A stretch of 22,878 bases of DNA from a virus (lineage: Duplodnaviria; Heunggongvirae; Uroviricota; Caudoviricetes): the IMG/VR virus record IMGVR_UViG_2574180019_000007. One strand, 5' to 3'. Within the stretch, counting starts at the first letter, position 1, and each line of letters opens with the position of its first letter. The notes beneath the pieces were generated by a model. The model did not search any database. It saw nothing but the letters and a program-made list of their open reading frames with translations, and was not told the origin of the DNA. Of the stretch, positions 1 through 22,878 are shown piece by piece. The translations under genes and the position numbers were made by a program.

Positions 1-791
1 AACGTTCCGTCCCAGATACCGCTGTATTGCCGCGTCTGCGGGTTATAGTTCGACGGCACCTGCAGAATGCGCCCGCGAAGATGATAATTACGGCTCACCT
101 GCTGGCTGCCGAACTGCTCCGAGTCCACCTGTACGCCGACCAGTGCCGTGTTCGGGTAGCACTGTTTCACATCGATGATTTCGGTGTATGACGACCAGAG
201 CGTTTTGTTCTGCAACTGGTCTGTGGTGCTGTCCGGCGTCATCCTGCGCATCCGGATATTAAACGGGCGCGGCGGCAGGTTATCCACCACCACCGAGGCC
301 AGATACTGCGACGTGGTTTTGCCCTTAATGGTGATGTCTTTTTCCGTCACCCAGCCACCGTTACGTTGAATCTGAACCAGCAGGCGGACTTCCGATGGAT
401 TCCTGTCCCCCTTTGAGGTGGTTTCCACCAGTGCCTGCACGCCGAAAGTAAAACGCAGACGGTCAATGTTTGCCGACGTGATGGTCCGGGTGATCGGCGT
501 GTCATATTTCACTTCTGTACCGAGCACCGTCTCGGAGCCGGAGGATTCAAATCCCTCCGGCGGTGTCTGCTCCTGCTCACCGGCCCGGAACACCACCGTG
601 ACGCCGAATATATTGGTATTCCCCTCACTGTCCAGCACCGGCGTACTGTTCAGCAGCACGCTTTTTAATCCATCCACCGGACCTTCAACCGGCCCTTCGC
701 TGATGGCGTCTATCACGCTCAGCATCTGGGATGATTTCAGGTTGTCCTTCGCTTCGCGCGGGGTATGCCCCTTACTGCTGCCTTTACCCAT
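1..791 (-). CDS. J: Tail tip / host-specificity protein J, N-terminal ~263 codons; gene continues past the window start
   Basis: Minus-strand translation from ATG at 789-791 reads MGKGSSKGHTPREAKDNLKSSQMLSVIDAISEGPVEGPVDGLKSVLLNSTPVLD..., which I recognise as the start of lambda gpJ. RBS GAGGA lies upstream. It follows gene I after a 60-bp gap, as in lambda. The ORF track misses it because it runs off the window. Confidence 0.9.
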   Translation of the reverse strand, partial: MGKGSSKGHTPREAKDNLKSSQMLSVIDAISEGPVEGPVDGLKSVLLNSTPVLDSEGNTNIFGVTVVFRAGEQEQTPPEGFESSGSETVLGTEVKYDTPITRTITSANIDRLRFTFGVQALVETTSKGDRNPSEVRLLVQIQRNGGWVTEKDITIKGKTTSQYLASVVVDNLPPRPFNIRMRRMTPDSTTDQLQNKTLWSSYTEIIDVKQCYPNTALVGVQVDSEQFGSQQVSRNYHLRGRILQVPSNYNPQTRQYSGIWDGT

Positions 792-851
792 TCCTCATGC
801 TCCATAAACGATAAAACCGCCCGGAGGCGGTTTCACATAAAACATTTTGCA

Positions 852-1523
852 TCAGCGACCAATCACCACAACCTGACCACCATCCCCTTCGTCTGCCGTG
901 CTGATCTCCTGAGAAACCACGCGTGACCCCACGCGCATTTCACCGTACAGAACCGGCAGAACATTGCCCTGGGCAACCATGTTATCCAGTGAGGAGAAAT
1001 AGGTGTTCTGTTTGCCGTTATCCGTTGTCTGTGTACGGGGAGTTCTGGCTTTCGGTGCCAGCATCTGCGCCACACCACCGAGCACCATACTGGCACCGAG
1101 AGAAAACAGGATGCCGGTCATACCACCGGCCCCAATGGCTGCCCCCCATGCTGCAAGGGTGGCTCCGGCGGTAAAGAATGATCCGGCAATGGCGGCAGCC
1201 CCCAGGACAATCTGGAATACGCCACCTGACTTGGCCCCGGCGACTCTGGGAACAATATGAATCACAGCGCCATCAGGCAGAGTCTCATGTAACTGCGCCG
1301 TTAACCCGGACGTGCTGACGTCCCGCCCGGCAATCCGTACCTGATACCAGCCGTCGCTCAGTTTCTGACGAAACACCGGGAGCTGTGTGGCCAGTGCGCG
1401 GATGGCTTCAGCCCCCGTTTTCACACGAAGGTCGATGCGGCGGCCAAATCGTTGTAAATCCCCGTAAAGGCAGATGCGCGCCATGCCCGGTGACGCCAGA
1501 GGGAGTGTGTGCGTCGCTGCCAT
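852..1523 (-). CDS. I: Tail tip assembly protein I
   Basis: 223-aa ORF, same length as lambda gpI. Hydrophobic Gly/Ala-rich C-terminal half is typical. Sits between K and J in lambda order, and its 5' end overlaps the 3' end of K by about 100 nt as in lambda. Confidence 0.9.
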   Translation of the reverse strand: MAATHTLPLASPGMARICLYGDLQRFGRRIDLRVKTGAEAIRALATQLPVFRQKLSDGWYQVRIAGRDVSTSGLTAQLHETLPDGAVIHIVPRVAGAKSGGVFQIVLGAAAIAGSFFTAGATLAAWGAAIGAGGMTGILFSLGASMVLGGVAQMLAPKARTPRTQTTDNGKQNTYFSSLDNMVAQGNVLPVLYGEMRVGSRVVSQEISTADEGDGGQVVVIGR

Positions 1524-2164
1524 TTGTCGGTATACCTCTCTCGTTTACTCAGTTGTTCAGGAATATGGTGCAGCAGCTCGCCGTCACCACAGTAAATAGC
1601 GGCATGATTCGGCACCGATGAACCAAAGCAGCACAGCAGCACATCGCCCGGCTGCGCCGCTGACAACGGCACCTGATACAGCCCTGTGGCCTCCAGATTA
1701 TCAAGATAGAGATTCTGGCCGTTACGCCACCAGTCATCCTCACGATGAAAGTCCGGCATCTCAATCCCCGCCAGATGGTAAGCGTCCCGGAACAGCGTGT
1801 AACAGTCCGTCACCCCGTGCTCAAAGCGCCGCCCGGTGAGATGCGGCACACAGCGGAACTTATGAATCGCCCCCCGGCAGACCAGCCACCACGGCAAATC
1901 ACTCTGCACCTGCAGCCGCCGGTCGGCCTCACTCAGCCAGGGCAGACCACCGGGATGACTGTGGACCAGCGCCACAATCTCACCCTGCATCTCTGCCTGC
2001 AGCCAGTCCTCCGGAGCCATCCGGAAATACGCCTCCGGCTCACCGGAGATATTCACGCAGGGAAAATATCTTTCCCCCTCCGGCGCTCTCACCACGAAGC
2101 CGCACGACTCCGCTGGCGCACATCGCCGGGCATGCGCCAGAATCGCTGATTCTGTCTCTGTCAT
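1421..2164 (-). CDS. K: Tail tip assembly protein K (MPN/JAMM-like N-terminal part plus NlpC/P60-like C-terminal part)
   Basis: 247-aa ORF. Contains HSHPGGLPWLSEAD (HxHx7Sx2D JAMM signature) with an upstream glutamate in AESCGF, and a C-terminal Cys/His region (GVTDCYTL ... HAAIY). The classical 199-aa lambda K corresponds to the internal Met at 2020. The longer ORF starts 3 nt after the L stop and includes the whole JAMM motif. Confidence 0.85.
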   Translation of the reverse strand: MTETESAILAHARRCAPAESCGFVVRAPEGERYFPCVNISGEPEAYFRMAPEDWLQAEMQGEIVALVHSHPGGLPWLSEADRRLQVQSDLPWWLVCRGAIHKFRCVPHLTGRRFEHGVTDCYTLFRDAYHLAGIEMPDFHREDDWWRNGQNLYLDNLEATGLYQVPLSAAQPGDVLLCCFGSSVPNHAAIYCGDGELLHHIPEQLSKRERYTDKWQRRTHSLWRHRAWRASAFTGIYNDLAAASTFV

Positions 2165-2169
2165 GGGAT

Positions 2170-2868
2170 TTACTGCGAAAGTTTGTTAATGGAAAGGAAG
2201 CCGCCAAAGTTGCCGACGTTATTGCGAAACTTACAGCCGCTCAGGCATTTGCTGCATTTATCCTTCGTGATATCGGAAGTCGGCTGATCATATTCATCCG
2301 CGACCGCCGGACCGTGATAACCGCACTCATCACCGCGATAGGTCCAGGTGCAGGTATTAGCCAGCATGATGCGCCCCGGAAAAACGGCACCATCCGTTTC
2401 CGTCGGTGTGGACAGTACAAAGGAGGCACTGACCGCACTCAGTTCGCTGCACTGCTCGATGCGCCAGCGGCTGATCACCTCCTGCTCCGGATCGGCGTCG
2501 CTGTTTCCGTTGACGAAGTTCACCGCATCCAGAAAACGGGCGTAAACCTTACGCCTGACCACCGTTCCGCCGACCAGACTCTGCAGATCTTCCACCATCC
2601 CGGTGACCATACCGTACAGGTTAGAAACCGTCAGCGTGGGGCGCGTACTGGTGCCTTTGCCATTCAGTTCAAAACTACTCCCCTGAATGGGATACGGCTG
2701 ATACTGTCGCCCCTGCCAGGTGACCGGCTCACCTTTTTCGTTCTGCTCATTACAGAAAAAATAACGTTCTCCACCGACCTCTGTCAGATCGATTTCCCAG
2801 AGCACCACGCTGGCCGACTGCTCCGCACGGGTGCATTCATTCAATGTTTCCTGCCGGATATCCTGCAT
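2170..2868 (-). CDS. L: Tail tip protein L
   Basis: 232-aa ORF, length and position match lambda gpL. Cys-rich C-terminus (CSKCLSGCKF), consistent with a metal-cluster-binding tail tip protein. Confidence 0.9.
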   Translation of the reverse strand: MQDIRQETLNECTRAEQSASVVLWEIDLTEVGGERYFFCNEQNEKGEPVTWQGRQYQPYPIQGSSFELNGKGTSTRPTLTVSNLYGMVTGMVEDLQSLVGGTVVRRKVYARFLDAVNFVNGNSDADPEQEVISRWRIEQCSELSAVSASFVLSTPTETDGAVFPGRIMLANTCTWTYRGDECGYHGPAVADEYDQPTSDITKDKCSKCLSGCKFRNNVGNFGGFLSINKLSQ

Positions 2869-3197
2869 CAGTTCACCACCTGTTCAAACTCTGCGCTGAA
2901 CTCAACACGCAGCATACTGACCCGCGACGACCATTTTGCGCAGGTCACCTTTATCTGCCTGTAACCATAAGGCGGCGTCCACAGAAAGGCCTTCCAGCCC
3001 CCGTGCTCAGCCAGAAACGACTCCAGCGCCGTGGCCTCCTCACGGGAGACAGACAGCGTCACGCTGTACGTTTTCAGGTCAGCGTTCAGCCCGGCAGGCG
3101 CACGCTGGGAATAGCCATCACCAAAGCGCACCTCCCTGACGGAAGGAGCCGATGTCACATCCATCCCGGGTTTCACTTTCCAGCGGAAGGTTTTCAT
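2868..3197 (-). CDS. M: Tail tip protein M
   Basis: 109-aa ORF, length and position match lambda gpM. Start overlaps the H stop and stop overlaps the L start, indicating translational coupling. Confidence 0.9.
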   Translation of the reverse strand: MKTFRWKVKPGMDVTSAPSVREVRFGDGYSQRAPAGLNADLKTYSVTLSVSREEATALESFLAEHGGWKAFLWTPPYGYRQIKVTCAKWSSRVSMLRVEFSAEFEQVVN

Positions 3198-5755
3198 CGT
3201 CCACCTCCGGAGAACAGACCACCATCGCGCATCTGTGCCTGGATTTCATCACGGGCACCCTTGCGGGCCATGTCATACACCGCCTTCATCATCTGTGGAC
3301 CTGGCAGACCATTCGTACCGTCGTTCTGAATCACCACGTTGTTGTTCTGCTCAAACCTGATACCCTCTGAACGCCGCATTTGCGCCGGACTTCCGGTGCC
3401 ACCGACATAACCGCCGGTGGCATAGCCGCGCATCAGCCGGTAGAGATTTCCCACGCCAATCCGGCTGGTTGCCTCCTTCGTGAAGACAAATTCACCACGG
3501 TGAACAATCCCCGCTGGCTCATATTTGCCGCCGGTTCCCGTAAATCCTCCGGTTGCAAAATGGAGTTTCGCCGCAGCGGCCTGAATGGCTGTACCGCCTG
3601 ACGCGGATGCGCCGCCACCAACAGCCCCGCCAATAGCGCTGCCGATACTCCCGACAATCCCCACCATTGCCTGCTTAAGCAGAATTTCTGTCATCATGGA
3701 CAGCACGGAACGGGTGAAGCTGCGCCAGTTCTGTTCACTGCCGGTCAGCATCGCCGCCATATTCTGCGCAATACCATCAAAGGTCTGCGTGGCAGCACTT
3801 TTAACCTGCGACATACTGTCCGTGGCACTCTCTTCCCACTCACTCCAGCCGGACTTCAGGCCTGCCATCCAGTTCCCGCGAAGCAGGTCTTCAGCCGCCC
3901 AGGTCTTTTTCTGCTCTGACATGACGTTATTCAGCGCCAGAGGATTATCGCCATACTGTTCCTTCAGGCGCTGTTCCGTGGCTTCCCGTTCTGCCTGCCG
4001 GTCAGTCAGCCCCCGGCTTTTCGCATCAATAGCGGCCCGTTTTGCCCGTTGCTGCTGTGCGAATTTATCCGCCTGCTGCGCCAGCGCGTTCAGGCGCTCC
4101 TGATACGTAACCTTGTCGCCAAGTGCAGCCAGCTGGCGTTTGTACTCCAGCGTCTCATCTTTATGCGCCAGCAGGGATTTCTCCTGTGCAGACAGCTGGC
4201 GACGTTGCGCCGCCTCCTCCAGTACCGCGAACTGACTCTCCGCCTTCCACAAATCCCGGCGCTGCTGGCTGATTTTCTCATTTGCTCCGGCATGCTTCTC
4301 CAGCGTCCGGAGTTCAGCCTGAAGCGTCAGCAGGGCAGCATGAGCACTGTCTTCCTGACGATCGCCCGCAGACACCTTCACGCCGGACTGTTTCGGCTTT
4401 TTCAGCGTCGCTTCATAATCCTTTTTCGCCGCCGCCATCAGCGTGTTGTAATCTGCCTGCAGGATTTTCCCGTCTTTCAGTGCCTTGTTCAGTTCTTCCT
4501 GACGGGCGGTATATTTCTCCAGCGGTGTCTGCAGCCGTTCGTAAGCCTTCTGCGCCTCTTCGGTATATTTCAGCCGTGATGCTTCGGTATCGCTCTGCTG
4601 CTGCGCATTTTTGTCCTGTTGACTCTGCTGTTCAGCCTTCTTTCGGGCGGCTTCAAGCGCAAGACGGGCCTTTTCACGATCATCCCAGTAACGCGCCCGC
4701 GCTTCATCGTTAACAAAATAATCATCCTTGCGCAGATTCCAGATGTCGTCCGCTTTCTTAAACGCAGCCTCTGCCTTAATCAGCATCTCCTGAGCGGTAT
4801 CAGGACGACCAATATCCAGCACCGCATCCCACATGGATTTGAATGCCCGTGCTGTCCTGTCTGCCCAGGTTTCCAGCGTGCCCATGTTCTCTTTCAGGCG
4901 TCGGGTCTGGTCATCAAACCCTTTCGTTGCGGCCTCGTTCGCCGCCTGCAATGCCCCGGATTCATCGCCGGAACGCTGCAACTGAGCAACATACGCAATC
5001 TGCTCCGCCGTTACGTTATGGAACTGGCGCGCCATCGCCGTCAGCCCCGACGTCGGGTCAGTGGTCAGCTTCCCGAAGGCTTCAGCGACCTTGTCCACCT
5101 CCACGCCGGATGCAGAGGAGAAACGCGCCACACTCTGGCTGATGGATGCAATCTGAGCCTCACCGCTTACTCCCGCCTTAACCAGTGCGCTGAGTGACTC
5201 GCTGGTCTGGTTAAACGTCAGCCCTGCCGCCTGCCCGGCTCTGGACAGGACCAGCATACGATCTGCCGTCAGACCCGACTGATTGCCGGAAAGGACCAGC
5301 GTTTTGTTGAAATCGGACAGGGTTGAGTTACCCTGATACCAGGCATACGCCAGCGCACCGGTCGCCACCGCCAGCGAGGTGGCCCCGACCATCGGCAGGG
5401 TGATCGCACCGGCAAGCCCCCGGAACATGGGGATCATCCCGCCGAAGGAGTCCTTAACCTGACCACCCTGTTGCAGCAGGATCAGCCACGGGCTTTGCCC
5501 GCCTGCAAGCTGCGTGGCCACGTCGGTGAACTGTGCAGGCAGCATACGCATGGCGGCTTTATACTGCCCGACGGAAATCCCCGCTTTCTGTGCAGCCAGC
5601 GCCTGTCGGCTCAGCGACTGTTCAACGACTGCCGCTGTTTTTTTCGCATCACTTTCCGTACCGGAAAAATGACGCCTGACTCTGGCCATCTGCTCGTCAA
5701 ATCTGGCCGCATCCAGACTTAAATCAACGACCAGATCGCCTACCGGTTCAGCCAT
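3194..5755 (-). CDS. H: Tail tape measure protein H
   Basis: 853-aa ORF, the lambda gpH length. Long coiled-coil, Ala/Gln/Glu/Lys-rich central region and Gly-rich C-terminus (GGAVGGGASASGG). Sits between G-T and M. Confidence 0.95.
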   Translation of the reverse strand: MAEPVGDLVVDLSLDAARFDEQMARVRRHFSGTESDAKKTAAVVEQSLSRQALAAQKAGISVGQYKAAMRMLPAQFTDVATQLAGGQSPWLILLQQGGQVKDSFGGMIPMFRGLAGAITLPMVGATSLAVATGALAYAWYQGNSTLSDFNKTLVLSGNQSGLTADRMLVLSRAGQAAGLTFNQTSESLSALVKAGVSGEAQIASISQSVARFSSASGVEVDKVAEAFGKLTTDPTSGLTAMARQFHNVTAEQIAYVAQLQRSGDESGALQAANEAATKGFDDQTRRLKENMGTLETWADRTARAFKSMWDAVLDIGRPDTAQEMLIKAEAAFKKADDIWNLRKDDYFVNDEARARYWDDREKARLALEAARKKAEQQSQQDKNAQQQSDTEASRLKYTEEAQKAYERLQTPLEKYTARQEELNKALKDGKILQADYNTLMAAAKKDYEATLKKPKQSGVKVSAGDRQEDSAHAALLTLQAELRTLEKHAGANEKISQQRRDLWKAESQFAVLEEAAQRRQLSAQEKSLLAHKDETLEYKRQLAALGDKVTYQERLNALAQQADKFAQQQRAKRAAIDAKSRGLTDRQAEREATEQRLKEQYGDNPLALNNVMSEQKKTWAAEDLLRGNWMAGLKSGWSEWEESATDSMSQVKSAATQTFDGIAQNMAAMLTGSEQNWRSFTRSVLSMMTEILLKQAMVGIVGSIGSAIGGAVGGGASASGGTAIQAAAAKLHFATGGFTGTGGKYEPAGIVHRGEFVFTKEATSRIGVGNLYRLMRGYATGGYVGGTGSPAQMRRSEGIRFEQNNNVVIQNDGTNGLPGPQMMKAVYDMARKGARDEIQAQMRDGGLFSGGGR

Positions 5756-6182
5756 ACCGGACTCCTCCTGCGATCCCTTCTGATACTGTCATCAGCATTA
5801 CGTCATCCTCCGTCATGCCCGCCATATCCGGGGAAGCGGGGATAACTTCATTTCCGTCCGGGTCAAAGCGGACGCCTCCGGTAAGCCCTGCCGCTTTCTG
5901 CATCAGCACATCATCTTCAGGCTCTTCGTCATCCTCACGCCGGTTCAGCAAACTGAAATCCAGCGGATGCATATCCGGATCGCTGAAAAACAGGCTGAGC
6001 ACAGTGTACGTCAGCCCGGAAAAGTGCATATCCAGCAGAACATCATGAAAATAATGGGTACTGTAAAAGCGGTGCCAGTCGGCATACTCCGTGGATGACA
6101 TCCCGGCAAGCATGGCGCGCCAGTCAGGTCGCCCCATCTCTCGCGCCAGTTTCAGGGCAAAACTCAGCTCACCGTCGAACAC
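5748..6182 (-). CDS. T: T segment of the G-T tail assembly chaperone, expressed as a fusion by -1 frameshift from G
   Basis: 144-aa ORF in the -1 frame relative to G, overlapping the G 3' end. The slippery heptamer GGGAAAG lies at the overlap. The T frame has no independent RBS-bearing start that I can see. Confidence 0.8.
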   Translation of the reverse strand: MFDGELSFALKLAREMGRPDWRAMLAGMSSTEYADWHRFYSTHYFHDVLLDMHFSGLTYTVLSLFFSDPDMHPLDFSLLNRREDDEEPEDDVLMQKAAGLTGGVRFDPDGNEVIPASPDMAGMTEDDVMLMTVSEGIAGGVRYG

Positions 6183-6586
6183 TTTCCCGCAGAAACAGGC
6201 TCTGCAGGCCCGGAGTCCTCTGCCTGGTCAGGGGCATCATTCACCACAAACCCATACATACCGGACAGCCGGTACACCACGTTTTCAGCATGAGAAATTG
6301 CCTCCGCGGGCCAGGTGGTAAGCACTTCCTGCTCAATCTGTTTAACGGCTTCATTCATGGAAGGCTGCTTTGTCTTCTGCGGATGGTTATGCCACAGGGA
6401 CATCGCCACCACAAAAGCACCGGTTCTGATGGCGTCTTCCACAGTAACCTGCCGGTTGCTGTCTGACTCCGCCTGTTCTGCCTGCTGTTTCATCAGGGCG
6501 AGATGCTCAATACGCTGCAGGGCTGACAGTTCAGAAAGCGTGACGGTCACGCCGTTATGTTCAAATGATTCGGTTTTCAGGAACAT
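6164..6586 (-). CDS. G: Tail assembly chaperone G
   Basis: 140-aa ORF beginning MFLKTESFEHNGVTVTLSELSALQRIEHLALMK..., recognisably lambda gpG. Located directly upstream of H with the T frame overlapping its 3' end. Confidence 0.9.
   Translation of the reverse strand: MFLKTESFEHNGVTVTLSELSALQRIEHLALMKQQAEQAESDSNRQVTVEDAIRTGAFVVAMSLWHNHPQKTKQPSMNEAVKQIEQEVLTTWPAEAISHAENVVYRLSGMYGFVVNDAPDQAEDSGPAEPVSAGKCSTVS
6182..6188 (-). promoter_or_regulatory. Programmed -1 ribosomal frameshift slippery heptamer G GGA AAG for the G to G-T fusion
   Basis: Plus strand reads CTTTCCC at 6182-6188, i.e. GGGAAAG on the minus strand, located where the G and T frames overlap. This is the known lambda G/T frameshift site. 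Confidence 0.6.
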
Positions 6587-6601
6587 CGCTGACTCTCCGG
6601 A

Positions 6602-7342
6602 TTAACTGTCGGTGACAGTGATTTCTGCAACCGCAGCAAGTTCACCATTACCGGATACAACCGGAATGTTGACCTTGCCTGCAGCAACGCCGTTCACGGT
6701 GATGGTCATACCACTGACCGACACGGTGGCTTTTGTTTTATCCGCTGACACCGCACGGAAGCTCTTGTCAGTTGCGCCCTCCGGCTGGAAGGCCACGGTC
6801 AGCGTGGTGCTCTGCCCTTTCACCACCGAGGAGCTGGCAGGCGTCACGGTCATACCGGTTGCCGCCGTCACCGTACTGCGATCTTCTGCCATTGACGGAC
6901 GGCCCACATTGGTGACCTTCACCGTACGGGTGATCACTTCCTTCGCCGTCACCGCCTTACCGATACTGCTGACCCAGCCACGGAACACATCGACCGTGCC
7001 GTTCGGGAAGCGGATTTTATAGGCACGGGTATCACCTTCATTAAACCACGCCAGCAGCGCCTGCTGCCCCTGCTCTCCGGGCATCCACGCCAGCGTGAAG
7101 CTGGTATCTCCGGCGGATTTCTGCCCCTGCCCGGTCGCGGTCCAGTCCGCATCTTCATCATCGAGATAACTGTCGTCATAGGACTCAGCGGTCAGTTCGC
7201 CGGGCGTCAGGTCTTTAATTTTTGCCAGACGCGACCAGTCATTGTCTGAAAGCGGGTTTGCATAAGGGTCGCCGCTCCCGTTATAAACCCACAGTGTGGT
7301 TCCGGCCCCTTTCACCGGTGCCAGAGGATTTGGTGTTGGCAT
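6602..7342 (-). CDS. V: Major tail tube protein V, with C-terminal Ig-like domain
   Basis: Chosen start is the ATG at 7340-7342 giving [20 protein letters not shown]... (246 aa), matching my memory of lambda gpV. The track's longer ORF would overlap U. Confidence 0.9.
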
Positions 7343-7349
7343 ATCGTCC

Positions 7350-7745
7350 TCACATTTCATAGGTAATGACATAAGTCAGATCGGCTGAACTCCACAGGCC
7401 CGCATCATCGTCGCGCCGGTAGTCATAGCCACTGGCCACCATACTGGTGATCAAATCTGACAGTGCCGGGATATCGCTCATCGCCGGATAAATCCGGCTT
7501 TCCATCCACGAATCCAGCTCTGAATCCGGCACCTGAGCAGGCAGGAAAACTTCAATATGCAGCTCCGCCTGCCAGGTATCGCTGTCCAGCTCTTCGCCCG
7601 TGTATTCAGCGCCGGTGAGATAAACGGCAATTGCCGGAAAATCCGCCTCATCAAAAACAGCGGGGCGACCATCAAAAAGCGTCGCCCCGGTGTCATGTTT
7701 TTCCAGTGCATCCAGTACGGCTGCACGGAATTCAGTATGTTTCAT
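7350..7745 (-). CDS. U: Tail terminator protein U
   Basis: 131-aa ORF, the lambda gpU length, between Z and V. Confidence 0.9.
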
Positions 7746-8320
7746 CGCTTTATTACCATCCTCAGTTGATGCTGCAGCGCATAGCCCAGCTCTTTCGGAA
7801 GACGCTCACGCCGTATCCGCTCAATATTCTGTTTAAACGCCGTGGTCAGCGGCACCGCCATCGGAATTTTCACCACATCAATGGGGTAACGGTTTTTCCC
7901 GGCCACACGCTGCATGACATGCCAGCGGCCATTTTTCAGTTGCTGAATAAACGCGCCGGGAATACGACGGTTACCCACCACAAGCACGCTGCCGCCACCT
8001 TTCAGGGATGAACGCTGCCCCTTTTTACGACGCCTGCGGCGCGAAAGGACAACCCGCGCATTACCCAGCCTGATTACGGGCAAATCCCCCCGGTTAACTT
8101 TGATTCTGGCCTGCGGATTTTTGACCGTGGCCCTTTTCAGCCTGGCCCTTTCCTTTACCAGTTTCCGGCGTACCTTTGTCTCACGGGCAACCAGTGACGC
8201 CGACTGCGATATCGCGGATGAAGCAACGCGGTTAATGGCCATTGCGGCGGCACCAGGCACTGCCGTTTTGCTGATACGGCTGAGGTTTTCAACGGCCTGC
8301 TCAAGACCTTTTATGGCCAT
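7742..8320 (-). CDS. Z: Tail completion protein Z
   Basis: Start chosen at the internal ATG (8318-8320) giving MAIKGLEQAVENLSRISK... of 192 aa, the lambda gpZ length. The upstream extension in the track would overlap FII. Confidence 0.85.
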   Translation of the reverse strand: MAIKGLEQAVENLSRISKTAVPGAAAMAINRVASSAISQSASLVARETKVRRKLVKERARLKRATVKNPQARIKVNRGDLPVIRLGNARVVLSRRRRRKKGQRSSLKGGGSVLVVGNRRIPGAFIQQLKNGRWHVMQRVAGKNRYPIDVVKIPMAVPLTTAFKQNIERIRRERLPKELGYALQHQLRMVIKR

Positions 8321-8331
8321 ACATCCCCCTT

Positions 8332-8685
8332 TCAGCGGCGACGGCTGGCGGCAGGTGGTTGCCCCCGGTTGAGCCAGAGATAACAACTCCCTCCGTCATC
8401 CGGAGAAACACGGTCCACCCAGAACATCTCGCCGTTAATGGTCAGCGTGTCACCACGCCGTACAGCACAAACCGTATCCGTAAGCACAAATAATGACGGG
8501 TTACTTCCTTCAATACGGATCCCACTACTGGCAAAACCCAGCGACTCCGGATCGTCAAAAACGCCATGAACCTCGCCGCCACGCTGTGCACCGGAGGTGA
8601 ACTGCGCACTGATGCCCATCACTTCAACAATCGTACTGTCCACCCCGGCAAGGGCGGCATCAAAGGCATTCTGAAAATCACGCAT
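8332..8685 (-). CDS. FII: Head-tail connector protein FII
   Basis: Start chosen at the internal ATG (8683-8685) giving MRDFQNAFDAALAGVDS... of 117 aa, the lambda gpFII length. C-terminus ...WVDRVSPDDGGSCYLWL matches remembered gpFII. Confidence 0.85.
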   Translation of the reverse strand: MRDFQNAFDAALAGVDSTIVEVMGISAQFTSGAQRGGEVHGVFDDPESLGFASSGIRIEGSNPSLFVLTDTVCAVRRGDTLTINGEMFWVDRVSPDDGGSCYLWLNRGQPPAASRRR

Positions 8686-9052
8686 AAACAGCCATTCCAC
8701 CATCAACGTGTGTTTTTGCATCTGAGGACATAATCAGAATCACCCGACCAACATCCGCAAGCTCAACGGATTCCCCCGTTTCACCATCAACGCCACAGAG
8801 ATGGAGGCAGGTCAGAACTCTGATGCGCGTTAACGCGCCGGATGTTTCCTCACGAACATCATGAGCCGCGGTTTCCCGCTCCCGGATATCCATATTCATA
8901 ACCTGTACATCATCGCCGGATGACTGCATTTCCTCTTCCCATTCTGCCACCCGCTGCGCTATCTCTGCGGCACTCCCGGATATATCCGGCTCACGCCCCA
9001 GAATCAGGGCCAGTTCATCAAGCCGTTTCAGATTTTGCTCTTTCGTTGCCAT
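8678..9052 (-). CDS. FI: DNA packaging / head assembly protein FI-like
   Basis: Positional equivalent of lambda FI, between E and FII. Acidic protein MATKEQNLKRLDELALILG... of 124 aa from the ATG at 9050-9052, preceded by a GGGGG RBS. Sequence differs from my memory of lambda FI, so the call is positional. The track's longer version begins at a GTG inside the terminator hairpin. Confidence 0.6.
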   Translation of the reverse strand: MATKEQNLKRLDELALILGREPDISGSAAEIAQRVAEWEEEMQSSGDDVQVMNMDIRERETAAHDVREETSGALTRIRVLTCLHLCGVDGETGESVELADVGRVILIMSSDAKTHVDGGMAVYA

Positions 9053-9065
9053 ATCAGCCCCCTGT

Positions 9066-9094
9066 GAAAAAAGACACGGGGGCATTTCGCCCCC
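9066..9094 (-). terminator. Intrinsic terminator/attenuator hairpin just downstream of capsid gene E
   Basis: Minus strand reads GGGGGCGAAATGCCCCC followed by GTGTCTTTTTTCACAG: a 6-bp GC stem, 5-nt loop and U-tract, located between the E stop (9104) and the FI start (9052). Confidence 0.5.
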
Positions 9095-9103
9095 GCTCAC
9101 GGA

Positions 9104-10132
9104 TTATTTCACCTGTACCACCACAAACTCATCCGGGTCCGGCAACACCATCAGCGGCGCGGACTGCGTCATGGTAAATTCACGGGCGGGATCCCCTACC
9201 GTCAGCCAGTGTTTCGGATAACGGGAAGAGGCCACCACACCTTCGGACAACGCCTGAGCATCCTGAATGGCACCGTAACAACGGATCCCATCTGCAGCAG
9301 TATTCCCCAGAACCAGCATGCCATCTGGAAGATAACGTTTTTCGATACCGTCTTCTGCTATATAAGACGTTTTCGCCACCACAATGGCCAGATCGCCGTA
9401 ATACCCCTTGAAGGACACCACTGCGCCCAGATCTTTCACTGCCGTTTCGAGTTGAGAATTTGAACCGCGACGGGTATCCAGTTTTTCGCGGAACAGCTTA
9501 AAACCATTCAGAAGACGCCAGACGGTACCGTCCATAATGGCAATATTCACAAGACCGCTGGCCAGGTCGCAGTAGAGGTCAATATCATGTGTAGGATCGA
9601 ACGTGTCACGATCCTGTTTTGACCACTCCTTACCACTACCCTGAGTGATGTTATTCTTCGTCGACCTGCCAAAATCGACCTCAATTTTCTCGAACTGGTC
9701 TCCTTCCATGGTGTATTTGCCATACAACACAGCATTTACCGCCTGCATTTCTTCCACCTGGACAATCGCGTGCTCTTCCTGTTTGAGGTTATCGGTAATG
9801 ATACGCAGACGGCGGTAAGCCGGATCATTCAGTTGAGATGGATCTTCACCAGGAAGGCGCTCAACCGCCTGCTGGTAATTAAATTCGTGTTTCGGCTTGA
9901 CGTAGCCCGGACGCAACACGCGGGTTTCACCACCACGATGACGCAGCACTTTTCCTTCAACAACCGGGGAGACATAGGCCGCCACCGGCGTTTTTCCGGT
10001 AATTTTGTCCAGCATCACCTCTTCGGTATGGAAATTCACCGTACGGCGGAAAAACAGCTCCAGAAACAGCGCACGAAATTTAACTTTTTGTTCGGTATAA
10101 CCGAGTAACTGGCGGGTCGTAAACAATCCCAT
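9104..10132 (-). CDS. E: Major capsid protein E
   Basis: 342-aa ORF (lambda gpE is 341 aa) with recognisable blocks: PGYVKPKHE, AYRRLRII, VEEMQAV, KYTMEGD, NNITQ, EWSKQD, KLDTRRGSNS, ETAVKDLG, GDPAREFTM, QSAPLM. Confidence 0.95.
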   Translation of the reverse strand: MGLFTTRQLLGYTEQKVKFRALFLELFFRRTVNFHTEEVMLDKITGKTPVAAYVSPVVEGKVLRHRGGETRVLRPGYVKPKHEFNYQQAVERLPGEDPSQLNDPAYRRLRIITDNLKQEEHAIVQVEEMQAVNAVLYGKYTMEGDQFEKIEVDFGRSTKNNITQGSGKEWSKQDRDTFDPTHDIDLYCDLASGLVNIAIMDGTVWRLLNGFKLFREKLDTRRGSNSQLETAVKDLGAVVSFKGYYGDLAIVVAKTSYIAEDGIEKRYLPDGMLVLGNTAADGIRCYGAIQDAQALSEGVVASSRYPKHWLTVGDPAREFTMTQSAPLMVLPDPDEFVVVQVK

Positions 10133-10189
10133 AAATCAGTTCCTTTCATTCAGAAATCAGTCAGGCCACCGCGGTGGCCTGATAACGTG

Positions 10190-10537
10190 TTACGGCAGCG
10201 CCGCGTGACTCAGGGCACTGCCAGCAAAGGCGTTGGCCTTTTTGTGTTCATCCACACTTTCAGGCCAGTGGATTGCCTCCGTCGCAAAGGTTCCCGACTT
10301 GTAATACGTCAGCGCCGTCTCTGTGCCTTCAAGCGGCAGTACCAGTATGCCAACCGCACTACCGGCTTTCTGTCCGTCCCAGACCACCAGTTTCCCGGTG
10401 GCTTCATCCAGCATCAGGGGCGTCAGTGCCGGTGTTGGCGAGGAAATCCCGCTGCTGCCTGTGGCGGTATGAGCCGGATCATTACCGGCAAAAATACGTA
10501 CTTCCGCACGCTGTTCAGTGATGGTTTTCGTCACCAT
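10190..10537 (-). CDS. D: Capsid decoration protein D
   Basis: 115-aa ORF with DPAHTAT, TPLMLD, KLVVWDG, AVGIL, YKSGTF and AFAGSA motifs as in lambda gpD. Strong RBS (TAGGAGG) upstream. Confidence 0.9.
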   Translation of the reverse strand: MVTKTITEQRAEVRIFAGNDPAHTATGSSGISSPTPALTPLMLDEATGKLVVWDGQKAGSAVGILVLPLEGTETALTYYKSGTFATEAIHWPESVDEHKKANAFAGSALSHAALP

Positions 10538-10573
10538 ATTGTAAAAACCTCCTATTGATGGTCAGCACTGACT

Positions 10574-11176
10574 TCATGGCATGGCCATGAGCATTTTCAC
10601 GTCCGCATCACCGTCTGCTGACGTCTGTGCCACGCCACCCTGTACCGCTGCCGGTGAATGGTTCGCCATGAAATGTTCAAACATGGCGGTTGTGGATGCA
10701 GAGACCGGTTCTGCCTTACCTGATCCCGCAGCCAGCACAGCCCGGGCGCTCTCCACTGTCATTCCCGGGCAGGCAGCCAGCTGTTCAGCCTGCGCCTCAG
10801 CCCCTTTTGCCTCATCCAGTGCCATGATCTGATCACGAAGTGAGGGCCCGGCATTCGCCTGCGGTGAAGCAGCCAGGATCGGGCGGGCTTTTTCCACCGT
10901 CATCTCCGGCATCGCCGCCAGCGTTGCTGCCAGTTGTTCACGACCGTTCGCTTCTTCACACGCCATAATGCGATCGGCTTCACTCTGTGCGGATGCCACC
11001 GGCTGCTGCGGTGCCGCCGCGGCCAGAATCGCCCGGGCCTGTTCAACGCTCATGCCCTGTTGCCCTGCCAGCATCGTGGCAAGCTGTTCACGTCCTTTCG
11101 CTTCCTGGCATGTCAGGATCCCCATCACTCGCTGGTTCTCCTGCACGGCGGCTTCCGTTGCAGTTAATTGCGGCAT
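10574..11176 (-). CDS. Nu3: Scaffolding protein Nu3-like, from an in-frame internal start within C
   Basis: Internal ATG at 11174-11176 (MPQLTATEAAV...) preceded by a strong RBS (AGAGGAGGCACT). Gives a 200-aa product covering the repeat-containing C-terminal part of C, analogous to lambda Nu3, which is the in-frame 3' part of C. Confidence 0.5.
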   Translation of the reverse strand: MPQLTATEAAVQENQRVMGILTCQEAKGREQLATMLAGQQGMSVEQARAILAAAAPQQPVASAQSEADRIMACEEANGREQLAATLAAMPEMTVEKARPILAASPQANAGPSLRDQIMALDEAKGAEAQAEQLAACPGMTVESARAVLAAGSGKAEPVSASTTAMFEHFMANHSPAAVQGGVAQTSADGDADVKMLMAMP

Positions 11177-12079
11177 AGTGCCTCCTCTGACATTACTGTT
11201 CAGCGCCGTGGCCATCACACTGATGGCATCCGACGCATTGATTAATTCATCCGCCAGCCCGGCCTCAATGCCGGACTGACCTTCAAAAACGGCAGCCTCT
11301 GTTCCCGTGACGGCATCAACAGACAGACCGGTATACATCGCCACTTTTTCGGCAAACATCCGGCGCGCCGCATCAATCCGCTGCTGCATGTCCTGGCGAA
11401 CCTCTGCCGGCAACGCTTCAAACTGATTGCCATCCACCTTGTGCGCCCCGGCATAAATCAGCGTGATATCCACACCGGCCTGCGCCAGATGACCGGCATA
11501 GCTGACATGGCTCATCATCACGCCAATGGAGCCGATACGGGATGTCTGGGTAACCAGCCGTCGGGAGCAGGCCGACGCCAGCAGCATGGCTGCAGAACAG
11601 GCCGTGTCATTACACAGTGCCCAGACCGGCTTCTGCTGCCGGAGGCGGTAAATCATGTCAGCGCAGTCAAACGCGCCGGCGGCCTGCCCGCCCGGACTGT
11701 CAATGTCCAGCAGTATGCCCCGCACCTGGCTATCTGCCATTGCCTGCTGAAGACAGGCGACAATGCCGTCATAGCCAGTCATTCCGGAAAATGGCCGCAT
11801 CCCCCCCAGCCGGTGCACCAGCGTGCCGGTCACCGGCAGTACCGCAATACCGTTCACCACCCGGTAAACACGGGCCGGTCGTTTACCTCCGGCCATGTAC
11901 TCGTCCGTTTCAGCCAGCATTCCGGGTGCATCAAGCTGTACCTGCTGTTGTGGTACCGAAAGACTTGCTGCCCCCATCTCGCGCCCGAGCGCGCAAAAGA
12001 AAACCCGCGCATAGGCGGGCTCCAGAAGCAGCGGTTCATTGAATGCTGCGGCAATAATGTGTGAAAGATTACGTCTCAC
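10574..12079 (-). CDS. C: Prohead maturation protease C (S49/ClpP-like peptidase) with C-terminal scaffold repeats
   Basis: 501-aa ORF starting with GTG at 12077-12079 and overlapping the B stop. N-terminal half carries a serine-peptidase S49-like core (GIAVLPVTGTL, ILLDIDSPGG, GSIGVMM). C-terminal third has three tandem repeats of about 38 aa. Confidence 0.85.
   Translation of the reverse strand: MRRNLSHIIAAAFNEPLLLEPAYARVFFCALGREMGAASLSVPQQQVQLDAPGMLAETDEYMAGGKRPARVYRVVNGIAVLPVTGTLVHRLGGMRPFSGMTGYDGIVACLQQAMADSQVRGILLDIDSPGGQAAGAFDCADMIYRLRQQKPVWALCNDTACSAAMLLASACSRRLVTQTSRIGSIGVMMSHVSYAGHLAQAGVDITLIYAGAHKVDGNQFEALPAEVRQDMQQRIDAARRMFAEKVAMYTGLSVDAVTGTEAAVFEGQSGIEAGLADELINASDAISVMATALNSNVRGGTMPQLTATEAAVQENQRVMGILTCQEAKGREQLATMLAGQQGMSVEQARAILAAAAPQQPVASAQSEADRIMACEEANGREQLAATLAAMPEMTVEKARPILAASPQANAGPSLRDQIMALDEAKGAEAQAEQLAACPGMTVESARAVLAAGSGKAEPVSASTTAMFEHFMANHSPAAVQGGVAQTSADGDADVKMLMAMP
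10715..11125. repeat. Three tandem in-frame repeats of about 114 bp in the C/Nu3 scaffold region
   Basis: Protein repeats MGILTCQEAKGREQLATMLAGQQGMSVEQARAILAAA / IMACEEANGREQLAATLAAMPEMTVEKARPILAAS / IMALDEAKGAEAQAEQLAACPGMTVESARAVLAAG. The corresponding DNA segments are visibly similar. Confidence 0.5.
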
Positions 12080-13661
12080 GTGGTGTTGTCTCCTCTTCCG
12101 GCCTGCGACTCTCCGCTATCTGCTGCTGATACGCCTGCGCTATCCACACCGGACGTGAGAGTCCGGCTTTTTCCCGCTCTGCAGATTCCCTGACCTGCTG
12201 GCGGAAAATGTCCTGATAATCCTCGCCCATCAGCGCCAGCTCTTTCTCATACGTGCTCAGTCCGGCCTCAATGCGCATCACTGATTCCTGAACCTCCTTG
12301 AGCCCGTCAATGGCCATTCTTCCGGCTCCAATCCACTCAGCCCGTGACCAGGCTGATCGCGCCTGATAAAAATCAAAACGTGCCCGTGGCGGACGAATAA
12401 TCCCCCGAAGAAGTGCCTCTTCCAGCCAGCAGGAAAACATCTGCGTGGCCAGCCGGGACGCAATAAATTTTCGCCGCCCCATAAAATAGCGCCACGACTC
12501 ATTGGCGGAGGCGCGGGCACTTGAGTAACTGACCTTCGAGTAATCACGGGACAACTGTTCGTAGGAAACGCCAAGACCGGCGGCGATATACCGCAGCAGC
12601 GCCTGTTCAAGCGCAGAAAATCCATTGTCTGAATCCTGCGCTGTCTGTAGTTTCAGATCATCACCAGGGAAAAGGTGCGGAATTTTGACACCGCCCAGTG
12701 TCACGTTATTCGTGTCATACCAGCTGGAGAACTTCTCCAGAATATTAATAAGCGGATTATCCTTCTGCTCCTGTGGCGCGCCGGCGATATATTCAAAGGC
12801 CTTTTCGGTATCAAGTTCACTTTCAATCGTCGCTGCATACATCGCCTTCACTATGGCCGACTGAAGCTGTGTTGCCTGCAGGGAATCGAGCATCTTCAGC
12901 CGTTCCATGACGCTGTAAAACTGATTAGCCCCACGGGTCTGCCCGTCCTCCACCGGCTCGAAAATATGCAGCATGGCCGGACGCCCGGTGGGAAGTTCAC
13001 GCGGGATCCGTTCCCATCGTCCACTACCAGAGAACGGAAAATCATCCTCACAGATATGGTACGCAACGGCACGACCATATCGATCGACCTCCACACCGGC
13101 CCGCAGAAAACGGTTCCCCATACCGTGTCCTGGCGTGTCCACCCGTTTCGGACTCACGGCTTTAAAACGCGTACGGAATAACTGCGTGGTTTCCGTATCC
13201 CAGACCGGCTGCACAAAGATTTCGCCGTTAAACGCATGAACGCCCACACCTTCACGGATAAATTCCGTGAACGTGCGTTTTCCTTCCACGTCGATCTCGC
13301 CAAACATCCCTTCGGCGTATTCCGACCAGGCCGCCTCCACCTCATCGACAAAGCTTTTTGCTGCGGTCTCCCGCATCCCCAGCCAGCGCCAGTTCGGACG
13401 GTAGCTGATCAGAAACATATGCCCGACAATGTGATCCTTATGCAGAGCCACCGCATTAGCCGCTATTCCGTTATTGCGCACCAGATCATCTGCCCGGGCA
13501 TTCCCCAGACGCAACGCGGGCAGCAGGGCCGCATCGGCACTCTGCGCCGGTGGCAACCACTCAGCCATTTGCCCGCCAAATCCTGCACCGCCCCCGTTGT
13601 AGCTGAGACTCTCACGAAGCGGAACGCCGTTCACATCAATCAGGACAGGCGTTCGTTTCAT
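12069..13661 (-). CDS. B: Portal protein B
   Basis: Start chosen at the ATG giving MKRTPVLIDVNGVPLRESLSYNGGGAGFGGQMAEWLPP..., which I recognise as lambda gpB; the start overlaps the W stop. About 530 aa. Confidence 0.9.
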   Translation of the reverse strand: MKRTPVLIDVNGVPLRESLSYNGGGAGFGGQMAEWLPPAQSADAALLPALRLGNARADDLVRNNGIAANAVALHKDHIVGHMFLISYRPNWRWLGMRETAAKSFVDEVEAAWSEYAEGMFGEIDVEGKRTFTEFIREGVGVHAFNGEIFVQPVWDTETTQLFRTRFKAVSPKRVDTPGHGMGNRFLRAGVEVDRYGRAVAYHICEDDFPFSGSGRWERIPRELPTGRPAMLHIFEPVEDGQTRGANQFYSVMERLKMLDSLQATQLQSAIVKAMYAATIESELDTEKAFEYIAGAPQEQKDNPLINILEKFSSWYDTNNVTLGGVKIPHLFPGDDLKLQTAQDSDNGFSALEQALLRYIAAGLGVSYEQLSRDYSKVSYSSARASANESWRYFMGRRKFIASRLATQMFSCWLEEALLRGIIRPPRARFDFYQARSAWSRAEWIGAGRMAIDGLKEVQESVMRIEAGLSTYEKELALMGEDYQDIFRQQVRESAEREKAGLSRPVWIAQAYQQQIAESRRPEEETTPRET

Positions 13662-13864
13662 AACCTCACTCCCAGCGGACGACGGCGACACCGGGTTGTC
13701 CCCAGTACCGACTCCGCATCATTGATCGCCCGGTTAAGCTCATCCAGAGAAGCCGCCGTATATTCAATTCTGCGACCATCTTTCTGGACAGACACCACCC
13801 GTTTACCGGTTAATAAATCAAGGCGCGCCTGACGCAGCGCCTGCAGTTCAGCGACTGTAACCAT
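13658..13864 (-). CDS. W: Head-tail joining protein W
   Basis: 68-aa ORF, the lambda gpW length, with TGKRVVSVQKDGRRIEYTAAS resembling lambda W ([21 protein letters not shown]). Between A and B. Confidence 0.85.
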   Translation of the reverse strand: MVTVAELQALRQARLDLLTGKRVVSVQKDGRRIEYTAASLDELNRAINDAESVLGTTRCRRRPLGVRL

Positions 13865-15776
13865 TCACTCCTCCGGACAGCTTCGCTGCCAGTTCTTTAA
13901 GGGTTGGCCGGGTCGTCTCTTCTTCCCGGGATTTTGCCAGTACAGCCAGATCAAGCTGCCAGCGTTGCACGGACACACGTAATGCCGCGTAGGCATACAC
14001 CAGGCAGTCCAGCGCTTCGTTACGCCGCTTTTTGTTATCCCACAGCAGACGCATCTTTCCTTTTTCCCACTTCTCCACAAGCTCTTCCGCGACCAGTTGC
14101 TGCGCCTCTGTCTGCGAAAAAATCTCCGGATCATCAGGAAAACGGATGGCATACGACGTGGCTTCATCCGCAGGCGTGGGCTCGGCTTTCATACGGGCAT
14201 AGAGAATTTCTTTTGCGGTGTCCGTCCCCACTTCACACAGATAAACGCCCCGCTGATTGCGGGTTTTCGGCATGGTGATCACCGGCTTGCCATAGACAGA
14301 CGCGCCTTTTACCGGCAGCACCCGGAAAACACCGTGTTTTTTTGACCTCTGATAAACGATTTCGCCATCGATCCCCCCGATGTCCCAGCAGACACGGGAA
14401 ATGGTCATTTCGGTTCCGTCTGCATGGCGGTATTTTTTGTTGATCGCCGCATCCACACGTAACAGCGTCTCTTCCTCATCGGGACGCCCCATAATGATGA
14501 TTTTATCCACCAGAAAGGCTTCCTCTCCCGGAGCCCATCCCCAGACATACATCTCAAAACGGTTTCGCTGCGAGTCAATGCCCGCCGTCAGATAAACCAC
14601 CCGGGCAGGCACCGCCGCCGTGTAACGCACAACCTTATCCATCAGCACCTGGTGATCGAGTTTTTCGCCCACAGCCTCTTCCCAGGTCTCGCCCAGCGTG
14701 GTGTTCACAAAGGTTTTCAGGCCGTTGGGATCTTTCAGTGCATCCAGCCAGTCATAGACAATCTGTACCCAGGTGGTGAACGGACTGTACGCCGTCCAGA
14801 TATGGAAAGTGATGGAGCGCGGCGGCGGAATTTCATCACCCCGGGCGCTGAAAAACATCAGGCCGTCACGGGTCCACATGCCCGTGTTTTCACAGATCCA
14901 CCGCCCGTTACTCTGGTCAAGCTCAGACTGATGGATCACACAGCCATGATGCTCACAAAGGTAGAAAACACTTTCTGGCTTATTCTTCTCCCACTTAAGA
15001 CCGAAAGGCGAGGCATCATCGCCAAATTTCAGATACTGCTCCTCCCCACAGTGCGGACAGGGCACATAAAAACGCATGAAGTGTGCCGACTCGTTAGCGG
15101 CTTTTTCGATCTGGCAGGAGCCTTTGATTTTAGGCGTCGAGCCGCGAATGGATTTTGGCCATACAGAGCCCTCAATACGTTTATCCCCCAGCAGGGTTGG
15201 CGAACCCTCTTTTTCAACATCCGGTTCGAACGAGGAAAGCTCGTCATAACAGACCACATCCACGGATTTTTCACGGTAGTTTTTTGCTGCCGCACCACCC
15301 AGACACCAGAACCCCACACCGGAGGAAAAACGCTTCAGGGTGAGCGTATTATCGCGGTGTTTTCTTCCGAACCATGGAGCCAGCTCCAGCAATGCAGGAA
15401 CATCCCTTATCGTTGGCTCAACATGAGATTTCATAAAATCTTCAGCAGCTGAGTCCGTGGGCTGAAAAAGAAGGCTGTTGCGTGATTTATGCTCAATAAA
15501 ATAAGCCTCCACTCCCAGCAACATCTTTGTATAACCAACACGGGCAGATTTAATCAGGTTAACCGTGCGAATCAGATCGTTGCCCATACAGTTCATGATG
15601 CCAACCTGAAACGGCAGTGTTTCCCATCGCCCCGGGGTATAAGACGACTCTTTAGGAAGGTAATAATGTTTATTGGCCCACTGAACTGTCGTCAGTGGAA
15701 CAGGAATAATGAGAGATAAAAGCCCTGTAGCTATCGCACCGGCTGCATTAGCTGCCTTCTGCGCGTCTGAAATCAT
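13848..15776 (-). CDS. A: Terminase large subunit A
   Basis: Contains [20 protein letters not shown], Walker-type ATPase region, and the C-terminal nuclease region (WDIGGIDG..., [19 protein letters not shown]) as in lambda gpA. Start placed at the ATG at 15774-15776 (MISDAQ...), giving a ~29-nt overlap with Nu1 comparable to lambda. The upstream ATG at 15816-15818 is an alternative. Confidence 0.9.
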
Positions 15777-16296
15777 CGATCCACCCGCCCACGTTTTCAC
15801 CGGCCTTAGCTGCAACATTGGAGGCTTTCGCGATTTCAGTTTTCACCACATCAAGGTGTGATGGTGAAATGTCCGGATATTTACGCTGTAATGTCAACGG
15901 CACACGCACAAGTATCCCCGAAATCTCCTGTGCCACACGTTGCAGAATGAAGGTAAACAGTTCAGTTTCCAGCACTACTCCGTCTTCACGGGCATTTTTC
16001 AGTTCCTGCGCATCTGCCTGCGCTTTTGTGAGCCGGTAGCGTTCATAGTCAATGGTGCCGGGTTGTAAATCTGACTCCGCTGCCGCACGCAAATCGTCCA
16101 GTTCTTTGCGGAGCTTTTCGTTTTCGATATCAGTTTCCCTCTGCGCATACCACTGAATTGCCATGGCAGTATCAAATACAGATTCAATGCCCTTACTACC
16201 TTTGGAGGCGCAAGGGAGTCCCTGAGACTGCCAGCGTTCAATCGTCCGCGGGTCCACGTTGAAAATTTCGGCAAGCCTCTTTTTATTAACCTTCAT
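15748..16296 (-). CDS. Nu1: Terminase small subunit Nu1
   Basis: 182-aa [31 protein letters not shown]... with winged-HTH N-terminus and the blocks [44 protein letters not shown] matching remembered lambda Nu1. Immediately adjacent to cos. Confidence 0.9.
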
Positions 16297-16472
16297 GAAA
16301 ACAACCCATTATCAAATACAAGGCCCGACATGAAAACGCCAGAAAAAGGCATTTTCGGACACTTTCATGTCGGACCTTTACGGATGCAATATTAAAAAAA
16401 ACAAAAAGTTATATTCGAGAAGTACCGACACGATTTTCCCTGAAAAATTTTCATAAATAGTGAAAAACCGCG
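16297..16472. other. cosB: terminase (Nu1) binding region with three R-like elements and an A-rich IHF-type segment
   Basis: CCGACATGAAAACGCC (about 16323-16338), its inverted copy TTTCATGTCGG (about 16364-16374), and CCGACACGATTTTCCC (about 16424-16439), with the A-tract CAATATTAAAAAAAACAAAAAG between them. Arrangement parallels lambda R1/R2/I1/R3. Confidence 0.6.
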
Positions 16473-16484
16473 AGGTCGCCGCCC
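16473..16484. other. cosN: 12-nt cohesive-end sequence (reverse complement of GGGCGGCGACCT)
   Basis: Plus strand reads AGGTCGCCGCCC at 16473-16484, flanked by CGCG on one side and CGTAACCTGTTGGATCG on the other. This is the reverse complement of the lambda genome ends (...ACAGGTTACG / GGGCGGCGACCTCGCGGG...). Confidence 0.85.
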
Positions 16485-16535
16485 CGTAACCTGTTGGATC
16501 GACGGAAAGGACCCGAAAACGAGAATAATTATCAC

Positions 16536-16565
16536 TTACAGCAAGAATCGAATCTGATCTATTAT
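16536..16565 (+). promoter_or_regulatory. Candidate sigma70 promoter for the plus-strand small-ORF pair
   Basis: TTACAG (16536-16541), 18-nt spacer, TATTAT (16560-16565), about 70 bp upstream of the 16633 start. Assigned by eye only. Confidence 0.25.
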
Positions 16566-16632
16566 GGTGCTTGCTATTATGTGCCGGCACAAGTGCGTCG
16601 TTTACCGTCATTTCACACAGAGGCATCATCAA

Positions 16633-16884
16633 ATGAAAATCAGAAATATTCTCGCTATCTCCCTTGCGACATCATCCTTCAGTTGCCTGGCATTTAAATC
16701 CTCGCCCAATGTGCTACCAGGACCAACGAATCAACTAACTGCGGTAGAAAGTAAAATTATCGGACATTTTTATGCCCCACACAGTACATTACCCGGAACA
16801 ACCATCACAGGGACATGTGACGCCTCCCCCGTCCCGGGATGCACCTGTCCGTTTTGTACTATGCTGCGTAGCCAAAACCGATAA
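16633..16884 (+). CDS. Small secreted Cys-rich protein of unknown function (83 aa, predicted Sec signal peptide)
   Basis: ATG at 16633 preceded by RBS AGAGG. N-terminus MKIRNILAISLATSSFSCLA is signal-peptide-like. C-terminus has a CDASPVPGCTCPFC cluster. Transcribed opposite to the late operon. Confidence 0.5.
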   Translation: MKIRNILAISLATSSFSCLAFKSSPNVLPGPTNQLTAVESKIIGHFYAPHSTLPGTTITGTCDASPVPGCTCPFCTMLRSQNR

Positions 16885-16945
16885 CATCCGCATTTACCTG
16901 GTATTCCATGATGAGTTCACGCAGCGACTGATAGAGGAAGGAAAG

Positions 16946-17125
16946 ATGGTTAGTAAAAGCAAGGCGCATTGCCGCCGCATGCTGCAGGCATTGCAACAGA
17001 CGAGAGCAGGTATTTTTGACCAGTTGGAAAACTGCCAGCATACTTTGCCCGAGTATATCGCCATCTCATCGGAAACCAGTGCAACTCTTATTCATCGGGT
17101 TCCACCAGAGAAAAAGAAGAAATGA
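16946..17125 (+). CDS. Small hypothetical protein (59 aa, basic C-terminus)
   Basis: ATG at 16946 preceded by a strong RBS (GAGGAAGGAAAG). Followed by a hairpin terminator. No recognisable domain. Confidence 0.4.
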   Translation: MVSKSKAHCRRMLQALQQTRAGIFDQLENCQHTLPEYIAISSETSATLIHRVPPEKKKK

Positions 17126-17132
17126 ACAGTGA

Positions 17133-17165
17133 GGCGTTGTGTGGCATACAACGCCTTCTTCCATC
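17133..17165 (+). terminator. Candidate intrinsic terminator after the small-ORF pair
   Basis: AGGCGTTGT (17133-17141), loop GTGGCAT, ACAACGCCT (17149-17157), followed by TCTTCCATCATTCC. The pyrimidine tract is only moderately U-rich. Confidence 0.4.
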
Positions 17166-17247
17166 ATTCCTCGTCAGCCATGACAAAAATATAACCGCTG
17201 GCTCTTTCATTTTTCTCCTGCTTCCAGCCCCTCTCTACCTGGAAGCA

Positions 17248-17574
17248 TCAAGGACGTGACGGCGTAAAGATAAATTGTCTCTTCACTCCCTGACAGGGGC
17301 GATTCTTTTCAAATCGCCATTTCGCCATGGCCTTCACCACTTCATCACGAAACAAATTATGAGGCTCTGAGCGGAGAAAAACGATCCGTGTCACAGTCCC
17401 ATCAGCACCAATATCGAACTTAACCTCAACCAGCCCCTTGATATAATTTGCTGCAGCATATTCCGGATATCGTGGATACACCGTCACTAATTGCCGGGGC
17501 TCATCAGCTTTTTGCTGCGAGCATCCCACTGCCAGGACAGATAACAGAAAAAGTAGTAAAAGGCGTCTTTTCAT
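17248..17574 (-). CDS. Lipoprotein with TonB C-terminal-domain-like region (108 aa)
   Basis: ATG at 17572-17574 preceded by RBS AGGAA. N-terminus MKRRLLLLFLLSVLAVGC is a lipoprotein signal with lipobox LAVGC. The remainder, YPRYPEYAAANYIKGLVEVKFDIGADGTVTRIVFLRSEPHNLFRDEVVKAMAKWRF, resembles the TonB C-terminal domain pattern (YP..A....EG.V.V.F.V..DG.V....V..S......D.A...A...WRF). Confidence 0.6.
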   Translation of the reverse strand: MKRRLLLLFLLSVLAVGCSQQKADEPRQLVTVYPRYPEYAAANYIKGLVEVKFDIGADGTVTRIVFLRSEPHNLFRDEVVKAMAKWRFEKNRPCQGVKRQFIFTPSRP

Positions 17575-18054
17575 TTTTATTCCTACGGGTCTTATTCTGA
17601 CAATATATCCTGTGTTCCAGACTGCCACATCACCACATCCTGTGCCATTATCTGACTCACATTACATACATCGCATCGGGATACAGTAGTAGCACTTTCT
17701 GTAATACAGCTTCCTGTTTCTTCCACCATCGCACCGGGATAAACCCGCGAATCATTAACGCGGTAAAAACCCGGTGTGCATCGTTTTTAATTATTCCCGC
17801 ACACTCACGCAGAAGGAATTCCCCGTCGGGCTACGGTCATGGTTAATGCGGGAATACGGCGACGATACAGCGCAGCTAAAAGGGTAATGGACGGATAGAC
17901 CGGTTTATTTCATTCCACAGGATTCTGAGTGTCCCCAACTTCCTCCAATAGTCTGAGCCCACCTGTGTAGTTTTAATTTTCATCAATCCATTTAACTATC
18001 GTTTAATTGTTGTCACATAGGATTCTGCCGTTTTTAACAATGCAGGATAATAAG

Positions 18055-18348
18055 ATGAAAAAAATGTTGTTTTCTGCCGCTCTGGCAATGCTTATTACAG
18101 GATGTGCTCAACAGACGTTTACTGTTGGAAACAAACCTACAGCAGTAACACCAAAGGAAACCATCACCCATCATTTCTTCGTTTCGGGAATTGGGCAGAA
18201 GAAAACTGTCGATGCAGCAAAAATTTGTGGTGGTGCAGAAAATGTTGTTAAAACAGAAACCCAGCAAACATTCGTAAATGGATTGCTCGGTTTTATTACT
18301 TTAGGCATTTATACTCCGCTGGAAGCGCGTGTGTATTGCTCACAATAA
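18055..18348 (+). CDS. bor: Bor outer-membrane lipoprotein (serum-resistance factor)
   Basis: 97-aa product MKKMLFSAALAMLITGCAQQTFTV...PLEARVYCSQ matches my memory of lambda Bor (97 aa), with lipobox LITGC. Oriented opposite to the late genes, as in lambda. Confidence 0.9.
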   Translation: MKKMLFSAALAMLITGCAQQTFTVGNKPTAVTPKETITHHFFVSGIGQKKTVDAAKICGGAENVVKTETQQTFVNGLLGFITLGIYTPLEARVYCSQ

Positions 18349-18379
18349 TTGCATGAGTTGCCCATCGATATGGGCAGCT

Positions 18380-18841
18380 CTATCTGCACTGCTCATTAAT
18401 ATACTTCTGGGTTCCTTCCAGTTGTTTTTGCATAGTGATCAGCCTCTCTCTGAGGGTGAAATAATCCCGTTCAGCGGTGTCTGCCAGTCGGGGGGAGGCT
18501 GCATTATCCACGCCGGAGGCGGTGGTGGCTTCACGCACTGACTGACAGACTGCTTTGATGTGCAACCGACGACGACCAGCGGCAACATCATCACGCAGAG
18601 CATCATTTTCAGCTTTCGCATCAGCTAACTCCTTCGTGTATTTTGCATCGAGCGCAGCAACATCACGCTGACGCATCTGTATGTCAGTAATTGCCGCGTT
18701 CGCCAGCGTCAGTTCTCTGGCATTTTTGTCGCGCTGGGCTTTGTAGGTAATGGCGTTATCACGGTAATGATTAACAGCCCATGACAGGCAGACGATGATG
18801 CAGATAACCAGAGCGGAGATAATCGCGGTTACTCTGTTCAT
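18380..18841 (-). CDS. Rz: Inner-membrane spanin subunit Rz
   Basis: Sequence from [43 protein letters not shown]... to ...YINEQCR matches remembered lambda Rz. Start placed at the ATG overlapping the R stop (153 aa); the track's version starts 4 codons upstream. Confidence 0.9.
18439..18621 (-). CDS. Rz1: Outer-membrane lipoprotein spanin subunit Rz1, embedded in Rz in the +1 frame
   Basis: 60-aa [63 protein letters not shown]: lipoprotein signal, proline-rich mature peptide, nearly identical to remembered lambda Rz1. Confidence 0.85.
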
Positions 18842-19335
18842 TGCTGACCCCACAAACAGATTTCACGCTCAATCTCACGACGAGTCATGAGACCTTTCCA
18901 TTGCTTACCGCCAGCATATGTCCAGCGACGTAGCTGATCACATGCGCCTTTGATATCGCCCTGGTTTATTTTGCGAAGAAGCGTCGATGTTCTGAAATTG
19001 CCAGCACCCACGTTGTAAACGAATGAGTAAAGAGCGCCGCGCATTGTTTCCGGTATATCGACTTTGATGTACGGGTTAATTTGTCTGGCGACCGTGGCAA
19101 GGTCTTTATTCAGGAGGGCTTTGCATTCTGCTTTGGTATACGTTTTACCGAGCATGATGTCTTTTCCTGTATGCCCGTGACATACAGTCCATACACCAAC
19201 AATATCTTTGTATGGTATGTAGCTGACACCTTCCAGACCATCGTTACCACTTGGGCCAGTGATTAACACTGATGCTATAGCAATTGCTCCGCCACCAATA
19301 GCAGCAGCAACGGCTTTTCGTAATGATGGAGGCAT
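18838..19335 (-). CDS. R: SAR endolysin (T4-lysozyme-like, phage 21 R type)
   Basis: 165-aa ORF with a Gly/Ala-rich N-terminal signal-anchor-release segment ([20 protein letters not shown]), then the E-x8-D-x5-T catalytic spacing ([16 protein letters not shown]). Matches my memory of the phage 21 / DLP12 RrrD-type endolysin and is unlike the lambda R transglycosylase. Confidence 0.9.
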
Positions 19336-19550
19336 TATTCACCTCTCGCAGCCTTGCGCTTATCTTCTTTAATCTTGAAATAAAGGTTTGTCAGGTACGT
19401 CAGCAGGCCAAATACCAGGCTACCCAGCACACCTATTGCCGCCCACTGTGAGGGCGTGACTTTATCGAGCAACTGTAAAAACCAGTACCCGGCACTACCT
19501 GCTGAGGTACCATAGGCGACACCCGTTGTTAACTTATCCATGGATTTCAT
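19335..19550 (-). CDS. S: Pinholin S (phage 21 S21 type), dual-start motif
   Basis: 71-aa [74 protein letters not shown] with two transmembrane segments, resembling S21. Two Met codons (M1, M4) separated by a Lys fit the antiholin/holin dual-start arrangement. RBS GAGGTGGGG upstream. Confidence 0.85.
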
Positions 19551-19674
19551 AACCCCACCTCGCAGACAAAGCGGGTGTAAATTAAGGGGATACTACGTAT
19601 CGCAATAAAGGCAGAAACGTAACAGATTCGGAGTCAGTGAATAACTCAGGTATTGGGTTATCAGCTAATATCGA

Positions 19675-19711
19675 GACTCAAAAAATGGAAAAACCCGCTC
19701 GACGGCGGGTT
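19675..19711 (-). terminator. Intrinsic terminator on the minus strand about 140 nt upstream of S, with no minus-strand ORF upstream of it
   Basis: Minus strand reads AAACCCGC-CGTCGA-GCGGGTTT followed by TTCCATTTTTTGAG: an 8-bp GC-rich stem plus U-tract. Not terminator-like on the plus strand. Confidence 0.45.
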
Positions 19712-20138
19712 TAAGCTGTGTGACGAAGTAACCACTCTTAACAGCATAACCAATTTTTTACGTACGTAAACTACTAAATGATATTTGTGAGAATGCCACC
19801 GAGTGTTCAAAACACCACCACAAATGCATAAGAAAACTTCAACAAATAACCAGTTAATAATTTCCGATGTTATTTTTAGTTTGTTTAAATTAAGCTAAAG
19901 AATTATAGAGCACTTATAAATAAGTGCCATTAATATAAATTAGCTAATAGATTTATTTTTGTTCAGACAAGAGCCATGAATAGGATTAGATAGAAAAGGT
20001 TCAGATAAAAATAGAGATCTACTTCACAAATTAAATGAGAAACTAAAACTTACATCTTGAAATAATCACATTGATTAGATGAATATTTATCGCGCAGTGA
20101 CATCATTTTTTAATAAAAGTTCAAAAAAAGGGCGTACA

Positions 20139-21221
20139 ATGAAAAAATTAACAGTGGCAATTTCTGCTGTAGCTGCATCAGTACTGATGGCGATGTCTGC
20201 TCAGGCAGCTGAAATTTATAATAAAGACAGTAACAAGCTGGATCTATACGGGAAAGTTAATGCCAAGCACTACTTCTCCTCTAATGATGCAGATGATGGT
20301 GATACTACTTATGCCCGTCTTGGCTTCAAAGGTGAAACCCAAATCAACGATCAACTGACTGGTTTCGGTCAGTGGGAATATGAATTCAAAGGCAACCGTG
20401 CTGAATCTCAAGGTTCTTCCAAAGACAAAACCCGTCTTGCATTTGCAGGCCTGAAATTTGGTGATTACGGCTCAATCGATTACGGCCGTAACTACGGTGT
20501 AGCATACGACATCGGTGCGTGGACTGACGTTCTGCCAGAATTCGGTGGTGATACCTGGACCCAAACAGATGTGTTCATGACTGGTCGCACTACTGGTGTT
20601 GCAACTTATCGTAACAACGACTTCTTTGGTCTGGTCGATGGCCTGAACTTTGCTGCTCAGTATCAGGGTAAAAATGACCGCACTGACGTAACTGAAGCCA
20701 ATGGTGATGGTTTCGGTTTCTCCACTACTTATGAGTATGAAGGATTCGGCGTGGGTGCAACCTATGCTAAATCAGATCGCACTGACGGTCAGGTCGCCTA
20801 TGGTAAGAGCAAATTCAATGCCTCCGGCAAAAATGCGGAAGTATGGGCTGCAGGCCTGAAATATGATGCGAACAATATCTATCTGGCTACCACATATTCT
20901 GAAACTCAGAATATGACCGTTTTTGGTAATAACCATATTGCAAACAAAGCACAAAACTTTGAAGCAGTAGCACAATATCAGTTTGACTTCGGTCTGCGTC
21001 CATCTGTTGCTTACCTTCAGTCAAAAGGTAAAGACCTTGGTGTTCATGGTGACCGAGACTTAGTCAAGTATGTCGATGTCGGTGCTACTTACTACTTTAA
21101 TAAAAACATGTCCACTTTTGTTGATTACAAAATCAACTTAATTGACGATAGTAAGTTTACCAAAACAGCTGGTATTGATACCGACGACATCGTCGCTGTA
21201 GGTCTGGTTTATCAGTTCTAA
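20139..21221 (+). CDS. nmpC: OmpC-family general porin (NmpC / Lc-like phage-encoded porin)
   Basis: 360-aa product from ATG at 20139 (RBS AAGGG). Signal peptide [23 protein letters not shown], then [17 protein letters not shown]..., classical enterobacterial porin blocks ([81 protein letters not shown]) and C-terminal ...VGLVYQF. Opposite strand to Q and the lysis genes. The gene symbol is by analogy with DLP12. Confidence 0.9.
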
Positions 21222-21230
21222 TCTGACTTA

Positions 21231-21270
21231 CGAAAAAGATATGTTGCGGGAGGCTTTGCCTCCGCAACAT
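21231..21270 (-). terminator. Strong hairpin at the 3' end of the porin gene; U-tract is on the minus-strand side
   Basis: ATGTTGCGGGAGG-CTTTG-CCTCCGCAACAT (12-bp stem with one bulged G). On the minus strand it is followed by ATCTTTTTCG; on the plus strand by ATATAAGTGGAG (no U-tract). Lies about 140-170 nt downstream of the Q stop in the minus direction. Confidence 0.4.
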
Positions 21271-21357
21271 ATAAGTGGAGCCCTCAAGCCACTTCCTTTA
21301 GAAGCACTACCTTGCTTCTTACTATATAAACCTTCTGTTATATATTACCCTTTATTT

Positions 21358-21386
21358 TGGGGGCGTTTCCACGCCCCATTTTTAAT
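21358..21386 (+). terminator. Plus-strand intrinsic terminator about 140 bp downstream of the porin stop
   Basis: GGGGCG (21360-21365), loop TTTCCA, CGCCCC (21372-21377), followed by ATTTTTAAT. On the minus strand the hairpin is followed by CAAAATAAAGGG, so it is oriented for plus-strand termination. Confidence 0.45.
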
Positions 21387-21409
21387 AACTTTTAGTAAAC
21401 AATTGCATA

Positions 21410-21793
21410 TCAATTAGAATTATTAGCAACGATATCCATATCTAACCGGATATCTAATGCCATTAACATCCCTTCAATTATGCCCTCAGCCTTCTGTAAC
21501 CTTTTCCCGATATAACCATCCGAGCAGCAATGCTTACTTGCCAGTGACATGAATGTCATACCACATACATAATAATCTACTAATAAATCGTGTAAATCGC
21601 TGTTGTTCTTTTTCAGACGGGCCATGCACCCGCAAATGATCATCGCGTCATCGTCACAACATTGCGGGCGAGATTTTACTTTTGAAGGAATTAATCCCTT
21701 AAAACCGGCGGCAATGGACGACCAGGTCACATCTTCATGATTATTAGCCGCCCACGCACCCCAACGCTCAAGAACCATCTGAATATCACGCAT
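21410..21793 (-). CDS. Q: Late-gene antiterminator Q (DLP12 QuuD type)
   Basis: 127-aa product from ATG at 21791-21793 (RBS GGAG): [35 protein letters not shown]...[20 protein letters not shown].... Matches my memory of E. coli QuuD. Cys-rich zinc-binding-type motifs. Positioned upstream of the lysis genes. Confidence 0.85.
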
Positions 21794-21878
21794 CAACTTA
21801 CTCCACAAAAATCAGACCAGAACGCCAATTACAAGCAAAAATCAACAAAACAGTATTAGTTGATTGTTATCTCTGACT

Positions 21879-22019
21879 TCATACTCCTGTTCCTGTCAGG
21901 GTTTTGGCGTAATTCTTCAGTATTCGGTAATCGGTCAAAACAGAACCGAGGAAACGATATAAGCGCAGACGCCCCCAGCGGTGGCGAAGAAGTTCTGCCA
22001 TATTAAACTCAAACATCAT
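21879..22019 (-). CDS. ylcG: Small ORF, YlcG-like (46 aa)
   Basis: Not in the ORF track (under 60 aa). Minus-strand ATG at 22017-22019 overlaps the rusA stop (ATGA) and encodes [46 protein letters not shown], then TGA. Resembles my memory of DLP12 YlcG, which lies between rusA and quuD. Confidence 0.55.
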
Positions 22020-22378
22020 TCATTCCCCATTTCGGTGATGGTCAGTTCCAGCCTCCCACCTTTGGTAACAGGCATCTTCACAACGCGGTAATCAACGACC
22101 TGAGCATCATCCAGCCAGAAACCTGCTTTAGTGAGTGCGTCAAAAGCGGCTTTTTGCAGATTATCCAGGTCACGGCGACGGCGATCCGGCATGTGGCACT
22201 CAATGCGGATTTTCACAGGCATAGCCAGGCCGATATCCAGCATTGCGTTTTTAATGATTCGGGCGACGTTATCGCGGTATGCCTGCCCCTCTGCGCTGAC
22301 GTGCGTGCGCCCGCGATTATGGCGGTAATAGCGATTATTGCTCGGAGGCCAGGGTAATGTGATGCTGTAGGTATTCAC
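22016..22378 (-). CDS. rusA: Holliday junction resolvase RusA
   Basis: 120-aa [41 protein letters not shown]...[33 protein letters not shown]..., which I recognise as DLP12-type RusA. GTG start overlapping the stop of the upstream remnant. Confidence 0.9.
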
Positions 22379-22503
22379 GCCTTAATAACCCCCTCTTTCA
22401 GCCACATAACCTGTGTTCTCGCCATACCTTCCAGCGCGCATTCTTTTGCATATGCAGCATCGACTTGCTTGGCATGCCCTTTACCGGCAATCTTCTGTAT
22501 GCG
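22375..22503 (-). pseudogene. 5'-truncated remnant of a ybcO-like (nin-region) gene
   Basis: Frame ending at TGA (22375-22377, overlapping the rusA GTG) encodes ...[38 protein letters not shown], resembling the C-terminus of DLP12 YbcO as I remember it. An in-frame TAG at 22504-22506 and no start codon mean the N-terminal part is missing. Confidence 0.4.
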
Positions 22504-22628
22504 CTAAACCTAGATAGAATCCACTCTGTGCACATTGAAGCCCGCTCTATGCTTTCTTTCAGGTATTGAAGGGATTGAGATGGGCTAAGCATTATTGGCC
22601 TCCTGCATCAGGAGAAAGACAATCATGG

Positions 22629-22878
<250 letters not shown>

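Follow-up and report, generated by a model that had tools for sequence, protein, structure and literature searches.

The analysed stretch, hereafter the window, is 22,878 nucleotides long and is filled by a phage 21-type lambdoid prophage whose orientation is reversed relative to the lambda map. Its interval 16300–17300 matches the right end of phage 21 (OL657228) at 100% identity, and matches prophage DNA of CFT073, of Nissle 1917 and of many ExPEC strains equally well. Of 5426 complete E. coli genomes, 1232 (Nissle 1917 among them) contain a copy of the 751-bp stretch 16500–17250 with at least 95% identity. Two small plus-strand open reading frames, ORF1 and ORF2, lie here, at least 148 nt inside the right cohesive end, and the features that surround them are as follows.

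13848–15818, minus strand: TerL
15748–16296, minus strand: TerS of the Nu1 type
16473–16484: cosN cohesive end AGGTCGCCGCCC, where phage 21 records start and end; junction of the left and right genome ends
16508–16514: cosQ, as annotated in OL657228
16515–16539: Fur-box-like AT-rich element, with 15 of 19 matches to GATAATGATAATCATTATC at 16515–16533
16537–16565, plus strand: weak candidate sigma-70 promoter TTACAG-17-TATTAT, read by eye
16580–16591: perfect 12-bp palindrome TGTGCCGGCACA, 47 nt upstream of the ORF1 ATG
16620–16623, plus strand: ORF1 Shine-Dalgarno GAGG, 9 nt ahead of the ATG
16633–16884, plus strand: ORF1, encoding a small secreted Cys4 protein as an 83-aa precursor; recognised as a real gene from homologs in five genera and from pN/pS
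16633–16692, plus strand: Sec signal peptide of ORF1 (MKIRN, a hydrophobic core and C-L-A↓F, cut after Ala20), from alignments A1 and A2
16816–16857, plus strand: invariant Cys cluster G-T-C-x7-C-x-C-x2-C of ORF1 (C62, C70, C72 and C75, with G69)
16859–17041, minus strand: antisense 60-aa ORF (WP_000881610.1; CPT_21_75), called by most PGAP records and in phage 21
16946–17125, plus strand: ORF2, a 59-aa basic orphan frame (net charge about +5) preceded by GAGGAAGGAAAG
17088–17210, minus strand: second annotated minus-strand ORF (40 aa, phage 21 record)
17131–17157: hairpin with a 12-bp stem, 6 nt after the ORF2 stop
17248–17574, minus strand: gene for a TonB_C-domain lipoprotein (Pfam E = 1e-12), in the same direction as the late genes
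18055–18348, plus strand: iss/bor, 1.2 kb from ORF1
18380–18853, minus strand: Rz
20079–21221, plus strand: NmpC/Lc-type porin gene, upstream of the lysis cassette and antisense to the late genes

ORF1 and ORF2 are antisense to the late genes, as Nu1/TerL, the TonB_C gene and Rz are all encoded on the minus strand, and ORF1 occupies the zone in which bor-type morons lie. A sequence-only reading of the window had described two plus-strand frames with good ribosome-binding sites, running against late transcription in a region that departs from lambda, the first encoding a Sec-exported protein with a C-terminal Cys cluster and the second a basic protein. As sequence features, these were confirmed, down to the Cys spacing C62-x7-C70-x-C72-x2-C75. 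What that reading had added by way of interpretation (a two-gene cassette, possibly encoding a toxin or bacteriocin, with a promoter and a hairpin terminator of its own) held up less well, as set out below.

ORF1 is a genuine gene under purifying selection. A protein search recovered 22 homolog clusters from Salmonella, Klebsiella and Citrobacter, mostly of 83–84 aa and with 55–77% identity, and a genome scan added Buttiauxella copies at 52–57% identity. Across 11 orthologous DNAs the ORF1 frame shows a mean pS of 0.665 against a pN of 0.195 (ratio 0.29) and is the only frame open in 11 of 11, the remaining frames having pN/pS above 1 or stop codons. The initiation region GG..ATCATCA(A/G)ATGAAA is kept across genera, and the start is therefore placed at 16633 rather than at the upstream ATG at 16564.

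Current annotation misses this gene: neither the nine RefSeq E. coli records examined (CFT073 among them) nor the three phage annotations examined, phage 21 included, call ORF1, and a probably spurious antisense ORF is annotated nearby instead. That 60-aa frame is interrupted by the nonsense change E46* in three of nine haplotypes and by a frameshift in one more, none of its substitutions is synonymous, and its hits are confined to E. coli. Because nonsense and frameshift changes occur in several natural haplotypes, the annotated minus-strand frames at 16859–17041 and 17088–17210 are probably not genes. The mis-annotation probably arose because codon usage favours the antisense frame: a log-odds score trained on the long genes of the window rates it best (+0.19) and ranks ORF1 with non-coding DNA (−0.24 bits per codon). 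The score is uninformative here and cannot decide the status of ORF2.

ORF2 could be a real second gene, co-transcribed with ORF1, that corresponds in position to ylcI (DUF3950) and encodes a small, basic protein of the cytoplasm. It has a strong Shine-Dalgarno sequence and an ATG, with the hairpin 6 nt past its stop, it is intact in eight of nine haplotypes, some PGAP records annotate it (WP_000253883.1), and a DUF3950 gene occupies the analogous slot both in DLP12 and in a second lambdoid lineage, L017. We nevertheless regard this reading as somewhat less likely than not. ORF2 matches phrog_4843 over its full length, a family drawn from the same phages; no diverged homolog was found in proteins, phages or E. 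coli genomes, distant blastn and tblastn turned up no diverged copy of the region, and the copies known are near-identical ones from E. coli. Profile searches gave no NCBIfam hit and no Pfam hit at E ≤ 1 (PF13132 included), and BLASTP produced no alignment with the DUF3950 protein of L017. The lineage represented by L024 has a 1-bp insertion at codon 5 and three nonsynonymous changes, and its truncated product is seen on 486 contigs; outside this lineage there are two synonymous changes and one nonsynonymous. Over all nine E. coli haplotypes the tally is two synonymous, four nonsynonymous and one frameshift, too little polymorphism to settle coding. The pairing of ORF1 with ORF2 is kept nowhere beyond the near-identical E. 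coli module. The proposal of a two-gene cassette is thus not borne out, and the expected homologs and conservation across related prophages were found for ORF1 (homologs at 52–77% identity in other genera, pN/pS 0.29, a 71%-identical copy in L017) but not for ORF2. ORF2 may be co-transcribed with ORF1 up to the hairpin at 17131–17157; if it is not a gene, the stretch is the 3′ UTR of ORF1 up to that hairpin. The annotations of PhiR57_1 and ev017 select other plus-strand frames.

The ORF1 product begins with a leader that follows one pattern in 26 diverse family members, namely MK(I/V)R, 13–14 hydrophobic or small residues and (C/A/S)-x-A↓F (arrow, cleavage site), with A20 and F21 conserved in at least 90% of them. 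One alternative is a Bor-like lipoprotein of the outer membrane, with Cys18 as the lipidated residue. This residue is invariant in 18 enterobacterial members, and SSFSC fits the permissive PROSITE lipobox pattern when checked by hand; position −3 of the putative lipobox, however, is not Leu, and about 15 distant members carry Ala, Ser or Gly in place of Cys18 while keeping AxA↓F, in the form ALA↓FQ or AMA↓FQ. Since the distant members keep the cleavage motif but lose the cysteine, the leader is a signal peptidase I signal and not a lipobox; the lipoprotein reading was rejected on these homologs and we consider it quite improbable.

In the remainder of the protein, C62, G69, C70, C72 and C75 are the only invariant columns among the 26 members. 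An exhaustive profile search extended the family to 31 clusters at 50% identity, about 25 of which are proteins of roughly 80–85 aa, and the distant clusters retain both AxA↓F(Q/K) and the four cysteines. No meaningful match was obtained against Pfam, NCBIfam, PHROGs or PDB sequence profiles, or in an Rfam search, and a search of the literature for the ORF1 family or for Zur-regulated small proteins returned nothing relevant and no expression data. AlphaFold runs on alignments of 18 and then 26 sequences reached pLDDT values of 49 and 59 and yielded only a helix at about residues 32–46 and a short C-terminal helix; as the structure prediction is of low confidence, it offers no fold that would support metal binding. 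A motif like the C-terminal knuckle of the family, P-G-C-N-C-P-K-C-T-x-L-R, is repeated four to five times in P0058 and P0060, which are long, low-complexity, eukaryote-like proteins without a Pfam match.

What the peptide does is suggested by where its relatives are found. The homologs are free-standing, and their neighbours vary from locus to locus.

Citrobacter chromosome: between a FecI-FecR-TonB-dependent receptor set and a NarL/NarX-like pair
C. koseri: flanked by a lipid A acyltransferase gene and icd
L027: close to ZnuA/ABC-3/ABC_tran genes, with dihydroorotase-type (Amidohydro_1) and ALAD genes on the upstream side
L028: adjoining an SBP_bac_5 ABC transporter
L030: immediately after a COG0523 (CobW) gene
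Klebsiella plasmid: adjoining Fur-family and CobW genes
Salmonella island: in the order PPC-domain gene, ORF1 homolog, bor, omptin

A COG0523 gene thus adjoins an ORF1 homolog in two independent cases, and ZnuA-ABC genes are nearby in one. The Klebsiella copy, 63% identical to ORF1, resides on conjugative plasmids (L004 3805–4252, CP024459), where it is mostly unannotated; 66 Klebsiella plasmids in PLSDB carry the locus. It is preceded by a decayed cos site and apparently derives, as a fragment, from the right end of a phage.

Upstream of the homologs, predicted operators of the zinc-responsive type recur. With the published E. coli Zur pattern TGWNAYRWTATAWYRTNWCA (PMC4219657), matches with at most three mismatches lie within 120 nt upstream in 8 of 13 distinct contexts; the other 104 kb hold four Zur-pattern clusters, two of them ahead of the adjacent cobW (P about 2.5e-16). 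The core TGTTAT-N3-ATAACA is perfect 29 nt upstream in Buttiauxella and 82 nt upstream in L030. In all four Salmonella loci the ORF1 homolog directly follows the PPC-domain gene, and a perfect core box stands ahead of the latter; core boxes with one or two mismatches are present in six further loci. Counted by the core pattern, a box is found in 10 of 13 contexts: in nine it lies immediately upstream of the gene, and in the tenth, the Salmonella island, ahead of the PPC gene. The copies without a Zur box are those of the window, L017, the Klebsiella plasmid and one metagenomic lineage. Judged by these sequence motifs, the family looks to be Zur-regulated, and the combination of Zur operators with zinc and uptake genes as neighbours suggests that it forms part of the zinc-starvation response.

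In the window itself the best match to the Zur pattern has 6 mismatches in 20, which is background, and there is no core box. The palindrome TGTGCCGGCACA is by itself at chance level and has six mismatches to the Zur pattern, and L017 carries a degenerate Zur-like palindrome at the corresponding position. A 20-mer Zur hit in L017 was downgraded, as it fails the core pattern and leaves only that degenerate palindrome.

In the islands of Salmonella salamae, arizonae and diarizonae (L007 3454–3905; L013, L014, L021), the Zur box TGTTATAGTATAACA precedes the secreted PPC-domain gene, and the set of PPC gene, ORF1 homolog, bor and omptin may constitute a Zur-controlled envelope or virulence cluster.

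These contexts bear directly on the suggestion that ORF1 encodes a secreted toxin or bacteriocin-like peptide. Such a role would suit a small, secreted, Cys-rich product that is prophage-borne and common in ExPEC strains, but the leader is a Sec signal rather than a double-glycine one, the protein resembles no toxin family in the libraries searched, and no immunity or export genes adjoin ORF1 or its homologs in the contexts examined. In several genera, moreover, the ortholog is a single-copy gene of the chromosome with a Zur box ahead of it, in non-phage surroundings. We accordingly judge a toxin or bacteriocin to be very improbable, and this part of the sequence-only reading is not upheld.

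We consider it probable that ORF1 is instead a moron captured from a zinc-starvation regulon, encoding a periplasmic zinc-handling peptide. The gene is carried at the right end of phage 21-type prophages and runs against the late operon. Its product is predicted to leave the cytoplasm through Sec and to be cleaved after Ala20 by signal peptidase I, giving a periplasmic peptide of about 63 aa that has one predicted helix and, at its C terminus, a C-x7-C-x-C-x2-C knuckle. The chromosomal relatives stand alone behind predicted Zur operators, often beside COG0523, ZnuA/ABC or TonB-dependent uptake genes, and the most likely task of the four cysteines would be to bind Zn(II) or hand it over in the periplasm. 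Of the functions that operators and neighbours would accommodate, zinc binding or hand-over is the most economical for ORF1.

The chemistry of the compartment gives rise to the main rival. Periplasmic cysteines are usually oxidised to disulfides by DsbA, which disfavours a thiolate zinc site, and in an oxidising periplasm the four invariant cysteines could equally form two disulfides. The mature peptide might then be a disulfide-knotted periplasmic or envelope factor that binds no metal, for instance an inhibitor or a protective protein that is induced along with the Zur regulon. The C-x-C-x2-C spacing, on the other hand, is more typical of metal knuckles, and the recurrence of ORF1 homologs beside COG0523, ZnuA and TonB-dependent uptake genes also argues for a role in metal handling. 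Zur regulons do include non-metal periplasmic proteins, such as the lysozyme inhibitor PliG (PMC4219657), and in Salmonella the homolog has the envelope virulence genes bor and omptin as neighbours. Weighing these points, we hold a metal-free envelope factor to be unlikely and retain zinc handling as the preferred function.

How the gene came to its place beside cos can be partly reconstructed. Among 50,697 phage records only 7 contain ORF1, which is present in some, absent from other, otherwise syntenic phages. It is absent from lambda and from DLP12, which carries ylcI beside cos in its place. The second lambdoid lineage, L017, encodes a 71%-identical homolog (P0009) in the same cos-adjacent slot, in the order Nu1, cos, ORF1 homolog, small lipoprotein ORF, DUF3950 gene and Rz. 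Between the window and L017, pN is 0.17 and pS is 0.80; so diverged a copy in the same slot indicates long retention under purifying selection. From cos onward, the window, L017 and the Klebsiella plasmid copies have homologous DNA upstream of the gene, and this sharing among three cos-linked copies points to a single capture beside cos followed by long divergence. The module with ORF1 recombines with differing terminase and cos left arms. In L017 the small lipoprotein ORF (MKYFALISALLLSAC..., 4346–4480) separates the ORF1 homolog from the DUF3950 gene, and the cos-adjacent zone appears to collect genes for small exported proteins.

A phage that captured the gene once beside cos would subsequently have lost the Zur box, and the phage copy, if expressed in the lysogen, would probably benefit it under metal limitation in the host. 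A metal-homeostasis moron would in that case be added to the classic bor/lom set. The relatives of ORF1, for their part, point to a new small-protein member of the Enterobacterales zinc-starvation regulon. A wider proposal, which we advance only tentatively, is that they represent an undescribed family of Zur-regulated periplasmic Cys4 peptides for zinc scavenging or chaperoning, which temperate phages and conjugative Klebsiella plasmids have uncoupled from Zur, perhaps bringing it under Fur control through the box on the cosQ side, and which, spread by them, would raise the fitness of ExPEC in the face of nutritional immunity.

The Fur-box-like element lies between cosQ and the weak candidate promoter. 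It is the only hit in the window with at most four mismatches, a level that local shuffles reach in 2 of 2000 cases. Elements with 15–16 of 19 matches also occur at 3861–3885 in L017, at 4090–4114 in DLP12 (L036) and at 4334–4358 in the Salmonella island of L007, the last upstream of the bor homolog. The element may be an operator that places antisense moron genes under iron control, or may be part of the cos architecture.

A promoter and a hairpin terminator belonging to these genes are weakly indicated. The TTACAG-17-TATTAT candidate is weak, although partly alignable in other cos-adjacent copies, and a consensus promoter scan found none correctly placed for ORF1. The hairpin at 17131–17157 is stable on either strand (plus: ΔG −18.5 kcal/mol, z = −3.3; minus: ΔG −21.8 kcal/mol, z = −3.6), but it has no U-tract (its tail is CTTCCATC) and the terminator scan did not call it. 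A weak or bidirectional terminator is possible from these features.

Among known systems, bor/iss offers the closest positional parallel: a gene for a small exported protein that lies between cos and the lysis cassette, runs against late transcription and, as with ORF1, is variably present among lambdoid phages. The two share no sequence similarity, the ORF1 product is most likely a soluble signal peptidase I product whereas bor encodes a lipoprotein, and the relatives of ORF1 are chromosomal genes behind Zur boxes. [quoted passage not shown] They are, however, not homologous to the ORF1 product, which is much smaller (about 63 aa when mature); ZinT is His-based where the ORF1 product is Cys-based, and the phage copy of ORF1 lacks the operator. 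With YlcI (DUF3950) and YbcW of DLP12 and the right-end ORFs of lambda the likeness is one of neighbourhood, ylcI being antisense and cos-adjacent, and neither ORF1 nor ORF2 is homologous to any of them.

Two further genes of the window deserve mention. The PHROGs name for the family of the TonB_C lipoprotein, ‘Rz-like spanin’, looks like a mislabel, and the protein might interfere with TonB-dependent uptake or with superinfection. The NmpC/Lc-type porin gene is a further conversion gene, comparable to those of DLP12 and PA-2.

What the first reader, a model, noticed from the sequence alone, without database searches (positions are those of the whole stretch)
17248..17574. Phage-encoded lipoprotein with a TonB C-terminal-like domain next to cos
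A 108-aa lipoprotein (lipobox LAVGC) whose mature part resembles the periplasmic C-terminal domain of TonB sits between bor and cos, in the late-transcription direction. Phage lipoproteins at this kind of position, such as Cor of phi80/N15 and Llp of T5, block outer-membrane receptors for superinfection exclusion. A free TonB-C-like domain anchored to a membrane could compete for TonB-box binding on TonB-dependent receptors and so block uptake of phages, colicins or siderophores. I do not recognise this as a lambda gene.
Basis: partly seen in the sequence, partly recalled or inferred. Interest (0 to 1): 0.6.

Follow-up and report, generated by a model that had tools for sequence, protein, structure and literature searches.

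The report
Phage lipoprotein with TonB C-domain
A small gene of phage 21-type prophages, found in about 30% of complete E. coli genomes, encodes a lipoprotein that is a free copy of the receptor-docking end of TonB; databases already annotate it, nobody has tested it, and it most plausibly jams TonB-dependent entry of phages and colicins.

Summary
Window 17248-17574 (minus strand) encodes a 108-aa protein with a lipoprotein signal peptide (Cys18). Its mature part is a complete TonB C-terminal domain: Pfam TonB_C E=7e-13, and the AF2 model lies 0.7-1.2 A rmsd from E. coli TonB CTD, including the copies bound to BtuB and FhuA. The gene lies between bor and cosN in the late direction.

It is not a new ORF. 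It is 100% identical to phage 21 gene CPT_21_73 ("TonB C-terminal domain protein") and to Perceval LF82_160 ("TonB fragment"), which is reported as expressed in the lysogen. It occurs in 1617 of 5426 complete E. coli genomes.

It is not a decaying tonB fragment: dN/dS is about 0.1. It belongs to a family of ~110-aa lipoproteins in Enterobacterales. Family members are either chromosomal or sit in the lysis-terminase slot of four unrelated phage types.

Many relatives carry a strong Fur box just upstream. The window copy does not.

I found no functional study. Best reading (confidence about 0.4): an outer-membrane-tethered TonB decoy that binds TonB boxes and dampens TonB-dependent uptake, protecting the lysogen. 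Main rival: an iron-uptake accessory factor.

The parts
17248..17574 (-). Gene for a 108-aa lipoprotein with a TonB C-terminal domain (identical to phage 21 CPT_21_73 and Perceval LF82_160)
   Evidence: ORF and translation; 100% protein identity to seven phage records; annotation; dN/dS 0.10-0.13 against the 72% allele group
17581..17584 (-). Shine-Dalgarno AGGA, 6 nt upstream of the ATG
   Evidence: Sequence read; annotated as RBS in phage 21
17521..17574 (-). Signal peptide and lipobox (residues 1-18, LAVGC; Cys18 is the predicted lipidated first residue of the mature protein; +2 is Ser)
   Evidence: Cys18 invariant in family alignment A2. Of 43 family sequences with a lipobox-like Cys, none has Asp at +2. 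Outer-membrane sorting follows from the Lol +2 rule (established knowledge, not tested)
17266..17499 (-). TonB_C domain (residues 26-103), aligning without gaps to E. coli TonB 153-230, including the YP motif and strand beta3
   Evidence: Pfam, NCBIfam, PDB sequence alignments, AF2 model, Foldseek on PDB
17589..17598 (-). AGAATAAGAC: the remaining arm of a palindrome (AGAATAAGAC/TTATTCT) that is complete in the 72% allele group. A 13-nt gap removes the other arm here. It lies where relatives carry Fur boxes
   Evidence: Upstream alignment and upstream sequences; the best Fur match upstream of the window gene is only 11/19, not significant
17766..17870 (.). Shared lambdoid backbone upstream of bor (bor-promoter region); marks the left edge of the variable insert that holds the gene
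   Evidence: 432 phage records match, lambda-type phages only over this part; HK629 annotates a promoter on the bor strand here
18055..18348 (+). bor (flanking moron, opposite strand)
   Evidence: Pfam Lambda_Bor E=1e-30
18380..19335 (-). Lysis genes R (18838-19335), Rz (18380-18853) and embedded Rz1 (18439-18621), upstream in the late operon
   Evidence: ORFs; annotation of identical DNA in PhiR57_1 and phage 21
16473..16484 (-). cosN cohesive-end sequence (reverse complement of GGGCGGCGACCT), 764 bp downstream of the gene
   Evidence: Sequence; the phage 21 record ends at window 16485, with cosQ annotated 23-29 nt inside that end
15748..16296 (-). Terminase small subunit Nu1, the next late gene after cos
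   Evidence: ORF; annotation in PhiR57_1

Best explanation
The gene is a functional moron, meaning an accessory gene carried by the prophage. [quoted passage not shown] Its whole mature part, after a tether of about 7 residues, is a TonB C-terminal domain without the membrane anchor and proline-rich spacer that couple real TonB to ExbB-ExbD. Placed at the periplasmic face of the outer membrane, it would bind the TonB boxes of TonB-dependent transporters (FhuA, FepA, BtuB, Cir and others), and of TonB-box-bearing colicins, by the same beta-strand pairing real TonB uses. It cannot deliver energy. It would therefore compete with the scarce real TonB and dampen every TonB-dependent entry route. 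That would protect the lysogen, or the infected cell, against TonB-dependent phages such as T1 and phi80 and against group B colicins and microcins, at some cost to siderophore and B12 uptake. Shown here: real gene, lipobox, TonB-CTD fold, purifying selection, wide distribution, and reported transcription in a lysogen. Inferred: outer-membrane location, TonB-box binding, inhibitory direction, and the defensive benefit.
For: Domain and fold: Pfam TonB_C E=7e-13. Ungapped alignment to TonB 150-230. AF2 blocks over residues 31-100 at pLDDT 97-98. The model lies 0.7-1.2 A rmsd from E. coli TonB CTD, including TonB as bound to BtuB (2gsk_B) and FhuA (2grx_C). The core residues equivalent to TonB Y163, P164, F180, G186, F202, W213 and F230 are kept (Y36, P37, F53, G59, F75, W86, F103), and Y215 is conservatively F88. 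Strand beta3, which pairs with the FhuA TonB box (PMC11658791), is present (E94-103). No energy-coupling part: 66-69 bits against cut-offs of 265-377 for the best three TonB equivalog models, and 18 of the 25 residues before the domain are the signal peptide. Lipoprotein: Cys18 is invariant, +2 is never Asp and the tether is short across the family. Selection: dN/dS 0.10-0.13 between allele groups whose dS is saturated (about 1.4); the seven alleles 99.1-99.7% identical in DNA differ from the window allele only by 1-3 synonymous changes; one 97.2% allele has four amino-acid changes. Spread: 1617 of 5426 complete E. coli genomes. Four unrelated phage backbones carry it in the same lysis-to-terminase slot. 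Expression: the identical gene LF82_160 is 8-fold above prophage background in an LB-grown lysogen (PMC9928086 Table 1). Precedent: overexpressed periplasmic TonB domain inhibits TBDT iron import, and a TonB-box peptide reduces colicin killing and phi80 infection (PMC9841981, citing Howard 2001 and Tuckman 1992). Link to iron and TonB physiology: Fur boxes of 14-17/19 lie 9-46 nt upstream of ten relatives, and no shuffle reached the scores of 15/19 or more.
Against: I found no experiment on this protein or any family member in seven literature searches. The TonB positions most directly tied to Ton-box and plug contact are not kept: Q160 becomes Y33, and R166 becomes Y39. The Q160 column varies across the family. 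Many chromosomal relatives appear to be induced by iron starvation through Fur, together with the uptake machinery, which is odd for a pure inhibitor. No sigma-70-like promoter was found directly upstream on the gene's strand, and expression evidence is one table entry from one strain. It matches no PADLOC defence model. A general TonB block would cost the host iron and B12. The phage's sitABCD could compensate, but co-occurrence is not specific: the 8 records carrying diverged alleles (the 72% group and the Klebsiella phage) are not among the sitA matches listed, and 19 of the 26 E. coli phage records with sitA lack the gene. Whether a 7-residue tether lets the domain reach a TonB box was not modelled.
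Confidence: 0.4

Rival explanations
1. Iron-uptake accessory or regulator. The family is a Fur-regulon lipoprotein that assists or tunes TonB-dependent transport, for example by holding extended TonB boxes or plugs, organising transporters, or buffering competition for scarce TonB. The phage copy would be a lysogen fitness factor for iron-poor niches, like the sitABCD cargo of the same phage, not an exclusion factor.
For: Strong Fur boxes (14-17/19, with overlapping registers) lie 9-46 nt upstream of the gene in Serratia, Erwinia, Pantoea, Klebsiella and Raoultella. They are almost the only such matches in each 12-kb locus. Many copies are ordinary chromosomal genes outside prophages. Phage 21-type phages also carry sitABCD, and Perceval expresses both.
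Against: A TonB domain with no link to ExbBD cannot energise transport, so no positive mechanism is known. The only experimental analogue, exported TonB fragments, is inhibitory. The window copy and the O157-type copies lack a convincing Fur box. Four loci in the set (L093, L095, L096, L100) have none.
Confidence: 0.25
2. The TonB_C fold is used here for a different ligand, such as peptidoglycan, OmpA, Lpp or another periplasmic protein. The protein would be an envelope-stabilising or surface-modifying lipoprotein, broadly like its neighbour Bor, with no action on TonB boxes.
For: TonB_C domains occur in many non-TonB architectures; the representative search returned many long proteins with several matched TonB_C stretches. 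The residues equivalent to Q160 and R166 differ. The gene sits next to bor in a slot that holds other envelope morons.
Against: It is closest to true enterobacterial TonB CTDs (38-42% identity, rmsd about 1 A). Fur boxes in relatives point to iron physiology.
Confidence: 0.12
3. A late lytic-cycle function. The protein is made from the Q-antiterminated late transcript and acts during lysis or release: a spanin-like lysis accessory, as the PHROG label suggests, or a block on superinfection late in infection.
For: It has the same orientation as the late operon, immediately after the lysis genes in all four phage types. PHROG 1267 is labelled 'Rz-like spanin' (E=5e-43). No own promoter or terminator was identified.
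Against: The window already has a canonical Rz/Rz1 pair. The protein has no C-terminal membrane segment and no proline-rich o-spanin body; it is a globular TonB_C domain. It is transcribed in an uninduced lysogen. Relatives are chromosomal genes. The Serratia prophage copy has its own Fur box.
Confidence: 0.08
4. A non-functional remnant: a piece of a host tonB gene picked up by the phage, as the labels 'TonB fragment' and 'partial tonB-like' imply.
For: Those public labels. It covers only the last third of TonB.
Against: It is only 38-40% identical to E. coli TonB. It has its own signal peptide and lipobox with an invariant Cys. dN/dS is about 0.1 across saturated synonymous divergence. The reading frame is intact in all 20 distinct alleles recovered from the 80 viral contigs and 3 phage records examined. 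It is a full-length member of a family with the same ~110-aa architecture in at least eight genera.
Confidence: 0.03

Closest known systems
C-terminal domain of E. coli TonB (residues ~150-239; PDB 1u07, 1xx3, 2gsk_B, 2grx_C)
   Same: Same fold, with rmsd 0.7-1.2 A and 38-40% identity over about 80 residues without gaps. The YP motif, the core aromatic residues and strand beta3 that pairs with TonB boxes are kept.
   Different: No N-terminal membrane anchor and no proline-rich spacer, so no coupling to ExbB-ExbD. It has a lipoprotein signal and a ~7-residue tether instead, so it would be anchored from the opposite membrane. The Q160 and R166 equivalents are Tyr. It ends 5 residues after the F230 equivalent, where TonB has 9.
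Engineered periplasmic TonB fragments (Howard, Herrmann, Stratilo and Braun 2001, J Bacteriol 183:5885; cited in PMC9841981)
   Same: A TonB domain delivered to the periplasm without its energy-coupled anchor, reported to inhibit TBDT-mediated iron import. This is the proposed mode of action.
   Different: Those fragments are laboratory constructs of TonB itself, soluble and overexpressed. This is a natural, diverged, lipid-anchored protein under selection. I could not read the original paper.
Cor (phi80, N15, HK022, mEp167) and Llp (T5) superinfection-exclusion lipoproteins
   Same: Small phage-encoded outer-membrane lipoproteins that disable a TonB-dependent receptor, FhuA, from the periplasmic side (Llp: bioRxiv 10.64898/2026.03.26.714494 abstract).
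   Different: No sequence relationship; Pfam finds only TonB_C. Cor and Llp are specific for FhuA, whereas a TonB-box binder would act on all TonB-dependent transporters. Their genes lie near tail or receptor-binding genes (general knowledge); this one lies in the lysis-terminase slot.
Lambdoid late-region morons (bor, lom, prophage porin NmpC/OmpD, sitABCD)
   Same: An accessory envelope gene inserted between conserved phage modules, transcribed in the lysogen, and exchanged between phages.
   Different: Different protein family; no tested phenotype.

Membership tests
Pfam TonB_C (PF03544) domain family | Profile match above the gathering score | tested here: met
   49.2 bits against 24.6, E=7.3e-13, residues 33-99; TIGR01352 tonB_Cterm 47.4 bits against 27.1
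Pfam TonB_C (PF03544) domain family | TonB CTD fold: a three-stranded sheet packed against two helices | tested here: met
   AF2 blocks over residues 31-100 at pLDDT 97-98; Foldseek probability 1.00, TM 0.87-0.92 on the target, rmsd 0.7-1.2 A to 1u07, 2gsk_B and 2grx_C
TonB energy transducer (NCBIfam equivalogs NF008081-NF008084) | Full-length match above the equivalog cut-off | tested here: not met
   66-69 bits for the best three models against cut-offs of 265-377; only the last ~85 profile positions match
TonB energy transducer (NCBIfam equivalogs NF008081-NF008084) | N-terminal inner-membrane anchor plus proline-rich periplasmic spacer | tested here: not met
   The protein is 108 aa. Residues 1-18 are a cleavable lipoprotein signal and the domain starts at residue ~26
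Bacterial lipoproteins | Signal peptide ending in a lipobox with an invariant Cys | tested here: met
   MKRR + hydrophobic core + LAVGC. Cys18 is invariant in 14 of 14 aligned members and a lipobox is present in the intact genomic copies (L086-L097)
Bacterial lipoproteins | Actual lipidation, and outer-membrane sorting (no Asp at +2) | not testable with these tools
   +2 is Ser here and never Asp in 43 family sequences. Processing and location need globomycin or palmitate labelling and fractionation
Cor / Llp superinfection-exclusion lipoproteins | Sequence homology to Cor or Llp | tested here: not met
   Pfam, NCBIfam and PHROG scans give only TonB-related or generic lipoprotein hits
Cor / Llp superinfection-exclusion lipoproteins | Blocks infection through a TonB-dependent receptor when expressed | not testable with these tools
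   Needs plating assays
Spanins (label of PHROG 1267) | o-spanin: short proline-rich lipoprotein whose gene is embedded in or overlaps the i-spanin gene; u-spanin: lipobox plus C-terminal membrane segment | tested here: not met
   A canonical Rz (18380-18853) with embedded Rz1 (18439-18621) is present. This gene is separate, about 0.8 kb away with bor in between. It is globular with no C-terminal hydrophobic segment
Prophage moron | Accessory gene, absent from related phages, transcribed in the repressed lysogen | tested here: met
   The gene is absent from lambda-type phages that share the flanks. LF82_160 is 8-fold above prophage background in LB (PMC9928086). Its own promoter was not identified
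Fur regulon | Fur box overlapping the promoter region | tested here: inconclusive
   Ten relatives have 14-17/19 matches 9-46 nt upstream. The window copy has only 11/19, far upstream, and the O157-type allele has 13/19 with non-canonical 7-3-7 spacing
Known anti-phage defence systems (PADLOC-DB 2.0) | Match to any model | tested here: not met
   0 families at E<=1

The most novel reading that the evidence does not exclude
Enterobacterales have a natural, previously unrecognised class of outer-membrane-tethered TonB decoys. These small lipoproteins are often switched on by Fur together with the TonB-dependent receptors. They occupy TonB boxes and so gate all TonB-dependent traffic. Temperate phages have captured the gene at least four times. 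In the phage 21 lineage the Fur operator has been lost, which would give about 30% of E. coli strains constitutive, receptor-independent protection against TonB-dependent phages, colicins, microcins and siderophore-antibiotic conjugates.
Probability: 0.25. Interest if true: 0.75.

Novelty: new variant of a known kind. Interest (0 to 1): 0.5.

Why it matters
If the decoy reading is right, this would be the first natural exclusion or immunity factor that acts on the shared energy-coupling step, TonB-box docking, rather than on one receptor. One small gene could blunt many phages and bacteriocins at once. It sits in roughly 30% of complete E. coli genomes, including UTI89, ATCC 25922, LF82 and, as a diverged allele, O157:H7. 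It could therefore affect phage-therapy host range, colicin and microcin ecology in the gut, susceptibility to siderophore-conjugated antibiotics that enter through TonB-dependent transporters, and iron acquisition in pathogens. The Fur boxes on chromosomal relatives also point to an uncharacterised member of the iron-starvation response. Whichever reading is correct, the experiments are simple and the strains exist.

Tried and rejected
1. Single-sequence AF2 gave an unusable model (pLDDT 50.8); it was redone with a 44-sequence alignment.

2. The conserved, hairpin-rich 5' region (window 17680-17870) looked like a leader specific to the gene. It is in fact shared lambdoid backbone upstream of bor, present in 432 phage records including lambda. 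It has no Rfam match and only a modest folding z-score of -2.15. I rejected it as a dedicated regulatory RNA.

3. sitABCD as a dedicated partner that compensates for blocked siderophore uptake. All 7 records with the identical allele carry sitA. The 8 records with diverged alleles (the 72% group and the Klebsiella phage) are not among the sitA matches listed. 19 of the 26 E. coli phage records with sitA lack the gene. The pattern fits lineage linkage, not a functional module.

4. Consensus scanning and reading by eye found no convincing sigma-70 promoter on the gene's strand.

5. The 45-aa ORF just upstream (17592-17729, annotated in phage 21) lies in a region that is poorly conserved in the 72% allele group and has no Pfam hit. 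It is probably not a gene.

6. The phage's own receptor: the C-terminus of phage 21 J is only about 55% identical to that of the lambda-type phage HK629. I could not say whether the phage itself uses a TonB-dependent receptor.

7. BFVD fold search found no viral protein with this fold at E<=0.001.

8. The Howard 2001 paper is not held, so it is cited second-hand.

9. The first genome-contig query failed for lack of a conserved block. A narrower alignment worked.

Full report
**What is there**

The window is the late region of a phage 21-type lambdoid prophage, read on the opposite strand. The order on the minus strand is:
- Q (21410-21808);
- a porin gene on the plus strand (20079-21221);
- S, R (18838-19335), and Rz with embedded Rz1 (18380-18853);
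- bor on the plus strand (18055-18348);
- the gene in question (17248-17574);
- about 0.76 kb of unassigned sequence;
- cosN (AGGTCGCCGCCC, 16473-16484);
- Nu1 (15748-16296), A, and the head and tail genes.

The 2.1 kb around the gene are 100% identical to Escherichia phages PhiR57_1 and PhiR63_2. From window 16485 (the phage 21 genome end) to 18400 they are 100% identical to phage 21.

**The ORF**

The ATG at 17574 is preceded by AGGA at a 6-nt spacing, and the stop is at 17250-17248. The product is 108 aa: MKRRLLLLFLLSVLAVGC|SQQKADEPRQLVTVYPRYPEY...FIFTPSRP. One public record starts the ORF at an upstream GTG (126 aa). The RBS, the invariant Met1 and the invariant Cys18 in the family alignment favour the ATG.

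**Domain and fold**

- Pfam TonB_C scores 49.2 bits (cut-off 24.6, E=7.3e-13).
- NCBIfam TonB equivalog models align residues ~19-103 to the last ~85 positions of TonB. Their scores (45-69 bits) are far below the full-length cut-offs (265-448).
- phmmer against PDB sequences aligns residues 23-103 without a gap to E. coli TonB 150-230 (E about 1e-14). Residue n therefore corresponds to TonB n+127.
- A single-sequence AF2 run failed.
- With a 44-sequence alignment the model has mean pLDDT 87.9, and the blocks over residues 31-100 score 97-98.
- Foldseek's top PDB hits are all TonB C-terminal domains. They include E. coli 1u07, TonB bound to BtuB (2gsk_B) and TonB bound to FhuA (2grx_C), at rmsd 0.7-1.2 A and 38-40% identity.

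Residues kept: Y36/P37 (TonB Y163/P164), F53 (F180), G59 (G186), F75 (F202), W86 (W213), F88 (Y215), F103 (F230). Strand 94-103 corresponds to beta3, which forms the inter-protein sheet with the FhuA TonB box (PMC11658791).

Residues not kept: Q160 becomes Y33. The BtuB TonB box approaches this TonB position (same review). R166 becomes Y39.

The protein is not a TonB. It has no inner-membrane anchor and no proline-rich spacer. Only about 7 residues separate the lipidated Cys from the domain.

**Not new as an ORF**

The identical protein is annotated "TonB C-terminal domain protein" in phage 21 (CPT_21_73), "TonB fragment" in LF82 prophage Perceval, and "TonB family protein" by PGAP. The gene is present in 1617 of 5426 complete E. 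coli genomes. In 1202 of them it is at least 99% identical in DNA. In 392 it is a diverged allele at 60-80% identity, typical of O157:H7 and other Stx-phage hosts. PHROGs places it in phrog_1267, labelled "Rz-like spanin". That label is almost certainly an annotation artefact. The phage has a normal Rz/Rz1 pair, and this protein is a globular TonB_C domain with no C-terminal membrane segment.

**Not a gene fragment**

The window allele and the 72%-identity allele group differ by dS about 1.4 (saturated) and dN about 0.18, giving dN/dS 0.10-0.13. The seven alleles that are 99.1-99.7% identical in DNA differ from the window allele only by 1-3 synonymous changes. One 97.2% allele has four amino-acid changes.

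An exhaustive HMMER search and a profile search found a family of about 105-135-aa proteins with the same architecture: signal peptide, lipobox Cys, short tether, TonB_C. Members occur in Klebsiella, Raoultella, Serratia, Erwinia, Pantoea, Rahnella, Pseudescherichia and a genome labelled Salmonella. None of the 43 sequences with a lipobox-like Cys has Asp at +2. By the Lol sorting rule (established knowledge) that predicts outer-membrane localisation.

**Genomic settings**

Four unrelated phage backbones carry a family member in the same place and orientation, after the lysis genes and before the terminase genes:
- phage 21 / PhiR57_1 (Nu1/A, cos);
- JLK-2012 and Stx1a phages (terS/terL with an HNH-type 'restriction endonuclease' gene just upstream);
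- Klebsiella phage ST13-OXA48phi12.4;
- a Serratia montpellierensis prophage (Q, Mom, holin, lysozyme, Rz/Rz1, the gene, Terminase_2, portal).

Other members are ordinary chromosomal genes:
- Pantoea agglomerans, among metabolic genes;
- Serratia grimesii, between a CxxCxxCC-domain gene and dsbB;
- Raoultella and Klebsiella, beside genes that look like lacZ and lacI by size and N-terminal sequence (not profile-checked).

In lambda-type phages the shared sequence stops at about window 17766, and the slot holds other cargo. This is therefore a mobile accessory gene in a variable slot.

**Expression and regulation**

[quoted passage not shown] The prophage porin and sitABCD are listed with it (PMC9928086). 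I could not locate a promoter.

Scanning for the Fur consensus GATAATGATAATCATTATC gave an unexpected result. Ten relatives have 14-17/19 matches, with the overlapping registers typical of real Fur boxes, 9-46 nt upstream of the start codon. Examples:
- Serratia grimesii, 17/19;
- the S. montpellierensis prophage, Erwinia typographi, Pantoea agglomerans and a Klebsiella, 16/19 each.

None of 500 shuffles reached the scores of 15/19 or more. These are nearly the only such matches in each 12-kb locus. The window copy has no such box; its best match is 11/19, not significant. Compared with the 72% allele group it lacks 13 nt, which removes one arm of a palindrome at that position. That would fit constitutive expression in iron-replete LB, but this is inference.

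**Mechanism**

The only established activity of this domain is docking on TonB boxes by strand pairing. A copy tethered to the outer membrane and uncoupled from ExbB-ExbD cannot transduce energy, so binding would be competitive. Exported TonB periplasmic domain inhibits TBDT-mediated iron import, and a TonB-box peptide reduces colicin killing and phi80 infection (PMC9841981, citing Howard 2001 and Tuckman 1992).

I therefore favour a TonB decoy that protects the lysogen against TonB-dependent phages and bacteriocins (confidence about 0.4). The Fur boxes tie the family firmly to iron and TonB physiology. They also keep open the rival that it is an uptake accessory or regulator (about 0.25). Less likely readings are:
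- a different ligand, with an envelope role (about 0.12);
- a purely late lytic role (about 0.08);
- a dead fragment (about 0.03).

The sitABCD link is not specific. The protein matches no PADLOC model. BFVD has no viral protein with this fold. Seven literature searches found no functional study.

**Verdict**

The domain assignment is solid and already public. The functional hypothesis is reasonable, has precedent, and is untested. What this work adds:
- the gene is under strong purifying selection;
- it belongs to a distinct lipoprotein family rather than being a tonB fragment;
- it has been captured repeatedly by phages at one slot;
- its relatives look Fur-regulated, whereas this copy does not.

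Noticed in passing
L092:5916-5940, L094:5927-5951, L097:1603-1627, L101:6037-6061, L091:5967-5991, L087-L090 about 5955-5990, L086:5964-5985: Strong Fur-box matches (14-17 of 19, overlapping registers) lie 9-46 nt upstream of the TonB_C lipoprotein gene in Serratia, Erwinia, Pantoea, Klebsiella and Raoultella. They are nearly the only such matches in each 12-kb locus. The family looks like an unrecognised Fur-regulon member.
   Followed up: partly
window 16515-16539: The best Fur-box-like match in the whole window (15/19, two overlapping registers; 1 of 60 shuffles reaches it) sits just inside cosQ. It lies about 95 nt upstream of a plus-strand ORF whose internal Met (16633) starts a signal-peptide-like sequence, MKIRNILAISLATSSFSCLA... 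(83 aa). That ORF has no Pfam hit and occurs only in the same seven phage records as the TonB_C gene.
   Followed up: partly
window 16490-17210: Public records disagree on what is coded between the gene and cos. Phage 21 annotates two small minus-strand ORFs (17088-17210, 16859-17041). PhiR57_1 annotates two plus-strand ORFs (16494-16697, 16772-17125). None has a Pfam hit.
   Followed up: partly
window 20079-21221 (+): A full-length general porin gene (Pfam Porin_1, E=2e-151) is inserted between Q and the holin gene, on the opposite strand. Phage 21 has tRNA-Asn and tRNA-Thr at this position instead. The Perceval NmpC gene (LF82_1505), probably the equivalent porin, is transcribed 10-fold above background in the lysogen.
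   Followed up: partly
window 17790-17860 (minus strand): Nested inverted repeats (ATTCCCGCA...TGCGGGAAT around CCCGACGGG, then CACCGGG...CCCGGTG) lie in the shared region upstream of bor. The region is conserved in 432 phage records including lambda. It has no Rfam match and a folding z-score of only -2.15.
   Followed up: partly
PHROG phrog_1267: The PHROG family that contains this protein (E=5e-43, full length) is labelled 'Rz-like spanin' in the lysis category. The members are TonB_C lipoproteins, so the label looks like an error carried over from gene neighbourhood.
   Followed up: partly
L003:12968-16417 (phage 21 record 21967-25416, outside the window): Phage 21-type phages carry sitABCD, an Fe/Mn ABC importer that does not need TonB, downstream of the tail-fibre genes. 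It accompanies the identical TonB_C allele in all 7 records. It is also found in 19 E. coli phage records that lack the gene, and it is not among the matches listed for the records carrying diverged alleles.
   Followed up: yes
L098:6001-6294 and L099:6001-6176: In two insect-symbiont 'Candidatus Pantoea' genomes the family member appears disrupted: a frame change after about 75 residues in L098, and only a partial match in L099.
   Followed up: no
window 17221-17245 (minus strand): A 7-bp hairpin (CTTCCAG...CTGGAAG) follows the stop codon directly and has no T-run. It is not a typical intrinsic terminator, which fits late transcription continuing across cos.
   Followed up: no

What the first reader, a model, noticed from the sequence alone, without database searches (positions are those of the whole stretch)
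19675..19900. Orphan minus-strand terminator between the porin promoter region and S
A clean intrinsic terminator (8-bp GC stem plus U-tract) is oriented toward S but has no minus-strand ORF upstream of it; the sequence upstream is the AT-rich porin promoter region. Either it ends a short non-coding transcript divergent from the porin promoter (the arrangement of micF relative to ompC on the chromosome), or it is the true late leader terminator placed next to S. In both cases it predicts an unannotated small RNA.
Basis: inference. Interest (0 to 1): 0.45.

Follow-up and report, generated by a model that had tools for sequence, protein, structure and literature searches.

The report
Late-operon terminator beside prophage lysis genes
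The "orphan" hairpin is the ordinary stop signal that follows a prophage's late-gene promoter and that the phage Q protein overrides to switch on lysis; it only looks orphaned because a porin gene has been inserted between Q and that promoter.

Summary
The hairpin is real: minus strand 19712-19691, 8 bp (5 G-C, 3 A-U), 6-nt loop, then UUCCAUUUUUU. It is not orphan. A conserved sigma-70 promoter lies directly upstream (-35 TTTACG 19770-19765, -10 TATGCT 19748-19743, start about 19736). Promoter, initially transcribed stretch and hairpin are homologous to the segment annotated as late promoter, Q-utilisation site and terminator next to Q in Shiga-toxin phage VT2-Sakai. The window's Q (21410-21793) is 81% identical to that phage's Q and belongs to the Q21/Q933W family (Pfam PF06530). 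The same module occurs in prophages of 13 enterobacterial genera. Every locus that retains enough upstream sequence (24 of 27) has a same-strand Q upstream, and most have a hairpin of varying sequence (4 of 8 pairs compensatory, none broken in 14 variants). So this is pR'-tR' of the late operon, displaced 1.6 kb from Q by the reverse-oriented porin cassette. The predicted RNA is a leader of about 50 nt, the analogue of lambda 6S RNA and of the 5' end of the StxS precursor. The micF-like reading is not supported. This is a known kind of element, unannotated in this prophage. It has no transcript data here and may leak. Low interest. A side observation: the gap between Q and pR' is a recurrent slot for reverse-oriented cargo, including defence genes.

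The parts
19691..19712 (-). Intrinsic terminator hairpin (tR'-type): AAACCCGC-CGTCGA-GCGGGTTT
   Evidence: dG -12.0 kcal/mol, z -2.95. Homologous to the annotated terminator of VT2-Sakai. Conserved as a structure in 14 variants with 4 compensatory pairs and none broken.
19680..19690 (-). T-tract after the stem (TTCCATTTTTT); expected RNA 3' ends at about 19690-19686
   Evidence: Read directly from the sequence. The release point is inferred, not measured.
19765..19770 (-). -35 hexamer TTTACG of the late promoter pR'
   Evidence: Aligns with the 'putative late promoter' annotated in AP000422.1. Matches the consensus at 4 of 6 positions.
19743..19748 (-). -10 hexamer TATGCT, 16-nt spacer
   Evidence: Across the 29 real module variants listed this hexamer reads TAnnnT (one exception, L023 TATTGC). 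Positions 1 and 2 are invariant and position 6 nearly so, while the middle positions vary.
19757..19770 (-). Dyad TTTACGT|ACGTAAA overlapping the -35 hexamer; candidate Q-binding element
   Evidence: The sequence of the dyad changes with the Q subtype whether Q is 20 nt or 2.9 kb away (Mantel r 0.87, 0 of 5000 permutations reach it). Calling it the Q-binding element is inference.
19720..19740 (-). Conserved stretch TAAGAGTGGTTACTTCGTCAC around and after the transcription start (about 19736 +/- 3). TAAGAGT resembles the sigma-dependent pause elements of phage 21 (TAAGCTG) and lambda (AACGAT).
   Evidence: TAAGAGTGGTTAC is invariant in six relatives found by BLAST. It occurs once in the window, with 0 expected by chance. 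The start is inferred from the dRNA-seq start in Sakai (PMC7547250). The pause element is not pinned down.
19686..19736 (-). Predicted pR' leader RNA, about 47-51 nt
   Evidence: Inferred from the start and the terminator. It folds into a 5' arm plus the terminator hairpin, dG -13.9 kcal/mol. The phage 21 archetype has a leader of the same size. There are no transcript data for this locus.
19335..19550 (-). Holin S (S21 type), the first late gene downstream; R and Rz follow
   Evidence: Pfam PF04971, E 2e-35. RefSeq annotates essD/rrrD/rzpD.
21410..21793 (-). Antiterminator Q (QuuD), Q21/Q933W family
   Evidence: PF06530, 181 bits. 81% identical to VT2-Sakai Q. Matches Q21 structures 6P18/6JNX at E 4e-8.
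19774..21389 (+). Porin cargo cassette inserted between Q and pR': porin gene 20139-21221, its AT-rich promoter region, and its 3' UTR with terminator 21360-21377. The limits of the cassette are approximate.
   Evidence: Homology to Q-adjacent relatives stops at residue 120 of Q and resumes at about 19773. Porin_1 PF00267, E 2e-151. The + strand terminator is listed.

Best explanation
The hairpin is the terminator (tR') of the prophage's late operon. It belongs to a compact cassette of the Q21/Q933W kind. A sigma-70 late promoter, pR', starts transcription at about 19736 on the minus strand. Without Q, RNA polymerase stops at the hairpin and U-tract about 47-51 nt later, releasing a short leader RNA and keeping holin, endolysin and spanin genes (S, R, Rz) off. 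When Q (QuuD, 21410-21793) is made, it binds a site in the promoter and loads onto polymerase paused just after the start. Polymerase then reads through the hairpin into S. Shown here: the hairpin, the promoter-like elements, their homology to an annotated pR'/qut/terminator, the Q family, the constant cis-linkage of module and Q, and conservation of the hairpin as a structure. Inferred: the exact start site, the pause element, the Q-binding element, the efficiency of termination, and Q-dependent read-through in this prophage. The cassette looks orphaned because a 1.6-kb porin cassette, transcribed in the opposite direction, lies between Q and pR'.
For: 1) Window 19773-19689 (minus strand) matches at 78-89% the segment of Stx phages that lies at the 3' end of Q. 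In VT2-Sakai that segment is annotated 'putative late promoter', 'putative Q-utilization' and 'rho-independent terminator'.
2) The window's Q is 81% identical to VT2-Sakai Q. It is PF06530 and matches the Q21 structures. Yin et al. name PF06530 the Q21/Q933W family.
3) dRNA-seq in Sakai places the pR' start at the position that aligns with window 19736 (PMC7547250).
4) The initially transcribed motif was found in 28 loci of the genome collection, 27 of which share the flanks. They come from 13 enterobacterial genera. The hexamer TAnnnT sits at a fixed distance upstream. Each of the 24 loci that retain enough upstream sequence has a PF06530-type Q on the same strand, 20 nt to 2.9 kb away.
5) A terminator-like hairpin ending at +46 to +63 is found in 24 of the 29 real module variants listed, with at least 7 different stem sequences. 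In 14 variants all 8 pairs are kept, and 4 pairs show compensatory changes. The one chance match, L029, has no hairpin.
6) The dyad at -36..-21 changes with the Q subtype (Mantel r 0.87, 0 of 5000 permutations).
7) The curated phage 21 record puts the -35, Q-binding element, -10, start site, pause element and a terminator ending at +50 in the same order and on the same scale.
8) S starts 140 nt downstream on the same strand, and no other minus-strand terminator lies between.
9) The module is identical in K-12 DLP12. PMC7918800 cites Rueggeberg et al. 2013 for control of the DLP12 lysis operon by the Q-type antiterminator.
Against: There is no transcript evidence for this locus. The supplements held for a K-12 3'-end mapping study contain nothing for essD or nmpC. 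RNAs of about 50 nt are easily lost from such libraries, and the held files may be cut. In Sakai the pR' RNA is reported to run 258 nt to a second terminator, so the homologous first hairpin is at best partly efficient there. The window has no second terminator before S. The stem has only 5 G-C pairs and the U-tract is interrupted. The promoter matches the consensus at only 8 of 12 positions, so the scan did not list it. The sigma-dependent pause element could not be placed with confidence: TAAGAGT lies at -4..+3 relative to the inferred start. The candidate Q-binding element is a dyad, whereas Q21 binds a direct repeat. The correlation between Q subtype and dyad could also arise from shared descent alone.
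Confidence: 0.85

Rival explanations
1. A micF-like regulatory small RNA that belongs to the porin cassette. It would be transcribed divergently from the porin promoter region, for instance from the sigma-70-like site at 19930..19902, end at the hairpin, and control porin mRNAs by base pairing.
For: The layout resembles micF/ompC. A 10-of-12 promoter-like site lies at 19930..19902 on the minus strand. The same cassette already carries one porin-regulating RNA, IpeX.
Against: The hairpin and the 60 nt upstream of it occur in phages with no porin, namely VT2-Sakai, SfII, Stx2a_1447 and many genera. Promoter-like sites are not enriched in this region (7 found against 10.6 expected). The -35 of the 19930 site is not conserved in K-12. 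No MicF match appears at E up to 10. Pairing of the leader's 5' part with the porin start region is no better than chance. The stretch 19779-19938 is the least conserved part of the intergenic region.
Confidence: 0.04
2. A pure insulator. The hairpin would exist to stop stray transcription that leaves the AT-rich cargo region from reaching the toxic lysis genes, and Q would not act on it.
For: Cargo lies directly upstream in most loci. A terminator at this position would block such read-through.
Against: The hairpin is also present where Q is adjacent and there is no cargo (VT2-Sakai, L013, L014, L023, L036). It always sits at +25 to +60 of a conserved promoter, which an insulator has no need for. 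An insulating effect is compatible with the main explanation as a side benefit.
Confidence: 0.06
3. The hairpin terminates poorly and acts mainly as a structural or pause element of a longer leader, so the lysis genes receive a constant low level of transcription from pR'.
For: In Sakai the pR' RNA extends 258 nt past the homologous hairpin. The stem has only 5 G-C pairs and the U-tract is interrupted. The DLP12 lysis operon is reported to be expressed and to have physiological effects in K-12 (PMC7918800).
Against: A hairpin followed by a T-tract is conserved across very different stem sequences, which is the signature of a terminator. Phage 21, the archetype of this Q family, has its mapped terminator at the same distance.
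Confidence: 0.05

Closest known systems
Late-gene regulatory cassette of phage 21 (Q21, pR'21, QBE, SDPE, terminator), as annotated in OL657228.1 and studied structurally by Yin, Kaelber and Ebright (2019)
   Same: The Q protein family is the same (PF06530). The order of elements is the same: -35, Q-binding site in the promoter, -10, start, pause element, terminator. The terminator ends at about +50, giving a leader of about 48 nt. An S21-type pinholin and a SAR endolysin lie downstream.
   Different: No nucleotide homology to the window's module was detected. Q21 binds two 8-bp direct repeats between -27 and -12, whereas the candidate site here is a dyad at -36..-21. In phage 21, Q is adjacent to pR' and tRNA genes follow the terminator. 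Here, 1.6 kb of reverse-oriented cargo separates Q from pR'.
pR' region of Stx phages 933W / VT2-Sakai and its RNA StxS (Sy, Lan and Tree 2020)
   Same: The promoter, initially transcribed region and first hairpin are true sequence homologues (78% identity), and Q is 81% identical. The start site was mapped by dRNA-seq. The promoter is described as constitutively active in lysogens.
   Different: In Stx phages a second terminator 258 nt from the start is taken as tR'. The functional Hfq-binding StxS is the 3' 74 nt of that longer RNA. That part is absent from the window, where the first hairpin is the only terminator before S. In Stx phages pR' overlaps the end of Q.
Lambda pR'-tR' and 6S RNA
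   Same: The logic is the same: a constitutive late promoter, a short terminated RNA in lysogens, and Q-dependent read-through into S, R and Rz. The initially transcribed stretch looks similar (lambda AACGATGGGTTAATTCG, here AAGAGTGGTTACTTCG).
   Different: Lambda uses a different Q family (PF03589) and has a 194-nt leader. No significant homology was found.
micF, divergent from ompC
   Same: A small terminated RNA gene lies divergent from a porin gene.
   Different: There is no sequence or Rfam similarity and no complementarity above chance. The module is not linked to porins in other genomes.
IpeX of DLP12 / PA-2
   Same: It lies in the same prophage cassette and is a known prophage small RNA affecting porins.
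   Different: IpeX is described as part of the porin transcript, which puts it on the + strand downstream of the porin stop, about 1.5 kb away and on the other strand. It is not this feature.

Membership tests
Q21/Q933W-type late-gene antitermination cassette (Q, pR', Q-binding element, pause element, tR', late genes) | A Q protein of Pfam PF06530 encoded upstream on the same strand | tested here: met
   PF06530, 181 bits. 81% identical to VT2-Sakai Q. Matches Q21 PDB entries at E 4e-8. The family is named.
Q21/Q933W-type late-gene antitermination cassette (Q, pR', Q-binding element, pause element, tR', late genes) | A sigma-70 promoter (pR') with a mapped start site | tested here: inconclusive
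   TTTACG-16-TATGCT matches the consensus at only 8 of 12 positions. The -10 pattern TAnnnT holds in the 29 real variants with one exception. The start was mapped only in the Sakai homologue, not in this locus.
Q21/Q933W-type late-gene antitermination cassette (Q, pR', Q-binding element, pause element, tR', late genes) | A Q-binding element within the promoter | tested here: inconclusive
   The dyad at -36..-21 co-varies with the Q subtype. It is not the direct repeat known for Q21, and no binding data exist.
Q21/Q933W-type late-gene antitermination cassette (Q, pR', Q-binding element, pause element, tR', late genes) | A sigma-dependent pause element in the initially transcribed region | tested here: inconclusive
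   TAAGAGT resembles TAAGCTG of phage 21 but lies at -4..+3 relative to the inferred start.
Q21/Q933W-type late-gene antitermination cassette (Q, pR', Q-binding element, pause element, tR', late genes) | An intrinsic terminator shortly after the start and before the late genes | tested here: met
   S begins 140 nt further on.
Q21/Q933W-type late-gene antitermination cassette (Q, pR', Q-binding element, pause element, tR', late genes) | The Q gene lies immediately next to pR' | tested here: not met
   1.6 kb of porin cargo lies between them. The same displacement occurs in 16 of the related loci, so this is a common variant of the layout rather than grounds for exclusion.
Q21/Q933W-type late-gene antitermination cassette (Q, pR', Q-binding element, pause element, tR', late genes) | Q-dependent read-through of the terminator | not testable with these tools
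   Known only second hand for DLP12: PMC7918800 cites Rueggeberg et al. 2013. The primary papers are not held.
StxS small RNA | The 74-nt 3' fragment of the 258-nt pR' transcript, ending at the second terminator | tested here: not met
   Homology to VT2-Sakai ends after the first hairpin. blastn with the 74-nt part finds nothing in the window.
MicF (Rfam RF00033) | A match to the family model, and antisense pairing to a porin mRNA start region | tested here: not met
   No match at the gathering score or at E up to 10. The duplex with the adjacent porin leader is no better than shuffles. ompF itself was not tested.
IsrK (Rfam RF01394; Gifsy-1 RNA from an antitermination-regulated promoter) | A match to the family model | tested here: not met
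   11.8 bits against a gathering score of 50. The alignment rests only on the terminator hairpin.
IpeX | Location within the porin transcript, downstream of the porin stop codon | tested here: not met
   The feature is on the opposite strand, upstream of the porin gene. The position of IpeX is taken from PMC12197685. The primary paper is not held.

The most novel reading that the evidence does not exclude
The leader RNA of about 50 nt made from pR' would be more than a by-product. It would be produced constitutively in every lysogen, and the S-to-porin intergenic region that contains it is present in 2355 of 5426 complete E. coli genomes, K-12 included. It would act in trans as a regulatory small RNA through its 24-nt unpaired 5' arm, as the longer StxS does in Stx phages. 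A leaky hairpin would also set the basal level of lysis-gene expression that has been linked to vesicle and biofilm phenotypes.
Probability: 0.12. Interest if true: 0.5.

Novelty: new member of a known kind. Interest (0 to 1): 0.18.

Why it matters
The result corrects how this very common prophage region should be read. The late promoter and its terminator lie next to S, not next to Q, so late transcription does not have to run antisense through the porin gene. The lysis genes are held off by a single modest hairpin. That gives a concrete, testable account of how DLP12-type lysis cassettes are kept nearly silent in E. coli K-12, CFT073 and Nissle 1917. It also yields exact coordinates for an unannotated RNA of about 50 nt. 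More broadly, it shows that Q of this family routinely acts on a promoter up to 2.9 kb away, with the gap used for reverse-oriented cargo such as porins and defence systems.

Tried and rejected
1) My first recollection was that this is IpeX. That was wrong: IpeX is part of the porin transcript, on the other strand and about 1.5 kb away. The primary paper is not held.
2) My recollection that QuuD is a phage 82-type Q, with a pause at +25, was also wrong. Pfam and the PDB place it in the Q21/Q933W family. No 82-specific inference is used.
3) Rfam gave nothing at the gathering score. The sub-threshold hits (Trp_leader, isrK, RNAI, STnc370, P9) all rest on the generic terminator hairpin.
4) A search for a sigma-E promoter (GGAACTT with up to 2 mismatches, 15-17 nt, TCNRA) across 19500-19960 on the minus strand found nothing. 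The published RpoE control of the DLP12 lysis operon could therefore not be placed.
5) A look for transcript ends in the supplements of a K-12 3'-end mapping paper found no entries for essD, nmpC or the expected coordinates. This is uninformative rather than negative.
6) Exact mapping of the Sakai start coordinate failed, because the held record is version 2 and the paper used version 1. The start is therefore given as +/- 3 nt.
7) The 1986 PA-2 record annotates a CRP site on the stretch AGTGGTTACTTCGTCACACAG. I rejected it as the main function because the stretch is conserved in porin-less phages and lies 400 bp from the porin start.
8) The primary papers of Rueggeberg 2013 and 2015, Toba 2011 and Plunkett 1999 are not held.

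Full report
Context. The window is a lambdoid prophage. Its S-to-porin intergenic region is 100% identical to E. coli CFT073, Nissle 1917 and ATCC 25922. At least 80% of that region is present in 2355 of 5426 complete E. coli genomes, and none of the 30 best-matching records carries an annotation under the match. The genes on the minus strand are Q/quuD (21410-21793), S/essD (19335-19550), R and Rz. A porin gene on the plus strand (20139-21221) lies between Q and S. K-12 DLP12 has the same layout, with IS5 inserted in the porin gene.

The observation. The scan finds a minus-strand terminator-like site at 19712..19691. It reads AAACCCGC-CGTCGA-GCGGGTTT, with 8 pairs (5 G-C) and a 6-nt loop, followed by TTCCATTTTT. 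On its own the hairpin folds at -12.0 kcal/mol, with z -2.95. The + strand copy has no T-tract. No minus-strand ORF ends upstream of the hairpin. A 49-aa TTG ORF runs straight through it. Terminator-like sites as a class are not enriched in this region (10 found against 6.2 +/- 2.7 in shuffles), so the pattern alone proves little. The case rests on comparison with relatives.

What it is homologous to. A blastn search of 19551-19780 against phage records gave 361 hits. In porin-carrying phages (PA-2, 434B, several ECOR phages) the whole stretch matches. In about 290 Stx phages only 19773-19689 matches, and there the match lies at the 3' end of gene Q. The VT2-Sakai record annotates that very segment as 'putative late promoter', 'putative Q-utilization' and 'possible rho-independent terminator'. 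The alignment shows TTTACG-16 nt-TATGCT, then GTTAAGAGTGGTTACTTCGTCACACAGCTT, then the hairpin, against TTTACG-16 nt-TATCAT, GATAAGAGTGGTTACATTGCCACGCAGTC and a hairpin with the same stem and a different loop. The window's Q is 81% identical to VT2-Sakai Q over residues 1-120 of 127. It is Pfam PF06530 and matches the Q21 structures 6P18/6JNX. Yin et al. call PF06530 the Q21/Q933W family. I had first recalled a Q82 relationship, and the tools showed that this was wrong.

Coordinates. The -35 hexamer TTTACG is at 19770-19765 and the -10 hexamer TATGCT at 19748-19743. Sy et al. mapped the Sakai pR' start by dRNA-seq 258 nt upstream of a Term-seq 3' end. In VT2-Sakai that places the start at the A of TAAGAG, 7 nt after the -10, which aligns with window 19736. 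The held Sakai record is a different version from the one used in the paper, so I give the start as +/- 3 nt. Termination in the T-tract would produce an RNA of 47-51 nt, running from 19736 to about 19686. This RNA folds into a short 5' arm plus the terminator hairpin.

Breadth and linkage to Q. Scanning one genome per species for TAAGAGTGGTTACNTNGNCAC returned 28 loci. About 17 exact matches would be expected by chance in a collection of that size. However, 27 of the 28 also share the flanking sequence and are therefore real; L029 is the one match that looks like chance. The real loci come from Escherichia, Shigella, Yersinia, Enterobacter, Trabulsiella, Kosakonia, Ewingella, Tatumella, Rosenbergiella, Atlantibacter, Citrobacter, Serratia and Phytobacter. 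A few are metagenome bins with implausible labels. Upstream of the motif, at a fixed distance, every real locus has TAnnnT. Positions 1 and 2 never vary, position 6 differs in one locus (L023, TATTGC), and the middle positions vary freely, which is how a genuine -10 element behaves. Each of the 24 loci that retain enough upstream sequence has a PF06530-type Q on the same strand. It lies either 20-85 nt away or 0.4-2.9 kb away. Lysis genes often begin 170-215 nt downstream.

The hairpin is conserved as a structure. Of these, 24 have a G+C-rich hairpin followed by a T-tract ending at +46 to +63. The stems differ: AAACCCGC/GCGGGTTT, CCTCGC/GCGGGG, CCTCG/CGAGG, CCCTGCC/GGCGGGG, GCCTCA/TGAGG, GGCCTCG/CGGGGCT and CCCTGTC/GACGGGG. 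RNAalifold on 14 distinct variants predicts 8 pairs, 4 of them with compensatory double changes, and none is broken in any sequence. The chance locus L029 has no hairpin. Within E. coli the module (19778-19659) is the best conserved part of the intergenic region, with 117 of 120 columns identical in three sequences. The adjacent stretch 19938-19779 has 129 of 160.

A candidate Q-binding element. A short dyad overlaps the -35 hexamer at -36..-21. It reads TTTACGT|ACGTAAA here, TTTACGA|TCGTAAA in VT2-Sakai and GCGTACGC in the SfII type. Other variants are TGCGG-T-CCGCA, TCGG-C-CCGA, TGTAAT|TACA and ATTCGT-T-ACGAAT. Clustering the Q proteins at 65% identity reproduces exactly these dyad types, whether Q is adjacent or kilobases away (Mantel r 0.87, 0 of 5000 permutations reach it). 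The initially transcribed stretch is the same across all Q clusters. This fits a specificity element read by Q, but shared descent could also produce the correlation. Q21 itself binds a direct repeat, so the assignment is inference.

The archetype. The curated phage 21 record lists, in order, -35, QBE, -10, start site, SDPE (TAAGCTG at +2..+8) and a terminator spanning +3..+50. Its leader folds into one hairpin followed by U7, giving an RNA of about 48 nt. The window's cassette has the same order and scale but no detectable nucleotide homology to phage 21. TAAGAGT in the window resembles the SDPE of phage 21, and AAGAGTGGTTACTTCG resembles lambda's AACGATGGGTTAATTCG. However, TAAGAGT lies at -4..+3 of the inferred start, so I leave the pause element unassigned.

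Mechanism. Following the established model for this family, polymerase starting at pR' pauses near the promoter and, without Q, terminates at the hairpin. Q bound at its site loads onto the paused complex and forms a nozzle on the RNA exit channel that prevents the terminator hairpin from forming. Transcription then continues into S, R and Rz. For the identical DLP12 sequence, PMC7918800 cites Rueggeberg et al. 2013 for control of the lysis operon by the Q-type antiterminator. I could not read the primary papers.

Cautions. No transcript data exist for this locus. In Sakai the pR' RNA is reported to be 258 nt long and to end at a second terminator. The first hairpin, the homologue of this one, must therefore let some polymerase through there. 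The window has no second terminator before S. The stem is modest and the U-tract is interrupted. A leaky tR' is therefore a real possibility, and it would fit the reported basal activity of the DLP12 lysis operon.

The micF-like reading. The module occurs without any porin in VT2-Sakai, SfII, Stx2a_1447 and most genera. Rfam shows no MicF match even at E up to 10. The leader's 24-nt arm pairs with the porin start region no better than shuffles do (243 of 500). The separate promoter-like site at 19930..19902 lies in a region where such sites are fewer than expected (7 against 10.6), and its -35 differs in K-12. The functional 74-nt part of StxS is absent from the window.

Why it looked orphaned. 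Homology to Q-adjacent relatives ends at residue 120 of Q and resumes at about 19773. The intervening 1.6 kb is therefore an inserted cassette: the porin with its own promoter region and its own terminator at 21360-21377. No second copy of the module lies next to Q.

Verdict. The feature is an unannotated instance of a well-known kind of element, so its interest is low.

Noticed in passing
window 19774-21389; loci L005, L008, L010, L011, L012, L015, L018, L020, L024, L026, L032-L035: The gap between Q and its late promoter is a recurrent cargo slot. In 14 of 15 gaps examined (0.4-2.9 kb) the long ORFs run opposite to Q and the late operon. PADLOC hits among them include PD-Lambda-5 A+B (L020, E 1e-164 and 7e-125), PDC-S20 (L024, 5e-147), an NsnB/AriA/OLD-like ATPase (L018, 2e-48), PDC-M53A (SfII, 2e-32) and PDC-S33 (L011). 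The porin occupies the same slot here. I could not establish whether this slot has been described before.
   Followed up: partly
window 19757-19770 (-) and the equivalent positions in L005-L036: The dyad overlapping the -35 of the late promoter changes in step with the Q subtype, while the transcribed stretch stays constant (Mantel r 0.87). This suggests the Q-binding site of Q933W-type proteins is a dyad, unlike the direct repeat bound by Q21.
   Followed up: partly
window 21222-21385 (+): The 3' UTR of the porin gene, with its terminator at 21360-21377 (GGGGCGTTTCCACGCCCC then ATTTTT), is where the known small RNA IpeX should lie, according to the description in PMC12197685. It is not annotated in the CFT073 record.
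   Followed up: no
window 19716-19736 (-); L003 1730-1750: The 1986 PA-2 record annotates a CRP-binding site (TGGTT-N6-TCACA) exactly on the conserved initially transcribed stretch of the late promoter. A second annotated CRP site corresponds to about 20011-20031, near the porin promoter.
   Followed up: no
window 19909-19926: A perfect palindrome, GCACTTAT-tt-ATAAGTGC, lies in the AT-rich region upstream of the porin gene and overlaps the promoter-like site at 19930..19902. One arm differs in K-12.
   Followed up: no
L006 1564-1586 and 1767-1795 (VT2-Sakai): Stx phages carry two terminators after pR'. Sy et al. treat only the second (258 nt from the start) as tR' and do not discuss the first, which is the one conserved across 13 genera. 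How much terminates at the first hairpin in Stx phages appears to be an open question.
   Followed up: partly
window 11995-12019 (-): A near-copy of the Stx-type hairpin, GCCCGCCTATGCGCGGGTTTTCTTTT, lies inside a 501-aa minus-strand ORF (10574-12079), just after the start of that ORF. It may be a chance match or an internal attenuator.
   Followed up: no
window 19551-19600 (-): The stem CACCCGC...GCGAGGTGGGG overlaps the ribosome-binding site and dual start of S. The 434B record annotates two start codons for this type of holin. K-12 lacks 17 nt just upstream of it.
   Followed up: no

What the first reader, a model, noticed from the sequence alone, without database searches (positions are those of the whole stretch)
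21222..21409. Structured Q-porin intergenic region: candidate late promoter/terminator unit and/or IpeX-like small RNA
The ~190 bp between the porin stop and the Q stop holds two strong hairpins with opposite polarity: one with its U-tract on the minus strand (21231-21270) and one on the plus strand (21358-21386). In the minus direction the first lies ~150 nt downstream of Q, the geometry expected for a pR'/qut/tR' unit giving a short terminated leader that Q-modified polymerase reads through. In the plus direction, the DLP12 and PA-2 porin loci are reported to encode a small regulatory RNA (IpeX) at the 3' end of the porin gene that represses host OmpC/OmpF; the plus-strand terminator here would be a natural 3' end for such an RNA.
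Basis: partly seen in the sequence, partly recalled or inferred. Interest (0 to 1): 0.45.

Follow-up and report, generated by a model that had tools for sequence, protein, structure and literature searches.

The report
Prophage porin 3' tail: the ipeX locus
The structured stretch between the prophage porin gene and the Q gene is the already described ipeX small-RNA locus (the porin's 3' untranslated tail) plus a terminator for the opposing Q transcript; it is not the Q-dependent late promoter, which lies 1.6 kb away in front of the lysis genes.

Summary
It folds far better than shuffled sequence (z -6.2 on the plus strand, -4.2 on the minus strand).

The IpeX reading is correct. The region is 94% identical (158/168) to the annotated 167-nt ipeX of E. 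coli K-12 DLP12. That RNA runs from the nmpC stop codon to the porin terminator and is 167/167 identical to the sequence downstream of PA-2 lc. The equivalent here is window 21219-21385 (+). The locus occurs in 2,510 of 5,426 complete E. coli genomes.

The pR'/qut/tR' reading is not supported. The element homologous to the mapped late promoter of 933W/Sp5 (same Q family, PF06530) lies at 19770-19680 (-), just upstream of the holin. In porin-less relatives this element follows Q within about 50 bp. Here a 1.66-kb porin cassette (about 19774-21434), which includes the finding, has been inserted between Q and pR'.

The minus-strand hairpin (21272-21231) is most simply a terminator for the Q/early transcript that shields the porin gene.

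Verdict: already known, low interest.

The parts
20139..21221 (+). Prophage porin gene (NmpC/Lc/OmpD-like), 360 aa; source of the transcript whose 3' tail is the finding
   Evidence: Pfam Porin_1, E 1.9e-151. Annotated as porin in the 100%-identical Nissle 1917 locus.
21219..21385 (+). ipeX ortholog: 167 nt running from the porin stop codon to the end of the porin terminator U-tract
   Evidence: Maps onto K-12 ipeX 574365-574531. Identity 158/168. Five-hairpin fold, -53.6 kcal/mol, z -6.2.
21239..21272 (.). Hairpin A: 15-bp bulged stem. On the plus strand it is the 5' stem-loop of the IpeX region with no U-tract, so it does not terminate. On the minus strand it is the stem of a terminator.
   Evidence: -22 kcal/mol on both strands, z -6.3 and -7.1. 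The stem is kept in the K-12 allele through a shift of the bulge.
21231..21272 (-). Intrinsic-terminator-like site for the Q/early rightward transcript: hairpin A plus CUUUUUCG. It lies 10 nt before the transcript would enter the porin stop codon in antisense.
   Evidence: Sequence and fold. In 15 of 69 related loci the U-tract is weakened to CUUUUAG. Termination itself is inferred, not shown.
21273..21344 (+). Internal hairpins B (21273-21294), C (21300-21319) and D (21323-21344) of the IpeX region
   Evidence: MFE structures of both alleles. Allele differences fall in loops or lengthen the stems.
21360..21385 (+). Rho-independent terminator of the porin/IpeX transcript: GGGGCGU-UUCC-ACGCCCC followed by AUUUUUAA
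   Evidence: Terminator scan. Fold -13.8 kcal/mol. The stem (one singleton change, 21364) and the U-tract are otherwise unchanged across the 17 variants; the common differences fall in the loop. The annotated K-12 ipeX 3' end coincides with it.
21410..21793 (-). Q antiterminator (QuuD type, 127 aa, Q21 family). Its last ~8 codons (21434-21410) lie in cassette-specific sequence.
   Evidence: PF06530, E 6.7e-54. PDB Q21 6p18, E 4e-8. Homology to the Q of porin-less relatives ends at 21435.
19774..21434 (.). Approximate limits of the 1.66-kb porin cassette (moron) inserted between Q and pR'. It holds an A+T-rich promoter region, the porin gene, ipeX and both terminators.
   Evidence: Breakpoints of homology with porin-less loci L008, L003, L010, L013 and L016. 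In all 127-aa-Q loci the pR' homolog lies about 1.6 kb beyond Q.
19680..19770 (-). The actual pR'/qut/tR'-type unit: -35 TTTACG 19770-19765, -10 TATGCT 19748-19743, predicted TSS ~19736, hairpin 19712-19691, T-run to 19680. It lies 130 bp upstream of holin essD (19550).
   Evidence: About 78-88% identity to the 933W and E. coli L008 pR' regions. Conserved across five genera. The TSS is transferred from the Sp5 dRNA-seq/Term-seq mapping. Terminator scan hit.

Best explanation
The interval is the 3' untranslated tail of a prophage-borne porin gene, i.e. the ipeX locus, overlapped by the 3' end of the convergent Q transcript.

Plus strand: transcription from the porin promoter runs past the stop codon at 21221. 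It passes hairpin A, which has no U-tract on this strand, and ends at the intrinsic terminator 21360-21385. The ~167-nt tail (21219-21385) folds into five hairpins with a U-rich single strand before the terminator. Whether released by processing or acting as part of the porin mRNA, this is the RNA reported for the K-12/PA-2 allele to lower host OmpC and OmpF post-transcriptionally, so that the phage porin replaces the host porins.

Minus strand: the transcript carrying Q passes the complement of the porin terminator, which has no U-tract on that strand. It meets hairpin A followed by CUUUUUCG, which most likely stops un-antiterminated transcription just before it would run antisense into the porin gene.

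The Q-dependent late promoter is not here. It sits at 19770-19680 (-) in front of the lysis genes, and the whole porin-ipeX cassette is an insertion between Q and that promoter.

Shown: sequence and positional orthology to ipeX, the folds, the location of the pR' homolog and the cassette boundaries. Inferred: expression, processing and OmpC/OmpF repression by this allele, and termination at hairpin A.
For: - Orthology to K-12: the interval is 95% identical to the K-12 quuD-nmpC intergenic region.
- Annotated ipeX coordinates 574365-574531 (R, 167 nt) begin at the nmpC stop codon and end in the terminator U-tract. They map to window 21219-21385 at 158/168 identity.
- K-12 ipeX is 167/167 identical to the sequence downstream of PA-2 lc.
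- Reviews describe IpeX as made from the porin promoter as part of the porin transcript and as repressing OmpC/OmpF (PMC12197685; PMC5069750; PMC8065619).
- Fold z-scores are -6.2 and -4.2.
- Both alleles keep all five hairpins. The 8 substitutions and 2 indels between them fall in loops, linkers or a bulge, or lengthen stems. In the window-to-K-12 direction, 0 of 1000 random mutation sets reach the K-12 allele's stability; the reverse direction shows no such excess (25%).
- The locus is present in 2,510 of 5,426 complete E. coli genomes (46%); every listed full-length match lies beside a porin gene, or at the IS5-split nmpC pseudogene in K-12-type strains. It is also in 36 phage records.
- The pR' homolog is elsewhere. 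The published DLP12 lysis-operon promoter fragment (-121 to +650) includes the region immediately upstream of essD and is reported to be under Q control (PMC7918800).
- The 58-aa ORF in the interval is cut to 26 aa in the K-12/PA-2 allele.
Against: - There are no expression data for this allele or strain.
- Rfam has no IpeX family, so no model-based confirmation is possible.
- Comparative support for the RNA structure is weak. Across 17 variants, 12 of 24 variable columns are in paired positions (binomial p 0.22), and the mutation simulation is significant in one direction only.
- DNA palindromes fold on both strands, so the fold does not say which strand matters.
- The IpeX mechanism is unresolved: per the review it does not rely only on complementarity with ompC mRNA, and per my recollection of the original paper no complementarity was found. 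My duplex test was uninformative.
- The minus-strand U-tract is weakened in 15 of 69 related loci.
Confidence: 0.85

Rival explanations
1. One reading: the interval holds the Q-dependent late promoter unit. pR' and qut would lie just downstream of Q on the minus strand and hairpin A would be tR'. This would give a ~100-150-nt leader that Q-modified polymerase extends antisense through the porin gene into the lysis genes.
For: - It sits immediately downstream of Q, as in the canonical cassette (10.1101/651190).
- A strong minus-strand terminator lies about 180 nt from the Q stop.
- A relaxed scan finds two weak 8/12 promoter-like sites on the minus strand (21371->21342 and 21348->21321), the same raw score as the true pR' homolog.
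Against: - No similarity to the pR' of the same Q family lies in this interval. That element is at 19773-19689 and is conserved across genera next to Q.
- In porin-less relatives it follows Q by about 47 bp, and the finding region is absent from them.
- No site passes the standard promoter scan.
- The interval is A+T-rich, so -10-like hexamers are expected by chance.
- The DLP12 lysis promoter used experimentally includes the region immediately upstream of essD.
Confidence: 0.03
2. The interval is nothing more than two convergent terminators plus spacer. The IpeX phenotype would be a multicopy or over-expression effect of a structured 3' UTR, and at native level the region only ends transcripts and stabilises the porin mRNA.
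For: - As I recall the original paper, IpeX was isolated as a multicopy suppressor and no base-pairing with ompC was found. The review also notes that regulation does not rely only on complementarity.
- In 20 clinical isolates ipeX levels did not track OmpC (PMC7177473).
- Comparative evidence for the structure is weak.
Against: - Three extra hairpins and a U-rich stretch are kept in both alleles across more than 2,500 genomes.
- By my recollection of the abstract of Castillo-Keller et al. 2006, which could not be opened here, the lc transcript carrying the ipeX sequence at its 3' end, made on PA-2 lysogenization, lowers OmpC.
- The spacer is at least as conserved as the porin coding sequence around it (94% versus 86-90% in the K-12-type loci).
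Confidence: 0.1
3. The interval encodes a small protein: the 58-aa ORF at 21241-21417 (+), annotated 'hypothetical protein' in a few phage records.
For: The ORF exists in this allele. Some phage annotations place a hypothetical protein here.
Against: - The ORF is truncated to 26 aa in the K-12/PA-2 allele by a T-to-A change.
- There is no Shine-Dalgarno sequence upstream (ACGAAAAAGAU-AUG).
- The start codon lies inside the stem of hairpin A.
Confidence: 0.01

Closest known systems
ipeX / IpeX sRNA of E. coli K-12 cryptic prophage DLP12 (qsr') and phage PA-2
   Same: - Same position: directly after the phage porin stop codon, ending at the porin's Rho-independent terminator and facing the 3' end of the Q gene.
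- Same length (167 nt) and 94% sequence identity.
- Same five-hairpin fold.
   Different: It is a distinct allele with 8 substitutions and 2 single-base indels, shared at 99% identity or better by 678 complete genomes including Nissle 1917. Here the porin gene is intact, whereas K-12 nmpC is split by IS5 58 bp before its stop. The function of this allele is untested.
pR'-qut-tR' late regulatory cassette of Q21-family phages (phage 21; 933W/Sp5, whose terminated leader is StxS)
   Same: The neighbouring Q is of this family (PF06530; PDB Q21 hit; about 81% identity to 933W Q over residues 1-120). A minus-strand terminator lies downstream of Q.
   Different: The interval has no homology to the family's promoter/QBE region. 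The real homolog is 1.66 kb further on, at 19770-19680. That unit has only the first hairpin and lacks the distal tR'/StxS part of 933W.
Phage 'morons' (promoter-gene-terminator cassettes inserted between phage genes) and 3'UTR-derived sRNAs
   Same: A self-contained, reverse-oriented cassette with its own A+T-rich promoter region, gene and terminator sits at the Q|pR' junction. C. braakii carries a different cargo at the same junction. The regulatory RNA comes from the mRNA 3' end, as with other 3'UTR sRNAs.
   Different: The two terminators are nested, so the convergent transcripts would overlap by about 150 nt. The cassette also supplies the last codons and the stop codon of Q.

Membership tests
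ipeX (IpeX sRNA locus) | Lies immediately 3' of a lambdoid-prophage porin gene (nmpC/lc type), on the porin strand | tested here: met
   Porin stop at 21219-21221; the region follows it directly.
ipeX (IpeX sRNA locus) | Sequence homology to the annotated 167-nt K-12 ipeX / PA-2 lc downstream sequence | tested here: met
   158/168 identity over the full length; K-12 equals PA-2 at 167/167.
ipeX (IpeX sRNA locus) | Ends at the porin gene's Rho-independent terminator | tested here: met
   G+C stem 21360-21377 plus AUUUUUAA. The annotated K-12 3' end maps to 21385.
ipeX (IpeX sRNA locus) | RNA is made from the porin promoter and accumulates or is processed as a discrete species | not testable with these tools
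   Stated for the K-12/PA-2 allele in PMC12197685. No transcript data for this window.
ipeX (IpeX sRNA locus) | Post-transcriptional repression of OmpC and OmpF | not testable with these tools
   Literature only. The duplex-energy test against ompC/ompF leaders was uninformative because the MicF-ompF positive control also failed.
Q-dependent late cassette (pR'/QBE/SDPE/tR') | Sigma-70 promoter directly downstream of Q within the interval, minus strand | tested here: not met
   No site at the 9/12 threshold. Only two 8/12 matches in A+T-rich sequence.
Q-dependent late cassette (pR'/QBE/SDPE/tR') | Homology to the promoter/Q-loading region used by the same Q family | tested here: not met
   The 933W/Sp5, L008, L010, L013 and L016 elements align to window 19773-19689, not to 21222-21409.
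Q-dependent late cassette (pR'/QBE/SDPE/tR') | Intrinsic terminator downstream on the same strand | tested here: met
   Hairpin A plus CUUUUUCG on the minus strand. This is necessary but not sufficient.
Q-dependent late cassette (pR'/QBE/SDPE/tR') | Q-dependent read-through into late genes | not testable with these tools
   Needs in vitro transcription or reporter fusions with and without Q.

The most novel reading that the evidence does not exclude
The terminators are nested, so the 3' UTR of the Q transcript (21409 to 21231, minus strand) is fully complementary to IpeX and the porin 3' UTR (21219 to 21385, plus strand). The overlap could be a regulatory device.

In lysogens, abundant porin/IpeX RNA would pair with leaky Q transcripts and mark them for RNase III, stabilising lysogeny. 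On induction, the Q transcript, or a weak promoter such as 21371->21342, would titrate IpeX and shut off the porin.
Probability: 0.08. Interest if true: 0.45.

Novelty: already known. Interest (0 to 1): 0.12.

Why it matters
There is little new here. The region is an allele of a described prophage small-RNA locus found in about half of complete E. coli genomes.

The useful outcome is a corrected map of this late region:
- Q and its late promoter are separated by a 1.66-kb porin-ipeX cassette.
- Late transcription does not have to cross the porin gene in antisense.
- PGAP-style annotation leaves both ipeX and the pR' unit unannotated in the RefSeq loci examined here: Nissle 1917 (feature table) and the genomes listed.

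If the antisense overlap with the Q transcript were functional, it would link lysogenic-conversion gene expression to the lysis decision. Nothing here shows that.

Tried and rejected
- **Rfam.** An E-value scan of 19300-22100 and a gathering-threshold scan of the whole window gave no family. The only sub-threshold hits were chance ones: sau-19 on hairpin A and Trp_leader on the pR' leader. Rfam has no IpeX model.
- **Original IpeX paper.** I could not open it by DOI or by a guessed PMC id. Details from its abstract are from my own memory and are marked as such.
- **Covariation.** The 17 variants from 110 related loci are too similar. 12 of 24 variable columns are paired (p 0.22), so no covariance model was built.
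- **Mutation simulation.** It was significant only in the window-to-K-12 direction: 0/1000 against 25% in reverse. It also cannot separate the strands.
- **RNA duplex energies of IpeX against ompC and ompF leaders.** Uninformative, because the MicF-ompF control was not significant either. A first attempt timed out.
- **3'-end and dsRNA data sets.** The Term-seq supplement of PMC7815308 contained none of the four gene names searched (ipeX, quuD, nmpC, essD). The p19 dsRNA supplement shows antisense pairs inside K-12 nmpC but none reported for the ipeX interval.
- **Small-protein reading.** Rejected because the ORF is not conserved.
- **REP element.** ipeX is flagged 'REP' by the tool in PMC12306157. 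I did not pursue this, as I see no match to the REP consensus as I recall it.

Full report
**Context.** The window is the late region of a lambdoid prophage, in the reverse orientation of K-12 DLP12. The gene order is:
- rusA (22016-22378, -)
- ylcG (21879-22019, -)
- Q/quuD (21410-21793, -)
- a porin gene (20139-21221, +)
- holin essD (19335-19550, -), followed by endolysin, Rz/Rz1 and bor/iss (+)

A 331-bp query spanning the finding is 100% identical to many phylogroup-B2-type genomes, including Nissle 1917 and ATCC 11775. Q is a Q21-family protein (PF06530, E 7e-54; PDB Q21 6p18, E 4e-8). It is about 81% identical to 933W Q over residues 1-120.

**Observation.** Hairpin A (21239-21272) is a 15-bp bulged stem of about -22 kcal/mol on either strand (z -6.3 and -7.1). 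Its U-tract (CUUUUUCG) exists only on the minus strand. Terminator T (21360-21377) is a 7-bp G+C stem of about -14 kcal/mol whose U-tract (AUUUUUAA) exists only on the plus strand. Three further hairpins lie between them: B 21273-21294, C 21300-21319 and D 21323-21344. The interval folds with z -6.2 on the plus strand and -4.2 on the minus strand.

**What it is, plus strand.** The interval is 95% identical to the K-12 quuD-nmpC intergenic region. ipeX is annotated in K-12 at 574365-574531, reverse strand, 167 nt (supplement of PMC8313858). The nmpC CDS ends at 574529. The annotated RNA therefore starts at the porin stop codon and ends in the terminator U-tract. Transferred to the window, this is 21219-21385 (+), 167 nt, 158/168 identical.

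K-12 ipeX is 167/167 identical to the sequence downstream of lc in phage PA-2 (J02580). This agrees with my recollection of the original report (Castillo-Keller et al. 2006, J Bacteriol 188:576), which I could not open. Reviews state that IpeX is produced from the porin promoter as part of the porin transcript, needs processing, and represses OmpC and OmpF.

The locus is present in 2,510 of 5,426 complete E. coli genomes; every listed full-length match lies beside a porin gene, or at the IS5-split nmpC pseudogene in K-12-type strains. It has two main alleles: 678 genomes at 99% identity or better to the window and 1,823 at 90-95%. It also occurs in 36 phage records. PGAP does not annotate it.

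**Structure conservation.** Both alleles give the same five-hairpin fold. The 8 substitutions and 2 indels between them behave as follows:
- some lie in loops or linkers;
- one shifts the bulge of hairpin A;
- some lengthen stems B and C.

Random mutation sets of the same size applied to the window allele never reach the K-12 allele's stability (0/1000). The reverse test is not significant (25%). Across 17 variants, variable columns are not depleted in paired positions (12 of 24, p 0.22). The fold is therefore thermodynamically strong, but comparative support is only suggestive and cannot discriminate between the strands. The 58-aa ORF in the interval is truncated to 26 aa in the K-12/PA-2 allele, so it is not coding.

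**Where the late promoter really is.** The annotated pR'/qut/terminator of 933W (AF125520 20666-20748) aligns to the window's minus strand at 19773-19689, not to the finding. For the identical Sp5 sequence, dRNA-seq and Term-seq place the pR' TSS 258 nt upstream of tR' (PMC7547250). On the Sakai sequence this falls about 7 nt downstream of the -10 hexamer TATCAT.

The homologous features in the window are:
- -35 TTTACG at 19770-19765
- -10 TATGCT at 19748-19743
- TSS near 19736
- hairpin 19712-19691, with a T-run to 19680
- all 130 bp upstream of essD

The block TTTACG(T/A)(A/T)CGTAAAA...TA....TG.TAA.AGTG (dots are variable positions) is invariant or nearly so across Escherichia, Trabulsiella, Pantoea, Citrobacter and Xenorhabdus loci. 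It is followed by a hairpin whose arms change while staying complementary by eye in the alignment (pair counts not run).

In porin-less relatives the block begins about 47 bp after Q homology ends. In the window the two are 1,661 bp apart. Every locus with the 127-aa form of Q carries the porin cassette, except C. braakii L014, which has a different three-gene reverse-oriented cargo at the same junction. The porin-ipeX unit (about 19774-21434) is therefore a moron inserted between Q and pR', and it supplies Q's last codons. The DLP12 lysis-operon promoter fragment used experimentally (-121 to +650) includes the region immediately upstream of essD and is reported to be Q-controlled (PMC7918800).

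**Minus strand of the finding.** With pR' elsewhere, the simplest role for hairpin A plus its U-tract is to terminate un-antiterminated transcripts leaving Q before they enter the porin gene in antisense. This is an inference. The U-tract is weakened in 15 of 69 related loci.

A relaxed promoter scan finds two weak 8/12 minus-strand candidates inside the interval, the same raw score as the true pR' homolog. Consensus scoring alone therefore cannot exclude a weak anti-IpeX promoter. The case against a Q-dependent unit here rests on homology and synteny.

**Comparison and verdict.** The finding is the ipeX locus, a known prophage 3'-UTR small RNA, in a common allele. All sequence-testable membership criteria are met, and the functional ones cannot be tested here. 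It is not a member of the pR'/qut/tR' class: two defining features were tested and not met.

The only mildly unusual feature is that the two terminators are nested, so the convergent Q and porin transcripts would be complementary over about 150 nt. A regulatory use of that overlap is possible but unsupported.

Novelty: already known. Interest: low.

Noticed in passing
window 19680-19770 (-): An unannotated pR'-type late promoter unit of the Q21/933W family (TTTACG-16-TATGCT, TSS ~19736, terminator hairpin 19712-19691). It would give a ~50-nt terminated leader. It is conserved across five enterobacterial genera but lacks the distal part that yields StxS in Stx phages. The weak Rfam Trp_leader hit (E 0.73) here is a chance resemblance.
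   Followed up: yes
L014 3891-6225 (Citrobacter braakii ATCC 51113): The same Q|pR' junction holds a different cargo: three reverse-oriented ORFs (345, 106 and 132 aa), with a terminator-like hairpin directly after Q. The junction looks like a recurrent insertion site for morons.
   Followed up: partly
window 21410-21434 (-): The last ~8 codons and the stop codon of Q lie in cassette-specific sequence. This Q (127 aa) lacks the C-terminal ~20-25 residues of the Q proteins in the porin-less relatives examined (933W/Sp5).
   Followed up: partly
window 22595-22878: A fragment of an IS3-like element (ISEc52 family) interrupts the NinX/DUF1364 region to the right of rusA. Only 2 of 5,426 genomes match this junction over its full length.
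   Followed up: partly
window 21321-21371 (-): There are weak promoter-like matches antisense to IpeX: TGGAAA-18-TAATAT and GTAATA-16-TATAGT. In the K-12 allele the first reads TTGAGA-19-TAATAT. If active, it would make a ~100-nt anti-IpeX RNA ending at hairpin A.
   Followed up: partly
K-12 nmpC (NC_000913.2 coordinates 575107-575732), equivalent to the porin CDS in the window: A published p19 pull-down data set lists abundant RNase III-cut dsRNAs inside nmpC. Antisense transcription across the porin gene therefore occurs in K-12. Its origin (IS5 or read-through from Q) is unknown.
   Followed up: no
window 19791-20138: The A+T-rich 350-bp region upstream of the porin gene is 84-100% conserved among cassette-bearing loci. 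The PA-2 record annotates two CRP sites in the equivalent region, suggesting catabolite control of the porin-ipeX transcript.
   Followed up: no
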